Positions 1 through 57,340 of a stretch of 57,340 bases of DNA are shown here, piece by piece. Location of the stretch: the IMG/VR virus record IMGVR_UViG_3300049795_000025, positions 1 through 57,340 of that record. One strand, 5' to 3'. Numbering within the stretch: the stretch's first letter is position 1; each line of letters opens with the position of its first letter. The position numbers and the translations under genes are program-made. This DNA comes from a virus (lineage: Duplodnaviria; Caudoviricetes). The notes beneath the pieces are model-generated. The model was not told the origin of the DNA. It ran no database searches and saw only the letters and a list, made by a program, of their open reading frames with translations.

Positions 1-127
1 CCGCAAGTGTCTGGGTGATCAATCGATCTAACCGACCATTCATCCACACGCCGGTCCGATAGATCCGTTCGGCTAGTGGAACCTGGGAAAGGCCCATCCG
101 CGCTAGCAGCGTATCCACCGTGCGCTG
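1..127. repeat. Terminal direct repeat, copy 1 (circular assembly overlap)
   Basis: Bases 1-127 are identical to 57214-57340, and a reading frame runs straight through the junction. Confidence 0.95.
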
Positions 128-505
128 AGCAGTGATGTTGGCACCGTCGTAGAGCCGCCTGCCCTCATCACCTTTGCCTACGAGCGCCAGGAGTGCCGCG
201 TCCGCGGCACGGGAGAGCTTTGCGGCTCGGGAAGCCGACCGTAGCCGCCGCGCTGCGATGCGATCGCCAAGCTTCTCGAAGAGGTCTGCCTGCTGGGCCA
301 TCAGCTTCTGCTTCACGCGCTCCAATTGGGCGCGCTGAACCAGCTTGCCGAATGCAGCGCCGTTCTCGTTAGGGAGATTTCGTAGCTCTCTCTGCACTGC
401 CTGATAGGCTTCCTGCAGAATACGCAGGGTCTCCTTATCCCCAAGCCGGAGCTCTTCGGCTGAAGCCTTGAGCCAATCGCTCGGCTCCGGCTTAGGAATC
501 GCCAT
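1..505 (-). CDS. 5' part of MuF-like minor head protein / ADP-ribosyltransferase fusion (continues across the junction)
   Basis: ATG at 505 with GGAAGGG upstream; MAIPKPEPSDW... is open and in frame (129 codons) with the 56120..57331 ORF; directly follows the portal gene. Confidence 0.85.
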   Translation of the reverse strand, partial: MAIPKPEPSDWLKASAEELRLGDKETLRILQEAYQAVQRELRNLPNENGAAFGKLVQRAQLERVKQKLMAQQADLFEKLGDRIAARRLRSASRAAKLSRAADAALLALVGKGDEGRRLYDGANITAQRTVDTLLARMGLSQVPLAERIYRTGVWMNGRLDRLITQTLA

Positions 506-572
506 CAGTCTTTGGCCCTTCCTGGATGCCCCCAGGGAAAAGACCCCCATACCATTTCAAATTTGTATTCCA

Positions 573-2153
573 TCAGACAGATGCGTTCAGATTAGGAGCA
601 GCAACAGCCTGGTCGATCCGAGCTCCAGTCGCATCCAACATCTGCTGCTCTTCCGAGATGATCGACGACAGCATGTTGGCCGGGAACTTGTAACCGAGCT
701 TTTGGGCAATCGCACCCTGAGCCCACTCGACTGAAACAACCTTCGCGGTCACCATATCCAGGATTTCCTTCAACGCCGCGGCTCGGTCGACCGGAATCGG
801 GTCCCCGAATACCACAGACGGCTGCACCTGCGGCGGATTCCAGCTCTCATATGCCGGGAACCACATATACGCCATGTCGAACAGGAGATGCGTCAGCTTG
901 GAGGCGAGCTCGGTCTCCTTCTCAATGTTCTTAGCGATCACCGGCATGAACTCGATCCGCAGCGCCACGCCAGAAAGCGCCACCTGCGTATTGACCTGCC
1001 CCGTAGCGATCGCTGGTACCGCGGCGGCCTCCTGTGCCGAGCCCTTTAGGAAGCTCATGTGGTCCTGGATCGGCTGTACCGAGTTCACACCTTCGAGCTT
1101 GCCGACCTTGCCATCCTTCTCCAGCTCCAGCATGGTGCCCGGTGCAATCTCCCAATCCACTTCCTTACCGCTCGCGTCCCGCGGGCGGCCGGAGTCAGTC
1201 CAGTACGCGCCAATCCCCAGCAACGCAACGCTCATGTCCTCGTCGGTGCTGTTCTGGATCAGACCGGCCAGAATCGTCTCCAGGCCCTGCAGTTCCGACG
1301 TACCGAACCGGCCGACGAGCCCACCCCTACGATTATTGCGGAAGTGATACACCGGGATGGACGTTATCTGCGTCGGCAACGGGTATCCGACCAGAGGATC
1401 GGCTGCGTCGGTCACCGGAACGGCCCATGACGGGATGAGTACAGGCTTCAACTCCTGCGGCTCGGGCTCCCGGTCATCCCAGCCGTTCTCTTCGAAATAG
1501 CCAATGCGATAGAAGATCGAACCAATGGGTGCACCGTTGTAAAGCGCCGAATCATCCAGCGAGCCGATCTTGTGGTATTCGATCCGCTGCACGATGTCGT
1601 TGTTGTCATCATCCTGCACAATTGACGCCAGGTACACGCCGATGATCCGCTCGCCATCATTGGGATCATAGATCGGGAAATACTGATCCGCCTCAACCTC
1701 GATCAACCGAATCCGCGTGCCCTGTTCCTTGGAGGGGTCAGCTGACAGCATCATGATCGCATCAGCCTTGATGAGCATCCAGCGCTTCAACGCCAGGAAC
1801 TTGATAGCGAACTCTTCCCGCGTCAGCGTCGCTTCCACGCGTGCAGTGAACTCGTCCATAGCATCCTGCGGCACAGTCGCTCCGGCAATCGGAGTCCAGA
1901 CCGTTTCGGGATCCTGCGCCAGGTAACGGTTGACACTTTCGATCAGCCCGCGGACGGCCGGGATGTAGCGACGCGACAGCGGGTCATCACCGGAGCGGAG
2001 CAGCTTCGCGAAGGCCACAGTAACATTGTTCCAGATGTCCTCATAGGTCGCGTAGGCAGTGCAGCGATCGAGGTCATATACACCATCCCGGATATGCGAT
2101 GGCCTGGGGCGCCCAAGGTCCAGAGCGGTCTGGTACGGACTAACGGCAGCCAT
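573..2153 (-). CDS. Portal protein
   Basis: 526 aa from the ATG at 2153 (GAGGAGG SD); lies between terminase and MuF genes; SGVAL motif typical of SPP1-like portals. Confidence 0.85.
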   Translation of the reverse strand: MAAVSPYQTALDLGRPRPSHIRDGVYDLDRCTAYATYEDIWNNVTVAFAKLLRSGDDPLSRRYIPAVRGLIESVNRYLAQDPETVWTPIAGATVPQDAMDEFTARVEATLTREEFAIKFLALKRWMLIKADAIMMLSADPSKEQGTRIRLIEVEADQYFPIYDPNDGERIIGVYLASIVQDDDNNDIVQRIEYHKIGSLDDSALYNGAPIGSIFYRIGYFEENGWDDREPEPQELKPVLIPSWAVPVTDAADPLVGYPLPTQITSIPVYHFRNNRRGGLVGRFGTSELQGLETILAGLIQNSTDEDMSVALLGIGAYWTDSGRPRDASGKEVDWEIAPGTMLELEKDGKVGKLEGVNSVQPIQDHMSFLKGSAQEAAAVPAIATGQVNTQVALSGVALRIEFMPVIAKNIEKETELASKLTHLLFDMAYMWFPAYESWNPPQVQPSVVFGDPIPVDRAAALKEILDMVTAKVVSVEWAQGAIAQKLGYKFPANMLSSIISEEQQMLDATGARIDQAVAAPNLNASV

Positions 2154-2169
2154 GTACGGTGCCCCCTCC

Positions 2170-3684
2170 TCATTTATGGATGTTGGCCCTGGACTGCCGA
2201 ATGCGGCCCCGGTGTGGCGAACCAAACAGACCGCTGAAGAACCGGCCGAGCGCCTCGGGCGCGTGGTCATCCTTCTTCATCGGATGCTCTGGTGCGGAGC
2301 GTCCACGCTCCGCGGCACTCCCGGCTGTCTCCGGATAGCGATATTGGCTAAAGTCCCGGATAGTCGCCTTACAGCGCCTGTGAAATGTGAGTGCTGGCGC
2401 ACCCGAGTCTAGATCACCGATCTGCGGCTTGAGCTTCCGCCTGATCCACTCTATGCGATCATCCAACAGGATCCCCGTCCCACGGCCCGGCGAGAGCTGC
2501 AATAGATTAGCTAGTTCCCGCGTTCGATCTGGCTCTGCAGGATCCGGAAAGAACTGCCGGATGGTCCGCGGTGCCAGGCCCTTATCGCGGATCTCTCGTC
2601 CGGCCTCGCCAGTTGTCTTTCCGGTCTCGTAGTACTCATCCAGTACATGCACCCGTTCACCGAATGGATCGACCTGAACCAGGAGCCAAACAAATGGATT
2701 GGTAAATCCATAGTCAGCACACGCATACGTCGCCCAGGTCGGATCGAACTCCTGCTCAGTAACGTGCAGCTCCTCGTCGAAGTCCTTGAAGACCCGACCA
2801 ACGAACTCGGTGAATAGCGCTTCGATCTCCTGATTGAACATCTCCGTACTCTGATCCAGGAACAGGCTCCAGACCTCAGGATCCATGCCGCCAGGCGAGG
2901 GAGGCAGCCCACGGTCATTCGGCACGAGCTCCACGCGCTGTATCCAGTCACGCAAGCGACCCTTCCGGCGGGCCTCCTTGGCCGAGGCGAGCACTTTAGC
3001 GTTGCATCCACCCGAGTACACATACGGGTTAACCCAGGCCGGAGCGCGCCAACTACGCCAATCTGTGCGGGTGTCGTCCTGCCCCTGCTCCCATAGATCA
3101 TAGAACCAGTTCCGGCCCTCGGGTGTCGAGCCAAAGTAGGTCCAGCCGCCAAAGTCCGCGAGGGTCGGCCGGATGTACTTAATCCAGACCGACGGCTTCA
3201 GCTTAGCAGCCTCCGAGAAGACCGCTCCCGAGAGGCCTTCGCCCACCAGGGTCCCCGGATACTGCGCGGACTTGGCATGCACGACGAAAAGGCCACCTAG
3301 CGAGGAAATCCGCATCTGGCCAGACTCAGGATTGTTGTAACTCCCCGGACGGTCCAGGGGAACGCCAAGCCTTTCGAGCGCGCTCCACAGTACACGGAAC
3401 TCCTTCTCTGAATCGCTATAGGTCGGCCCCACAATCCAGTACTCGCGTCGGAGCCCGTGCCGTTTCAGATGCTCGATCTCCATCATGGCACGGAACCACT
3501 CTGGAACAATCTTGTTGCCGCCTGTCTGGCTCTTTCCAGCACGGCGCCCGAAGCTCACCACCTGGTTCCGCGTTCGATCGAGGAGGATCGCCCGCTGATG
3601 GTCATGCGGGATCCAGTTCGTCTGTTCCCATGTCTTCGACAGCAACTTGCTAGACGGTGCAGGAGTCCTGAGAAGGTTGCTCAT
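2170..3684 (-). CDS. Terminase large subunit
   Basis: Walker A GRRAGKS, Walker B-like VFSEAA, STPEG, nuclease motifs DYGFTNP and DDHAPEAL. Confidence 0.95.
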   Translation of the reverse strand: MSNLLRTPAPSSKLLSKTWEQTNWIPHDHQRAILLDRTRNQVVSFGRRAGKSQTGGNKIVPEWFRAMMEIEHLKRHGLRREYWIVGPTYSDSEKEFRVLWSALERLGVPLDRPGSYNNPESGQMRISSLGGLFVVHAKSAQYPGTLVGEGLSGAVFSEAAKLKPSVWIKYIRPTLADFGGWTYFGSTPEGRNWFYDLWEQGQDDTRTDWRSWRAPAWVNPYVYSGGCNAKVLASAKEARRKGRLRDWIQRVELVPNDRGLPPSPGGMDPEVWSLFLDQSTEMFNQEIEALFTEFVGRVFKDFDEELHVTEQEFDPTWATYACADYGFTNPFVWLLVQVDPFGERVHVLDEYYETGKTTGEAGREIRDKGLAPRTIRQFFPDPAEPDRTRELANLLQLSPGRGTGILLDDRIEWIRRKLKPQIGDLDSGAPALTFHRRCKATIRDFSQYRYPETAGSAAERGRSAPEHPMKKDDHAPEALGRFFSGLFGSPHRGRIRQSRANIHK

Positions 3685-4802
3685 GGCACAACCTCGTCAG
3701 GATAGGCCGTCACAGCAACCGGCCTCAGATATGCGATAACTGTGATTGGATCTAGATAAGCAATCGTGTTCACAGTCTGCACAGAGACCGGCGGTTCACC
3801 CACCGTATAGCGCTCAATCTGGTTCTTTCCAAACCCTGCAAAGACCCGATACCGCTCCACCAGATTGATAGCCATAGCAGCCAAGATCACATAGCTGTCC
3901 GGCCGATTCTTAGTCCAGGCATTCAGTACCCGGTAACGGTCGGTTATGTCTACAGACAGAGCGTTCAAGACACGATACGCCTCGACGGTGTCTTTACTAA
4001 ATCCGCCGAACACGCGGTAGCTCTCAGCCGCATCCTTGCTGAAAGCGTTTAGGACACGATAGCGCTCGACAATGTCCTTGGTTACAGCGTTGAGAACCCG
4101 ATAGCTTTCCGTCAGATCCTTGGTGAATGGCGTCGTGGTAACAATTGAATAGTTGTACCCAGGCGGATCGTCGCCGTCCACCGCGGTGCCGGAAAGTGCG
4201 CTCTGGTCACCTCCACCACCGGTATCGTCCAATACACTTGTCGCTGTCGAGGCCTGGTTCAGCCGGACCATCCAGTTCGGCAAAGCAGCCTTCGTGTCTG
4301 CAGCTACAAGGGTACAAGCGGCCTCCACCTGCAGATCACTGAGTTCACTCGCCCATGCTGCCACGATAGCGATCCGGCCCCGCCAGGTCTGAGCAGCGCT
4401 ACCCGTACTCCCCACCATGATATTGGTAATCGGCCCCGAACCGTCACCAACGTTTGCTGTGTCGTTTTGGTGGACCCAGGCCGTAGCCGCGGTTAGATCG
4501 TGCATGTGCCAACGCGGGATCACCGAACCGGCTGCCTTGGTAAGTACATACCAGCACCAACCAGTACCATGGCTCGGACCGCCCGTGCCGAAGTCCCCCT
4601 CGCAGAACAGCTTGCCAGAATCCACCAGGATTGACCAGACACCGCTGGTGCCGTTCCGGCCCTGGACAGACCATGCAGTGAAGGTAGCAGTCGACGGGTG
4701 CGCCAAGACCGCGATCGTGATGGGGCCTTCGTCCGGCGGGGAGTTCCCCACCGAGAACGTAATCGAGTCAGCGACACTCGGGCCGTTGAAAAACCGGCTC
4801 AT
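3681..4802 (-). CDS. Virion protein: LamG/ConA-like N-terminal domain plus 14-aa tandem repeats
   Basis: Trp/Gly-rich beta domain (WRGRIAIVAAW), then about 8 repeats of KDxxExYRVxxxxx; ATGA overlap with the terminase gene. Confidence 0.6.
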   Translation of the reverse strand: MSRFFNGPSVADSITFSVGNSPPDEGPITIAVLAHPSTATFTAWSVQGRNGTSGVWSILVDSGKLFCEGDFGTGGPSHGTGWCWYVLTKAAGSVIPRWHMHDLTAATAWVHQNDTANVGDGSGPITNIMVGSTGSAAQTWRGRIAIVAAWASELSDLQVEAACTLVAADTKAALPNWMVRLNQASTATSVLDDTGGGGDQSALSGTAVDGDDPPGYNYSIVTTTPFTKDLTESYRVLNAVTKDIVERYRVLNAFSKDAAESYRVFGGFSKDTVEAYRVLNALSVDITDRYRVLNAWTKNRPDSYVILAAMAINLVERYRVFAGFGKNQIERYTVGEPPVSVQTVNTIAYLDPITVIAYLRPVAVTAYPDEVVP

Positions 4803-4804
4803 TC

Positions 4805-5326
4805 TCAGCCATCGCCAGCGATGTGGAACGTGAAACCATCACCGGTCATGGCTGCCGTGCTAGCGCCGACCACTCGCTTGAGCCAAACCGCCTTGCACTG
4901 TCCTGCAGTCAGCGTCCCGATCGACAGCGGCCCAACACTAAAGGCCCCGACACCAGAAGGAACAGCATCCTCGTTAGCAATCTGTGCAGCCTGTGCGCTG
5001 GATGAGCCCGCAGCGCTGGTAGCAATGTTGTCGAGCGCTGCCGTCGTCACGCCCCCACCAGAGACCTCAGCGGTAATCGAAGCAGCCACGTTCAGTGCCG
5101 AGTCGGTCGAATGTGAGTTGTACACGAACACGCAGCGGTACTCAGTGTCACCGGCCAAAGCTTCAGCACTCGACACATCGTCGAAGAACACGTTGGCAGA
5201 TCCTACAGCATCAGTCGTACTCATATATTTGCCGAGGCTGCCAGCCGCAGTACCGGCTGTACTGTTTCCAGCGCTCCCGGATACCGTGCTATAGCGGATC
5301 TTGATGTCACTGGCGATAACGCTCAT
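4805..5326 (-). CDS. Putative virion structural protein
   Basis: 173 aa, Ala/Gly/Ser/Thr-rich, YRCVFVYN and AVWLKR; coupled to neighbours. Confidence 0.55.
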   Translation of the reverse strand: MSVIASDIKIRYSTVSGSAGNSTAGTAAGSLGKYMSTTDAVGSANVFFDDVSSAEALAGDTEYRCVFVYNSHSTDSALNVAASITAEVSGGGVTTAALDNIATSAAGSSSAQAAQIANEDAVPSGVGAFSVGPLSIGTLTAGQCKAVWLKRVVGASTAAMTGDGFTFHIAGDG

Positions 5327-5664
5327 ACCGGCTCCCTGGTTACACTGTGGTCTACTGTGACCTTGCCCTCTGCGATGCGATATGCCGCTGAGTCGTCTCC
5401 AGCCGTGATCAGGACGTCATAGTTCCCGCGGGTCCACCCAAATCCAACAGTGTCAGTGAACGGGATTGTCACGGTCACGAGCCGGTTTACCGGAGCGATA
5501 GCAATTGACGTAGCCTCATACAGCAAAGCCGAACTGCTCTTGAGATCTCGGATCTGCATCGCACCGGTATAGCCCGTCAGATCATCTGGACCGCCCACGA
5601 CTGAGATCACCATCTGGAAGTTACTGCCCTGCTCAATCTCGATAGGCTGCTGCGCGGCTCCCAT
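5323..5664 (-). CDS. Putative virion beta-sandwich protein
   Basis: IEQGSNF ... YDVL ... EGKVTV pattern seen in small phage structural proteins. Confidence 0.55.
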   Translation of the reverse strand: MGAAQQPIEIEQGSNFQMVISVVGGPDDLTGYTGAMQIRDLKSSSALLYEATSIAIAPVNRLVTVTIPFTDTVGFGWTRGNYDVLITAGDDSAAYRIAEGKVTVDHSVTREPV

Positions 5665-6350
5665 TACTCTTCCGCCTCTACGTCTTCAGTGAACAGCTGT
5701 TCCAGAACCTTCTTGTAGCCCGGAACGGTAACCTCGATCGCTGCACCGGCTTTGATACCTGCTCGATCGAGTACTGAGTTAGCGGCCTTGACGCGGACAT
5801 TCTGCTCCACGACTTCGCCGAGCTCATCCCGAGGATCCGTCAGGGTGACAAGCGTAAAAGCGGCCTTCTCAGCGGCCTCACCGATCACGCGCTCAGCAGC
5901 CTCCTTGACATTGGTTAGCTGTCCACCGTGTCTCTGGCAGACCCGCGCGCCATGCAGCGGTGGAGAGAGACACGGCCTCTGTAACCGAACTCCATCCAGA
6001 TCGATAATGTATCCGCCGCGCTCGTCGCGAATGTAGGAGACCCCCGGACAATGCCGAGTTCCGCGCTGGAACTGAATGAACCAGTCAGGGTCTACCTCTT
6101 CGGCGTACCCGTCCCAGCGGTATTTGACGTCCCAGAAACAGTCTTTGGGCTTGGTATCCTTGGTCAGCTCTTCGAAACTGCCAACCTCAACTTCCATCCA
6201 TTCCCGGTCGCACCGAGAGTTCCCACCAGTTTCGACTTTAACCTTCTGCGGCGTCATCCGTGAGGCCTGCCAGCCGCGGCCGGGGTTAGCCGGATTCCAC
6301 TCGCCCTTTGCAGCCTTGTCCGGATCGAGCTGTTTACGGCGCGGTGGCAT
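5664..6350 (-). CDS. Probable terminase small subunit
   Basis: CxxHGG motif and C-terminal AANSVLDRAG; upstream of the packaging genes. Confidence 0.5.
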   Translation of the reverse strand: MPPRRKQLDPDKAAKGEWNPANPGRGWQASRMTPQKVKVETGGNSRCDREWMEVEVGSFEELTKDTKPKDCFWDVKYRWDGYAEEVDPDWFIQFQRGTRHCPGVSYIRDERGGYIIDLDGVRLQRPCLSPPLHGARVCQRHGGQLTNVKEAAERVIGEAAEKAAFTLVTLTDPRDELGEVVEQNVRVKAANSVLDRAGIKAGAAIEVTVPGYKKVLEQLFTEDVEAEE

Positions 6351-6582
6351 CGGTAACCTCCTTGATCCGGTCCGTCAGGAAGCTAATCATCGCTTGCATC
6401 GTCCTCGTGTCGTCATACGGTCCAGCCTGCCCCAAGGAACGCACGACTTCGTCGAGAACGATGGTGAAGGCCTTCCGCTGCCCCGAGCGGAAGGCCTCAT
6501 CGTGGTTCTGCTGGACCAGTGGGTCACGGCGACTGACGACAGGGACTTCGCCGACAGCCAAGATCCCATCAGTCTCATCCAT
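6334..6582 (-). CDS. Hypothetical protein
   Basis: 82-aa ORF filling the gap in the operon. Confidence 0.6.
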   Translation of the reverse strand: MDETDGILAVGEVPVVSRRDPLVQQNHDEAFRSGQRKAFTIVLDEVVRSLGQAGPYDDTRTMQAMISFLTDRIKEVTDATAP

Positions 6583-6592
6583 ATGGAAGAGC

Positions 6593-7078
6593 TTACCGCA
6601 GCTGGCAATCCCCTTGTAGTTGCAAACCCTTGTCGGTCTTCTTCAGGGTCAGCCGAACCACCTGATCGCCGTCGAGATTGCCGTTCGCAATCACCTCATC
6701 CAGCCCGCCGCTAAAGCCTTTCAGCCGCGCCCAGTAACAGAACCCTGTGGTGCGAATTGAGTACGTACCTGGCTTTATGGTGCCCGCGGCCGGATCGGAC
6801 TTCGCGCCGACCTGGTAGTCCCCCGCGCCAAACACGCTGCTCTTCGGTGCGGCTTTCGCAGCAGGTGTCGGCGAGCTCGGCGCGCCATAGGTCGACGGTA
6901 GCGACAAAACCGGATTGACGCTCTCGTTGACCGCGTTACCGACAATCGCGAGCGAGCCGATCGCGCATAGCAGCACCAGTACGCCAATCAAAACAGACAG
7001 GATAATCGGCCAGCGCTTGCGCGTCGACTTGGCCACATAGTGGTCGGACGGCTGGCCATAGTAGTTGGGACTACTCAT
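6593..7078 (-). CDS. Membrane-anchored exported protein
   Basis: One TM helix, Pro/Ala/Ser linker, PGTY...CYWARL domain common in actinobacterial surface proteins; ATGA overlap at 7075-7078. Confidence 0.7.
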   Translation of the reverse strand: MSSPNYYGQPSDHYVAKSTRKRWPIILSVLIGVLVLLCAIGSLAIVGNAVNESVNPVLSLPSTYGAPSSPTPAAKAAPKSSVFGAGDYQVGAKSDPAAGTIKPGTYSIRTTGFCYWARLKGFSGGLDEVIANGNLDGDQVVRLTLKKTDKGLQLQGDCQLR

Positions 7079-7164
7079 GAGTGGCTCCACAAGTTCAGGG
7101 CCAGGCCTGCAACGAGCCCGAGGGGCAACGCAGCGAATGCCAGACCGTCGATGACACGCTTCAT
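7075..7164 (-). CDS. Small membrane peptide (29 aa)
   Basis: MKRVIDGLAFAALPLGLVAGLALNLWSHS; stop overlaps the next ATG. Confidence 0.45.
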   Translation of the reverse strand: MKRVIDGLAFAALPLGLVAGLALNLWSHS

Positions 7165-7197
7165 GTACCGACGGTAAGGCAGCCTCGATTGTTGCCG

Positions 7198-7722
7198 CTA
7201 ATGCTGGAGAATCCGATCTACAACCTCTTCCAGCATCCGCACATCTGGCATGTTGATTTGTCCGTAGGCCTTCACACGCTGCACAGCAGCGTTCAGCGTC
7301 TGCTTACGCTCAGCTTCCAGCATGTTATCGGTCTCTTCGGTCAGCACCTCGCCGATGTACGCATACATCTGCTGGAATATCCGCTGTGCGCGCGACACAT
7401 CCGGCGGCGTCCCCAGCATCGTAGCTGCAGCAAGCGCCTGCGACAGCGCCTCACGGACCGATAGCGGAACATCAGAACTCTGTACGAACGTGAAGGGCTC
7501 GCCGGAGGCAGCGAGCGCCGCCCGCTGCGAGGCCGCGTCCATGCGCTCGATACTGGACTGCTCAGCCCACCTATCGAGCGCCGCAGGGTTGACCCAGCCG
7601 CATCGCGTGCACTGTTCCATGACACGGATCAGCTTCGCACCAGTCTCGATAGGCATGACCGCACAGGCGTACCCGCGGAGCGAGGGGCACTCATCCGGCG
7701 AAATACTTGGCTGCATAATCAA
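7198..7722 (-). CDS. Hypothetical protein
   Basis: About 174-aa ORF with CxxC; coupled to the upstream gene. Confidence 0.65.
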   Translation of the reverse strand: MIMQPSISPDECPSLRGYACAVMPIETGAKLIRVMEQCTRCGWVNPAALDRWAEQSSIERMDAASQRAALAASGEPFTFVQSSDVPLSVREALSQALAAATMLGTPPDVSRAQRIFQQMYAYIGEVLTEETDNMLEAERKQTLNAAVQRVKAYGQINMPDVRMLEEVVDRILQH

Positions 7723-7883
7723 GACGACTTCACCTCGATGAACAGATCATAACCATCGTTGGTGGAAACGGCAATTACGTCTCGCTCTTCCTCCAGAACG
7801 GTGATGTTGGGCTCCAGATCGAGCTTCTCGGTATGGTCCTCGATCAACGCTGCAAGGACCTTGGTGAACTCCAGTCGATCCAT
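7719..7883 (-). CDS. Small acidic hypothetical protein (54 aa)
   Basis: MDRLEFTKVLAALIED...; GAGAAGG SD. Confidence 0.55.
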   Translation of the reverse strand: MDRLEFTKVLAALIEDHTEKLDLEPNITVLEEERDVIAVSTNDGYDLFIEVKSS

Positions 7884-7993
7884 CGTTACCTTCTCTTGGT
7901 TGAGCCGCTACGACGCTTGCCAGCGGCCAGTTTCTTTGTGCCGCCCGATGGCTCCGGCTTCGACCGTGAACCGCTGTTGCTCTCCGATCAGCA

Positions 7994-8377
7994 TCAGCTC
8001 TCACCCCAGAAGGGCGTGTCGGCGATGGTCATGACGCTGGCGATGGTCTCTGGCGACACGGTCTCGTCCGTCAGCCAGTTGCCCTGGAGCTCGCGGTCGA
8101 CGCACCAGAGTTCACCGCACTGCGAGGGCTTGCCGCAGTCGGTGCATGGATTGAGCAGCGCGCAGATCCGCTCGGCGAGGTCGCGGATCCAGCGCCGCAC
8201 CTTGAGGTAGGGCCAGAAGCGGTAGTGCAGGTGCCGGATGCCCCAGAGGATGCTGCCGGGCAGGGTCATCGGTGGGTTGCCGCAGACTGTGCCCGCGTCG
8301 TGGCCGTCGGGATCGTCGTGCCAGATGTCGAGGCGGATCGGCCGGACATCGAAGAGCAGGGTCGACGGGTCATGCAT
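7994..8377 (-). CDS. Hypothetical Cys-rich protein
   Basis: 127 aa with GGAGG SD. Confidence 0.65.
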   Translation of the reverse strand: MHDPSTLLFDVRPIRLDIWHDDPDGHDAGTVCGNPPMTLPGSILWGIRHLHYRFWPYLKVRRWIRDLAERICALLNPCTDCGKPSQCGELWCVDRELQGNWLTDETVSPETIASVMTIADTPFWGES

Positions 8378-8411
8378 CGTTGTCCTCCCGGGGGATCAGG
8401 GCCAGGTCGTG

Positions 8412-8612
8412 TTAGAGCGCTCGCAGGATCGGCGCGAAAGACAGCGCGAGGAAGGCCGCTACCCGCTTGAACATATTCCACTCGGTAGAGCGTCTGTGCC
8501 GTGGACGAACGTCTCGGAGTATCAGCAAAGCTGTGTCGTTTGCACGTGTCACAGTCTCCTGGGCTCTGGCTGATAGCTCGGCCAGCAGTTGCACAGCGAA
8601 CTCGCCATCCAT
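8412..8612 (-). CDS. Small hypothetical protein
   Basis: 66 aa with hydrophobic C-terminus. Confidence 0.5.
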   Translation of the reverse strand: MDGEFAVQLLAELSARAQETVTRANDTALLILRDVRPRHRRSTEWNMFKRVAAFLALSFAPILRAL

Positions 8613-8641
8613 GTCGATCCAATCCGTTTAGTCCAGAAGAA

Positions 8642-8684
8642 AAGGGGCCGCACTCAACCATCCCCGAATCGAGTGCGGCCCCTT
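8642..8684 (-). terminator. Intrinsic terminator
   Basis: Stem AAGGGGCCGCACTC/GAGTGCGGCCCCTT followed by TTCTTC on the minus strand. Confidence 0.75.
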
Positions 8685-8726
8685 CGTCAGGCCGTGACAA
8701 CAATGGCGGTCGACATCACAAACCCT

Positions 8727-8817
8727 CGCACGTGTCCAGGAATCGAACCTGGTCCGGTGGGCGCGCACCACCGGAATCCCCCAAGCCGCCGCGAAACAGC
8801 CTGTCGGTTCCACGCAC
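8727..8817 (-). ncRNA. tRNA-like element (non-canonical)
   Basis: Perfect T arm CCAGG-TTCGATT-CCTGG, preceding hairpin TCCGGTGG/CCACCGGA, closing stem GTGCGTG/CACGTGC; no canonical D or anticodon loop. Confidence 0.5.
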
Positions 8818-9217
8818 CGCCCAATTGTTGGCGTACGACCAATATGGACTTCCCAGTTGCACTGACAGCAGTGCTTCAACCGCTCAGGGCTCGGGGGTCG
8901 AGGCAAGCCCTTCGCTGGTAACCCGATGCTGGGCGCACCGGGCGCTATGTGTTGGGCTAGGCCTTGGGGAGGTACCTGCTGCATCGCCGTCGAGAAGGGA
9001 CCCGACCTAGCCCAACGAGATCGACGCTACCGGACCGACTTCGCTGCCGCTAACAGCAGAATCTCGGCTCTGCTAACGCCTCAGGAATGGACGCTCAGCG
9101 ATTATGCGCGCTATACCCTGGGTCGGGTACCCGAACGAGTTATCGGCAACGTAGGCGTCCAGATCTGCCCCGGCGCGCACTAGCCGACAGCGCGCAGCTA
9201 GCACGGCCAAGGCTCGA

Positions 9218-9424
9218 TCAGAGTCTGTGTTGCCGATTGGTCCGCTCTTCGACAAACTCCTGCGCCAGCTCCAATAATGATTTTTCGCTCTGCCCATGCT
9301 CGATCTTCCATCCCTGGCTGATCATCCATTCCAGCAAGTCATTGGCAAGCACGACGACAGCCTCACGCGAGACCTCCTCGATGCGCTTGACCTCGACATT
9401 GATCACTCGACAATCTTCTTCCAC
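9218..9424 (-). CDS. Hypothetical protein
   Basis: 68-aa ORF in a run of coupled genes. Confidence 0.55.
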   Translation of the reverse strand: MEEDCRVINVEVKRIEEVSREAVVVLANDLLEWMISQGWKIEHGQSEKSLLELAQEFVEERTNRQHRL

Positions 9425-9684
9425 TTACCATCGACAAGAGTGAAGCCGCCCGGCCAGAACTCGGGCCGGTCCAGATCGAACGGTTGGCCTGCGCGCGTAA
9501 CCGGGACATTGCCCGGTCGCATCTCCCACAAGAACGCGGCTCCAGACATCTCGTCCTCGGAGACCGACGGCAGTACGACTGCACCCTGTTCGTCGATCGC
9601 GACAGTCTGGACCTCATCACCATCGTACTTCAGCTCCACAAGCGTGTCGCCTACGTAGGTCCAGACCTTCGGCTGAATCTCCAT
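9403..9684 (-). CDS. Hypothetical protein
   Basis: 93 aa; TGATG overlap and GGAAGGG SD. Confidence 0.65.
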   Translation of the reverse strand: MEIQPKVWTYVGDTLVELKYDGDEVQTVAIDEQGAVVLPSVSEDEMSGAAFLWEMRPGNVPVTRAGQPFDLDRPEFWPGGFTLVDGKWKKIVE

Positions 9685-9842
9685 CAAAGCCCTTCCTGTT
9701 GCCGACCTGGATCGATCGTATCCATGCCCAGTTCTTGCTCAAATTGATTGATCTTGGCGATTGCCGCGGCGTCCGAGAAGCCGCGCCAGCGGAGGAACCA
9801 CTGCAGGATCTCCCGCTCTTCTGCTGTGAGGGGCTTAGGCAT
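9684..9842 (-). CDS. Small hypothetical protein (52 aa)
   Basis: MPKPLTAEEREILQWFLRW...; coupled at both ends. Confidence 0.55.
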   Translation of the reverse strand: MPKPLTAEEREILQWFLRWRGFSDAAAIAKINQFEQELGMDTIDPGRQQEGL

Positions 9843-10224
9843 GCGCCGAGCTTTCGCCAGTCGCCTCCGTTGCGGCTAGCTTGACCTCGGCCTTGAGGTC
9901 TTGGATCAGATCCCAGACCTTGCTGTTGTAGGGTCGCTGCGCATGTGGCTTCTTAGGATTGTTGTTGCAAGGCCCGGCGTGGGCGTAGTGCAGCGAACAG
10001 GCGACCCAACAGCACGGCCCCTTCAGCGCCAACAGCTCGTACTCCCGCTCCGCCAGAACGGAGCGCGCAACCCGCAGTTGGTTCTGCAGGCGTACGGAAT
10101 TGTCGATATGGCTCTGAGCAATCTTCCGTAACTGTTCCCGGTTGGGATCTTGGCACCAACAAGTTCCGAGGTAGTGACGAGACGGGCTGTGAAGACGAAG
10201 AAACCGGCGTACCCAGTCAGGCAC
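9835..10224 (-). CDS. Hypothetical Cys/His-rich protein
   Basis: 129 aa; GAGGGGG SD. Confidence 0.6.
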   Translation of the reverse strand: MPDWVRRFLRLHSPSRHYLGTCWCQDPNREQLRKIAQSHIDNSVRLQNQLRVARSVLAEREYELLALKGPCCWVACSLHYAHAGPCNNNPKKPHAQRPYNSKVWDLIQDLKAEVKLAATEATGESSAHA

Positions 10225-10226
10225 AA

Positions 10227-10550
10227 TTAGCCCCCTCGCACCCCGAACAAACCACCGACACGGTACACGGTATCACCAGGGCCGATCCTCAATCCTGGTG
10301 ATCCGTCCTCCAGGGTTCCCCGGTATCCGAATGGAGTCAGCGGATTAAGCGCTGATGCACACATCCATTCGTGAATCAGGCGACGGGACTCTGGGGTGCC
10401 GTCGTAATTGATCTCATCCATCGGAGTTGCAGGACGAACGATTACAGACCCATCCGCGTACAACTGCTCCTCGATGATCAAGTGGTCATACCGAACCCAA
10501 CAATCCATGTTGGGCTCACGTCCATCGACCTGGCACCAATAGTTAGGCAC
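10227..10550 (-). CDS. Hypothetical protein
   Basis: GTG at 10550 with AAGGAG SD, 107 aa. Confidence 0.6.
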   Translation of the reverse strand: MPNYWCQVDGREPNMDCWVRYDHLIIEEQLYADGSVIVRPATPMDEINYDGTPESRRLIHEWMCASALNPLTPFGYRGTLEDGSPGLRIGPGDTVYRVGGLFGVRGG

Positions 10551-10774
10551 GATCGGTCTCCTTTGGGTACTGTCGCGAGACGTTGATTGTAATGCAGCGC
10601 CGGAACATCCTGATCTCCAATTGGCGCCAAGGCCAGCGAGTTGCACCGCCACCATTGCGGAGTTTGATGATCACTGGTATCGGATCCCTTGGCATCAGAT
10701 GCAGGCGTATCTCCAGATCCTGCAGTGGCGCCAGCAGATCCCAACATCCCTGAAGAAGTATCTCCAACCTGGTG

Positions 10775-10996
10775 TCATCGATCGCTCTCCAGTTCTCCGG
10801 GCAACAACCGCGGTACTGGGGTCGTGTCTGGGGTTTGCCGGTTGGGCATCGAGTTATCGAAAGTCTTCGGCAATGCGTAGATCTCAGCCAGCTCTTGCTC
10901 TGGAGTGATCTGTCGATTTTCCCGGTTGGTAGGGTCAATAAAACCCTCCCCCAAACCAAACTCAGTCTCTTGGTCATCATCAGGATTCCATGGCAT
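10775..10996 (-). CDS. Small acidic hypothetical protein
   Basis: 73 aa; AGGAAGG SD; first gene after the repeat region. Confidence 0.55.
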   Translation of the reverse strand: MPWNPDDDQETEFGLGEGFIDPTNRENRQITPEQELAEIYALPKTFDNSMPNRQTPDTTPVPRLLPGELESDR

Positions 10997-11087
10997 AGTT
11001 AAACCTTCCTTTAACTGCAGTGCCGCAACTATAAACAGTCCAGATCACAACAATCATATCCCAGACAACAAACCAACTCTTCAAGAT

Positions 11088-11385
11088 CGGGTCTCTGGGT
11101 CTCTGGGTTACTTGTGACACTTAGCTCTATACGTACGAGACGAGAGAATCTCTCCCGTAGTAGCTAAGTTATCTACTTAACCCAGAGACCCAGAGACTAC
11201 TACTAAGTAACTATCTATTGACCAGGGCAAACATTGGTCTCTGGGTTGAACGAAAACCCAGCGTAGACCCAGCGACTAACCCGGAGACCGTCACTGAAAC
11301 GACTGCAGTTTTATTTGTAATCATTTTTAACAATCTCTCCGGTCTCCGGGTTAGGTCTCTGGGTTTGACTCCGGGTAGGTCTCTT
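11088..11385. repeat. Putative replication origin: iterons and 20-bp inverted repeat
   Basis: Perfect inverted repeat GTCTCTGGGTCTCTGGGTTA (11091-11110 / 11178-11197), further GGTCTC(T/C)GG-like copies to 11385, AT-rich patches; non-coding and directly after the primase-helicase gene. Confidence 0.7.
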
Positions 11386-11394
11386 ATCCGCCAA

Positions 11395-13857
11395 CTATCC
11401 GTACACCTTCGCCCATCCATCCTTCAGCCGGAATCCGACTCGGAACCACGCAGATCTACCATCGAACTTTATGCTCTTCTTGGGAATTGCTTCTCCCAAC
11501 TCTCTACCAAACTTCGTGCTGCTCCAGATCTCCCGAGTTGGAATCCCGTTCTCGGTGCACCAAGCCTGATAGGCCCGATACAGGTCCATCGGCCGCACCC
11601 GGTACGCGGGATCGTCAATCTCCCCAGCCTCGCCAATCTCGTCAAGGCATGCGTCGAGATCGGAGATCTCCCTCCAGAACTTCGCATTAGCCGCGACCGC
11701 TCCGAGCGGCATGGTCTGAACCGCATCAGGGTCATCGAGATAGGCACGGTAACCCTCGACCAGCCATGCGAGAATCGCCTGCCGCCCCTGCGCGGAACCG
11801 AGCCGAGCGCGGTAAGTCGCATCCTCCTCGGACTTCGGGATCTCGACGTCAAACGGCACAACCATGATCCTGCGTTTAAGAGCGCGGTCCGCCCCCTCAA
11901 TTGTTGGCGGCTTATTCGTTACCAACCAGGGTGTAAACCTTGGCACCATGTCGACGAAGACCTTCGCCTGCAATGTACGAGCAGTAATCGGCGTACCACC
12001 AGTGAGCCGCTTGATCTGATCCGGATGCAGGTGCCAGGACCGCGAGGCCTCCTCAGCGTACACGAACCGCATAGGGAGTACCCGGATCAGGTCAGGCCGC
12101 GGCTTCTCGTCCTGGTTGTCGCGGAAGATCGTCATATTGGCCGAGCCCGCATACTGCCCCAGCGCACCCGAGATCGCTTCAGCAAACGTTGATTTTCCGG
12201 TAGAGGTCTCACCAAGACAAACGACCATCAGCCGCCGCGGATTCGCCCCTAGCAGGGAATATCCAGACAACTTCTGCAGCCAGGCACGGACTTCAACATC
12301 CGGCTGGAACCGCGCTAAGAACTTGTCCCATTCGGGTAGCTCGGCATCAGCGGCGAAGTCTCCACCCGTCGACAGAGTATTCAGGTGCTCCTGTACTGAG
12401 GGCACACGTTTGACGACACCGCCAGTGAACTCTCCAGGTAATAGCACTGTTCCGTTGGTACAGACGAGATGCGACGGATCTGTATCGAACCGTTCAGCAG
12501 CAACAGTCAAGCCCTTGTTAGACCTGCCATGCCGCAGCATTGCGTTGACCCGGGCATCATTCGAGGAGGCCCTGATAAACTTCCCAAACGCGGCCTTCTC
12601 CTTGGGATCCTCGATAAACTCGATCTCCCGGCTCATCCTGCCGACAGTCTTCGTGGCCATCCGGATAACCTCATCATCCGGATCTGAGGTCCAGGTCTTA
12701 CCGTTCCAGATGAACCATTCCTTGTAGGCTGGGACCCAGCGGACCTCATTTCTCCAGTCCAGCGCGAACCGACGACCGTTGCCGATGTCGTCCCTGGTGA
12801 AGTCCATGCCCTCAGAGCCGCGGTTCCGGTACGACGGTGCACGGGATACCTCTGCCATGACGCAGGGGTCGTCGTCGTCCGTCGGCCCTTCGGCAGCGAC
12901 CTTAAGCACACCGCGGGCCTTGATCGAGGCCCATTCGCCCGAGGACTTCTCCGGCCGACGCCCGCGGAGTGCCTCCTTATGTGCCAGCATAAGCTTTCTA
13001 AGCGCACCCTGTACCCCCGAGTGCCCCGCGGCCGAATCCCGGAGTACCGCCCAAGCTCCGTCCCGGGCTGCGTCGTGCGCCCCGCCGTCCTCACCACCGG
13101 CAGCGATCTTCGACATCCAGGTATCAAGCGTCCGCTGCATCTTCTCACACAGCGGCCCGTCTGGCCGATCCAGGATCCACTGCTGGACCTCGGCCGGATC
13201 GAGGTCTGCCTCCTCGTGCTCAACCCACTTCCTACCAGACGTCAGACCTGTGACCCAGGCCGAGGGTAATTCCGCTAGCTCAACGAGCGCGGGGAACTCC
13301 CAATCGCCGTTCTCAGTAGCCGATCCAGTAGTCTGCGTTCCATCTGGGGCGAACCAGTGATACTGCTCGCCGGTCTTGTCATGGATCGACGGCGCAACGA
13401 TCACATAGCGGTGGTCCCAGCGGCACAGCTCGATCCCGCCGCCTTGCGGCAGCTTACCAGGCCAAGAAAGCCCCTCCGGAATCCGGAACAGCCGGATGCC
13501 GGATATCCCATCTGTCCGGGACGTCGTTCGCCAGGTAACTGGCAGCGATCCCCAGGACTCTTCAGCAGCAACCAAGGTTGCTGCACCGTCCTTGCCGGAG
13601 TATGCGTCGACATCGATCCCGAGCAACGTCGGCGGCATCCGGAGCGCAATGTTACCATCGCCCTTAGACTTAATCCAGTATTCCACCTTTCCAGGCTCAG
13701 CTGCGCGGCCCTTTCCGCCGGTGTAGCCAGTCGGCGGCCAAGACTTCTCTCCAGGTGGTAGCGGAAGCGGCGACCAGCCCGCCTTGAAGTACTGGCGGGC
13801 TGCAAACTCATATGGCCGTACTGCATCCGGAACCGCGTGGAGGTGTCGCCTATTCAC
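11395..13857 (-). CDS. Bifunctional primase-polymerase fused to D5-like SF3 helicase
   Basis: N-terminal prim-pol motifs (PLPPGEK, GIDVD, YVIVAPS); Walker A GETSTGKST; TNKPP; RRIMVVPF. Confidence 0.92.
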   Translation of the reverse strand: MNRRHLHAVPDAVRPYEFAARQYFKAGWSPLPLPPGEKSWPPTGYTGGKGRAAEPGKVEYWIKSKGDGNIALRMPPTLLGIDVDAYSGKDGAATLVAAEESWGSLPVTWRTTSRTDGISGIRLFRIPEGLSWPGKLPQGGGIELCRWDHRYVIVAPSIHDKTGEQYHWFAPDGTQTTGSATENGDWEFPALVELAELPSAWVTGLTSGRKWVEHEEADLDPAEVQQWILDRPDGPLCEKMQRTLDTWMSKIAAGGEDGGAHDAARDGAWAVLRDSAAGHSGVQGALRKLMLAHKEALRGRRPEKSSGEWASIKARGVLKVAAEGPTDDDDPCVMAEVSRAPSYRNRGSEGMDFTRDDIGNGRRFALDWRNEVRWVPAYKEWFIWNGKTWTSDPDDEVIRMATKTVGRMSREIEFIEDPKEKAAFGKFIRASSNDARVNAMLRHGRSNKGLTVAAERFDTDPSHLVCTNGTVLLPGEFTGGVVKRVPSVQEHLNTLSTGGDFAADAELPEWDKFLARFQPDVEVRAWLQKLSGYSLLGANPRRLMVVCLGETSTGKSTFAEAISGALGQYAGSANMTIFRDNQDEKPRPDLIRVLPMRFVYAEEASRSWHLHPDQIKRLTGGTPITARTLQAKVFVDMVPRFTPWLVTNKPPTIEGADRALKRRIMVVPFDVEIPKSEEDATYRARLGSAQGRQAILAWLVEGYRAYLDDPDAVQTMPLGAVAANAKFWREISDLDACLDEIGEAGEIDDPAYRVRPMDLYRAYQAWCTENGIPTREIWSSTKFGRELGEAIPKKSIKFDGRSAWFRVGFRLKDGWAKVYG

Positions 13858-14137
13858 TCCTCACCCGCGAAGCAGCAACATCAACGATTGCCATGCCCTT
13901 TGCAACCATTCCAGCGATGATCAATTCGCGCCAGATGTCGCTGAGATCGCAGCAGCGGTTCTCAGCTTCATCGACCGCACGGAGGAATAGCTCAGTGGGA
14001 ATCGCTGCCTGCGCCTTTGGGCCGATGTACGACCGGCCTCCGCTAGACGCAAGCGATGCCTCAAGCGCGAGCATCGCCCTTTGCCTTGCGCGCTTGAGCT
14101 TTACCTCAAGCCACGGGTCTATCATTTCAGTATGCAT
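13850..14137 (-). CDS. Hypothetical protein
   Basis: About 95 aa, overlaps the primase start. Confidence 0.5.
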   Translation of the reverse strand: MHTEMIDPWLEVKLKRARQRAMLALEASLASSGGRSYIGPKAQAAIPTELFLRAVDEAENRCCDLSDIWRELIIAGMVAKGMAIVDVAASRVRSE

Positions 14138-14175
14138 ATTTAAATCCGATCCACTAGCAGGAACCGAGCCCGAGC

Positions 14176-14367
14176 CTACGCCTGATCCGAGACCGGCAGC
14201 AGGGTCAGCGAGTAGACCAACCGCGTGTGCCTGGGATCGTCGACCCAGCCGAAGCACTTCATGCACATGCCCTGTCGCATGATCCCCACATGCATCTCAT
14301 CCCGGCCGTAAATCCACGCCTCAGCCTCGACGCGTTCTCGCTGCAGCCGCTTAGCTAGTGGACCCAT
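14176..14367 (-). CDS. Small hypothetical protein
   Basis: 63 aa with CxxC. Confidence 0.5.
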   Translation of the reverse strand: MGPLAKRLQRERVEAEAWIYGRDEMHVGIMRQGMCMKCFGWVDDPRHTRLVYSLTLLPVSDQA

Positions 14368-14926
14368 TTTCCATCTCGGCTTTTACCTTGAACGCTGCGG
14401 ATGCCTTGATCTGCCTATCCCGCTGCCGTTTGAGAAAGGTCAGGCAATGCTTAGTAGCGTCCCGAGCGTGCTCTTTTCCAGGGATCCAGAAACCCATAGC
14501 CATCTGCCGATCGTCTGTGATCGTCGTCATTGCCAGCGAAGGCTGCTGCTTGATCCAGTACCGCGGACGGACGGCCCATTCGAGTACCGAAGTGATCCGG
14601 ACCGGCGACAGGACCTCTCGGCCGCCTGGCCCCCGGCGATCGATGAAGTCCTCGATGATCAATCGAGCCGATGGCCACTGCTCGACCAGCTCGAAAATCT
14701 CATCACACTGTGAGTTCTCGGCTCCAGTAAATTCCCCAGCAACCCAGAATTCCACATTGTTGGTGATGCGGACATCCGGATCGCCTGACAGCGCGTCCGG
14801 ATGCACCCCCATGACGGTCCACCCGCTGAACCCGCCGGGATCGATCCCAAGCACGATATACTGGTCCGGATCACTCTCACCGCCCCATAAGCCTGTCGCG
14901 GATTCGCGGTCCATGAGATTACCCAT
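14351..14926 (-). CDS. RuvC-like Holliday junction resolvase
   Basis: VLGIDPG, IIEDF, HARDA acidic motifs of the RNase H fold. Confidence 0.8.
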   Translation of the reverse strand: MGNLMDRESATGLWGGESDPDQYIVLGIDPGGFSGWTVMGVHPDALSGDPDVRITNNVEFWVAGEFTGAENSQCDEIFELVEQWPSARLIIEDFIDRRGPGGREVLSPVRITSVLEWAVRPRYWIKQQPSLAMTTITDDRQMAMGFWIPGKEHARDATKHCLTFLKRQRDRQIKASAAFKVKAEMENGSTS

Positions 14927-15071
14927 TGCTTTCCCCCAGCTTTCGACCTTCTTGAACCATCAACACATACAGATAGCTGGCAACAAATGCGTAGTCGAGC
15001 TTGATAGCAATCTGCTCCTGCGCTAACAGAGCCTTCTGGATAAGGACAGCCCCAATCACCGCTATCCCCAT
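14919..15071 (-). CDS. Small hypothetical protein
   Basis: About 50-aa hydrophobic ORF; start uncertain. Confidence 0.4.
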   Translation of the reverse strand: MGIAVIGAVLIQKALLAQEQIAIKLDYAFVASYLYVLMVQEGRKLGESNG

Positions 15072-15109
15072 TAGGTTCCCGTGAGCTAGCAGCAGTGAGC
15101 GCGGTGGGG

Positions 15110-15514
15110 TTACCACCAGCCGACCCGCTGCCCTATCACGAACAAGGCCCAAGCGCCCGACAGGACGGGCACACCGATGAAGAGCCCGTACGCAACGAAC
15201 ATCGATAGCGAGACCTGATACCAGCGGTATGGCTCGACTTCGTGCCTAGTCGACGCGGCAGCCGAGACGAACGCCCCTGTGGTATGGCCCTCCGGCCAAT
15301 CGATTGCGACTACCTCGGCGTCTGGGTAGCCCAAATCAATCAAATACTGCACTTTTAGCGGCGGGATCTCCCTTGTCGGCGTTACGTTCGCCAGCTCTCC
15401 GGGCCCCATCTGGTTCATAGCAGGCACCGGGCGGAAATCCTCCTCTTCACCAGTAGGTCCGGTAACATTCGGCGCACCATCTGTATTGGTTTCTACAGGC
15501 TTTTCTTCAGACAT
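15110..15514 (-). CDS. Membrane protein
   Basis: GGAGG SD, acidic N-terminus, C-terminal TM segment. Confidence 0.65.
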   Translation of the reverse strand: MSEEKPVETNTDGAPNVTGPTGEEEDFRPVPAMNQMGPGELANVTPTREIPPLKVQYLIDLGYPDAEVVAIDWPEGHTTGAFVSAAASTRHEVEPYRWYQVSLSMFVAYGLFIGVPVLSGAWALFVIGQRVGWW

Positions 15515-15671
15515 TGCATACCTCCGTAGCAATCGATATGATGAACCAGGCTATCGCCAGTAGCAACATTGCAGCGCCGAAAGCGACGCCCAGCCGCCAA
15601 CCGCGATTGCTCGACGGCCACTGACTGGGCGTTACCCTGCGCTGGAACCGTTCAGGCTTTTGGAGTTTCAT
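15507..15671 (-). CDS. Small membrane protein
   Basis: 54 aa with one TM helix. Confidence 0.5.
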   Translation of the reverse strand: MKLQKPERFQRRVTPSQWPSSNRGWRLGVAFGAAMLLLAIAWFIISIATEVCNV

Positions 15672-15867
15672 GCTCTGGAAGCATCGAGTCCGCATTGATG
15701 GTGATGGTGATGGTGATGGTGATATTGGAGGTCTCACGCTTATCGGACTGTTCTATCCGCAGTTTCTCCGCTGCGGTCCGGTACATCTTGCCGTTGCCGA
15801 GCTCAGCGGAAGCGCCTGGCCTGGAGACCCGCTGCAACTTTATCTGGATATTGGAGTGCTCGCCCAT
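15652..15867 (-). CDS. Hypothetical protein with ITITITIT tract
   Basis: 71 aa; GAAAGG SD; contains a hexamer repeat. Confidence 0.5.
   Translation of the reverse strand: MGEHSNIQIKLQRVSRPGASAELGNGKMYRTAAEKLRIEQSDKRETSNITITITITINADSMLPEHETPKA
15697..15723. repeat. Hexanucleotide microsatellite (GATGGT)x4.5
   Basis: tgatggtgatggtgatggtgatggtgat is seen directly. Confidence 0.85.
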
Positions 15868-15868
15868 G

Positions 15869-16030
15869 TCAGCCTTTCCGCTTCGGCGGTCGACGATTGT
15901 TCCATAGCGCCATACTGATCCCTATCGGGGACGACGGGGAGTGTTTGGTTTGGGGGTCTGGGTGCTCGGCCTCGGTTTCGGGTTGCTGGGTTTCGCTGGG
16001 GGCCTCGGCCTTACCATCATCACAGGACAT
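15869..16030 (-). CDS. Small hypothetical protein
   Basis: 53 aa; GGAG SD; follows the thyX stop. Confidence 0.45.
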   Translation of the reverse strand: MSCDDGKAEAPSETQQPETEAEHPDPQTKHSPSSPIGISMALWNNRRPPKRKG

Positions 16031-16032
16031 TG

Positions 16033-17121
16033 CTAGCTCCGTGCAGCGGAAGGGTCGGCCGCCCACTCGTAGTCATGGATCGCACCGATAAACAGCGGCC
16101 TGGACTGCTCGTCCACGACTACGCTCCGCGGACTAACCCCCACCACAATCGTCTCAGACGGCATGACATCGTACTCCTGCCCCCACAAAATGCTCTGACG
16201 ACCGAGCTTCTCGTTAGCGTCCACTCGATTGCGGATCGAGCATGACCGGTCGAACTTCGCCATGAAGCCGCAAGATCCAGTCTGAAAGCACACCGGCCGG
16301 AGCCGATCGGCAATCGCCTCGAACTGCCAACCGTCCGAAGCGCTCGGAGTCTGGAACAAATTCCCATAGCTATCCGCAAGCACCCGATACTCGCGAAGTG
16401 CAGATGCCATCCCAGCGAAGATCAGGCGCCAGGGGAACTGCGCCTGGGTGCAGGTGCGCTTTCCCGCTTCAGCGAGAAGCGTCCGCAGGTCCATGACCCA
16501 GTGGATCCTGGTCGGCATATCGTGGGGCAGCACTCCGCGCGCCTCCTCCGCAGGCATACCCATCTCGATCAGCCGCTCATAGGCGTTCTGCGCATTGATC
16601 ATGGCGTCCTGCCACTCGTCCAGCATGCGGATCTTTGCCGTCGGAGGGGCCGCTGAACCGCTAGACACTCGCAGCATGTGCTGCCGATATTCTTCTTGCT
16701 GCTCCTTCGCTCCAGAGAGCGAAGCGGGCAGCGGGATCTCGTCGGCCCAGTTGCCCTCCGGCACGGCGAAGCGCAGCGACTCCTGGGCGAAGAACGACGC
16801 ACGGCTACGAACCATTTGGTGCGTGATCGAACGGGTGACGCCTTCGATCTGGAAGTGAAACTGCACAGCCTCCAGCGGACCGTCCAGTACAGTTGACGCC
16901 ATATCATCAAGGCAAGCTCGGCGCTGGTCATCGGTGACCTCGGAGAGCGACCGCACCACATGCCCCTTGTACTGTTCGCACAACGCTGCGACCGAGCCAA
17001 GGGGATCCGGCGTCGCGTTCAGCAGCCGCACGCGGATCTGCCCCCGCTGCTCCTCCGGGATACTTTCCCTTGCGTATTGCGCGGCATCGGCTACATGAAC
17101 CAACGCCCTGTCCTTATGCAT
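16033..17121 (-). CDS. thyX: ThyX-family flavin-dependent thymidylate synthase homolog
   Basis: TRSITHQMVRSR...QESLR and EEARGVLP match the ThyX signature, with RHR changed to RSR. Confidence 0.85.
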   Translation of the reverse strand: MHKDRALVHVADAAQYARESIPEEQRGQIRVRLLNATPDPLGSVAALCEQYKGHVVRSLSEVTDDQRRACLDDMASTVLDGPLEAVQFHFQIEGVTRSITHQMVRSRASFFAQESLRFAVPEGNWADEIPLPASLSGAKEQQEEYRQHMLRVSSGSAAPPTAKIRMLDEWQDAMINAQNAYERLIEMGMPAEEARGVLPHDMPTRIHWVMDLRTLLAEAGKRTCTQAQFPWRLIFAGMASALREYRVLADSYGNLFQTPSASDGWQFEAIADRLRPVCFQTGSCGFMAKFDRSCSIRNRVDANEKLGRQSILWGQEYDVMPSETIVVGVSPRSVVVDEQSRPLFIGAIHDYEWAADPSAARS

Positions 17122-17363
17122 CAGCGAATGCTCCTTAAATGGATTGCATGTTCCACTTGCGGGCGTTTGCAGTTAAAGTACCAGCATTCATCCAGCCTTG
17201 TGTACTTGCTGCCTTTGGCGCGGGTAATAGGCCGAAACACATGATCAGTGATTAGCTCTTCCGGCGCTCCGAACCCACTTTCTCGATCGCTGAGTTGACC
17301 CCTGCACTCACCAGAATCCCTGTAGTGATGATTAGGCCGAGGATCTGCATCCACAACGTCCAT
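17121..17363 (-). CDS. Hypothetical protein (start uncertain; overlaps an alternative TM ORF at 17252..17437)
   Basis: Stop overlaps the thyX start (TGATG). Confidence 0.4.
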   Translation of the reverse strand: MDVVDADPRPNHHYRDSGECRGQLSDRESGFGAPEELITDHVFRPITRAKGSKYTRLDECWYFNCKRPQVEHAIHLRSIR

Positions 17364-17471
17364 GACATCAGCGTTCCATCCATCCGAGTACCGTGATCAC
17401 AATGTTGAGGAGCCATATCAACTTCTTCTTCCCGCAAGGGCGGACAATCTCGGGGAATGGCGGATGTTCAT

Positions 17472-17816
17472 TCACAGAATCTCTCCATCATCCGCACGGC
17501 GTAGCCCTCGTACGTCGACGAAGTACGGCTCGTAACTTCTGGGATCCCCTGCGGCCGGATCCATGCTTTTCCCGGCCTCCATACGCTTGTGCGCGGCAAC
17601 CGAAACCGGATCTGCCACAAGCACATAGTTCAGCGCGTCCAGAACCTCCTGCACACCGTCCTGCAGCGCGAACGTCGTTTGCTTGAGCCGCGACAACGCA
17701 AGCGCCAGGTCTCTCGCGGTCTGATCCGTCAGCGCGAGCTCCAGAGAGCGTCGATCATGCTCTGGATTGGTATGTGCCAGGTGAACGGTCTTCCCGTCCC
17801 AATATTTCGACTCCAT
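17472..17816 (-). CDS. Hypothetical protein
   Basis: ATG at 17816 preceded by GAAGGGACCAA. Confidence 0.65.
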   Translation of the reverse strand: MESKYWDGKTVHLAHTNPEHDRRSLELALTDQTARDLALALSRLKQTTFALQDGVQEVLDALNYVLVADPVSVAAHKRMEAGKSMDPAAGDPRSYEPYFVDVRGLRRADDGEIL

Positions 17817-17858
17817 GTTGGTCCCTTCTATCAAGGCGCTAAAGATATCCGATCCAAT

Positions 17859-18074
17859 CTAACTGCCGATAGCATCGTCCTTCCACTCTTCCATAGCTGC
17901 CAAGATAGCGCCGCGGCGCTTTGGATCCAACAGGTTGAGCCTAGCCGTTGCGTAGATCACCGCACGGACCGGGGCAGAGAGCCTGAACCAGTCTGACCTG
18001 CAAGCGAAGAGCGCGTTACTGATAACCTTCGTGCAATCGGGCCGAGGACAGTTGTGTTTACTCGTCGTTCTCAT
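17859..18074 (-). CDS. Small Cys-containing protein
   Basis: HNCPRPDC...FACRSDW zinc-ribbon-like pattern. Confidence 0.55.
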   Translation of the reverse strand: MRTTSKHNCPRPDCTKVISNALFACRSDWFRLSAPVRAVIYATARLNLLDPKRRGAILAAMEEWKDDAIGS

Positions 18075-20334
18075 CGTCGTCGTCCTCAGGATCGATTGCC
18101 ACCATTGACTTGACGTAGACCGATGCGCCAAAACCGCCGTTACTCTTCCGAGCGAGCACCCATATCACATCGGCATCCTCGCGGATCTCTTCCAGCTTCT
18201 GCTTGAACTTGGGGAAGTCGAAGCGCGTAATCCTGACGTAGACATCTTCGTCTTTGTCGTCATAGGAGTGCAGCACGCATGAGGTGGCGAGATCCGGTCG
18301 CTTAAGCCTGGCACGGATTACCTCTAGTGTGTCGCCCGAGCGGGATCGCTCGTCCTCAATGACATCTTTGTATTCCTTGAGCTTGACCATGCCGATCCAG
18401 ACGAGCTCCCGGCCACCGGGCGCATCCAAGATCTCTTCGCTGTTAACAGATGGTCGCCGGAGCGGAATCGAGCGGTCTTCGATCGCAGCCCGTACCGCGT
18501 CCAGTGCAAGCTGTGTCTTCAGGAGACCAAACGGATCATCGCCTTCAATCGCCGGACGCAACTTGGCAAGAATCGCAGGGCCTATCTTCTTCACGCGCAG
18601 CAGGTCATCGACACCCTTGAATGGGCCCTCCTGTTCACGACTGTTAAGAATGTTATAACAGACCGAGGGACCGATTCCGTTCAGCTGTAGGAATCCAGCC
18701 GTAATCCGTAGTAGACCATTCGGGTCAGGCGTCCATGTCGAGCCTGACAACCGGAGATCCACGCCTTTCACCTTGACCCCGTGCATCTGCGCATCGCGGA
18801 TGAGTTTGGGCCACTTATCCTTGTCGATTTTCCGGAGCTGCGCTGTGTAGAATGCAACTGGATGATGTATCTTGAGGTACATGCACCAGTAGCCGATCAT
18901 CGTATAAGCCAAGGAATGCGAGTAGACGAATGCATATGAGGCCGAGGTCACCACCCGGGACCAAACCTCCATTGCCAACTCTTCGGTAACGCCATGCATC
19001 TTTGCAGCGTTCGCGGCAAAGTCTTTCGCTGAGGTATTGAACTGTGCCTCACCGAGTTTCTTAGAGATGATGCGACGGATCTCATGCACACGCTTGACTG
19101 AGAGCCCACCAAACTGAGAGAGCGCGTGCAGGATTTGCTCCTGGTAAATGATCTGACCCTTAGTTCCTTTGGTGATCTCATCGATGACAGGATGGATATG
19201 GGTCGGCTCCATCTGTCCGTGCTTGACCTTGATATACTCCGCCGTGGTACCTGAGAACAGCGGCCCCGGGCGTGATAGCGCATTGATGTCGACTAGCTCC
19301 AAGAAGTCGTCAGGTCGAAGGTCTCGACCGACAAGCCGCGTCGCGCGGCCCTCGAATTGGAACACTCCGATGACATCGTTATCGTGGAACGCCTTGATCG
19401 TTGCCGGATCGTCTAAGGGGAGCGCATAGAGCTGCTCCAGCGTCATGCCGGCAATGTCTAGAGCGATCGCTATCATGCCCATCGTCTTGAGGCCGAGTAA
19501 ATCGATCTTCATCAGGTTGATTCGCTCGGCATCATACTTGTCAACCGCAACAGCCTGGATGGTCCGGCCCTTGACCTCGCGGGTATACATGGCACATATG
19601 TCCGAGACTGGCGTTGTGGTAACGACTACGCCAGCTGCATGTGTGGACATGGACTTGTAGTTACCCTCAAGTGCAATCGCCTTACTGATGTCCGGGTGCC
19701 TTGCGTAGATCGCAGCAGCACCATCGAACATCTCGATCGTGTCCATAAGTGCTGCGTCCGCTCGGGAATCACCACCTGAGCGCTCCACAATCATGCCCTT
19801 GAGGTCTTCAATGTCCCCACGCGGGAGTTGGAATACCCGCTGTACATCCGTAAGAGCACTCTTGCCCTTGTACTTGGTAAAAGTTCCAATGTTTCCAACG
19901 TGCGCAGCGCCGAACTTTCGAACTAGCGCTTCGCGGACCTCGTGCCGTCGTTCATCGTCGAAGTCGATATCAATGTCAGGGAGATCTGTACGTGTCGGGT
20001 CTACGAACCGCGAGAAGTCAGTGAGTGGGAAGTTCAGCGGGTCAGGCTCCGTGATCCGTAGCAGAAAGCACACGAACGAAGCGGCCGAGGAACCGCGGCC
20101 CGGGCCCACAACGATCCCGTTGTCCTTCGACCAACGGATGACCCAGGACACAAGCAGGAAGTAGCTCTCATACCCCTTCCCCATGATGAGCTTCATCTCG
20201 TGGTTCATCTGGTCTAGGTAAGCCTGGTTCCCGCGGTTCGACGGTCCGGTCCAGCCCTGCTTGAGCCTGTACTTCCAGCCCTCGCGGAGCCACGACCACA
20301 AGAGCTCTACTGGCTCGATTGGTAAAGATGTCAC
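18058..20334 (-). CDS. dnaE: DnaE-like (family C) DNA polymerase, catalytic part
   Basis: GPGRGSSAAS, PDIDIDF, THAAGVV, KIDLLGL, IYQEQ, YAFVYSH; GTG at 20334 with GGGGAG SD. Confidence 0.95.
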   Translation of the reverse strand: MTSLPIEPVELLWSWLREGWKYRLKQGWTGPSNRGNQAYLDQMNHEMKLIMGKGYESYFLLVSWVIRWSKDNGIVVGPGRGSSAASFVCFLLRITEPDPLNFPLTDFSRFVDPTRTDLPDIDIDFDDERRHEVREALVRKFGAAHVGNIGTFTKYKGKSALTDVQRVFQLPRGDIEDLKGMIVERSGGDSRADAALMDTIEMFDGAAAIYARHPDISKAIALEGNYKSMSTHAAGVVVTTTPVSDICAMYTREVKGRTIQAVAVDKYDAERINLMKIDLLGLKTMGMIAIALDIAGMTLEQLYALPLDDPATIKAFHDNDVIGVFQFEGRATRLVGRDLRPDDFLELVDINALSRPGPLFSGTTAEYIKVKHGQMEPTHIHPVIDEITKGTKGQIIYQEQILHALSQFGGLSVKRVHEIRRIISKKLGEAQFNTSAKDFAANAAKMHGVTEELAMEVWSRVVTSASYAFVYSHSLAYTMIGYWCMYLKIHHPVAFYTAQLRKIDKDKWPKLIRDAQMHGVKVKGVDLRLSGSTWTPDPNGLLRITAGFLQLNGIGPSVCYNILNSREQEGPFKGVDDLLRVKKIGPAILAKLRPAIEGDDPFGLLKTQLALDAVRAAIEDRSIPLRRPSVNSEEILDAPGGRELVWIGMVKLKEYKDVIEDERSRSGDTLEVIRARLKRPDLATSCVLHSYDDKDEDVYVRITRFDFPKFKQKLEEIREDADVIWVLARKSNGGFGASVYVKSMVAIDPEDDDDENDE

Positions 20335-20543
20335 CGAACTCCCCCAACCATTCTCGCAGATATTCCTGCTGGCACTGGACGGTCCACCTTCCAAGGTCTG
20401 CCCTCTATGATCGCAGCAGTACGAGCCGCTACACGGTACTCCGCTAAGCGGCCTGTGCGACGAAATCCTTCTGCGGCCGCTCTCCACAATTGTGACTGCT
20501 GTCGCCTAGGCATGCCCCAATGTGGATCGTGCCGGACTACCAT
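20331..20543 (-). CDS. Small Arg-rich protein between the two dnaE parts
   Basis: 70 aa; start overlaps the PHP gene end and the stop overlaps the polymerase GTG (GTGA). Confidence 0.5.
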   Translation of the reverse strand: MVVRHDPHWGMPRRQQSQLWRAAAEGFRRTGRLAEYRVAARTAAIIEGRPWKVDRPVPAGISARMVGGVR

Positions 20544-21445
20544 TTCAGCTCTGCGGTGGTTGCGGGGTACTGGAACTGCTCGGCCTTCGGTAGGACGACG
20601 TTGCAGCGGTCCGCAATCTCGCCGGTGTTACATAGAGCCGCCTGTGTCGCGTGCTTAGAGATGCCAGTTGCTAGCAGACGCTCATAGACCGACTGATCCG
20701 ACAGCGGTAAGTAGTCTGGGACTTCGTACTCCCACTCAGAGAGCTGCTTAGCAATCGTGTTGCTACCACGTCCGGCGGCATGTAACAGCGCGCGGATCTC
20801 GTGCTGTCCGGGCTGCAGGGTATGCACATCCGCAGTTGCGACCAAAGGGATATCGAGCTCGCTGGACAACCGCTCCCAGGCAGTATTGATGTCTCTGCAG
20901 CGTGGCATTAGCTCAGGGAAGATCTGGCACTCCAGGTAGTAACGATCCCCCAATAGATCCTTGAACTTCATCGCTGTGAGCCGGGCCCGTTCCCATGATG
21001 CATCGGCCGGTTCGATCGACTTCCCGCCTAGCAATGAGCAGGCAAGCAGGGAATCCGAGCATCCTGAAAGGACAATCAGTCCGGCCTGGTACTTCGCCAG
21101 CATCGCCCCATCCACAGTCGGCCATCTGTAGAAGTTCTCCCAACTGGCCGTGACAAGTCGATTGAGGTTGGAGTAACCGACTTGGTCCATAGCCAGGATT
21201 GTCAGATGGAACTTCCGCGGGCTTGATGGCTCCGGCGCTGTGTAGGCCTCAAGACCAAAGATTGGCTTGATCCCTGCCTTTTGCGCCGCGTACTCAAGTT
21301 GCACATGAGAAGAGACATTGCCATGATCCGTTAGCGCCAGAGCGCGCATGCCCAGTTCGGCTGCGCGCTCCACATGCTGAGCCGGAGTACCATATCCATC
21401 CCCATAGCTGAAGGTACAATGGTGATGCGTGCTGACGAACTTCAT
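20537..21445 (-). CDS. dnaE: PHP domain of DnaE encoded as a separate gene
   Basis: HHHCTFSYGDG, ALTDHG, GLEAY, HLTILA, LSGC, TADVH. Confidence 0.92.
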   Translation of the reverse strand: MKFVSTHHHCTFSYGDGYGTPAQHVERAAELGMRALALTDHGNVSSHVQLEYAAQKAGIKPIFGLEAYTAPEPSSPRKFHLTILAMDQVGYSNLNRLVTASWENFYRWPTVDGAMLAKYQAGLIVLSGCSDSLLACSLLGGKSIEPADASWERARLTAMKFKDLLGDRYYLECQIFPELMPRCRDINTAWERLSSELDIPLVATADVHTLQPGQHEIRALLHAAGRGSNTIAKQLSEWEYEVPDYLPLSDQSVYERLLATGISKHATQAALCNTGEIADRCNVVLPKAEQFQYPATTAELKW

Positions 21446-21669
21446 GCTCGTCGATTCTCCTGCAGCTCCATGTGCATGGTATCCGGATCCAGCACGTGGC
21501 AGACGCTGACTTCCAACTCGTAGCCCCTTTCCTCAGCCTGCCTCTTCATGTTGGACTTGACAGACTTGGCCTTGGCCTGGCCGTACGGTCCATAGACGTG
21601 CGTGATGAATCGCTTGTTATGTGGCATGCGAGCTTTGCTAACAACCACATACTGCCGATCTTCTGGCAT
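21442..21669 (-). CDS. Hypothetical protein
   Basis: About 75 aa; ATGA overlap with the PHP gene. Confidence 0.55.
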   Translation of the reverse strand: MPEDRQYVVVSKARMPHNKRFITHVYGPYGQAKAKSVKSNMKRQAEERGYELEVSVCHVLDPDTMHMELQENRRA

Positions 21670-21706
21670 CTGCGGATTCTTCAAGATTTAACCATCCTTA
21701 ATAAGA

Positions 21707-22030
21707 TTACAGCAGGCCTCGATCTTTCATGTTTAGGAATAGATCGAGATCGGCAATGTGCCTAACGGCCTCATCCTTATGCCATGCGTGTGTCGAAAGC
21801 GCGTCCTTCAGTGCAAGGCTCTCACCCTTGATCTTGGCTACTTGAACCGGATCAACGATCCCCTTGCTATCCAGGTAGTCGTTCAACTCATTGTTGATCT
21901 TGACCCATTTGCTACCAGCCTGATCCGCCTTGAACTGTGACCGTCGGATTGACTGCCATTTGAGTTGGATGAACTTCTGTTCATTATCCTTCAGCTCCAA
22001 GTCAGATCCGTCGATTCTGCGCATCCTCAT
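21707..22030 (-). CDS. Hypothetical helical protein
   Basis: 107 aa; ATGA overlap. Confidence 0.65.
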   Translation of the reverse strand: MRMRRIDGSDLELKDNEQKFIQLKWQSIRRSQFKADQAGSKWVKINNELNDYLDSKGIVDPVQVAKIKGESLALKDALSTHAWHKDEAVRHIADLDLFLNMKDRGLL

Positions 22031-22599
22031 CCCGGATACTCCTCTCGATAGCAGATCCCGAACTGTTCCCAGTGTTTCTCCATGGTTGGCTGGAAATCCT
22101 TATTACGGAGTCCGTACGCCGGATGCACCATCGGCCACAGTGTCCGGCCGCCCGAGATCGCATAGCTGTTCCCAGCAGCCCGCATGACTCCGCCGCACTC
22201 GGGTCTGATTGCACTCAGAGCTGTTGCACCGACTGCTATAAGTACCTTGGGTCGACCGAGCGCATACCACTCGGCACGAAGGTGCACAAGCGACAGGTGT
22301 ACTTCCCTAGGCGTAGGTGTCCGATTGCCCGGTGGTCGATATTTAACAATGTTAGTTATGAAGTACTCCTCAGGCTTCAGCCCTGCACAGTCGGTAATCA
22401 ACGACCGAAGCACCTTGCCACTTGCCCCCACAAATGGACGCTTAGCTGTGTTCTCCGTCGCCCCTGGAGCCTCGCCCACAATCATGATATTCGGCCGGGA
22501 GGAGCCTTCTCCGGGCACTAGGACGATGCCAGGCGTCCGGAGATCATCGAACGCCTTGTCAGCCCGGACAGCTTCGTAGACCTCAGCCAGACTAGTCAC
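22027..22599 (-). CDS. Uracil-DNA glycosylase family 4-like protein
   Basis: VGEAPG, GASG, TNIVKYRPPGNRTP, HPAY; GTG start at 22599; lacks the Fe-S cysteines. Confidence 0.88.
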   Translation of the reverse strand: MTSLAEVYEAVRADKAFDDLRTPGIVLVPGEGSSRPNIMIVGEAPGATENTAKRPFVGASGKVLRSLITDCAGLKPEEYFITNIVKYRPPGNRTPTPREVHLSLVHLRAEWYALGRPKVLIAVGATALSAIRPECGGVMRAAGNSYAISGGRTLWPMVHPAYGLRNKDFQPTMEKHWEQFGICYREEYPG

Positions 22600-23179
22600 G
22601 TCGCCGAACCTTGATCCGGTAGCTGCAGGCCGTTTGGAATTCATGACCGTAGGCACAACGATCTGAGCAGGATAGACCAGCGCCGTTCGGACGGTAGACA
22701 AGGATGTAACCTGCCTTTTCCAACTCGGTTGGATCACCCTTGATAGCATCCTGTGCCATCGTCCTGATGTCAGGATCGATAGTTGCTTTCCCAGAAAGCT
22801 CAGAAGGCTCGGCTTTGGATTCTTGGAACTCCGCCAAATCCAGATCCTGAATAAACTGCGTTGCGCGGCTATGCCGAAGCTGCGCGGTCTCAGCACCGCA
22901 GGCTGCGTAACCGGCGATGTCGTCCCAGGAGTCTAAGTTGTTTGGCTGCCAACAGAGCCTTGCAAGCTTGAGCGCTATCATGAACAGCGCCACATCCGAC
23001 CCATGTAGCGGACGCAACATGCCGTCCCCCGCATCGATTACAAATCCCATTGCGGAAGCAATCTCTGCAATTCGCTGGAAGTCCTCGTCCGGTTCACCAT
23101 AGCTCTTGTTGCGGTCCTTGGTGACATAGCCCTTGGCGCGGTCCAGCACACCTTCGCGGATTGTATAGCGTTCAGTCAT
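22592..23179 (-). CDS. DUF6378-like protein (possible dNTP pyrophosphatase fold)
   Basis: RNKSYG.P...F..IA, LKLAR, DSWDDIAGY. Confidence 0.7.
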   Translation of the reverse strand: MTERYTIREGVLDRAKGYVTKDRNKSYGEPDEDFQRIAEIASAMGFVIDAGDGMLRPLHGSDVALFMIALKLARLCWQPNNLDSWDDIAGYAACGAETAQLRHSRATQFIQDLDLAEFQESKAEPSELSGKATIDPDIRTMAQDAIKGDPTELEKAGYILVYRPNGAGLSCSDRCAYGHEFQTACSYRIKVRRRD

Positions 23180-23843
23180 TCCAAGACCTCCAGGAAAATA
23201 GATCGCTTGTCACAAGTTCTAGGATTCCCAGGCAAGAATGCACTCTGCGATCCCAGGATATGTGTCGATTGTAGGGTTGATCACGGAGAATCGGAGAGAC
23301 GCAATATTGCGGCTTGATGCAGATACCAAAGATCCTCTCAGCGGCATCAATCATCTCTGGCAAATCATCCACAATCGAGGCAACACGACTGCCCGCCTGC
23401 CGCCAGAGCTCGTCGTACTTAGTTCCGTCCTCTTCATGCGCCGGATCGAATAGCAGCGCATCATAGCCGATGTCGTTCCGTCGTAGCCATTCTCTGGTAT
23501 CAGGATCGACGTTGTCGAGTCGCAGGTATGGCCTAGTCGTACACAGCCACACCTCAGCGCCTGCCGCACGGATCTGAGCCGTTAGATCTGCTGCACCCGA
23601 GTACGCAGGCATCCAGCGCTTCCAACCGCCCTGACGATAGGCGAGCTTGGCATCCCGGTAATCACGCTGCGGAATCCCCATCCACTCCCAGAGCGGTAGT
23701 CCCGGGTTGGAATCACCGATCAGATGGCCAAAGGTTCTTCCAAAGTACAGGTCTGCAAAGGTCAGGAAGTTGGTGTGATAGTCACCTAGGGTGCCGTCGA
23801 TGTCAAGAGCCACGACCGGCTTGCCTTCGCCGTTACTTCGCAT
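23172..23843 (-). CDS. HAD-superfamily phosphatase (5'-nucleotidase-like)
   Basis: DIDGTL motif I, TTR motif II, K, VDD motif IV. Confidence 0.85.
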   Translation of the reverse strand: MRSNGEGKPVVALDIDGTLGDYHTNFLTFADLYFGRTFGHLIGDSNPGLPLWEWMGIPQRDYRDAKLAYRQGGWKRWMPAYSGAADLTAQIRAAGAEVWLCTTRPYLRLDNVDPDTREWLRRNDIGYDALLFDPAHEEDGTKYDELWRQAGSRVASIVDDLPEMIDAAERIFGICIKPQYCVSPILRDQPYNRHISWDRRVHSCLGILELVTSDLFSWRSWND

Positions 23844-23870
23844 GGTATTCTCGTCGAACTCGCCAAATTT

Positions 23871-24671
23871 TCACCGCAGAGACAACCGCTTCAACGCAAG
23901 GTCTCCGGCTGTGTGAGAGAGCACACCCTTAGTCCAGGTCCCATAACGGCCGACACGAATGAAATTACTGAAGCAATCGCAGTCGGTCGAGATCGGCTTG
24001 GTCACCGGCGCTACACCGTCGAAAGGCGGTTTGCGTCCGCTGGGCCACTCCATGGTCGTATAGCCGAAAATATTGGATGCCCGGTACCAGCCGACTTCCC
24101 GCGTCGCATCGCACTCCACAGTCTCGCGCGTTGGCGAGTATGGGGCGAATACACCGCGCTCCGGAGCATCGCCGATCGCCCAAACCTGCTGCGAATCGAA
24201 CACGTGGACCTCAGAGCACAGTTCAGTCGCAGGGATCGAGGTCACCACCCGGTCATACCGTAGTGGATGCAGCTCCTGGATCACCCATTCCGGCGAGATC
24301 TGCGGAATGTTGATGATACGCTCTGCATAGACGCTCCAAGCAGCTGCGTAGGCCTCGCGGATATCCCAGGCCGGATGCCGTGAGGTAAGCGCCTCCAGCG
24401 ACACCGAGATTCCGCTCCGACGCCCATAGACCTTCTCTCGATATGCATCGACCGTTCCGTTTAGCCGATAATGGACCTCGCGCGAACGGCCTACGGTCAA
24501 GCCAGGAATCGGCGCGTGCAGGTACTGTGCGCCGAACATCTCACTGCGGCGCTTCTTGGAGAAGATCGTGACGTCCCAGTTGTCCTGTGCAAGTGCATGC
24601 GCCGCGAACAAACCCGCCGGTCCGCAACCGAGCACTGCTGCCCGCTTCTCGCGACGCCTGAGTAGCTTCAC
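23871..24671 (-). CDS. FAD-dependent oxidoreductase
   Basis: Rossmann VLGCGPAG, GAQYLH, C-terminal GRYGTW. Confidence 0.82.
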   Translation of the reverse strand: MKLLRRREKRAAVLGCGPAGLFAAHALAQDNWDVTIFSKKRRSEMFGAQYLHAPIPGLTVGRSREVHYRLNGTVDAYREKVYGRRSGISVSLEALTSRHPAWDIREAYAAAWSVYAERIINIPQISPEWVIQELHPLRYDRVVTSIPATELCSEVHVFDSQQVWAIGDAPERGVFAPYSPTRETVECDATREVGWYRASNIFGYTTMEWPSGRKPPFDGVAPVTKPISTDCDCFSNFIRVGRYGTWTKGVLSHTAGDLALKRLSLR

Positions 24672-25171
24672 AGTTCGTATCCATCCACTCCGGCAGCATC
24701 AAACTTGTGCTGCTGTTCTTCAGATTTGGTAATCACGTCCGCTTCGGCCTGTTGCTGATTCCAGCGCCGCATGGCCTCGGCCCGGACAAGGTCCACGGAT
24801 GGCGCGTAGGCATTGGTGACGATCGCGATTACCCAGGCGAGCTCTTGCGCACGATACTTGTCACCTTCGTCCTCGGCGTCAGTCCCGGTCATCAGGCCTT
24901 CCATGAGCCGGTCCATCTCAGACCACAACGCTTCCAGGAGCGTTGGACCGCCATAGATCGGCTGGAGGCTGGGACGGTGCAGCATCACACTTGTTACACT
25001 GAATGGCAACTTAGAAGGATGAACGATTTCCGGGATTAGATGGGCATTCTCCTCGGATGTTGAAGCGCCGATGATGCCGTATGTTGAGTGGTTAACCACC
25101 CAGATCTTCTGCGGTCGGTCCTGGAAGATCTGCGGGTGGTCGCGGAGATCAATGTTTGACACTAGTTCCAC
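24668..25171 (-). CDS. Hypothetical protein
   Basis: 167 aa, coupled. Confidence 0.6.
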   Translation of the reverse strand: MELVSNIDLRDHPQIFQDRPQKIWVVNHSTYGIIGASTSEENAHLIPEIVHPSKLPFSVTSVMLHRPSLQPIYGGPTLLEALWSEMDRLMEGLMTGTDAEDEGDKYRAQELAWVIAIVTNAYAPSVDLVRAEAMRRWNQQQAEADVITKSEEQQHKFDAAGVDGYEL

Positions 25172-25380
25172 TCCGGCAGATCACGAAAGCCGATCGGAGC
25201 GTGGCTCTTACCGGTGTTATCGAAGATCAGCCCGGCCCAAGGATCGATCTCAATCTGCGGCTTGGCGCCATTCGACGCTCCGCCGATAGCGCCAATTGAT
25301 GAAGAACCTCCGCGTTGATCGACGCTCAAAACCTGGACAACCTTGCAGCCGTCCCAGATCCGAATCGTAATCTCACTCAT
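25162..25380 (-). CDS. Hypothetical protein
   Basis: AAGGAG SD, 72 aa. Confidence 0.55.
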   Translation of the reverse strand: MSEITIRIWDGCKVVQVLSVDQRGGSSSIGAIGGASNGAKPQIEIDPWAGLIFDNTGKSHAPIGFRDLPEWN

Positions 25381-25672
25381 AGCTCTGCTCCTTATGGACG
25401 TGGTCGTACATGCCAGCGGCGCCGTCAGTCCGGCCGTCATAGAGCTCGTGCATCTTGTCATGAAACGTTCGCCACTCTACTCCTGCGCGCAACCGCCGAG
25501 GCAGGCCCTTAGCCTTCCGGTCCGGCTCTTCATATCCGATGTTGATGTGGCCGATGTCCTCGTCATGTCGATGCTGCATGTGCTTGATCATGATCTCGTC
25601 GGTCATATCCCTGACCGAAGGCACACGTACCAAGTCACCCATACTGGCCCCTTCTGGATCGGATTCTTTCAT
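25373..25672 (-). CDS. Hypothetical His-rich protein
   Basis: About 99 aa; H...RH, FH...H, DHVH. Confidence 0.6.
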   Translation of the reverse strand: MKESDPEGASMGDLVRVPSVRDMTDEIMIKHMQHRHDEDIGHINIGYEEPDRKAKGLPRRLRAGVEWRTFHDKMHELYDGRTDGAAGMYDHVHKEQSYE

Positions 25673-25714
25673 CCTAGTTTCTCTTCTTGCACTGCGGCTA
25701 GTAGCAATGGGGCA

Positions 25715-25749
25715 GGGCCGGTCGCCCCCTCCACAAAGGCGACCGGCCC
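25715..25749 (-). terminator. GC-rich hairpin after the SSB gene
   Basis: GGGCCGGTCGCC/GGCGACCGGCCC. Confidence 0.6.
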
Positions 25750-25772
25750 CTATCCATCCCATCCAGGAAGGT

Positions 25773-26330
25773 CTAGAAGGGCGGCTCGTCGTTCGGATCC
25801 AAATCGTCGTCCGTGACCTGCGAGTCGTCCTCGTCCGGTGCGTCGTCAACCGGAAGATAGCCCGTGCCGTTCAGCACGATCTTCTCGGCGTAGCCGTCGG
25901 CCGTGGGCTGGTACTTGACATTGATGTAGATCTCCAGACCCTCCGGCTCTCCGGCCGAGGCCAACTTCGTGACTCGACCGTCCTCGTCGGTCAGAATCGA
26001 GCCGTAGAATTCCTTGGAGGAGATCCCGAAGGCCTCACAGAAGGCCTTGACCCGGAACGCCGTCGACTTCATCACCGGCATGTAGTCGAAGAGCGGACAA
26101 CCATCGTACTGCTTGTGCGCGGCCTTCCAAGTACCATCCAACTCTACGATCGTCCGCAGCATCGGATTTCCTTTGGATGACTCGCTCTGCTTCATCGACT
26201 TCACGATGAAGCGGTACAAACCGCCCTTCGGGATCGGGCCGATGTACGTGCTGAAGTCGTTCGACTTGGCGTTGTCGATGTCGGATGCGGTGAGGGCTTG
26301 CTCCCCACTTCCCCACTTCGCCTTCGGCAT
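25773..26330 (-). CDS. Single-stranded DNA-binding protein (DUF669-like)
   Basis: SSKGNPM motif, acidic tail ending DEPPF, next to the AAA ATPase. Confidence 0.75.
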   Translation of the reverse strand: MPKAKWGSGEQALTASDIDNAKSNDFSTYIGPIPKGGLYRFIVKSMKQSESSKGNPMLRTIVELDGTWKAAHKQYDGCPLFDYMPVMKSTAFRVKAFCEAFGISSKEFYGSILTDEDGRVTKLASAGEPEGLEIYINVKYQPTADGYAEKIVLNGTGYLPVDDAPDEDDSQVTDDDLDPNDEPPF

Positions 26331-26352
26331 TCGGTGCCTTCTCTCTCTTGAA

Positions 26353-27219
26353 CTACCGCCGCGCAACTGCGCGGCGTCGACCGGCAGCAGCCTTCTTAGC
26401 AGGCAGCGCCGGAGCTTGTGTTGGTGAAATTTCGCCGGATTCGATCATAGCGAGTAGGTCCGGCATGCTCTTGTCGTCGGTGAAGAGGCCGAGTGCTCCG
26501 CCAAACTGATCCTTGGCGAAGAACGTCGTCTCGGTCTCGGGATCGCGGTAGTGCTGCCACAGAATCCGCCGGACCTGCTCAGCTCCGCTGTCCGAACGAC
26601 GCACACGGATCGACATGAAGCCGACCGCGTGCATCAGGCCAGAGACGTAGTTACTGACCTCGTAGCCCTTGCCCTGGATCGACGGATAGACGACGACTTC
26701 GCCGGTGCTCTTGTCCTCCGGTCGCATCGCATGCGCGGTGATCAGGACGTTGCACTGAAGATCGACGAATCGAGCGATCCAGCCCTTGACAAAGTTCTGG
26801 GCGTTGTAGTAGTCGGGCTTGTCGGGAAGGTTCCGGTGCGCTCGCTTGGCCGGGTTAGCGTCGAAGGCCTCTGCGGCATAAGCCAGCAGGAACTTATTCT
26901 GCATAGTCCCAAGTCCATCGATCACGATCCAGTCATACTGGGTGAACGCCCCGGCCTCCAACCACGCAATCGCCGCAGACGCAGTAGCCGTGTCAGGGAT
27001 GATCCGAACCTGCCCCTTGGCACCCTGCCTTGCTGCCGAGATGTATCCGGGCTCTCCGGCGAGGTAAAGGACTCGGCCCGGGCACGTTCCCGCTAGGACT
27101 GTCTTGCCTACGCCCGAGTCGCCGTACACGATGAAATTCATGAACTCAGTGGAGCCGTCCATGTCGAAGAGTCCAGATTCGAACTCCGCGATGGTCATGC
27201 CCTGCTTCTCAGTCGCCAT
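26353..27219 (-). CDS. AAA/RecA-like ATPase (Sak4-like recombinase)
   Basis: VYGDSGVGKT, IVIDG, LITAH, AKD. Confidence 0.85.
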   Translation of the reverse strand: MATEKQGMTIAEFESGLFDMDGSTEFMNFIVYGDSGVGKTVLAGTCPGRVLYLAGEPGYISAARQGAKGQVRIIPDTATASAAIAWLEAGAFTQYDWIVIDGLGTMQNKFLLAYAAEAFDANPAKRAHRNLPDKPDYYNAQNFVKGWIARFVDLQCNVLITAHAMRPEDKSTGEVVVYPSIQGKGYEVSNYVSGLMHAVGFMSIRVRRSDSGAEQVRRILWQHYRDPETETTFFAKDQFGGALGLFTDDKSMPDLLAMIESGEISPTQAPALPAKKAAAGRRRAVARR

Positions 27220-27448
27220 AGCCAAGCTCCCGACGTCTGTTCAATCTGGCCGCCATGGCGAGAGTGTCTGCTTGCTGTGCGCAAAGCTCGACAGCCTCTT
27301 TGACACCCTGTACAATCGTTAGGTCCGTACGATCGTCACTACCAGCTTTGGCTTTCGCCATTATCGTGTAGTTGCAGAACCTCTGCCCGTGCGCGATAAG
27401 CGTAACCGTCAGTTCGGCCTCAATCTCATACGTCTCATGCAGCGGCAT
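27209..27448 (-). CDS. Hypothetical protein
   Basis: 79 aa; TGATG overlap. Confidence 0.55.
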   Translation of the reverse strand: MPLHETYEIEAELTVTLIAHGQRFCNYTIMAKAKAGSDDRTDLTIVQGVKEAVELCAQQADTLAMAARLNRRRELGYGD

Positions 27449-27849
27449 CAGGCGTTGGCCGTCCACTTGAGCGGGATATCCTTGGACTTGAGGTAGGCCT
27501 CAATCTCGGCAAGCCGCTTCGGGCCGATACCTTTGGCGTTCGGCTTAGTCTGCGAGAGATCCCAGACACTCTTGATGCCCGCTACGTGGCATGCTCGGAG
27601 CGGAGCCAGAACCCCATGCTCCTGGTCAGGTAGATGCTCGATGAGCTTGTTTAGCTTGAGCTTCTGCAATGCCGACTTCTGCTTCAGGTCGGCCATCCAC
27701 AGCGCGAAGTGCGGCGTGGTTCCGGTCCGCATGCCTGTTCGAGCCGTAGCAAGCTTTACTACAGCGTGGCGCCTCTCGCGCCGGTTCATCGCCATCAGCT
27801 TCTCCTCGGCCATGGCGGCCTGGATCGGCTGTTCATACTTCGCCTTCAA
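27448..27849 (-). CDS. Helix-hairpin-helix protein resembling the RNA polymerase alpha C-terminal domain
   Basis: AGIKSVWDL...KGIGPKRLAEIEAYL; TTG start with AGGAGG SD. Confidence 0.55.
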   Translation of the reverse strand: MKAKYEQPIQAAMAEEKLMAMNRRERRHAVVKLATARTGMRTGTTPHFALWMADLKQKSALQKLKLNKLIEHLPDQEHGVLAPLRACHVAGIKSVWDLSQTKPNAKGIGPKRLAEIEAYLKSKDIPLKWTANA

Positions 27850-27903
27850 CTTGGTCCTCCTATTGGGACGGTTGGTTGCTCGGTTGACCTTACCTTCCTA
27901 GGG

Positions 27904-28014
27904 TTAGTGCGTCTTGCTGTAGATCAAATAACCGATCGCAGCGGCGATGATCAGGAAGCCGATGAAACCGCCCCAACCTGCCTGCTCCGTCTGCTGCCTG
28001 TTCTTCTTACTCAT
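27904..28014 (-). CDS. Small membrane peptide (36 aa)
   Basis: MSKKNRQQTEQAGWGGFIGFLIIAAAIGYLIYSKTH. Confidence 0.55.
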   Translation of the reverse strand: MSKKNRQQTEQAGWGGFIGFLIIAAAIGYLIYSKTH

Positions 28015-29173
28015 CCGCCGACTTCCTATGGTCTGCGTACGGATCTTCCTGTCGAAAAGCTATCCGCTTGTAGTCCTCCCAGTCGCCTTGCCGCTCCTGT
28101 AGTTCGCACATATTGAAGAATGAGCAGTCCCAGGAACAGTCCTTCGTGGAGTTCTTACTTGGTAACAATGCACGGTCCCGCAGCAGCTGGATCTGTACCG
28201 CCTCATCCTGGATCCGCCGCAGCTGCGTTGTGCGCTCCGCAGAGGTCCGGTGCACCGTCTCCCGGACGAAGTTCGCCGGAGGCTGGACCTTCGAGCGCTC
28301 GCCGAGGACCGTCAGGTCAAGCTTGCTGGCGATATCCCCAAGCAGTGCGAGCGTCTCCTTACCGGTCAACGGCGGACCGATCCAGGATCCAGACGGCCCA
28401 GGAGGTGGCATGGTAGCCCGCTCTGCTTCGATCGCAGTAATGTAATCGGCCTTGACGGGCTTGTTCGTTGCGTAGCCCTCTGCGTCCTTCGGCCGTTCGT
28501 CCGGCTTAGCCTTGCGCGCAAAGTTGTAGGTGATGCCGTGCAGCCGCTCCTTCGGACCTATCAAGCCCTGTCGCCGCAACGAGTAACCCGCAGTCGCCCA
28601 ATAGCTGCCCGCCTGGTCATCGAGGCTAAGGTGCGAGGTTGAGATCGCCTTCGCGGTCTTGGTCTCCAGAAGCTTGATCTTGCTATCCTCCAGGTCCCGG
28701 TACACGCCGTCATAGGTGCCGCAGTACTGGAGTAGCAGATCGCCAGGCGTGATGTCGTAGAGCGTCTGTCGCTCCGGTCCAGGCCAAGGGATGTCGAGCG
28801 CGAAGGACTGCTCGGCCTGGATGAAGTCCCAGGACGGATCGGTCCCATAGAGCTTGACGTACTGCTCGCACATGATCCGGCCAAGCTCCGCACCGTCCTC
28901 GTAGTCGGCCACAGTCTCTTCGGTCGCGTCCGCTACCTTGATCGTGTACAGCGAGTCCTCGGCGAACTTCGCAAAGGTCTCGGCCGGATGGATGCCGCGC
29001 TTCAACCCGGGTAGGTACCAGTTCGCGAGCGCAAGGTGAAAGCCGGTACCAAACCACAGCGGCGTGCTCTCAGAGCCCTTCGGCTTCAAGCCTTCGCGCC
29101 AACTCCACCACCAGCGAGCTTGGCAACGCTTGAAGTCGCGACGTTCCGACGTCCGCAGAATCGGTAGGCTCAT
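28007..29173 (-). CDS. Cas4/RecB-family PD-(D/E)XK exonuclease
   Basis: S...F..C, FGTGFH, GTYDG, ETKTA, QAGSY, C-terminal CxxxCxFxxxC. Confidence 0.85.
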   Translation of the reverse strand: MSLPILRTSERRDFKRCQARWWWSWREGLKPKGSESTPLWFGTGFHLALANWYLPGLKRGIHPAETFAKFAEDSLYTIKVADATEETVADYEDGAELGRIMCEQYVKLYGTDPSWDFIQAEQSFALDIPWPGPERQTLYDITPGDLLLQYCGTYDGVYRDLEDSKIKLLETKTAKAISTSHLSLDDQAGSYWATAGYSLRRQGLIGPKERLHGITYNFARKAKPDERPKDAEGYATNKPVKADYITAIEAERATMPPPGPSGSWIGPPLTGKETLALLGDIASKLDLTVLGERSKVQPPANFVRETVHRTSAERTTQLRRIQDEAVQIQLLRDRALLPSKNSTKDCSWDCSFFNMCELQERQGDWEDYKRIAFRQEDPYADHRKSADE

Positions 29174-29268
29174 TTCGGTCCCCGGATTTTCAAGCAGCCC
29201 CAAGCAATCCCGATCGCAAGCGCTCCGCCGAGCACGGTGCCGAGTGCGATATGCCAGATATGCGTCAT
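29170..29268 (-). CDS. Small membrane peptide (32 aa)
   Basis: ATGA overlaps at both ends. Confidence 0.5.
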   Translation of the reverse strand: MTHIWHIALGTVLGGALAIGIAWGCLKIRGPK

Positions 29269-29450
29269 TCTTGGCCTTTCTCCAGAAGCGCATTGACCAC
29301 TGCGGCGGAGTGATCGTCTAGGATGTGCTCGTCGATTGAGCGTCGTCCGCGGACAGAATCTGACGCCCGGAAACGCTCCTCAGACGGGACATTCTCCTGC
29401 ACACATACTGCGCAGATAAGAAGCTTGATCCGGAGCACCTGAGGTTTCAC
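29265..29450 (-). CDS. Small zinc-finger-like protein
   Basis: CxxC...HxxxxH; GTGA overlap. Confidence 0.5.
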   Translation of the reverse strand: MKPQVLRIKLLICAVCVQENVPSEERFRASDSVRGRRSIDEHILDDHSAAVVNALLEKGQE

Positions 29451-29653
29451 CGCAGCACCTGCACCGTTATGATGAACGCTCCGGCGCCTACTGACAGGAA
29501 TGCCCCGAGCAGGAAGATCGTAACCGCCCACCAAGGATCGCCGGTCCGACGAGGCTTTAGCTGTTCCGGCACTTCCAACATCTCATCGAACGCCCAATGC
29601 GACGTAGGCGCAATCGGCACCGTTGTGATGGTTTCGAGCTCCATAAGGCTCAT
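29447..29653 (-). CDS. Small membrane protein
   Basis: 68 aa; GAAGGGACCAG RBS. Confidence 0.65.
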   Translation of the reverse strand: MSLMELETITTVPIAPTSHWAFDEMLEVPEQLKPRRTGDPWWAVTIFLLGAFLSVGAGAFIITVQVLR

Positions 29654-29682
29654 TTTTCTGGTCCCTTCTAATTCCTACGAAG

Positions 29683-29752
29683 TGGGGAGGTGGGGAATTG
29701 AACCCCACTAGCTACATTGCCCTCCTGAACGGTGGTACCACCGTTCCTCCCC
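29683..29752 (-). ncRNA. 70-nt tRNA-like element without an anticodon arm
   Basis: Acceptor GGGGAGG/CCTCCCC plus A; T arm TGGGG-TTCAATT-CCCCA; palindromic hairpin AACGGTGGTACCACCGTT in the D-arm position. Confidence 0.65.
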
Positions 29753-29781
29753 AAGAGCCGCTAGCGGCGGCCAGTCGTGGA

Positions 29782-30249
29782 TCAGAACGGGGCCTCGCCA
29801 CTGGCCGGAGCTGCCGCAGCCGCACGGCGGGCTGGACGTCGAGTTGGCTTCGCGGGGGTGACCACCGGCTCCTCGGGCTCCGGCTCCGGCCCCGGCGTAG
29901 TCGCCTTCGCTGCGGCCTTTGCCCTGGTGGCCTTCGCGGGCTTCACCGGCATAGGCTTCTTCACCGGCGCCGGTGCCTCCTCGGCCTCGGCCTCGGCCTC
30001 GGCACGCTCGGCCTCGCGCTGAAGTCGAGCCTCCTCGTTGGCGGCCCGGTTGAAGTCAGATGCCTGGAACACCATCCGAGTTGCGGTGGCGATCCGCACA
30101 CCGTTCTGGAAGGCCTCTTCCTTGGTCTTGGCCGCTGCCGGGTTGTATCCAACCTCTTCCTTAATCCAGACCGCGAAGCGCTCCTGCAGCGCCGTCGGCG
30201 GCTTGTCCAGATAGTTGGTCGGGTCCACGGGCTCTTTCTCGTCGGCCAT
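29782..30249 (-). CDS. Hypothetical protein with Pro/Ala/Lys-rich tail (possibly DNA-binding)
   Basis: AGGAGGG SD; histone-like low-complexity C-terminal half, ends EAPF. Confidence 0.7.
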   Translation of the reverse strand: MADEKEPVDPTNYLDKPPTALQERFAVWIKEEVGYNPAAAKTKEEAFQNGVRIATATRMVFQASDFNRAANEEARLQREAERAEAEAEAEEAPAPVKKPMPVKPAKATRAKAAAKATTPGPEPEPEEPVVTPAKPTRRPARRAAAAAPASGEAPF

Positions 30250-30330
30250 CTTGGGCCCTCCTGTTGAAGATCGATTGTCTTACTCGCCCGGCTAGCGTAC
30301 CCTGCTGAGATCGGTTGCCGAAAGAAACTG

Positions 30331-30483
30331 TTACCGTCGGATTGTTATCGAACGGAGCCGGACTCCACCGCGGGCTCGCGTCTCTGCGAAGATCTCTTGT
30401 TCGGCCTCAACCTCGCCGAGATGCCACTTCCGGCCGAGCTCGAAACCGAACCAAAGCGCCAAGGCTACCAAGATCAGTATCAT
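30331..30483 (-). CDS. Small membrane protein
   Basis: 50 aa; ATGA overlap with the helicase stop. Confidence 0.5.
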   Translation of the reverse strand: MILILVALALWFGFELGRKWHLGEVEAEQEIFAETRARGGVRLRSITIRR

Positions 30484-32567
30484 TCCCCATCCCAACTGCA
30501 GTCGCCTACGTGCCACATGTTCCGTGCGACACCACATTCGGCGCAATGCCGGATCTTATGCCACGGTCCACCCGTAAAGGCGAGCCTGCCCTCCGGATCC
30601 AATGCCCTTTTGTAAAGCTCAACGCGTCGCTTGCTGCTAAGTATCCGCTTACCCCGTCGCTTCGCCTCGGCATTCGCAGCTGCAATCCGCTCCTCAATCG
30701 TCCCGAGGCTCCGCAGATAGTAATAGGTTCGCGGCACTACACGCTTCTCCGGGTTCCGGTTATCGATCCGACCCTCGGCTTGCTCTTGCTCATCATCCAC
30801 GTTCGTCTCGTCCAAGAACACCATAGCGTCAGCCTGATCAAGCGTGATCGCTGAACCACCCGCCTTGGTGTTTAGGAACAAAACGTTCAGTCCTGAATCG
30901 GGATCCTCGAATTCAGCAATGTACCATTTACGCTTCGCCTGTGATACCTCGCCGGTGATAAACCCTAGCTGCAACCCTTTGAACTCATTAACAAGTCCTA
31001 GCGCGAATGCATTGAGCAGCTTAGTCCATTGGCTCACTACTACAAACTTCCCTGACGGCCTCTCCGGAAAGCCGAGCTCACGCATGAACTCAACCAGCCA
31101 TTCGTATTTGTTGCCCTCGGCCCGCGGTACGTAAGAGTGGTCCGGCGCAAGCTCGCCAACCGATCCGGCGAACTGCCTGAGTCGCGTGATCTCCGCCAGG
31201 ACACCGACCGGTGTGATATCGCCACCCTTAAGGCTGGCTGTACCGGTCTGCTCCATCTGCTTGTAGATCTTCGCCTGTGCCTTCGTCATCTCCAGCCAGA
31301 CACCAATCGGCGAGGTCTCGTCGTCAGGCATCAAGAGCGTTCCGCCGTAGAGCTTGGGCGGTAGATCGCCGCGGACCTGCTCTCGCGTCCGCTGGATCAT
31401 TACGTCCAAGAGCTCATCGTGCAGCATCCGCTCGCGCTCCTCGATAAACTCACCAACGGTGTAGCCAGAGTATCCGCCCAACTCCCAGTACCGTCCTAAG
31501 AAGTTCCATTTTGATGACCAGCGCTTCGGATCTAGCCAGTTGAGCGTGCTCCAGATCTGATGCGGCTTGGAGCGGAACGGCGTACCGCTCATCGCAATCC
31601 GCAAGCCACCCTCGCGGACGAGGTCACGGAGCATATCAGCCCCTCGGCGCTGGAGGTTCGGTGTACCGGTAAGCCGGATCAGCACCTGATCGCTCTCGTC
31701 GACCACCACAGCACCCCAATCCATCTGAAACAACTGCGGAAAGGTGTGATCGTGCAGAACCTTGGTAGTGCCATCCTTGTCATGTGTGCAGTCGAGCTCC
31801 GTGACGATACCGGCCTTGTAACGGGTCTGAGAGCTACAGAGAGCGCAGATCCACACAGACCGTGTCCGGATAACTGCAGGGTGGATTACGACCCACGTAC
31901 GGGCCAGCGAGTCGTCGCTACTGGTATGCGCCCTAGTCAACAAACTGTTAAGAATGTTATCCCTTGCCTGCCTGGCCGTCGTGTGGATCTTGTCCCTTGT
32001 GTAACCGTTTTCCGGGATGGTGATGACCTCGTCGCGTGGGAGCCAGCGCCGGATCTCCGACGTCCAGGCCGTGTTGACCGCTGTCATGGGGCAGATGACG
32101 AGGAACGGGCCAACCGCTTCGCTCTCCAGAATCGCGCCCAGGGCCTCCGCAGTCTTCCCCAATCCAACTGTGTCACCGATCAGTGCGCGTCGCCGACCAT
32201 CACGGCCCTTCGTGTCCGCGACGAACCGAACGCCGGATCGCTGGTAGGTTCGGCTCGACATGGCTGCCGCCAGGATAGGAGCGACTGTCGGAAGTACCCG
32301 GAGATCCGCATCGGCAGCGCTTGCGGTAACTGCTTGCTGCGTTCGGCTGGCCTTCTCCGCCTTGGCCCAGGCCCAGAGGTTCGGACCAATCGTCAGCCTT
32401 GAAGCGAATCTATCCCGCAATAGCGAGCATGTCTCCAGATCGAGTGGTAGGCTCCACGTCGCATCCTTGCGAAAGTAGGCACCAGGGATCACTTGCTTCA
32501 GCCCGGGGGTCGGCCGATCGCTCGCCAGAAGGATCCGATTACCTGCTTTCTCCACCCGCACGTTCAT
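30480..32567 (-). CDS. SNF2-family DNA helicase
   Basis: YQ..G, DTVGLGKT, VVDES, SGTP, QAEGRI, TIEE. Confidence 0.9.
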   Translation of the reverse strand: MNVRVEKAGNRILLASDRPTPGLKQVIPGAYFRKDATWSLPLDLETCSLLRDRFASRLTIGPNLWAWAKAEKASRTQQAVTASAADADLRVLPTVAPILAAAMSSRTYQRSGVRFVADTKGRDGRRRALIGDTVGLGKTAEALGAILESEAVGPFLVICPMTAVNTAWTSEIRRWLPRDEVITIPENGYTRDKIHTTARQARDNILNSLLTRAHTSSDDSLARTWVVIHPAVIRTRSVWICALCSSQTRYKAGIVTELDCTHDKDGTTKVLHDHTFPQLFQMDWGAVVVDESDQVLIRLTGTPNLQRRGADMLRDLVREGGLRIAMSGTPFRSKPHQIWSTLNWLDPKRWSSKWNFLGRYWELGGYSGYTVGEFIEERERMLHDELLDVMIQRTREQVRGDLPPKLYGGTLLMPDDETSPIGVWLEMTKAQAKIYKQMEQTGTASLKGGDITPVGVLAEITRLRQFAGSVGELAPDHSYVPRAEGNKYEWLVEFMRELGFPERPSGKFVVVSQWTKLLNAFALGLVNEFKGLQLGFITGEVSQAKRKWYIAEFEDPDSGLNVLFLNTKAGGSAITLDQADAMVFLDETNVDDEQEQAEGRIDNRNPEKRVVPRTYYYLRSLGTIEERIAAANAEAKRRGKRILSSKRRVELYKRALDPEGRLAFTGGPWHKIRHCAECGVARNMWHVGDCSWDGE

Positions 32568-32707
32568 CGCCGCGCCCACTGCCCCTCATAGCAAGGAGCA
32601 GACTCGCTCAGGCGCTGCGATTGCTGGCTCGGGCCGGATTGCTCGGCGCCAGGCTCCGGAAGGCTGAAGCGTTCGCGGACTTCGGCCATCTTCTCTGCGC
32701 TATTCAT
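32564..32707 (-). CDS. Small hypothetical protein (47 aa)
   Basis: GAAGGGACCAG RBS; ATGA overlap with the helicase. Confidence 0.6.
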   Translation of the reverse strand: MNSAEKMAEVRERFSLPEPGAEQSGPSQQSQRLSESAPCYEGQWARR

Positions 32708-32752
32708 CGCCTGGTCCCTTCTAAAGTCCTTTTACTGGTGATCTTACGTGAC

Positions 32753-32783
32753 AGCACCCCCGAGCCGTAAGCCCGGGGGTGCT
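32753..32783 (-). terminator. Intergenic hairpin
   Basis: AGCACCCCCG/CGGGGGTGCT. Confidence 0.55.
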
Positions 32784-32792
32784 AGATCTTTC

Positions 32793-32948
32793 TCAGCTAC
32801 CGTTCCGCACCAGGAAGGCCGCGACGATGGCGGCGAGCTCCGCGGCCTTCGCGTCTGATAGAACGCGAACGTCAGGGGTGCCCTGCTCGACCTGAGTCAC
32901 AACCTCAACCTGGCGTCCGGTCATCTGAGTCATCGTAATCTGGGTCAT
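32793..32948 (-). CDS. Small hypothetical protein (51 aa)
   Basis: MTQITMTQMTGRQ...; conserved RBS and promoter. Confidence 0.65.
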   Translation of the reverse strand: MTQITMTQMTGRQVEVVTQVEQGTPDVRVLSDAKAAELAAIVAAFLVRNGS

Positions 32949-32991
32949 TTCTGGTCCCTTCATTTGTTTTGGAACTTCCCTTACAACAATG

Positions 32992-33002
32992 ACTCTACGC
33001 CA
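32992..33002 (-). promoter_or_regulatory. Early promoter, TGGCG-TAGAGT
   Basis: TANNNT -10 with shared TGGNG extension, about 45 nt above the ATG. Confidence 0.65.
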
Positions 33003-33050
33003 CTGCAGATGACGAGGGGAAGCCCCCTCGCCAACTTTATGCAGTTTCTT

Positions 33051-33513
33051 TTAGGCGACCGAGCGAAGCTTCGCCGGAGCCTTCCGGGCTGCAGGCTTAG
33101 CAGTCCTGCGGCGCGCCGGAACGGCTGCCTTAGCCTTCATAGCCGGACCGGCCAACGCCATCATTACGTCTACCGTAAGCGGTAGGAAGTGCGCCGTCAT
33201 GACGTCTGCTCCGCCGTCAAGGCAAACCGATACCAGGTGCCAGTAGGATGTCCATCCGGCGATTAGGGCTAGAAATAGGATCGCTGCGAAACGCAACTTA
33301 CCCGTCAAGCCCTTCGCCGGGACGTTCTCCAGCAGTGCCATCGAAACCAAAAAGGCCATAGGCGTCCACAGCCCGACAGCAATCCCGATCGGAGTGTGCT
33401 TAGAGGCATAGACATTCGCGGCGAGCGAAACAACCACGCCGACTCCGAAAGCGCTACGAGCGGTGATACGAGCGGTCCGGGCCCTTACGGGCTGCGGGGG
33501 AGATCTTAGTCAT
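33051..33513 (-). CDS. DUF2637-like membrane protein with apparent +1 frameshift near the start
   Basis: SLAANV and four TM helices; the RBS-associated ATG at 33513 is out of frame with the main ORF. Confidence 0.6.
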
Positions 33514-33562
33514 TACTGGTCCCTTCTTGGGGGAGGTCTCTCAATTCCTCCCAACAACAATG

Positions 33563-33574
33563 ACTATACGCCAA
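33563..33574 (-). promoter_or_regulatory. Early promoter, TTGGCG-TATAGT
   Basis: Same motif and spacing as the other cassettes. Confidence 0.7.
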
Positions 33575-33623
33575 CTACAATGGGCCGCGCTACTCGGGCG
33601 GCCCATCTTTTGCAGAATGCTTT

Positions 33624-33953
33624 TCAGAGATATCGAATACCGCAGAAGTCCTGTTCCTTGGCGAACTTCTCTGCCTTCTGAATGGCTTCATTGATCCAAT
33701 CTGGGCAAGATCCGAACTGTTCAACCTCCCACTTGGTCGCGGTTATCAACATGCCGAGTCGGTCTCGCTGCAAGATCCGCGGACCTGTGACGGTGTACGA
33801 ATCCACGATGCCATCCACGATGCTGATGCCAATCGTCTGCGGCTTGATATTCACCGGATAGCGGATCTGAAGCGGTGCAACCTCGCCTTCGATTACATAT
33901 GTCACTGATAACCGTACACTCGTTCGTTCCATCACTAGTCGCGGCTCACTCAT
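33624..33953 (-). CDS. Hypothetical protein
   Basis: AAGGAG SD, 109 aa. Confidence 0.65.
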   Translation of the reverse strand: MSEPRLVMERTSVRLSVTYVIEGEVAPLQIRYPVNIKPQTIGISIVDGIVDSYTVTGPRILQRDRLGMLITATKWEVEQFGSCPDWINEAIQKAEKFAKEQDFCGIRYL

Positions 33954-33986
33954 CCTAGTCTCCTTCCCAGTCGGCTTGCTCATGCT

Positions 33987-34754
33987 TCATGCTGCGTCCT
34001 CCATCTCAACGAGGAGGTTGCCGCCATCGGTCTTCCGTGCGTGCCCGCGACCCACACGCTGAAGCGCGCTCAGCCGGAAGCTCCGGAAGCCCGTCACCGG
34101 GCAGCACACCGTAACAGTCCGCTCACCGTAGTATTCTGTGACCCAGATCGTAGAGGTTCGGCTGATCATCGCGGTCTCGCTTCCGCGGGAGAGCCGGTTA
34201 TACCAGGCAACAGTCTGCCCGCGAAGGAAGCCGATGATCTCGGCCTCAGACGCTTCCTTGGGATCGAACGGTAAGACCATCGTCGTGACCTCACGCGGCT
34301 CCCGCTTCCGGAAGTGCGTATTGGCCGCTACCTTGTTCATCTCGGCCGCCGCAGCCTCGTGTGTGCGGCTAAGGAGTTTCGTCGCCCCTGAGGCGTTCCG
34401 GGGCCGCGTAGTGCGATCTGCAAAGGAGTACGTAGAGGCCTCATACTGCCAGACTCCGTTGAGCCAGCTTTGGTGCAGCGCCTCCACACCTTCAGCCCGA
34501 GTCGCCAGAAGGGTCACGCGCTCACCGTCGGCCTTCAGCTCAACGTCCCATCCATCAAGCTCGGCAAACTTCTTGAAGCTCTGGGCCTTACCCCAAGATT
34601 TCACGCTGGGGAAGTCCTGCTGAATCGTAGCCAAGACCTCCTTGGCGTCTGCGATCCTCTCGGCTTTCGCCGGTAGCGGCGTCCGCTGTGCATGCCGATT
34701 GGTCCGCTCTTCGGCGGCCTTGCGCAGCCCGAACTTATTCGCCTTGGTTGTCAC
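33987..34754 (-). CDS. Hypothetical protein, possible WYL/SH3-like C-terminus
   Basis: 255 aa; conserved RBS; FRSFRLSAL. Confidence 0.7.
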   Translation of the reverse strand: MTTKANKFGLRKAAEERTNRHAQRTPLPAKAERIADAKEVLATIQQDFPSVKSWGKAQSFKKFAELDGWDVELKADGERVTLLATRAEGVEALHQSWLNGVWQYEASTYSFADRTTRPRNASGATKLLSRTHEAAAAEMNKVAANTHFRKREPREVTTMVLPFDPKEASEAEIIGFLRGQTVAWYNRLSRGSETAMISRTSTIWVTEYYGERTVTVCCPVTGFRSFRLSALQRVGRGHARKTDGGNLLVEMEDAA

Positions 34755-34847
34755 GCCTGGTCCCTTCTAAAGTGCTCTCATTTGGTCCGAGAGAACTGAG
34801 GGACGTCCGGGCCTAGGTCCGGCCACCCCTCAGGCTTATCGGGCCCC

Positions 34848-35129
34848 TCAGGAAACTACGGTAACCGTCGAGGCACTGCAGCAGACGGTGCGAAGGTCGT
34901 TCCGGACGCTCGGGTTAACCTGGCCGCAAGCGCAAACCACCATTGTCAACTTGGATCCGAAGGTCTCTCGCCAAGCGCGGTCAGCGGCGCTGCAAAATTC
35001 CGGCGCACCGTTCGCGGGGGAGGTCGTCGGGTTGGCTTGCGAGAAGTTCTGCACCCGTCGCATAGCCAGATCCGCATTTGCGTAATTGGCGTTGAGGGTG
35101 AAAACGGTTCCCTTGGCGATCCGGCTCAT
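34848..35129 (-). CDS. Hypothetical Cys-rich protein
   Basis: 93 aa; variant RBS GAAGGGGCCAA. Confidence 0.65.
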   Translation of the reverse strand: MSRIAKGTVFTLNANYANADLAMRRVQNFSQANPTTSPANGAPEFCSAADRAWRETFGSKLTMVVCACGQVNPSVRNDLRTVCCSASTVTVVS

Positions 35130-35170
35130 GACTTGGCCCCTTCGGGTTTTGCATCTTGCTTACGAGGAGA

Positions 35171-35182
35171 ACGTTACCCCAA
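35171..35182 (-). promoter_or_regulatory. Early promoter, TTGGGG-TAACGT
   Basis: Same motif and spacing as the other cassettes. Confidence 0.55.
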
Positions 35183-35260
35183 TCGGATCGGATCGGGTAG
35201 CAGTACCGGCAAGAAATCTTGCACAAAGTTGGGGCGACCTTGAGCCGCCCCACTCGCCGC

Positions 35261-35989
35261 TCAAAGCAAGCGCAGGGCCTCCTTCAGGTTACGAACCTTG
35301 CGGACCTTGCCGTTCAGCTTGGCGGAGCTCGCCGGGTAGTCATACGCGCGGCCGTCCCATGCCAGCGAGATCGAGTCGTTGCCCTTGGTCCCTGTGGCGT
35401 AGAAACGAGTGCCCTCGCCGGTTGAGCCCTCCGGCAGTTCGTACGTCTCGCGCTCGATCTCGACCGTCCAACCGATCTTCTCGGCCGCCTCCTTGAAGAT
35501 CAGGCTCTTATGGATCTCGCTACCCTTGGCGACGATGACCATGCCAGCGCGGCTCTTGCTAGTCGGGCGGACCGTCCGGCCGTCAAGCTCGGGGTGGCAC
35601 ACCTGGCAGGCTTCGGTCAACGCGTCACGAACCGGGAATTCCTTGTCATCGTGACCCTCGTCGCTATGGGCGTTCTCCCACTCGGCGTACTCGCGGCACG
35701 GCTCGCACAGGCCGCTCGCCCGGAAGTCTTCCTTGCGGCCACACTCGGTGCAATTGCCGCGCTTGGTAGCGGCCTCAACCAAGGCCTCTTGCGCAGCTTC
35801 GGCCTCCAACTCAGCGGCCTTGGCCTGCTCGTCCTGGGCCGCGTACGCCAGGTCCATGATGGCGAGGATCAGGTCGGCCTTCTTGCCCTTGCTCGCGCCC
35901 TTTATGCCCAGCTCAGCGGCAGCCTTGCGAAGCTCCACAGCAGTGTTGGCGTTGAGTCCGGTCTCGGTCAGCGCGGTCAGTTCGATCAT
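35261..35989 (-). CDS. Rho N-terminal (HeH)-like and zinc-finger protein
   Basis: TAVELRKAAAELGIKGASKGKKADLILAI; CxxC...CxxC; conserved RBS. Confidence 0.7.
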   Translation of the reverse strand: MIELTALTETGLNANTAVELRKAAAELGIKGASKGKKADLILAIMDLAYAAQDEQAKAAELEAEAAQEALVEAATKRGNCTECGRKEDFRASGLCEPCREYAEWENAHSDEGHDDKEFPVRDALTEACQVCHPELDGRTVRPTSKSRAGMVIVAKGSEIHKSLIFKEAAEKIGWTVEIERETYELPEGSTGEGTRFYATGTKGNDSISLAWDGRAYDYPASSAKLNGKVRKVRNLKEALRLL

Positions 35990-36035
35990 TTCTGGTCCCT
36001 TCTCCGGAAGCCGCTCTCTCGGCCTCACAAGAGCA

Positions 36036-36047
36036 ACTTTACGCCAA
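36036..36047 (-). promoter_or_regulatory. Early promoter, TTGGCG-TAAAGT
   Basis: Same motif and spacing as the other cassettes. Confidence 0.65.
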
Positions 36048-36147
36048 CTGCAGTCGATCTGGCTACTCGGTCTGCAAGATTTTTCCATCTAATCCATAGC
36101 ATATAACCAACTTCGTAGGAATTGCTAATTACCTGAAGAAACAGCAA

Positions 36148-36177
36148 CGGGGCGTCCACCGATTGGCGAACGCCCCG
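36148..36177 (-). terminator. Intrinsic terminator
   Basis: CGGGGCGT/ACGCCCCG stem then TTGCTGTTTCTT. Confidence 0.6.
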
Positions 36178-36190
36178 ATACTTCGGTCTG

Positions 36191-36559
36191 CTACGTGTCT
36201 CGTGAAACAGAGTCGATGTTGTTATCGAAGATCCCGCCCATAGGGCCCGCAGTGTGGGCGTAGAGCGGAGCGTTCCACCCAGTGCAGTTAGGTCCGGTCC
36301 AAGCCCGGAACTGTCGGCTCGTCGCGTTCCAGATGTAGCTGGTAACGTTCGGCGCGCCTATGTTCTTGCAGCCACTCGTGGTGATGATGTCCCAGGCGTA
36401 GACCCAAAGATACGTCGCACAGGTATTCGTACCGTCCCAGCCTGCGATATAGTTCGCAGTCGGGGCGCAAGGTGCAGCGCTAGCTGGTTGCGAGCTAGCC
36501 AGTGCTCCGGCGCTTATCCCGAGCGCAAGCGGCAGGACTCCGGCGAAGATTCGTCGCAT
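36191..36559 (-). CDS. Secreted peptidase-inhibitor I36 / beta-gamma-crystallin-like protein
   Basis: Signal peptide ending PASA; SYIWN, WTGPNCTG, DNNIDSV; four Cys. Confidence 0.6.
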   Translation of the reverse strand: MRRIFAGVLPLALGISAGALASSQPASAAPCAPTANYIAGWDGTNTCATYLWVYAWDIITTSGCKNIGAPNVTSYIWNATSRQFRAWTGPNCTGWNAPLYAHTAGPMGGIFDNNIDSVSRDT

Positions 36560-36561
36560 GG

Positions 36562-37482
36562 CTAGCAGGCTCCCGGTCCGCCGAAGCGAAATGTGCTGTT
36601 GCTGAGCGAGGCCACGTTCCAGTACGGATCGATTCCCGTAGGCGACTCCCGCTGGAACTGAGTTTCCAGCCCGAGGTTCGTCGCAGCGGAACCGAGCGAT
36701 GCACCCACAGCGTTGGTTGCAAGCGTCTCGCTGCCCATACCTGAACAGACGGTGGATGCAGTTAGGTGGGTGGTCGAAGCGATTTCGCCGAACACCTGCC
36801 CCAGGTCAATGTCAGTGAAGCCGGAAACGCCCGCCCCAGTCCAGAGCGAGGCCGCGTAGTAGCCCACCCACTGGAACGTACCGCCGACTGGGTAGACACC
36901 GATCCACCAGGCCGCCGGATAGCCACCGCCTGCCGCGACATACTGAGTGTGGAAATGAAGGTTGCTGGTGAGCGTCGTACCCGGGCCGACCGCGGTGTTG
37001 GGTGCGTAGGTAGGGGTCCCCACAACGGTAAAGTTGGTTCCGTAGCCCTGGCCGACGCTGTTGATCCAGTGGTAGACGAAGATCTTCATTCCAGAGCCCG
37101 AATTACGGGCTCCGACTTCCACGATCTGTCGTTGTCCACTGATGGTCTTCTCGACCGAGTTCTCCACCAGGGTGTGTGCGTCACCCGACTGAAGCGAAGG
37201 GGCGACCGCTCCCCAGCCAAAGTTCACAGCCTGATAGGTCGGCAGCGTTCCGGTGAAGCCCTGGCTTCCCACGTTGTAGTAGTAGCAGGGGCATGAGAAC
37301 GTGCTGATCACACTCGGGCTGGGGTCACCCTTGGGACCTGACGCCCCCTTCAGCAAAGTCCGCTTGGTAGTGGGCGACGGTAGCGGAGCCAACGATCCCG
37401 CTGCCTGGGCTGGTAGGCCTGGGCCCATCAGACCGACGAACGTCAGCAGCGCTATGAGCGCTACCCTGAAACGGTTCTTCAT
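36562..37482 (-). CDS. Secreted neprosin-like glutamic peptidase
   Basis: Signal peptide (AQA); HTLVE, IVEVG, FVYHW, WWI...WVGYY..SLW, QVFGEI, GMG, terminal FGGPGAC. Confidence 0.72.
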   Translation of the reverse strand: MKNRFRVALIALLTFVGLMGPGLPAQAAGSLAPLPSPTTKRTLLKGASGPKGDPSPSVISTFSCPCYYYNVGSQGFTGTLPTYQAVNFGWGAVAPSLQSGDAHTLVENSVEKTISGQRQIVEVGARNSGSGMKIFVYHWINSVGQGYGTNFTVVGTPTYAPNTAVGPGTTLTSNLHFHTQYVAAGGGYPAAWWIGVYPVGGTFQWVGYYAASLWTGAGVSGFTDIDLGQVFGEIASTTHLTASTVCSGMGSETLATNAVGASLGSAATNLGLETQFQRESPTGIDPYWNVASLSNSTFRFGGPGAC

Positions 37483-37490
37483 TGCTCTCC

Positions 37491-37799
37491 CTAGTTAGGG
37501 TCACCGGCGAGCTCGCCGGAGTTCTTATCCTCAAGTACCGCCGCGACCTGAGAGTGCACACGAATTGACAGGAACGCACGCAGCATACCTTTGAGCCACC
37601 AATTGGCCTCTGCTGCGGTCTTGCCAATATTCGTATTGATCTCGTAGCCGTCATACCTAAACGTCTCGATGAGGGTGTAAGAATGCCCTTGCGTGTTGTC
37701 AGCCGCGACGGCATACCGCGAATCGATCCGGAGCCGCTCGGCTTCATCGTTCAGCCTACGCGCCGTAGTCATCAATTGCGAAGGCGTGACTTTTTCCAC
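37491..37799 (-). CDS. Hypothetical protein
   Basis: 102 aa; GAGG SD. Confidence 0.6.
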   Translation of the reverse strand: MEKVTPSQLMTTARRLNDEAERLRIDSRYAVAADNTQGHSYTLIETFRYDGYEINTNIGKTAAEANWWLKGMLRAFLSIRVHSQVAAVLEDKNSGELAGDPN

Positions 37800-37879
37800 T
37801 GCATTTTCCTCTCATTGAATCCGGGTGAGCCAGGGTGGCTGAGGTACCAACTCCGACCCACCCGGTGTCCATGTGGGGG

Positions 37880-38935
37880 CTAGACGCCTAGAGCAGTCTG
37901 CTCTGCTGCGGCCTCAGTCGGTCGCGGTGCCTTCTCACCTACACGGCCGATATGGACGTCACGGGCCGAGAGCTCGCCCGCCCGCTCACCGGCGCGCGCC
38001 TCGGAGGAGTGGTACCGACGGTCGTACCGGCGGGCCATCGCCGCACTGACTTCGTACGGTCGGTGTGTCTTGCACTTCCCAGATTCGTGCTTGGTGGACT
38101 TGCAGGACGAGCAGTTCGCCTCGGCCTCTTCGCGCTCCTTAACCTGCTGCGCGTACTCCTCATCGCTCATCGGCCTGTGTTTTGGGAACTCGGCGTAGAA
38201 AGCCTCATCGACCCGCTCCTTGCGACCGTGCAGAACCAGTCCGCCGGAGACCTTGTCCACTGCGGAACTAGCGATTCGCAGCCGCCAAGAAAGCTCATTG
38301 ACGAACCCTCGCGCATAGGCATCGCGATAGACGTCCGCTTGGATCCCCCGACCGGAAACCTTCGGAGTCTCGCCACGCAGGATGCACTCAGCTGCGTAGA
38401 GCTTCTGCACCTTGCTGTGTGCAGCCCCATCAGTCGCTTCGGACTGCCACAGCTTTGTGGCGATGTCCCTCCGGCTCATACCTGAGGCCCGCATGTAGTA
38501 GCAGTTCACCTGATCCGAGAGCTGAGGGTTCACCCGAGCATCGATCCGTGTCATGAAGACCAGCCGCGAAGCTGTGAACAGAAGCTCGGCGTACCGAATA
38601 TCGCCTTCATAGCCAATCGCCGTGGCAACCAACTCGTCCTCGCCATAGCCTCCAGCGGTCCGAATCCCGCAGTGCTGCGCGATCCGCGACCACATATCCC
38701 AGTAGTAGTCACGCAGCGGGTTGTAGTAGGCCCGACTCTCCATGATGGTGATCGAGTCACTCACCGGCACAGCCGCGGAGGACTCCGTAGCAATCGCCTC
38801 TTCCTCGGCGATCCGGTACTTGCGCATGAGGTCTTCAGCCATCTGGCGGTAACTCGCTCGCGCCACGTCCGGCAGAGTTTCGTCCTCTGCCATCGCAATG
38901 AGCTTACCGATCTTGGCTGCGTAATCGAAAGCCAT
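37880..38935 (-). CDS. DUF2786-like protein
   Basis: KIGKLIAMAE...AEDLMRKYRI N-terminus; AYARGF; conserved RBS. Confidence 0.7.
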   Translation of the reverse strand: MAFDYAAKIGKLIAMAEDETLPDVARASYRQMAEDLMRKYRIAEEEAIATESSAAVPVSDSITIMESRAYYNPLRDYYWDMWSRIAQHCGIRTAGGYGEDELVATAIGYEGDIRYAELLFTASRLVFMTRIDARVNPQLSDQVNCYYMRASGMSRRDIATKLWQSEATDGAAHSKVQKLYAAECILRGETPKVSGRGIQADVYRDAYARGFVNELSWRLRIASSAVDKVSGGLVLHGRKERVDEAFYAEFPKHRPMSDEEYAQQVKEREEAEANCSSCKSTKHESGKCKTHRPYEVSAAMARRYDRRYHSSEARAGERAGELSARDVHIGRVGEKAPRPTEAAAEQTALGV

Positions 38936-38978
38936 ATCTGGTCCCTTCGGTTCGGGCCTCTCTCGGCCCAACAATTTC

Positions 38979-38989
38979 ATCCTACTCCA
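38979..38989 (-). promoter_or_regulatory. Early promoter, TGGAG-TAGGAT
   Basis: Same motif and spacing; abuts a hairpin at 38995-39022. Confidence 0.6.
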
Positions 38990-39031
38990 TTGCAGACCGG
39001 CGAGAGGATCCCCCTCGCCGGTCCTCTTTCG

Positions 39032-39760
39032 TTACTTAGCCCGGCAGACCGGGCCTCGACCGATCTCACGGCTGGTCTCGTCCGTTAGCGTCCGGCCGCA
39101 GTCACCGCAGACGCCCAGCTCTCGGCCGTAGAGGCAAAGCGCTGCTTCGGGGTCTTTGGCGATCTCAGCCAAGATCTCTGCACGCTGTTGGGGATTGCGG
39201 ATCGGGAAGGTGTCATCGCTCGCCTGCGCGCTGATGAAGGTCCGTCCGGCCCAACGTCCTCCAGCCTTGCCCTCGGTGACCCGATAGAACTTGACAACGC
39301 CATCCCGCAACAAGGCGTACCGACCAGGAGCGACAGTGCTGTGGGTCTCCCGCACCACCGTACCGGCCGGAGTACCGAAGTCAGTAATCGGAGCCGGAGC
39401 GGCCTTCCGGGGGAGGTCCTTATAGGCGGTGATGAACTGCGACCCTGCACTCTTTGCGAAACCCTGCTGCAGCCGTATCAATACGGCCTCAGCCGGACCA
39501 GGGGTCTCACGGGTGGTGGCAATATCAATGATCCACTTGGCCTGCTTCTCGGAGACCAGGCCCGGCCCCTGCTTTACCTGATAGCCACTGATCTCAATCA
39601 TCCACTCGTCCGAGCGGGTCGCGGTAGCAGTCTGCGCTCCGCCGGTGACGAACTCGACTGCTGCGCGCTCTTCGTTCACGTCTGCCGGAAGACCAGCGCC
39701 TGCCGTGTGGAAGGTCATCAAGAACCTCGCCGTGTGGGGGATGCGCTCGCGCTTGCTCAT
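39032..39760 (-). CDS. DUF6011-like zinc-ribbon protein
   Basis: CGDCGRTLTDETSREIGRGPVC C-terminus; conserved RBS before the ATG at 39760. Confidence 0.75.
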   Translation of the reverse strand: MSKRERIPHTARFLMTFHTAGAGLPADVNEERAAVEFVTGGAQTATATRSDEWMIEISGYQVKQGPGLVSEKQAKWIIDIATTRETPGPAEAVLIRLQQGFAKSAGSQFITAYKDLPRKAAPAPITDFGTPAGTVVRETHSTVAPGRYALLRDGVVKFYRVTEGKAGGRWAGRTFISAQASDDTFPIRNPQQRAEILAEIAKDPEAALCLYGRELGVCGDCGRTLTDETSREIGRGPVCRAK

Positions 39761-39798
39761 TGTCCTGGTCCCTTCGTTGCCCTCTCCTGGCAACCAAC

Positions 39799-39810
39799 AT
39801 CCTACGCCAA
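39799..39810 (-). promoter_or_regulatory. Early promoter, TTGGCG-TAGGAT
   Basis: Same motif and spacing as the other cassettes. Confidence 0.65.
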
Positions 39811-39840
39811 TCCGATCCAGAACGGAAGCACCCTCGCCGG

Positions 39841-39990
39841 AAACGACGATGGGCCCCGGGTTGAGAGTCCCGGGGCCCATCGGCCTCGGCAAGCTACACG
39901 AGGCAGGCAGTCGACTACGGGCGAGAGAAGGGACCAGCCAAATCCCGCCGTACCGACCGCATCCCAGGCCTAAGCCCAGGCTCGATCTGA
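39841..39990 (-). ncRNA. Predicted small RNA with anti-RBS loop
   Basis: Candidate -10 TAGACT at 39996-40001; long hairpin with loop TTTGGCTGGTCCCTTC; terminal 14-bp hairpin at 39847-39882. Confidence 0.55.
39847..39882 (-). terminator. Strong hairpin terminator
   Basis: CGATGGGCCCCGGG/CCCGGGGCCCATCG then TCGTTT. Confidence 0.7.
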
Positions 39991-40030
39991 AACACAGTCT
40001 ACGTCGCGCCAGAAACTGCCGCTAGTCGAC

Positions 40031-40417
40031 CTAGGTACCGCTGACGAACTTGGGGGCAGGTGGCCCGGCGTTCGTCGGAGAGAGCGAGGAGACTGCCGGG
40101 GCGACCGCTATGCCTAGTGCACCGAGGAACTGAATCACTAGCAGCATCCACTCGTCGCCGGAGATCCCGCCGGTGATGTAGCTGACGAGGAGGTTCAGCA
40201 CCAGGAACACCGCACCTACGAGGGTCTTGGCCTTAGCAAAGGCCGGAACGTTCGCAGTCGCCCAAACGTTGATGGTTCCAGCGAGTGCGATCACGACCAG
40301 AACCCACTCCGAGGCGCTGACGCCGTCAGCTGCCACCGCTCGGTACCCCGTGACTCCCGCCATCACCAGAGTCGCCAGCAAGATGGCGATCGACTTCCCG
40401 TGTGTCTTCCAATACAT
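40031..40417 (-). CDS. Holin-like membrane protein
   Basis: Four TM segments; internal duplication (SASEWVLVVI / SGDEWMLLVI); in the lysis cassette. Confidence 0.65.
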   Translation of the reverse strand: MYWKTHGKSIAILLATLVMAGVTGYRAVAADGVSASEWVLVVIALAGTINVWATANVPAFAKAKTLVGAVFLVLNLLVSYITGGISGDEWMLLVIQFLGALGIAVAPAVSSLSPTNAGPPAPKFVSGT

Positions 40418-40736
40418 TGCGTTTCCCCTCCCGAGGATCGCGGAGACTCCGCATCATGTGTAGCTGAATGAAGATCACGATACGCCAACTGATAGCAACC
40501 GCAATCCCCGTGAACAGGATAGCCCTTGTTGGCCAAAAGTAGCTCGGAACTCCGCCAATCGTAATGACCCAGGCGAAGTAGGCCAGAGCAACCGCAAGCG
40601 ATCCCATCACGGCCATGATATTGCGACCGGCCTTAGTCTCCCACCACGGTGCAAAGAATAGATATAGCATAGCAAACAAAACGGCTGATATCGCACAGCC
40701 GTAGAATGCCCAATCTCCGTATTCCCTCCAGCTCAT
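40326..40736 (-). CDS. Membrane protein (lysis cassette)
   Basis: Three TM segments; PWW...GRNIM. Confidence 0.65.
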   Translation of the reverse strand: MSWREYGDWAFYGCAISAVLFAMLYLFFAPWWETKAGRNIMAVMGSLAVALAYFAWVITIGGVPSYFWPTRAILFTGIAVAISWRIVIFIQLHMMRSLRDPREGKRNVLEDTREVDRHLAGDSGDGGSHGVPSGGS

Positions 40737-40936
40737 CCCAAATGCCCCTCTTCGCGAAATAGCTGGGCGAGATGATTCGTTTTGTGCACCTTACGCCAGC
40801 CCTCAGTAAGTCTTACGACCAATGATATCTGGTCGTCCACTCGCTGGGCCCGCTCGGCGATCTCTCCGGCTGCCTCTTCGGCATGAGCTAGCCGCTCGGC
40901 TGTATCTCGGCGTGGATGCCGGTGCCGACCCATCAT
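40733..40936 (-). CDS. Small coiled-coil protein (lysis cassette)
   Basis: 67 aa; NHLA; ATGA overlaps. Confidence 0.6.
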   Translation of the reverse strand: MMGRHRHPRRDTAERLAHAEEAAGEIAERAQRVDDQISLVVRLTEGWRKVHKTNHLAQLFREEGHLG

Positions 40937-41286
40937 CGCGGCCTGCCTCTCTCGCGCATTCTCCTTTGTTCCTCCTGCACTTCGGACACAGCCCTGAGGA
41001 TGGCTGCGTTGCCGTCAAGTACCGGCTGGAGAGCGGCTGTCAGCCGGTCGACCTGGGAGTTGGCAACTTCGGCGTTTCGCTCCCAAATATCGCTTACCCT
41101 ACGCTCTGCGGCGATATCACGCTCATTCTGCGTCCTTGTCACGATTCGTCCGGTTAGGAATGCGGCAACAATCAATATCAACAATCCCAGCAGAGAAATC
41201 TGCTGTGCCCACGCTGGCATTAGCGCATTCAAGTCGGGAATTGTCGGAGCGGTTTCGCCAAGAAACACACCGCACCCCCAATTCAA
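40933..41286 (-). CDS. Membrane protein with coiled coil (lysis cassette; start uncertain)
   Basis: One TM helix, then GRIV and a heptad region. Confidence 0.6.
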   Translation of the reverse strand: MNWGCGVFLGETAPTIPDLNALMPAWAQQISLLGLLILIVAAFLTGRIVTRTQNERDIAAERRVSDIWERNAEVANSQVDRLTAALQPVLDGNAAILRAVSEVQEEQRRMRERGRPR

Positions 41287-41300
41287 TTTTGTTATACGGA

Positions 41301-41335
41301 AAGGTGGCGAAAGTCTAATCGACTTTCGCCACCTT
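41301..41335 (-). terminator. Hairpin after the endolysin gene
   Basis: 15-bp perfect stem AAGGTGGCGAAAGTC/GACTTTCGCCACCTT. Confidence 0.7.
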
Positions 41336-41347
41336 CGCCCGCCGGAC

Positions 41348-42214
41348 TCAGTTCTTCGGCGCCAGCGCCGCGATAATCTGGTCCAGCTTCGCGTCCAGGG
41401 CCGCGATCTGAAGCTTCAGATCGGTCAACCCGGCCCCATTGCTAGATGCCTGCGATGCGACCGAACTGATCCGGCTGTTCACGTCGGCAAGCTGCGGGGC
41501 CACTTCGGCCGCGACAGCCTCCGAGATACCCTGTCGACTGCCAATCCAAGCCAGCAGCTCACCGACTGCCTGAGGCTTATTTTTGCTGTATGGATTGGGG
41601 ACCTTGAATCCCCAGGTCTCTTCCGCGGTTGCCACGTCGGTACCCTCCAGCTCCTTGATGCGATTGAAAAGCCAGGTCCACGGGAAGTTCGTCCCGGGAT
41701 CGTTGTGCGTTCCCTTGTCCTCTGGAAACGCGTTCGTGATGTCGATGTGGCCGCAGAATCCGCGAGTCTTGCCGCCGTCCCAGGCGGAGCGTAGAGCAGC
41801 ACCCTGCAGTCGCGTCAACGGGTACTTACCCTTCTGCCGCAATTGAACGCAGAGCTTTGCGACGTTCTCCAGGGTCGCCGCGCTGGCCTTGTCGGCCCAC
41901 TGTACTTTGCTCTGTGCGGTTAGGCCGCAGATCTCGATCTGGATCCCGATGTCGTTACCGTGCGTCCTGGCTGCGTGCGCTTCGTCCTTCAGCTCAACAC
42001 ACTGCACAACCGAGTTCTGGTCCACAAAGAAATGCGTCGATGTGCCGTCGCTCCGACGCTTGTCGTAAGCCGCACCGTCCTCTGCGGACGACACATCCTC
42101 GTGTCCCTCGGTTGTATGGATCACGATGACCGAAGGCTGGCCGCTCTTCCGGCCCGTGGTATAGGACTTTGGCGGCCCCATCCACTTAGCGATTGGTACG
42201 TCAGGCTTTGCCAT
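41348..42214 (-). CDS. Endolysin, N-acetylmuramoyl-L-alanine amidase (amidase_2)
   Basis: VIHTTEG, STHFFVD, AHAA, GHID, HNDPG; start MAKPDV with GAGG SD. Confidence 0.9.
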   Translation of the reverse strand: MAKPDVPIAKWMGPPKSYTTGRKSGQPSVIVIHTTEGHEDVSSAEDGAAYDKRRSDGTSTHFFVDQNSVVQCVELKDEAHAARTHGNDIGIQIEICGLTAQSKVQWADKASAATLENVAKLCVQLRQKGKYPLTRLQGAALRSAWDGGKTRGFCGHIDITNAFPEDKGTHNDPGTNFPWTWLFNRIKELEGTDVATAEETWGFKVPNPYSKNKPQAVGELLAWIGSRQGISEAVAAEVAPQLADVNSRISSVASQASSNGAGLTDLKLQIAALDAKLDQIIAALAPKN

Positions 42215-42335
42215 CCTCTTCCTCGTCCTCCTTGTCGTCCTCCGGGATCTCCTCCGAGGGCTCAGCCTCATAGACCGGAGCGTCAGCTGCCTTCTTCGGC
42301 TCGGGCGGCAACTCACTTAGCACCAAACTGAACAT
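42201..42335 (-). CDS. Small acidic protein (44 aa)
   Basis: MFSLVLSELPPEPKK...EDEEEDGKA fills the gap before the lysin. Confidence 0.4.
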   Translation of the reverse strand: MFSLVLSELPPEPKKAADAPVYEAEPSEEIPEDDKEDEEEDGKA

Positions 42336-42349
42336 GCTTCGAGGATACG

Positions 42350-42922
42350 TCACAGCGCCCGGAGGTACTTCACTTCAAGGACACAACGGAAACCAGTTGA
42401 CGTATTGGTGTTCTGTGAACCGCTGGAAGTCTGCTGCCCATATGCCTCGATGTAGTCCGTAGAGCCGTTACAGGACACCATGGCAGATGTAAAGGCTGAC
42501 GTCGCAGCGGTAGTCGGATCAGGCCGCATGATCGCCTGCGGATCGACGCGTGTCCCATTCTTCGCTACAGCTGCAACGATTTGCACATATGACGAAGCGC
42601 CTGCAGCCAGCGACATTGTTACGTTGACCTCGTAGTAACCGGCCCGCAACGGCGTAACACGTGAATTATTGGTAACGGTATCATGGTAGTTGTCGGTGTC
42701 AATATCTTCAGAGCTAGCACCGAACGTAAGAGCCGCCACAACGCCCGTGGTAAAGCTCTGTGCAGACTGCTGAATCAGCCGGACTAGTGGTTGCGTACCG
42801 GTCTCCAAGCTTGAGGTGCGCGCGTCTAGGTCATTGATTGCATTCTTGACGGCGATCCCGAAACCGGCCGATGGAATCGGCTGGCCCTGGACCGGCGTAG
42901 TGATTGCATATGGCCCTGCCAT
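42350..42922 (-). CDS. Minor tail protein / receptor-binding protein (C1q-like)
   Basis: 190 aa; short coil then beta domain (AGYYEV, KNG, DYIE). Confidence 0.7.
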   Translation of the reverse strand: MAGPYAITTPVQGQPIPSAGFGIAVKNAINDLDARTSSLETGTQPLVRLIQQSAQSFTTGVVAALTFGASSEDIDTDNYHDTVTNNSRVTPLRAGYYEVNVTMSLAAGASSYVQIVAAVAKNGTRVDPQAIMRPDPTTAATSAFTSAMVSCNGSTDYIEAYGQQTSSGSQNTNTSTGFRCVLEVKYLRAL

Positions 42923-42923
42923 C

Positions 42924-45900
42924 TCAACTCCAAACCGCGTTGTCCCAGCCGTCCAGGCCATCCCAGACCGCTGGGGGAAGAACCTGAACGACATCAAGGT
43001 CTTGTGTGTATTCCGCACCCGAGACGTTATGCGTCACCGAGAGAATCCGCCAGGTGCCCGCAGCACCGGTGCCTTCAGAGTCCAAGATAGTGATTAGCTG
43101 GCCTGGCTTACGCCGCGGATCACCGACCACCTTCAGCCCGAGCTCCGGTCGGGGCCGGGCAAGGATCCCAAGCAGCTGCGCAGAGATGTCAGTTGCCGCG
43201 GAACGATCCTGCACCCAGTAGAGATCGGTATCCAACGACCTGTCTCCACGCACCAACTTTGAACTGGAATCGCTGACGGTCGTATAGCCGTCCGATTGGC
43301 GGAGTCCGTAACCGAGGATTTGCAAGAACGGAACCTGATTACCATTGTTGACTAGATAGGCCAAAGATCCTGACATGTTGACGAACTTCAGCGTAATAGA
43401 CAGCGCGTCCGTTGCGATGATGGTCGCCTTGACCTGCACAGCGCTCAAGACTGTGCCAGTTCCGTCAGTCGCAGTGTTGATCGTCATGAAGTGGTTTGCG
43501 GTTGGCAAGGTAGGCGTACTGATCTGTGATGACGTCAGATTCAGAATCGAGTAGTCTGTACCACCGGTCGCCGCAGAGCCGTGGACTTCCACACACGGGA
43601 TATCCATCGGGAATACCACAACGGTGGTACCAGTCGATAGCTGCACCGATGTCAAGTACTGCAGCATAGGCTGCGGCTTAGCATCAATCCGCGAGTCATT
43701 GAATTGGACTGTGACATTGTTGCGAACCTTGGATGCGTCGATCGTCACATCCAGGTCTCCAGCATTCTTCTTAGTGTCCTGAACGGCTGAAGCCGTCATC
43801 TGTGCAGTCTCGCCAAAGTACGACGGGGGCAGAAACTCGATGTTGTCAAGCTCGTTGACTCGATATGCACTGATAGAAGCCTTGGCTAGATCAGCAATGG
43901 TGTCCCAGCAATTCAAAGCAGTCGATTCGGCGATTCCGACAAGGCTACGCCGGAGTGGGCGCATGGTAGCCGATTGTGCCGGTGCAATCACTGTGAGCTG
44001 ATCATCCCAAAGTCCAGCCGCATATGGGATCCCGGTATCAAACATGACCTCGGAGAGCGGCAACTGTGAGGCGATGTATAGCTGCGTGCTGTACCCAAGC
44101 TTCACAGCTTGATCATCAGTCAGTGGTAAGCCAGCCGTCGAGTTGTTTCCGTTCGTCGCCCAAGCTGAGGACGAGCCTTCAGTTGTCGGCCCCTTGACCT
44201 TTGCGGTACCTGCGGCAAAGTCCCACCAGAAACCAAAGAAGTGCCAGGCACCATCAGTCGGTAGCAGACCGCTTACTGCATACGACACAATCGTATATGC
44301 AAACGCGTCAGACCCCATGGTGATGTTCGCCCTGCGGTTAGCCGAGTCGATTCCAATCTTGACCCAGCCAACAATTCCAGAACTATTGTTGCTACATAGC
44401 AGACTGGCATAGAACAGGAAGTCATCCGGAGCCGTCAGATATGAGGGGGCTGATAGAGCCGCGTCGCCACGAATCCAGATGGAAAGCCTGCCCTTTGAGT
44501 TCGATACCGACATTGCATCGTAGACGAAGGCTCCGCCTGCTTCGACGATGTGCGGAAACTCCTGCGTTGGTAGCAATGGCAAGTTATTTGTTCCAGGGTT
44601 GAGGATCACTCGATCGGTCCGGGTAGCAGTCTGTTGACCGAACATCCCTAACAGGAATGGACCATCGACATATGTAGGATTCCTGGTTCCGTACGGCCCA
44701 CCCGGTGGAGTAGGCGGCAAGTAGTTTTGCACAGAGTTATAGCCATATGGCGAATCCAAATGGGCATGGACCGATCCATGTAGCGGTGCCCAGTATCGCG
44801 TATAACGATTCGGTGAAGGCCCAATGAACTGACTGCCACGAGCCAACAGCCAAGTCACCAGCCAATCAAGCGTCAGCCCTTCGCGATATCCATTGACCAC
44901 AGGTAGCGAAACTGACCTGTTGAGCCGGATGCGGGTCTTACTAACCGCGGAGAGCCCAGCAGATCGACCACTAACCGGAATCCCCTGCATCTGCCCGTAG
45001 AACACCTGTGTATCGACTGGACCGGCAGATGTCAGGATCCGAATATTCGTCAGGACTGTTGCAGTGTCTCGATCGAAACCATACACAGGGCTATCGCGAT
45101 TGAATGGCGAGAAGTATTTCCTCGCGTCCATCCTTGGGCGTGCGTAGGGCTCGATTGATATCGCAGCCATGACAGCTACAGCCGTGGCCGAACCCTGTGT
45201 TGCATTGATTGTGTTTACGCCAGAGTCCCGCAGCGCGGTAGTACCAGTCATCATGATCATGCTGGATGCAGTGGAAGAGCCCCAGACTGTCACACCTGCG
45301 CCAGCGGTCCAAGCTCCAAGGCTAGAGGCATCAGCCCAAATCCCAATCTGATAACCTTTGCCAGTCAAAGTGGACGTTACCGCATGTGATGTCACCGAAG
45401 AGGCCTCCGCCGCAACCACAACGTTCGTCACACGGTAACTGAGCGGATAGCTCACCGGGTTGATAGCCCAGAACGCAGTAGTGATCGCAATATACGAGAC
45501 GCTCTTGTCAGACGTCAGGCTCAGTGCAGCCCTGCCAGGATAGTATCCTCGCATTGTATAGACGTAGAGCGAATACGGCGAGTCACTGATAACACCCTGG
45601 AACGTCCACTGGTCCTTCGGATCGATTGCATTCTGCACCAAAGTAGCGGTCGCATCATTGATCAGCACTGCGCAGATAACAAAGTCACCGCGCTGCACGG
45701 TGTTAACGAAAGACGTCGTCAGCGACGTCGTCGCAGCTCCCGTAGTAGTCGAGGACGCGTCGTAGGATCGCTGTCCACTCGACGCTAGCGTCAAGCCTTC
45801 GCGGCCCACGAGGCTTGCGTCTAGAATGCCGCTTGCGTCCACACCAGAGCTCATCGTCACACTATCCGGCAGCGCATCGTTCAATGAATGCGAGACCGTC

Positions 45901-46049
45901 ATAGTACCACCGAACTGAGAGCTCAGATTACTGACCGAATCACCATTCGTCGCCAGATCCCCGTTGTCAGTCTCTCGCCAGTTCGCTAGGACCTGGTGCG
46001 GACCGAGTACAATCGACGCTTCGCCAAGTGCGTCATCAAGGGCTGTCAT
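42924..46049 (-). CDS. Large minor tail protein (hub / central fibre)
   Basis: 1041 aa; LamG-like DGAWHF insert; VRNNVTV, GDPRRKPG. Confidence 0.85.
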   Translation of the reverse strand: MTALDDALGEASIVLGPHQVLANWRETDNGDLATNGDSVSNLSSQFGGTMTVSHSLNDALPDSVTMSSGVDASGILDASLVGREGLTLASSGQRSYDASSTTTGAATTSLTTSFVNTVQRGDFVICAVLINDATATLVQNAIDPKDQWTFQGVISDSPYSLYVYTMRGYYPGRAALSLTSDKSVSYIAITTAFWAINPVSYPLSYRVTNVVVAAEASSVTSHAVTSTLTGKGYQIGIWADASSLGAWTAGAGVTVWGSSTASSMIMMTGTTALRDSGVNTINATQGSATAVAVMAAISIEPYARPRMDARKYFSPFNRDSPVYGFDRDTATVLTNIRILTSAGPVDTQVFYGQMQGIPVSGRSAGLSAVSKTRIRLNRSVSLPVVNGYREGLTLDWLVTWLLARGSQFIGPSPNRYTRYWAPLHGSVHAHLDSPYGYNSVQNYLPPTPPGGPYGTRNPTYVDGPFLLGMFGQQTATRTDRVILNPGTNNLPLLPTQEFPHIVEAGGAFVYDAMSVSNSKGRLSIWIRGDAALSAPSYLTAPDDFLFYASLLCSNNSSGIVGWVKIGIDSANRRANITMGSDAFAYTIVSYAVSGLLPTDGAWHFFGFWWDFAAGTAKVKGPTTEGSSSAWATNGNNSTAGLPLTDDQAVKLGYSTQLYIASQLPLSEVMFDTGIPYAAGLWDDQLTVIAPAQSATMRPLRRSLVGIAESTALNCWDTIADLAKASISAYRVNELDNIEFLPPSYFGETAQMTASAVQDTKKNAGDLDVTIDASKVRNNVTVQFNDSRIDAKPQPMLQYLTSVQLSTGTTVVVFPMDIPCVEVHGSAATGGTDYSILNLTSSQISTPTLPTANHFMTINTATDGTGTVLSAVQVKATIIATDALSITLKFVNMSGSLAYLVNNGNQVPFLQILGYGLRQSDGYTTVSDSSSKLVRGDRSLDTDLYWVQDRSAATDISAQLLGILARPRPELGLKVVGDPRRKPGQLITILDSEGTGAAGTWRILSVTHNVSGAEYTQDLDVVQVLPPAVWDGLDGWDNAVWS

Positions 46050-46990
46050 ATCGGAAGCTCCTGGACCGTCATAGTACAACCCCGCCGCATGCGCGCCTCA
46101 AAGGGCGCAATATCGACAAGTGAAGTAATCTCAATCGCACGGACCCCCGTTCCAGGGGCCCAGTTGTTGAAGGCACTGTCCTGCTCAAGCAGGGGCTCAT
46201 CCAGGTAGATCGAACCACCAGTAGTAATCGTTGATCCAGTCGCCACAGCCAACGGCTTGATGTACGCCGTGCCCGCCGGAGCGGTGCCGGTTACCGACAG
46301 CTTGACATAGCCCGAACTCATAACGATTGCGCCGCCGGTGACGTCTGAGCCGATCTGTACGCCTGCTGAGTCCAGCCATTGGAATATAGCGGCCAACGTA
46401 ATAGACGTATCCACTGTACCATCCGGACGAGCCCAGAAGCTCCAGGCATACGGTAGACCTGCAACAGCCGGATAGCCGAACCAGTTCCGGTATGGAGAGG
46501 TGAACGTCAGGATAGGTGTAGTCGCTGCAGCGACTGTGAACTGCCAACGCAAAGATCTCTGGGTACCAGTGCGATGCGTCAGGTTTCCGGCCGTTGCCGA
46601 GTTACTCAGCAGCGTCCCCATGTTGGCCGCGCCTGTGGATGTCGCAAAGCCAGTCGTGTCATAGAGCGCATTCGTAGCACTTGCCTGGTTCGGCAGCAGC
46701 ATGTTGGGGGTAGATGGGTCGATCAATGCCCAAGGCCCTGCGCCGTTCGTGCCACTCCAGAATGCTTCCAGTAGTGAAAAGTTGTCTACATGCAGCGCGT
46801 TCCAGTTAACGTTGTAGCTCCGCGCTCCGGCCGTCAAGAGCGAGATCGCATGCTGCCCCGAACCAGTGACAAAGTCGAAGGACTGCCGCTGATAAGATCG
46901 CTCCAGGTCTCCACGCGGCCACGGCAACTGAACGACGGCACCTGGCCTGCCAAGGTAAATGCTCGGGACTTGTCGCTCCGCGCGTGCCAT
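46046..46990 (-). CDS. Distal tail protein with carbohydrate-binding insert
   Basis: Follows the tape measure; NMLLPNQ...APAGTAY CBM-like insert. Confidence 0.75.
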   Translation of the reverse strand: MARAERQVPSIYLGRPGAVVQLPWPRGDLERSYQRQSFDFVTGSGQHAISLLTAGARSYNVNWNALHVDNFSLLEAFWSGTNGAGPWALIDPSTPNMLLPNQASATNALYDTTGFATSTGAANMGTLLSNSATAGNLTHRTGTQRSLRWQFTVAAATTPILTFTSPYRNWFGYPAVAGLPYAWSFWARPDGTVDTSITLAAIFQWLDSAGVQIGSDVTGGAIVMSSGYVKLSVTGTAPAGTAYIKPLAVATGSTITTGGSIYLDEPLLEQDSAFNNWAPGTGVRAIEITSLVDIAPFEARMRRGCTMTVQELPI

Positions 46991-49806
46991 CAATTATTCC
47001 TCCCGGAACCTGTCCATGCCTTCTGCCGTGAGCCCTCGGTGTTTGCAGCGGCTACAACCTTGGGATTTCCGGTGATAGCGTCAATCGTAAAGGCAACCAG
47101 CGTGTCTTTGTCGATCTGCAGGTGGTAAGGACCAAAGTTCGGGGTATCGCTCATCTGCGCAACCGCGCTCTTCGCCGCAGGCAGTGCGGAGACTCCGGCT
47201 AGCGCCATACCGCTCACAGTCGGCAAAGAGATGGTGGGATCGATCACAGTTTTCGCAAGCGTCACCGCAGCTTTTGAGACTTCTCCCATCTTCTTCCGGA
47301 TGCCATTGATCAAGCCCTCATCGATATTGACACCGGACTCCACGAAGACCCGTGACGGCGAGAAAATCGACAAAGCGTTGTTAAAAGCATCCCGTACCCG
47401 ATGCCCCAGGTCGCTTACCATCCCTAGCACACGAGAGATCCCAGACTGAATTCCGCGGATCAGTCCGTTAATAACATTGGCCCCAGCGTTATACAGCAGA
47501 CTACCGAGATTTCCAACCGCAGCCTTCAAGCGGCCTGGTAAACCTCGGACAAATCCGATCACACTATTAGCTCCGCCCACAGCGGCGGACCGCATAGACG
47601 AGAATGCCGAACGCATCACTCCGCTGAGCAAGCCGATCAACGAGTTGACTGCATTCCTGATCCTGGTGGGAATTGTCTTAGCGAAGTTAACAATCGTGTT
47701 GGATACGTTTATGCTAATCGTCTTAGCAGCATTCCAGGCATCAATGAAAAACTTGCTAAGAATCCCGGGTAGAGCCGCAATCCCCGCGGCGATCCGCCCT
47801 GGGAGTTTGGTGAAGATACCAACGATCAAACCGGCTGCAAAACCAACCGCAGTAGCGGCGGCCTGCAATGCCGAGATGAACAGGTTCCCCAGCAGCATCG
47901 GTAGAGCCTTCAGCGCCGTTATCAATCGACCAGGAAGCGCTGTAAAGAATGCAATCACAACGCCCAGTCCGGTTACCACTGCGCTCTGTACAACTTTGAA
48001 TGCATTGGTTATCAATGTCACAAACGAAGAGATTGCACTCCCGATCATCGCCGGAATATGCGCCAGCGATTGTGCAAACTGCGTAATCGCAATCACAACC
48101 TTCAAGATGGTTCCATACACCTTGAAGAATGCAACGTCAAACGAAACAATTCCTGAGATAATCGGCGGAATCAACGGCGCGATGACGATCAGAGCCTTGG
48201 AGAGATTCCCGGCCATGATTGTCGCAAGCTGTATCACCGTCGGTAGCAGCTCGATGATGGCCTGAGTAAGTTGTGGAAGGTTCTGGATAATTGCTCCGGC
48301 CACAGCCTGCGCGACCTGAATGATTGCCGGAGCGAGCGGAGCGAACGCCTTAGCTAGCTGAATCCCCGCAGCGGCAGCGATCGGCAGAGCTGACGCAAAC
48401 GCATCGACAACCGGCCCAAGCTGATCGAAAGCTCCCGACAGTCCATTCGCTAGCAGATCGATCAACGGCCCGAGCTCAGCCGAGAGACTTGAGGCGATTA
48501 CAGCAGCCAATTGCGCCAAAAGGGCCAAGAGCTTTGCTGCGGGGGGTAGGAGCGGTGCTACGGCCACCACTAGATCTGCAATCGCCTTCGCCAACGGACC
48601 GAAAGCCGGAGCAAGTGCGTTGACAACCTGTAGCAGCACAGGTCCCACAACGCTGGCAATCTCCTGTAGCGCCGGAGCAAGCGCACCGGCCAGCGCACCA
48701 ACAAGCGTGGTGATAACAGGAGCCAGCTGCTTCGCTATCGCTAGAATTGCACCGAATAGCGCCCGGATAGCCGCAGAGCCCTCAGCAGAGCTTAGGAACG
48801 CCGCGAACTGACCGGTGATCTCCTTCAGTGTGCCGAGGAGTCCTCCGCCAACGTCCTGCGCAGCCTTGATAACACTGAACAAGATCGATCCGACATTCTT
48901 GGCAATATCACCAAGCGTCTTTAGTGTAGACAGTGCAGTATCTATCCAAGCCTGCAGCCGACCATCGGCTGCAATTGCATTCAGCCAGGTACCAAACTTG
49001 TTGGCAACAGTTCCAACAGCAACCGACAAGTTTCCAAGCAAAGGCAGGCCGATCGTTCCCACAGCCCGCAAGCCTGCGAGGATTGGCAATATCGCAGGCG
49101 TTACAGAAGCAACAATCGATCGGAACCGACCAACGGCATGGTTCAAGAAGTCAATGCTATCAGCGCTAAGAACAAAGTTAGCAACCTGTCGCGTAATCTC
49201 GCCGAATTGCTTGGTAAGACCAATCAATCCAGGCGAGAGTGTACCCAAAGCTTTCACAACCCGCGGAAGCTGACCTGCGAGGAATGAACTGCTAAAGAAC
49301 GCATCCTGGATCGACTTCTGCCAGGCCTTAAGCGCGGGGGCCGCATTGTGAACGGAAACAGCAAACTGCTGCGCAGCCGGAGAAAGCTTATCCAAGGCCT
49401 TCTGGAACTTATCCGGATTCTGGGTATCGAACGCAGCTTTTACTGCATCACCTACACCAGAGAATGCAGCCTTAAGAACGCTTACACTCGCGATCACACC
49501 AACGAATAATCCTGGCAATGCCGAGGTCAACGACGCAATCGACACTAGCGAGGGTATCATGCCCAATAGCTGAATACCGAGTGCAGCGGCTTGTACCGCT
49601 GCAGCACCAATACCCGTAGCAATCAGACCGATTCTCGCACCCGAACCAAGCGTACTGAGGGTCTTTCCGAGCTTCTGTAGTCCTTTGTCAGTATCCTTGG
49701 ACTTCTTGTTGATCTTATCCATGTCACGATCGACATCGCGCGGCGCATTGTTGTTGTTGTATTCGAGCTCAATCTTGCCGTGCGCGGTCCCGAGATCATA
49801 TGACAT
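46990..49806 (-). CDS. Tape measure protein
   Basis: 938 aa, Ala/Leu/Gly-rich amphipathic repeats; SPSRVF. Confidence 0.93.
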   Translation of the reverse strand: MSYDLGTAHGKIELEYNNNNAPRDVDRDMDKINKKSKDTDKGLQKLGKTLSTLGSGARIGLIATGIGAAAVQAAALGIQLLGMIPSLVSIASLTSALPGLFVGVIASVSVLKAAFSGVGDAVKAAFDTQNPDKFQKALDKLSPAAQQFAVSVHNAAPALKAWQKSIQDAFFSSSFLAGQLPRVVKALGTLSPGLIGLTKQFGEITRQVANFVLSADSIDFLNHAVGRFRSIVASVTPAILPILAGLRAVGTIGLPLLGNLSVAVGTVANKFGTWLNAIAADGRLQAWIDTALSTLKTLGDIAKNVGSILFSVIKAAQDVGGGLLGTLKEITGQFAAFLSSAEGSAAIRALFGAILAIAKQLAPVITTLVGALAGALAPALQEIASVVGPVLLQVVNALAPAFGPLAKAIADLVVAVAPLLPPAAKLLALLAQLAAVIASSLSAELGPLIDLLANGLSGAFDQLGPVVDAFASALPIAAAAGIQLAKAFAPLAPAIIQVAQAVAGAIIQNLPQLTQAIIELLPTVIQLATIMAGNLSKALIVIAPLIPPIISGIVSFDVAFFKVYGTILKVVIAITQFAQSLAHIPAMIGSAISSFVTLITNAFKVVQSAVVTGLGVVIAFFTALPGRLITALKALPMLLGNLFISALQAAATAVGFAAGLIVGIFTKLPGRIAAGIAALPGILSKFFIDAWNAAKTISINVSNTIVNFAKTIPTRIRNAVNSLIGLLSGVMRSAFSSMRSAAVGGANSVIGFVRGLPGRLKAAVGNLGSLLYNAGANVINGLIRGIQSGISRVLGMVSDLGHRVRDAFNNALSIFSPSRVFVESGVNIDEGLINGIRKKMGEVSKAAVTLAKTVIDPTISLPTVSGMALAGVSALPAAKSAVAQMSDTPNFGPYHLQIDKDTLVAFTIDAITGNPKVVAAANTEGSRQKAWTGSGRNN

Positions 49807-49815
49807 GGACAGACC

Positions 49816-50094
49816 TCACCGTTTCTGGATCTCCGCGTACTTCCGGGTGACCGGGAGCCAGCGCCGGATTACTCGCATTTGTGCCTTCTCCGCGGCCTCG
49901 CGGTTCTTGGCCGAACCGACGGCCTCGCTAATCGCCGCATCAAAGGAGGTGCCCCAGAGAATCACGGCAGAATCGAATGCATATGCAATGAATTCATCAG
50001 TAATCCGAAGAACCTCAGATGGGCGAGTTTGTAAGGCTTTCGACATTGCCCAGCAATTAGCTAATGAGCTGGGATCCTGCACGAAAGGTATCAA
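49816..50094 (-). CDS. Tail assembly chaperone, downstream (frameshifted) frame
   Basis: Overlaps the upstream chaperone in the +1 frame; no obvious SD. Confidence 0.7.
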   Translation of the reverse strand: MIPFVQDPSSLANCWAMSKALQTRPSEVLRITDEFIAYAFDSAVILWGTSFDAAISEAVGSAKNREAAEKAQMRVIRRWLPVTRKYAEIQKR

Positions 50095-50587
50095 ACTTCA
50101 CCAGGCCTTCTGTGGCCTTGTTCAGGATCGCCACCTTGTCACCGAAATCCACCGTGTCAACGTAGATCTTTCCAGGAATACGCTCTTCGCCCGACTCGGG
50201 TATCGGTAGCACTTCAGGCTTAAGCACAACAATAGGCATCAGTTGGTCGACAATTTCGCTGAGCAGATCGATCGTCTCCGTAGGGGGCATCTTGACAGCC
50301 TCCGGCGGAGCACCTTCAGCAGCCTTGACTATCTCAGCGGTCAACCCGGGCAACCTGGTGATCTTGTCGAGAATACCCACTTGCGCAAGCTTCTCGATCG
50401 GCAGTCGCCGCATCCGACAGGTCTGTCCAGAGGGGACGATGAAATCGTACTCATTCGTTCCCCAACTCGACGCGGCGTACCGATCTTCGCTCTGCGGCGA
50501 CGGAACAGATCCTTGCGTGCTATACTGCTGTAGCCGCTGCAACTCCGCCTCGGCAAGCGCGGCCTTCAATTCCTCAACACTCGGCAT
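50057..50587 (-). CDS. Tail assembly chaperone
   Basis: Between major tail and tape measure genes; AAGGAG SD. Confidence 0.8.
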   Translation of the reverse strand: MPSVEELKAALAEAELQRLQQYSTQGSVPSPQSEDRYAASSWGTNEYDFIVPSGQTCRMRRLPIEKLAQVGILDKITRLPGLTAEIVKAAEGAPPEAVKMPPTETIDLLSEIVDQLMPIVVLKPEVLPIPESGEERIPGKIYVDTVDFGDKVAILNKATEGLVKFDTFRAGSQLIS

Positions 50588-50615
50588 CTCGTGCTCCTTG
50601 TTGGTGATTAGTTGA

Positions 50616-50659
50616 GCCGCCCCCGGCGCGCGTGCTCACGGGGGTACACCGGGGGCGGC
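50616..50659 (-). terminator. Hairpin after the major tail gene
   Basis: GCCGCCCCCGG/CCGGGGGCGGC. Confidence 0.6.
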
Positions 50660-50674
50660 AACTAGATACTACGG

Positions 50675-51217
50675 TCAGACGATCACCGCAGCGGTCTCGT
50701 TGGCAACCATGGCCCAGACCTTGCCGACGTCGGCCACGGTCAGAGTCGCGATGGCATTGCCCTCGGCGTGCGAGATCCAGAATTCCTGGTCCTGGTGCGT
50801 ACCAGAGATCTGCGTGGCTTTGCAGCGGAAGAACACCAGGTGGTGGTCTCCGGCTGACTCCGACATAGCCTGCCCCTCCATAAAGAAGTCGGGGTATGCG
50901 TCGGTACCGAGACGCGTCCAGGACTTCTTGACGTTGGGGGTCGTACCGGTAGAGGTGATGGCGCCACCGGCGATCACTACATAGGCCTCGAAGCTGATAC
51001 CACCCTGTTCGGTCGTCCAGCTAACGGTATCGATCGTTACACGCTGCGCCACCACGACATCGTCACCGCGAAGAACCTGGCTTGAGGTCTCCTCGGTGAA
51101 TTCCAGGGTCTGCGCATTGGGGAGGTCCACTAGCGTGCCCTTGACGCCTGCGGCATCGAGCGTGGCAATCTTGATGTCCCGGAGACCATACGGCAGCCGG
51201 GTGATGGAGAGAGCCAT
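50675..51217 (-). CDS. Major tail protein
   Basis: LPYGLRD, LRGDD; position before the chaperones. Confidence 0.85.
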   Translation of the reverse strand: MALSITRLPYGLRDIKIATLDAAGVKGTLVDLPNAQTLEFTEETSSQVLRGDDVVVAQRVTIDTVSWTTEQGGISFEAYVVIAGGAITSTGTTPNVKKSWTRLGTDAYPDFFMEGQAMSESAGDHHLVFFRCKATQISGTHQDQEFWISHAEGNAIATLTVADVGKVWAMVANETAAVIV

Positions 51218-51220
51218 GCC

Positions 51221-51406
51221 TCATTCCTCTCTGCTCTCAATGGCTCGGTACCGTGTGGTTCCGAGATACTCGCCAGTATTCACATCAAATCGATGCAACA
51301 CCAACACCCCACGCTCAGCCCCGCAGCGCGAGCTCCTACATTTGAACTCCAGTTCGGCCCCGATCAATTCGCCGAACTTGTTACCGGCCGGACAGCGGAG
51401 CTCTAC
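51221..51406 (-). CDS. Small zinc-ribbon (Com-like) protein, start codon unresolved
   Basis: ELRCPAGNKFG...EFKCRSSRCG fills the gap exactly. Confidence 0.55.
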   Translation of the reverse strand, partial: VELRCPAGNKFGELIGAELEFKCRSSRCGAERGVLVLHRFDVNTGEYLGTTRYRAIESREE

Positions 51407-51699
51407 TGATCGAGCGTGACTCGACTGAATCCCGGTTCGTTCTCCAGCGCCGCGAGCGCTTCCGGCGTGATGTCCTCGACCGGAACCAGCATCCGGCCCT
51501 TGTACGCTCCGCCGAGCCGCTTGGTCCAGACGAGCGGCGTCGGGATGTCGATGCCCCATTGCCCCTCCTTGGCCTGCCGCGGAGTAATCGTATGCGAGGT
51601 CAGGAACTCCGTGCCGTACTGGGAATCACCCGCGTACTCCACATACTCCATATTCGGCTCGGCTTGCTCGGTGCCGTCGACTTCTTTCTGATCCGTCAT
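51403..51699 (-). CDS. Hypothetical virion-module protein
   Basis: 98 aa; GGAG SD; ATGA overlap. Confidence 0.65.
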   Translation of the reverse strand: MTDQKEVDGTEQAEPNMEYVEYAGDSQYGTEFLTSHTITPRQAKEGQWGIDIPTPLVWTKRLGGAYKGRMLVPVEDITPEALAALENEPGFSRVTLDQ

Positions 51700-52106
51700 G
51701 TGTTCACTCCGATCACTTGCCAGCTGCTGAATTTGTAGTTCGTTCCGTACACGTCACTTTCCTGGTCACCCGAGTGATTCAGGTAATCGCACTGCACAAT
51801 CCGGCCATCTGGCCCCGAATGATCAAGTAGATTAGCAAGTACATTGTATATCCCGCTGCCGGAATATGGATTCCCTAGCAGGGCCTCAATACTGTCGTAG
51901 TTCCCGCGTTTGTCATGCACATCCACGCGCAGCTGGTTCAGATAATGTCCCACAGCACTCGACGGCACAGGCGCAATCCAACGAAGAACAACGAACATGG
52001 TCTGTGGGCGATCGATTACAGCCCCGGCTCCGTACCAACGCTCAGCAGGCACCACGGCCGTCAACGCAGGCGTAGCGGTGAGGACCTGATAGATCGTCTT
52101 ACGCAC
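51696..52106 (-). CDS. Tail terminator protein
   Basis: 136 aa; position in the neck module. Confidence 0.65.
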   Translation of the reverse strand: MRKTIYQVLTATPALTAVVPAERWYGAGAVIDRPQTMFVVLRWIAPVPSSAVGHYLNQLRVDVHDKRGNYDSIEALLGNPYSGSGIYNVLANLLDHSGPDGRIVQCDYLNHSGDQESDVYGTNYKFSSWQVIGVNT

Positions 52107-52479
52107 CGCCCACCGACCGATCCAGCCTATCCATCAGCTTGGTAGTGAATGCAATGACCTTAGGACCGTACAACTCAATCGTCGGGTTGATGATCGGTCG
52201 GGCACGCATATTCCTAGTACCGCGTTCCAAATAGATTCCGTAGTCAACAGCATGCGACAGAATAATGGCGAACCGGGTGGCTGCAAGCTTCGCAGCACGC
52301 GCGGCAAGACCATTCCGCGCGTTCGTAGTTCGGTCGGTCCATGGGGCGTTGTGTTTCATGTGCGTCTCGACCTTGCCATCCCAGTATTTGCAGACGCCAA
52401 ATAGAGCACGCTGGATCTTCTGGTCCAAGTGCTTACCGCTCTTGAACTTCGAAGTATCCAGCGTGAACCCGCTAGCCAA
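52099..52479 (-). CDS. HK97 gp10-like neck protein
   Basis: APWTDRT, YGIYLE.GT..M.ARP. Confidence 0.8.
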   Translation of the reverse strand: MASGFTLDTSKFKSGKHLDQKIQRALFGVCKYWDGKVETHMKHNAPWTDRTTNARNGLAARAAKLAATRFAIILSHAVDYGIYLERGTRNMRARPIINPTIELYGPKVIAFTTKLMDRLDRSVGGA

Positions 52480-52840
52480 GGTAGAACACCCAACCTTTGG
52501 TCTCGTACTGTCGATTATGCTGCACATCGGTGATCTGGTATCGCTTACCATCTAACAGAAACTCGTCCCAGCGCTGCATGTCGGCCTGGTAGGTCCCCAT
52601 CAGGACATACTGCGGAATGACACGCTGCCCATCTGCGGTGATCTGCTCGGGCAACGGTCCCTGCTGCGGAATCAATCGCATCCGCTGAAGTCCGCCAACT
52701 GGCGCCGCTGACGTCGTGGTATAGCCGCCAGAGCCGTTCGGAGTCTTCGTTGAGCGGTTGAGCTGGATCTCCAGCGGGTCTGCCTCAATGAAGGCGACTG
52801 TGTTCTGCCGCTGAACGGAGAGCTCGATTGGATTGGTCAT
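52472..52840 (-). CDS. Head-to-tail stopper
   Basis: 122 aa; DGKRYQI; position. Confidence 0.7.
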   Translation of the reverse strand: MTNPIELSVQRQNTVAFIEADPLEIQLNRSTKTPNGSGGYTTTSAAPVGGLQRMRLIPQQGPLPEQITADGQRVIPQYVLMGTYQADMQRWDEFLLDGKRYQITDVQHNRQYETKGWVFYLG

Positions 52841-53148
52841 CGGCGCACAATCCGCCGAATGCGAATGCCAGTTTCCTCGGCCGTGTCCTCTTGCACGTCG
52901 GCACCCAGCTGCTTTGCCATTCGCAGCGCATTCTGGTGCAGATCCGAGAGACTCCGCGAAGAGCCGGACTCTGCCACATTCACCAACGATGCGTACTTGG
53001 CGGCCTTCTGCGTCCAGATCGTCGCAGCTGCAGCCTTGATGGAGATCGAGGCATCGATAATCGTACCAAGCTGCTCATCGGTGTAATTGGTATCATCCAA
53101 CTCGGCAACGAATAGCCGCAGTTCAGCGATCTGATCAGACGTTGCCAT
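52837..53148 (-). CDS. Head-to-tail adaptor
   Basis: 103 aa; YTDEQL, AAA.IW..KAA, ESGSSR. Confidence 0.7.
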   Translation of the reverse strand: MATSDQIAELRLFVAELDDTNYTDEQLGTIIDASISIKAAAATIWTQKAAKYASLVNVAESGSSRSLSDLHQNALRMAKQLGADVQEDTAEETGIRIRRIVRR

Positions 53149-53164
53149 GTCTCCTCCTTGTGAA

Positions 53165-53206
53165 AACGCCAGTCCATTCCCGGAGCGCGAGGAATGGACT
53201 GGCGTT
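53165..53206 (-). terminator. Intrinsic terminator after the capsid operon
   Basis: 16-bp stem AACGCCAGTCCATTCC/GGAATGGACTGGCGTT ending in a T run. Confidence 0.75.
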
Positions 53207-53213
53207 CTCCGGA

Positions 53214-53612
53214 TTACTGCGGCGGCTGCTCGTCGTTGACGTAAAGCGCGTTCGCCTTCGCGGACTTGTCGCCGGTCACCGGCAGTCCGCGACGCTTGAG
53301 CTCAGCATCGAGATCGGCCACCTTCCAAGTCTCGTAGGGCGGCACATCCTCGTCGTCCTCGACCGGTCCACCTTCGGCCTGCTCGATGAGTTCCAGCTCA
53401 CGGAGCAGCTCGGCCTTGCGCTGTGCCAAGGCTTCACCGGTAGCCAGCTGTCGCGTACCCGGGCCGGTGCCGTCACCGGAAAGCAGTGATACATCGCTCT
53501 CCTCACCGAAGGCCGCGTCCACGCGCTCCACGTCCGCGTAACGGCCTCGGTGCAGCAGATACTGCCGCTCCTTGGCCGTGAGCGGCGTTGTGTAGTCGAT
53601 TGCCATACTCAT
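53214..53612 (-). CDS. SAP/HeH-domain protein
   Basis: WKVADLDAELKRRGLPVTGDK; AAGGAGG SD. Confidence 0.7.
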   Translation of the reverse strand: MSMAIDYTTPLTAKERQYLLHRGRYADVERVDAAFGEESDVSLLSGDGTGPGTRQLATGEALAQRKAELLRELELIEQAEGGPVEDDEDVPPYETWKVADLDAELKRRGLPVTGDKSAKANALYVNDEQPPQ

Positions 53613-53628
53613 CTGGTTGCTTACCTCC

Positions 53629-54786
53629 TTACCAGACCATGGACGCGGGCACGGTGTAAGCGCCACCGCTCGCGTCCAGCTTCATGATGGCCGCTGCACC
53701 ACGCTGCCGGACTCCGGCGCCGATCCCGCGGATGAAGTTGCTGTCGATCAGCGGGTAGGCATTGTTGTTGCCGGGCTTGATGACCAGACCCTGCAGCGCC
53801 GGGTTCTCGTCCTCGCGGACACCAATGATGTTCAGCGCCGTATTGTTCCCAGCCGACGCAGCAGCCACCATGTACCCGGTCGGGATCTGATAATCCTGCG
53901 CGATCAGATATGGTCCCCAAGTACCCACGACATCCAGACCGGCGAAGGTATTGGGCGCCATGCCGTTCCCGGCCAGCGTGAAGCCGGGCGGTAGCAGAAG
54001 GGTCTGGTTGGTGGCAGATGACGGGATGAAGTCGTACAGAGACGTCACGGTCGCCGCACCGCCAGAGACAAAGGCGGTGTTCCGGACGTACTTCACAACC
54101 GACGCAGTTGCGTCGGCCGGGTTCATCAGAAAGATGATGTTGAAGCCGTTGGCCTTGGTGAAGCCGTGGTGCTCGATCGTCCCCGCCGTGTCCAACAAGT
54201 CCTGCGGGTCGAAGGCGATCTGCCCCGAGTTGGTACCCGAGCTCAGGTAGTGGTTGTGCGATCCCGGGAACGTCTGCCCCTTGTAGGGCGGGATGTAACT
54301 GCCATCGGCGTTGTAGAGGCAGACCACAGTGAACGGCGAGGTGATGCCGTCGATCGTGGTCGTCCGGTTGACGTTGTTGAAAAGCGACTTCATGACCTGG
54401 TCGAACACCAAAGCGTTCTCGGCCTCCATCGCCACATTCAGCACGGAGTCGAGCTGCGCGGTAGTGGCCTTATTCAGGAAGCGCCAGGTATAGCCCTGCC
54501 GAAGGTCATACCAGTCGAACGGGTACGCCCGAGAGGCAACCGTCGGCACCGGTCGGATCGACTGCGCCACGCCGAATTCGGTGGCCAGCTCGAAGCGCTC
54601 GGTACCCGGATTGGTGATTTCATCGACAATGCCGGTGACTCGCGAAGAAAGCAGATCGATCAGCGGCTGTCGAGCGGCGTTGAAGTCGTCCAAGGCCGCG
54701 GCGTAGTCAGCCCAGACTTGGTTCAGGTCCTGACCATCGCGAGTCTTGGTGAGGATATCCGCTTTGGCGGCGTAGCCCTTTGCCAT
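53629..54786 (-). CDS. Major capsid protein
   Basis: 385 aa after scaffold and decoration genes; strong SD; RQRGAAAIM C-terminus. Confidence 0.88.
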   Translation of the reverse strand: MAKGYAAKADILTKTRDGQDLNQVWADYAAALDDFNAARQPLIDLLSSRVTGIVDEITNPGTERFELATEFGVAQSIRPVPTVASRAYPFDWYDLRQGYTWRFLNKATTAQLDSVLNVAMEAENALVFDQVMKSLFNNVNRTTTIDGITSPFTVVCLYNADGSYIPPYKGQTFPGSHNHYLSSGTNSGQIAFDPQDLLDTAGTIEHHGFTKANGFNIIFLMNPADATASVVKYVRNTAFVSGGAATVTSLYDFIPSSATNQTLLLPPGFTLAGNGMAPNTFAGLDVVGTWGPYLIAQDYQIPTGYMVAAASAGNNTALNIIGVREDENPALQGLVIKPGNNNAYPLIDSNFIRGIGAGVRQRGAAAIMKLDASGGAYTVPASMVW

Positions 54787-54804
54787 CTTTGGTTACCCTC
54801 CTTC

Positions 54805-55191
54805 TCAGGCGACCGGGTTGAGCCGGACAACGAGCCGGTTGACCTCGACCGTGAAGCCGACAGCCTTCCCGGCGGTGGCGGTGACGTCAACCGTCCCGTC
54901 CAGGTGGGCGTACACGATCACGCCCGAGGTGAACGCCGTACCAACCGTGAAGGTCGCCTCGGCGATCTCACCATCCGTCATGACGTCAATCGCCGCACCG
55001 ACAGCCATCGGCTCCGTGGGCACAATCACGCCGCGGATATCCGCCGCGGCGGAGATGCCGGTGCGCACGACTTTGCCAGAAGTATTGATCGTCACGGCGA
55101 AGATCTTGCCGACGTCACTCGACGTGATCGCAGCGTTCAGCCGAGCGCGAAACCCGCCGTCATACGGGTCATACTTGTCGAACCTGGACAT
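54805..55191 (-). CDS. Capsid decoration protein
   Basis: 128 aa between scaffold and capsid; DVMTDGEI. Confidence 0.7.
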   Translation of the reverse strand: MSRFDKYDPYDGGFRARLNAAITSSDVGKIFAVTINTSGKVVRTGISAAADIRGVIVPTEPMAVGAAIDVMTDGEIAEATFTVGTAFTSGVIVYAHLDGTVDVTATAGKAVGFTVEVNRLVVRLNPVA

Positions 55192-55230
55192 GTCACCCCT
55201 TTCAGGTGAGCTTTGCAGAGCGGCTTTGCG

Positions 55231-55872
55231 CTATCCGCGGTTGACTCGCGTTCCCATAACCGGCAGCCGGGACGCCATGGCACCCTTCTTGGGTCCACCT
55301 GTGCCGTTCGTTCCGTTGTTGCCCGGGGCGGTCCCAGGCGGAGTTTTCGCCACGTCCTCGCCGTCGGCCTTGATTAGGTATGCGTCGGACTTAGCTAGTG
55401 CGTTGAGCGCGTCCTTCAAGCCGCTCACTGCACCATCATCGTCGATCGTCACCTGGGAGAGATCGATCAGCCGCATAGCGCGCTCGGGGTTATGCCAGGA
55501 ATACGTGTTGTCACCGAGGAACGCCACCTTGAGCGCAAGCTCTCGATTGGTATTCGTCAGCTTCTCAACCGTCTTGACGGCTTCCTCGTGGTCACGCTTG
55601 AGCTTCTCGGCCTCGGGCAGATCTTTGTCGCGAAGCTGCTTGAGCTGCGCGTCGATTTCTGCTGCCCGCCTATCGGATGCGAGAGTCCTCTGTCGCTGCT
55701 TCTCCAGCTCAGCCCGCAGACCGTCGGCCTCGGTAGGCTGCACCGTACCGGCACCGCTCTGTGTGCCGTTGCCGCTCGTAGAACCCGTTACATCCGTACC
55801 GTCCGTGGTGGAATCAACAGTGCCGCTCTGTGCACCGTCTGCGCCGCTCTGTGCGCCTTCACCCTCGGCCAT
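55231..55872 (-). CDS. Scaffolding protein
   Basis: Low-complexity N-terminus, coiled coil, YL motif. Confidence 0.8.
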   Translation of the reverse strand: MAEGEGAQSGADGAQSGTVDSTTDGTDVTGSTSGNGTQSGAGTVQPTEADGLRAELEKQRQRTLASDRRAAEIDAQLKQLRDKDLPEAEKLKRDHEEAVKTVEKLTNTNRELALKVAFLGDNTYSWHNPERAMRLIDLSQVTIDDDGAVSGLKDALNALAKSDAYLIKADGEDVAKTPPGTAPGNNGTNGTGGPKKGAMASRLPVMGTRVNRG

Positions 55873-55913
55873 GTCTATCGCTCCTCAGTTTATACCTGTG
55901 CTAGGCGGCAAGT

Positions 55914-56093
55914 CTAGCCGGGTTGGAATCCATCCCAGTCCGGGATGGGTTTCTTGCTGGCCGGAAGGCTCAATATTGGTGCATTCGGCGGTGCATCCTG
56001 CCTAGCCTGCACACGCTCAGCATCAGTCATCTCCTCAGCTTCGGCGATCAACTCGGATCTCAAGATAGCGGACGCCTTGGGCATCGGTTCCAT
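55914..56093 (-). CDS. Small protein (59 aa) downstream of MuF-ART
   Basis: MEPMPKASAILRSELIAEAEEM...DWDGFQPG; GGAAGGTGG SD; below the ORF-track cutoff. Confidence 0.55.
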   Translation of the reverse strand: MEPMPKASAILRSELIAEAEEMTDAERVQARQDAPPNAPILSLPASKKPIPDWDGFQPG

Positions 56094-56119
56094 TGTCTTT
56101 CACCACCTTCCATACCAGA

Positions 56120-57340
56120 TCATGCTGCAGCGTTATCTCGGCCTGTCGCCTTCTTGATTTCGACGCGCTGCCGAGTCGAAACCTCTACATCGATCACACG
56201 CTTGCCACTCGGGCCCATCCCGTGATCCTTGACAACCTTCCAGGCCGTTCCGCGGGCTAGGAGAATCTCCGCCTGATTATGATCGTGGCTTTCGCTGATC
56301 TGCACAGCCTTGGTGCCAGCCGGAGTCAATACCCGGATCAATATTCCATTATCGCCAACAATGAATTCACGTGCCACACTCTCCTCTGTAGAGGTAGAGG
56401 AGTACGCAAGCTCTTCCCATGAGAATCCAGTCAGATCACCGGTAAGAGCATCGCCAAACAATCGATCTGCATTCGAGATACCACGCCAGGCCTCGACATG
56501 ATTTGGCAGCACGCTACCATCCATCGCACTATCAATCTCAGCGATTGTCGCAGCTGTGCGAGCTTCAGACTTATCAGAGATCTCGGTGCGTCGCCGCAAG
56601 AACCCATTCAAACCGAGGAAGGCCGCACTCTCGTATGTCTTGAAGGCATTCCGTTGCTTGGTGGTTAGCGATCCTGGCTTCGGAAGGCCCTTCGGCACGG
56701 AGTCCAATGCAGAATCTCCTGATAGCCGCAACGGCACATGCGGCGGTGGAATCTTAGGCGGCAAAGGTTTTGGGACTGCAGAAGGTAGCTTGACTGTAGC
56801 TTGCGTCGGCTGTCTGATACCGAGCTTGGCATCCTCTTTCGCGAGCTCTCCATCTAGGTAATCATCGAACTCACCTGCAATGAACCGATCGATCCATTCG
56901 TCCTCATTTGGTGTTACCTCTGTGACGTAGCACATGCACTGCGGATGCGGCTTCCGCGGGACAGTACTGACATCCCATGGCGAGAGATCTGCATACTCGT
57001 TACACTTATCCGGCTTGGGGTGGCTCTTCGACAAGTTCCAGTCCATCTGCGAGACCCACGGCTTGTCCTGTGCATAGCCCACAGACGTCGCATGGAATGC
57101 GTTGTTGATCTCAGTTCGGGCCAGTCGCATTGCCGCATATCGCGTACCGCCCGGCAAACTCGGGTTGAACCAGTCGCGAGCCACCTTGGCGAACCGTTGC
57201 GCATTCAATCCAACCGCAAGTGTCTGGGTGATCAATCGATCTAACCGACCATTCATCCACACGCCGGTCCGATAGATCCGTTCGGCTAGTGGAACCTGGG
57301 AAAGGCCCATCCGCGCTAGCAGCGTATCCACCGTGCGCTG
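56120..57340 (-). CDS. 3' part of MuF-like minor head protein with C-terminal ADP-ribosyltransferase domain (whole protein about 532 aa)
   Basis: MuF motifs RLARTE and HPQCMC; ART motifs LNGFLR, AWRG, YSSTS, QAEILL. Confidence 0.85.
   Translation of the reverse strand, partial: QRTVDTLLARMGLSQVPLAERIYRTGVWMNGRLDRLITQTLAVGLNAQRFAKVARDWFNPSLPGGTRYAAMRLARTEINNAFHATSVGYAQDKPWVSQMDWNLSKSHPKPDKCNEYADLSPWDVSTVPRKPHPQCMCYVTEVTPNEDEWIDRFIAGEFDDYLDGELAKEDAKLGIRQPTQATVKLPSAVPKPLPPKIPPPHVPLRLSGDSALDSVPKGLPKPGSLTTKQRNAFKTYESAAFLGLNGFLRRRTEISDKSEARTAATIAEIDSAMDGSVLPNHVEAWRGISNADRLFGDALTGDLTGFSWEELAYSSTSTEESVAREFIVGDNGILIRVLTPAGTKAVQISESHDHNQAEILLARGTAWKVVKDHGMGPSGKRVIDVEVSTRQRVEIKKATGRDNAAA
57214..57340. 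repeat. Terminal direct repeat, copy 2 (circular assembly overlap)
   Basis: Identical to bases 1-127. Confidence 0.95.

What the first reader, a model, noticed from the sequence alone, without database searches (positions are those of the whole stretch)
39841..40001. Predicted phage sRNA whose loop is the exact antisense of the shared early-gene RBS
Seen on the minus strand: a candidate -10 (CG-TAGACT, 39996-40001), then a long stem GCGGTCGG-TACGG-CGGGA / TCTCG-C-CCGTA-G-TCGACTGC closing the 16-nt loop TTTGGCTGGTCCCTTC, then a 14-bp terminator hairpin. The loop holds CTGGTCCCTTC (39937-39927), the perfect complement of GAAGGGACCAG at 8 gene starts, extending to 12-13 nt for several. It is the only perfect reverse-orientation copy I found, and no start codon follows it on the plus strand. 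Inference: a ~150-nt trans-acting RNA, or a late-operon 3' UTR fragment, that silences a whole early regulon through one shared RBS sequence. I do not know of a described equivalent.
Basis: partly seen in the sequence, partly recalled or inferred. Interest (0 to 1): 0.9.

Follow-up and report, generated by a model that had tools for sequence, protein, structure and literature searches.

The report
Phage RNA antisense to shared RBS
An uncultured soil phage and its relatives carry a small, conserved, structured RNA unit whose exposed loop is the exact mirror image of the ribosome-binding signal shared by their replication genes, which suggests a built-in RNA switch that turns those genes off.

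Summary
GAAGGGACCAG precedes 8 start codons on the minus strand. Its only perfect reverse copy (39927-39937) sits in the 16-nt loop of a long hairpin between the lysis cassette and the first non-structural gene. I anchored on the upstream gene, not on the motif. All 8 related contigs with enough downstream sequence carry the invariant loop GGYTGGTCCCTTC at the same place. The stem arms differ and covary: 7 of 11 pairs change on both sides, and G.U outnumbers A.C 14 to 3, which puts the structure on the gene strand. The unit has a promoter-like signal (TAGCGG-N16-18-TANNNT, 20 of 22 sites) and a terminator whose loop always holds CTCTCA. That loop is complementary to the GAGAG loops of 5' hairpins upstream of many motif copies. 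Rfam has no match. Cluster K1 mycobacteriophages show an independent parallel: their single reverse start-associated sequence (SAS) also lies in a hairpin loop, in the gap where late transcription is reported to start. Microbacterium phage Rie18 has a similar start motif but no antisense copy. Best reading: a trans-acting antisense RNA that occludes the shared RBS. I found no expression or repression data to test this.

The parts
40031..40417 (-). Last gene of the lysis cassette: a holin-like membrane protein (128 aa). Its stop codon lies 6 nt before the promoter-like signal. I used it as a motif-independent anchor to find relatives.
   Evidence: phrog_17055. The neighbouring gene 40326-40736 is Pfam Phage_holin_2 and 41348-42316 is an Amidase_2 endolysin. 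Alignment A1 of four homologues shows 57-59% identity.
39996..40024 (-). Promoter-like signal: TAGCGG (40024-40019), a 17-nt spacer, then TAGACT (40001-39996).
   Evidence: TAGCGGCA is present at this place in the window and in all 8 relatives. Across the window and relatives, 20 of 22 sense-strand TAGCGGCA sites are followed at 16-18 nt by TANNNT, against a background of 1.05%. Only 1 antisense TAGCGGCA occurs. The sigma-70 consensus scan does not call it.
39963..39980 (-). Hairpin 0 (CCUGGGC-UUAG-GCCUGGG).
   Evidence: MFE fold. An equivalent hairpin with a different sequence is present in L145, L147 and L152.
39907..39960 (-). Hairpin 1: a bipartite stem of about 18 bp that closes the 16-nt loop.
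   Evidence: Folds. For covariation on 9 aligned sequences: 11 pairs, 91.4% of cells paired, and 7 pairs with changes on both sides. The covariation score is 0.487, against 0.243 for shuffles (0 of 500 reach it) and 0.07-0.12 for slid partners. G.U cells number 14 and A.C cells 3.
39927..39942 (-). Apical loop UUUGGCUGGUCCCUUC. The antisense of the start motif, CUGGUCCCUUC, is at 39937-39927.
   Evidence: Exact reverse complement of GAAGGGACCAG. GGYTGGTCCCTTC is invariant in 9 of 9 homologues: 12 of the 18 invariant columns of the 99-column alignment lie in it. Mean unpaired probability is 0.80.
39883..39904 (-). Hairpin 2, a small stem-loop.
   Evidence: Folds. A hairpin is present at this position in the relatives, with other sequences.
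39841..39882 (-). Terminator-like hairpin: 14-bp stem, loop ACUCUCAA at 39868-39861, tail UCGUCGUUU.
   Evidence: Folds. The apical loop contains CTCTCA in 9 of 9 homologues although the stems differ. Loop unpaired probability is 0.97-1.00. The terminator scan does not call it because the T-run is weak.
39758..39810 (-). First target unit. It comprises a promoter-like TTGGCGTAGGAT (39810-39799), a 5' hairpin UUGCC-AGGAGAG-GGCAA (39793-39777), the motif GAAGGGACCAG (39775-39765) and the ATG (39760-39758) of a DUF6011 gene (39032-39760).
   Evidence: TGGNGTANNNT occurs 8 times on the sense strand and 0 times on the antisense strand of the window.
38938..38948 (-). Motif copy before ATG 38935 (DUF2786 gene), with a GGCC-GAGAGA-GGCC hairpin upstream.
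35992..36002 (-). Motif copy before ATG 35989 (gene with a Rho_N domain), with a GAGAG-loop hairpin upstream.
34757..34767 (-). Motif copy before GTG 34754, with TGAGAG upstream.
33516..33526 (-). Motif copy before ATG 33513, with a GGAGG-AAUUGAGAGA-CCUCC hairpin upstream.
32951..32961 (-). Motif copy before ATG 32948.
32711..32721 (-). Motif copy before ATG 32707.
29658..29668 (-). Motif copy before ATG 29653, preceded by a tRNA-like element.

Best explanation
The stretch 40024-39841 (minus strand) is a conserved non-coding RNA unit of an uncultured actinophage family. It lies between the lysis cassette and the first non-structural gene. It has a promoter-like signal, three to four hairpins and a terminator-like hairpin. 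It is therefore made either as an RNA of about 140 nt or as the 3' end of the lysis/late transcript. Its main hairpin exposes an invariant C-rich loop that is the Watson-Crick antisense of the phage's private start-associated sequence (SAS, a Shine-Dalgarno-like core plus a private extension). This SAS sits 2-4 nt before the start codons of 8 replication/early-region genes in the window, and 4-13 in the relatives. The proposed mechanism is that the loop pairs in trans with these 5' leaders and out-competes the 30S subunit for the ribosome-binding site. Translation of the whole motif-bearing gene set is thereby switched off, and the mRNAs are probably destabilised, once the RNA has accumulated. 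A second contact is possible between the CUCUCA loop of the terminator hairpin and the GAGAG loops of the 5'-terminal hairpins of many targets. Shown here: the element, its conservation, the covarying stem, the strand, the accessibility of the loop, and complementarity to every motif copy. Inferred: transcription, timing, pairing in vivo and repression.
For: (1) The only perfect reverse copy of the motif lies in the apical loop of a stable hairpin (z = -4.70) in a 270-nt intergenic gap.

(2) Relatives were found through the upstream protein, not the motif. All 8 distinct contigs with enough downstream sequence carry TGGTCCCTTC 63-86 nt after a conserved TAGCGGCA.

(3) In each of 5 long relatives, the 9-mer GAAGGGACC occurs 7-13 times on the gene strand. 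It occurs once on the other strand, at this place; in one record a second copy lies inside an ORF.

(4) The stem covaries while the loop is invariant. G.U pairs outnumber A.C 14 to 3, which places the structure on the gene-sense strand.

(5) A promoter-like class TAGCGG-N16-18-TANNNT holds at 20 of 22 sites against a 1% background.

(6) The antisense 10-mer has a mean unpaired probability of 0.69-0.80 in 7 of 8 homologues.

(7) In a scan of 38,208 windows on both strands, 10 of the 20 best duplexes with the loop are motif-type gene starts, including all 8 perfect copies. The motif:loop duplex is -20.2 kcal/mol, against -9.0 for the motif with the recalled 16S 3' tail.

(8) Where the loop begins with C (the window), motif position 11 is G in 8 of 9 copies. 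Where it begins with U (5 relatives), position 11 is G in 19 and A in 25 of 44 copies, so all can pair through A-U or G.U. Fisher p = 0.024.

(9) A second complementary pair exists. CTCTCA is in 9 of 9 terminator loops. GAGAG lies within 30 nt upstream of 22 of 53 motif copies, against a 3-4% background, mostly in hairpin loops.

(10) There is an independent parallel. In 5 of 5 Cluster K1 mycobacteriophages examined, the single reverse SAS lies in a 10-nt hairpin loop on the transcribed strand. In Adephagia it lies in the gp92-gp93 gap, where late transcription is reported to initiate (PMC11373665, section 19).

(11) Precedent in the host phylum: B11/6C represses translation through C-rich loops that pair with ribosome-binding sites (PMC10470900, passages).
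Against: No transcript, 5' end, timing or repression was tested here.

The core motif and its antisense are invariant across the family. The only co-variation test is therefore position 11, where p = 0.024 and the sites within one genome are not independent.

The invariant GGY at the 5' side of the antisense stretch is not explained by motif complementarity.

In most relatives an alternative inner hairpin GGUCC-CUUC-GGACC could sequester half of the antisense stretch. It is the MFE form in L144, where unpaired probability is 0.43.

The consensus scans call neither a sigma-70 promoter nor a terminator here.

The promoter-like class of the RNA unit also precedes some motif-bearing genes. A simple late-RNA-versus-early-mRNA logic is therefore not established.

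One RNA would have to titrate 8-13 mRNA species.

Microbacterium phage Rie18 is the closest cultured phage by capsid protein. It has an analogous start motif (10 sense copies of GAAAGGACC) but no antisense copy. An antisense partner is thus not a general requirement of such motifs.

The covariation alignment was fitted to the model structure, and two of its nine rows (L147, L151) are near-identical.
Confidence: 0.55

Rival explanations
1. The element acts in cis as a 3'-UTR or insulator. It is only the structured 3' end of the lysis/late operon. The antisense loop acts on read-through transcripts by pairing with the first downstream motif copy, or it stabilises the 3' end. Late transcription running past the terminator would then not re-express the early genes.
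For: [quoted passage not shown] The first motif copy lies 160-330 nt downstream in the window, G001, G003, G004 and G005. The terminator has a weak U-tract, so read-through is plausible.
Against: A conserved promoter-like signal sits at the 5' edge of the element. One cis contact would block only the first gene. In G002 the first motif-type copy is about 1.4 kb downstream. Complementarity is equally good to all copies.
Confidence: 0.17
2. The loop is a protein-binding site or a mimic of the 16S rRNA 3' tail. The invariant loop GGYUGGUCCCUUC would be recognised by a phage or host protein, for example a factor that normally contacts the anti-Shine-Dalgarno tail or a dedicated RNA-binding regulator. 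On this reading its complementarity to the start motif follows only from both resembling the SD/anti-SD pair.
For: The loop resembles the recalled anti-SD tail. The two invariant G residues 5' of the antisense stretch and the possible GGUCC-CUUC-GGACC mini-hairpin are not explained by motif pairing.
Against: Complementarity covers all 11 nt, including the ACCAG extension that has no counterpart in SD/anti-SD pairing. The wobble-compatible pattern at position 11 fits RNA-RNA pairing. Cluster K1 phages pair a different motif with a different, matching loop.
Confidence: 0.12
3. The motif is an orientation-independent DNA operator. A DNA-binding regulator would bind it as double-stranded DNA, and the reverse copy would be one more operator at the late/early junction.
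For: Pope et al. favoured DNA-binding proteins for the extended start-associated sequences of Cluster K (PMC3203893, passages). The Adephagia paper suggests a regulator that binds the inverted repeats.
Against: Every sense copy sits at a fixed 2-4 nt from a start codon, which points to translation. The reverse copy lies in the loop of a stem that covaries and has 14 G.U against 3 A.C pairs. A duplex-DNA site would not require that.
Confidence: 0.06
4. The reverse copy is a chance match or a relic with no function, for example a remnant of an inverted gene start.
For: A single 11-mer match. My estimate from base composition is about 0.015 expected copies on one strand of 57 kb, which is low but not negligible for a motif that was looked for.
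Against: The loop is invariant in 9 of 9 homologues at the same place, while the flanking stems diverged and covaried.
Confidence: 0.02

Closest known systems
[quoted passage not shown] 2011, PMC3203893, passages read; Adephagia paper PMC11373665, section 19 and passages read)
   Same: Both have an asymmetric 11-13-bp motif containing an SD-like core, a few nt before the start codons of non-structural genes only. Both are in one orientation apart from a single reverse copy. In both, a subset of copies is preceded by a promoter plus an inverted repeat or hairpin. I found that the K1 reverse copy also lies in a hairpin loop on the transcribed strand, in 5 of 5 phages.
   Different: The motif sequence is different (GAAGGGACCAG against GGGATAGGAGCCC). 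The phage lineage is unrelated and uncultured, and the genome is unidirectional with no integrase seen. The reverse copy sits after the lysis cassette here, but near the right end, where late transcription starts, in K1. In the passages I read, the published work leaves the function and the reverse copy unexplained.
B11/6C small RNA of Actinobacteria (PMC10470900, passages read; Mai et al. 2019 seen only as a reference title)
   Same: It is a structured sRNA whose unpaired C-rich loops pair with G-rich ribosome-binding sites of many mRNAs and repress translation, in the same host phylum.
   Different: It is encoded by the host and its loops are plain C-runs that target generic G-tracts. Here the loop is an 11-nt antisense of a private motif carried by the phage's own genes. 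Rfam scans of the window gave no hit at gathering thresholds. The region at E up to 10 gave 8 weak hits to other families, none of them 6C.
c4 antisense RNA of phages P1 and P7 (recalled, no paper read)
   Same: It is a phage-encoded trans-acting RNA whose two loops pair with two short complementary sequences around a ribosome-binding site. This resembles the two loops here (the anti-motif loop and the CUCUCA loop).
   Different: c4 controls one operon (icd/ant) for immunity, not a regulon of 8-13 separately promoted genes. The Rfam scan of the region at E up to 10 listed no c4 hit.
T4 RegB endoribonuclease and RegA translational repressor (recalled, no paper read)
   Same: The logic is the same: early genes share a feature in their ribosome-binding sites, which lets the phage shut them off together after the early phase.
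   Different: Those effectors are proteins. Here the proposed effector is an RNA.
Abundant small non-coding RNAs of Cluster A mycobacteriophages (PMC5712189, passages read)
   Same: They are actinophage intergenic RNAs with no conserved ORF.
   Different: They are made from the early promoter Pleft, no target or function is known, and no link to a start motif is described.

Membership tests
SAS/ESAS-type start-motif system (Cluster K definition) | Asymmetric conserved motif within a few nt upstream of start codons | tested here: met
   8 of 8 perfect minus-strand copies lie 2-4 nt before ATG or GTG. Three near copies lie 1-3 nt before ATG.
SAS/ESAS-type start-motif system (Cluster K definition) | Restricted to non-structural genes; absent from the virion and lysis genes | tested here: met
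   All perfect copies lie between 29658 and 39775, downstream of the lysis cassette. Structural genes lie at 40-57 kb and 0.5-4.8 kb.
SAS/ESAS-type start-motif system (Cluster K definition) | One orientation, with at most a single reverse copy not associated with a gene start | tested here: met
   The window has 8 sense copies and 1 reverse copy. The relatives have 7-13 sense copies and 1 reverse copy at the homologous place.
SAS/ESAS-type start-motif system (Cluster K definition) | A subset of copies preceded by a promoter plus an inverted repeat (ESAS) | tested here: met
   TGGNGTANNNT followed by a hairpin with a GAGAG loop precedes many copies. GAGAG lies within 30 nt upstream of 22 of 53 copies.
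SAS/ESAS-type start-motif system (Cluster K definition) | Consensus GGGATAGGAGCCC and membership of Cluster K | tested here: not met
   The motif is different. There is no nucleotide match to any cultured phage. The capsid protein is at most 40% identical to cultured phages.
Independent sRNA gene (promoter, non-coding body, intrinsic terminator) | Promoter | tested here: inconclusive
   A conserved promoter-like class holds at 20 of 22 sites, but the -35 is non-canonical and there is no sigma-70 consensus call. No transcription start data exist.
Independent sRNA gene (promoter, non-coding body, intrinsic terminator) | Terminator | tested here: inconclusive
   A GC-rich hairpin of 14 bp or more, followed by a T-containing tail, is present in 9 of 9 homologues. 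The T-run is below the threshold of the scan.
Independent sRNA gene (promoter, non-coding body, intrinsic terminator) | No conserved ORF | tested here: met
   Only a 15-codon ATG frame is present in the window. That ATG is absent in the aligned relatives.
Independent sRNA gene (promoter, non-coding body, intrinsic terminator) | Transcript observed | not testable with these tools
   There is no cultured member. See Tried and rejected for the sequencing-run search.
Rfam families, including 6C (B11) and C4 | Score at or above the gathering threshold of the family's covariance model | tested here: not met
   0 hits at gathering thresholds in the whole window. At E up to 10 in 39600-40200 there are only 8 weak, unrelated hits, the best being sodF sRNA at 25.1 bits against a threshold of 46.

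The most novel reading that the evidence does not exclude
Antisense RNAs may be the missing partner of start-associated sequences. At least two unrelated actinophage lineages, this uncultured family and the Cluster K1 mycobacteriophages, each encode exactly one hairpin-presented antisense copy of their own private ribosome-binding motif. Each copy sits at the junction with late transcription. The RNA would recognise its targets through two loops: the anti-motif loop with the start motif, and the CUCUCA loop with the GAGAG loop of the 5'-terminal hairpin. It would act as a timer that shuts down the whole set of separately promoted early genes. On this reading the conserved non-SD part of the motif exists to make the phage's own mRNAs addressable by its RNA without touching host mRNAs.
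Probability: 0.4. Interest if true: 0.88.

Novelty: new variant of a known kind. Interest (0 to 1): 0.8.

Why it matters
Start-associated sequences have been known in Cluster K mycobacteriophages since 2011. Papers from 2024 and 2025 (passages read) still call their role unknown or ill-defined. The 2011 paper asked whether their partner is a protein or an RNA.

This element gives a concrete RNA candidate that can be tested directly, and it points to the matching hairpin in Cluster K1 phages. Those phages are cultured, can be engineered, and already have RNA-seq data.

If confirmed, it would be a phage-encoded regulator that addresses a whole regulon through a private ribosome-binding code. It would be a compact temporal switch at the level of translation, and an orthogonal RBS/anti-RBS pair for use in Actinobacteria.

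Tried and rejected
Nucleotide search of the region against cultured phages gave no match.

Single-protein searches for relatives found little. The DUF6011 protein gave one distant locus, L002. L002 has 71% GC and a divergent gene order, and was not informative. The 128-aa upstream protein alone gave none. An alignment of four homologues was needed.

A scan with the 17-mer of the promoter-like region found the three known relatives plus two unrelated contigs that have neither the motif nor its antisense.

Rfam gave nothing.

Sequencing runs: no RNA holder listed. The single listed holder is a DNA run that may be the source sample.

PHROGs on ten ORFs in 4.8-9.4 kb gave no useful annotation. I therefore could not place the start of the late operon or assign a time class to the TAGCGG-type promoters. 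I dropped the idea that they are late promoters, because the same class precedes some motif-bearing genes.

The second antisense 9-mer in G004 lies inside an ORF and is not homologous to anything in the window.

I checked whether the closest cultured phage, Rie18, has an antisense copy of its own start motif. It has none.

The cmsearch gave two weak hits, in L154 and L130 (E = 0.11 and 0.43). I dropped them before the pair count by re-running at E up to 1e-5.

L150 was left out of all counts because only 38 nt follow its gene.

Supplementary files of the papers were not opened. Figures S3 and S4 and the tables of Pope 2011, and the supplementary tables of PMC12699233, may list the reverse copies.

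Literature searches for a described anti-SAS RNA found none. These cover only the held library.
Full report
**Context.** The window is a complete 57,340-bp virus record with direct terminal repeats and 55-62% G+C. Nearly all genes are on the minus strand. Read in that direction the order is:
- terminase (3684-2170) and portal (2270-573);
- across the record ends, a head-morphogenesis protein, the major capsid protein (54786-53629), the tail genes and an Amidase_2 endolysin (42316-41348);
- a holin (40736-40326) and a holin-like membrane protein (40417-40031);
- a 270-nt gap;
- a DUF6011 gene (39760-39032), a DUF2786 gene, a helicase, an exonuclease, a DNA polymerase (20487-18058) and a primase (13857-11395).

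No cultured phage matches at the nucleotide level. The capsid protein is at most 40% identical to those of Microbacterium phages. The finding therefore lies at the junction between the lysis cassette and the non-structural genes of an uncultured actinophage-like virus.

GAGGGACCAG-type counts are as follows: GAAGGGACCAG has 8 perfect copies on the minus strand, each 2-4 nt before ATG (7) or GTG (1). It has one perfect copy on the plus strand at 39927-39937. At up to one mismatch there are 12 matches, against 1.24 expected, and 0 of 100 shuffles reach 12. On the minus strand the reverse copy reads CUGGUCCCUUC. It occupies the 3' part of a 16-nt apical loop closed by a bipartite stem of about 18 bp. 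A small hairpin and a 14-bp GC-rich hairpin with a T-containing tail follow. The 161 nt fold with z = -4.70. The consensus scans call neither a promoter nor a terminator here.

**Relatives.** The capsid protein found three full-length relatives (G001-G003, about 79% identity). Each has several motif copies on the gene strand and exactly one on the other strand, about 13.5 kb downstream of the capsid gene, as in the window. To avoid selecting on the motif, I aligned the upstream holin-like protein from four genomes. I then used that alignment to fetch loci from viral and metagenome contigs. This gave 9 distinct contigs. One (L150) ends 38 nt after the gene. All 8 others contain TGGTCCCTTC 63-86 nt after a conserved TAGCGGCA that abuts the stop codon. 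In a MAFFT alignment of 8 sequences, 18 of 99 columns are invariant, and 12 of those lie in the loop motif GGYTGGTCCCTTC. In five long relatives the 9-mer GAAGGGACC occurs in these sense/antisense numbers: 10/1, 7/1, 7/1, 13/2 and 13/1. The extra antisense copy in G004 lies inside an ORF.

**Structure and strand.** A covariance model of the main hairpin re-aligned nine sequences. L147 and L151 are near-identical. Of 11 modelled pairs, 91.4% of cells pair and 7 pairs show changes on both sides. The covariation score is 0.487. Column shuffles give 0.243 and 0 of 500 reach the observed score. Slid partners give 0.07-0.12. The alignment was fitted to the structure, which favours it. One sequence (L153) remained misaligned on its 3' side, which works against it. 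G.U pairs outnumber A.C 14 to 3, so the helix belongs to the gene-sense strand, as RNA. In partition-function folds of the whole unit, the antisense 10-mer has a mean unpaired probability of 0.69-0.80 in 7 of 8 homologues. In L144 it is 0.43, because an inner hairpin GGUCC-CUUC-GGACC forms there. That alternative is possible in most relatives but not in the window.

**A transcription unit of its own?** TAGCGGCA recurs on the gene strand at intergenic sites in all these genomes: 22 sites in the sequence examined, with one on the other strand. In 20 of the 22 it is followed, 16-18 nt after TAGCGG, by TANNNT, against a background of 1.05%. The element carries this signal in every genome, with -10-like hexamers TAGACT, TAAACT, TACCGT or TAACGT. 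The box is not a sigma-70 consensus, however, and in four relatives the hexamer is also part of a small palindrome. The same class precedes some motif-bearing genes, so I cannot assign it a time class. Whatever the promoter does, the element is also the 3' end of the lysis operon.

**The target side.** Many motif copies belong to a larger unit. It has a promoter-like TGGNGTANNNT, which occurs sense/antisense 8/0, 10/0, 8/0, 5/0, 5/0 and 4/1. About 8 nt later comes a hairpin such as GGGCCG-AGAGAG-CGGCCC. About 6 nt after that come the motif, then 2-6 nt, then ATG. GAGAG lies within 30 nt upstream of 22 of 53 motif copies, against a 3-4% background. The apical loop of the element's terminator hairpin contains CTCTCA in 9 of 9 homologues, although the stems differ. 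CTCTCA is complementary to (T)GAGAG. In an antiparallel pairing, the order of the two loops in the RNA (anti-motif 5', CUCUCA 3') matches the order of the two modules in the targets (GAGAG 5', motif 3'). This second contact is an inference from sequence only.

**Pairing.** A duplex scan of the 16-nt loop against 38,208 windows on both strands ranks its own complement first. Ten of the next 19 non-overlapping windows are motif-type gene starts, including all 8 perfect copies. The window mean is -10.3 kcal/mol with sd 3.0, and the hits range from -21.5 to -25.5. The motif:loop duplex is -20.2 kcal/mol. The motif paired with the recalled 3' tail of 16S rRNA gives -9.0, a 7-bp helix with one G.U. 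The RNA would therefore out-compete the ribosome. The first loop base is C in the window and in L152, and U in the others. With C, motif position 11 is G in 8 of 9 copies. With U, it is G in 19 and A in 25 of 44 copies, all of which can pair. Fisher p = 0.024, but sites within a genome are not independent. This pattern is what RNA pairing predicts, though it is weak evidence.

**An independent parallel, and a negative case.** Pope et al. [quoted passage not shown] They left open whether the partner is RNA or protein (PMC3203893, passages).

In Anaya I find 16 forward copies and one reverse copy at up to 2 mismatches in the 40,836 bases examined (record positions 20000-60835). The reverse copy lies in the 385-nt gp96-gp97 gap, which folds with z = -7.28. 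In 5 of 5 K1 phages examined, out of 107 records that match this gap, the reverse copy occupies the 10-nt loop of a long hairpin on the transcribed strand. In Adephagia it is at 58682-58694, between gp92 and gp93. [quoted passage not shown] Whether the hairpin lies downstream of that start is not known.

By contrast, Microbacterium phage Rie18 has the same unidirectional layout and its own start motif, GGGAAAGGACCCC, with 10 sense copies of GAAAGGACC. It has no antisense copy better than one mismatched 9-mer inside a coding region. An antisense partner is thus found in some lineages that use such motifs, not in all.

**Mechanism and rivals.** The best-supported reading is a trans-acting antisense RNA that occludes the shared ribosome-binding site of the phage's own non-structural genes (confidence 0.55). 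The rivals are:
- a purely cis role on read-through transcripts or as a 3'-end structure (0.17);
- a protein-binding loop or mimic of the 16S tail (0.12);
- an orientation-independent DNA operator (0.06), disfavoured by the fixed distance to start codons and by the covarying, G.U-rich stem;
- chance (0.02).

**Comparison and novelty.** The element works like B11/6C of Actinobacteria, where C-rich loops pair with ribosome-binding sites (PMC10470900, passages). It also works like the two-loop c4 RNA of P1/P7 (recalled). Its logic resembles T4 RegA/RegB (recalled). It is not a member of any Rfam family. The target side is a new member of the SAS/ESAS kind. Literature searches found no paper that describes an antisense RNA partner of start-associated sequences. 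They cover only the held library, and supplements were not opened. I rate it a new variant of a known kind.

**Limits.** No member of the family is cultured. There are no RNA data. The family sample is 9 sequences, 8 of them effectively independent. Promoter and terminator rest on conservation, not on mapped ends. The repression itself is untested.

Noticed in passing
window 29683-29753 (-): A tRNA-like element lies directly upstream of the motif copy at 29668. It has an acceptor-like stem and a canonical T-arm, GTGGGG-TTCAATT-CCCCAC. Rfam hits are weak and below threshold: tRNA-Sec 24.2 bits against 47, and mascRNA-menRNA 23.1 bits against 42.5. ARAGORN finds no tRNA. The same T-arm sequence precedes a motif copy in G002 and G003. 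It may be an RNase P/Z processing signal or a tRNA remnant.
   Followed up: partly
window 8982-9052 (-): A second TAGCGG-N17-TAGCGT promoter-like site at 9052 is followed after about 25 nt by a hairpin GUCGGG-UCCCUU-CUCGAC. The loop of this hairpin is the one-mismatch plus-strand motif copy at 8994-9004. It lies 10 nt before the ATG (8984) of an unannotated 118-aa ORF. It may be a second anti-SD-like loop or a chance match. I did not check its conservation in relatives.
   Followed up: partly
window and loci L159-L163, gene strand: Two strand-specific promoter-like classes occur. TGGNGTANNNT lies directly upstream of motif-bearing leaders. TAGCGG-N16-18-TANNNT occurs in the window at 40024, 9052 and 7200, with a variant TATCGG at 17871. 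Their timing and the polymerase or sigma factor that reads them are unknown.
   Followed up: partly
window 7100-9800: This stretch has competing ORFs on both strands and no PHROG hit for six candidate ORFs. It may hold a small plus-strand cassette or the physical genome end.
   Followed up: no
L144, L145, L146, L147, L153 and G001 (the 62122-end of G001, L140 read in reverse), 60-150 nt after the terminator hairpin: A conserved stretch CAATTCNTACGAACCTGGTTCC with the palindrome GAACC-N-GGTTC lies between the terminator and the first early promoter in the relatives. It is absent from the window. It is a possible operator.
   Followed up: no
L170 (Microbacterium phage Rie18, record 6436-56435): Rie18 has its own start motif, GGGAAAGGACCCC(G), before about 10 genes, with GGAGTAGAGT-type promoter-like boxes upstream. 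The first gene after its holin uses GAAAGGACCAGGACC-ATG, close to the window's first target. Gene 20 is preceded by a cis hairpin GTCCTT...AAAGGAC that could sequester its own SD.
   Followed up: partly
L002 3960-4000: The distant DUF6011 homologue (32% identity, 71% G+C contig) is preceded by GGGAAGGGCCAG-CGACA-ATG. This is a near relative of the window's motif in an otherwise very different genome.
   Followed up: no
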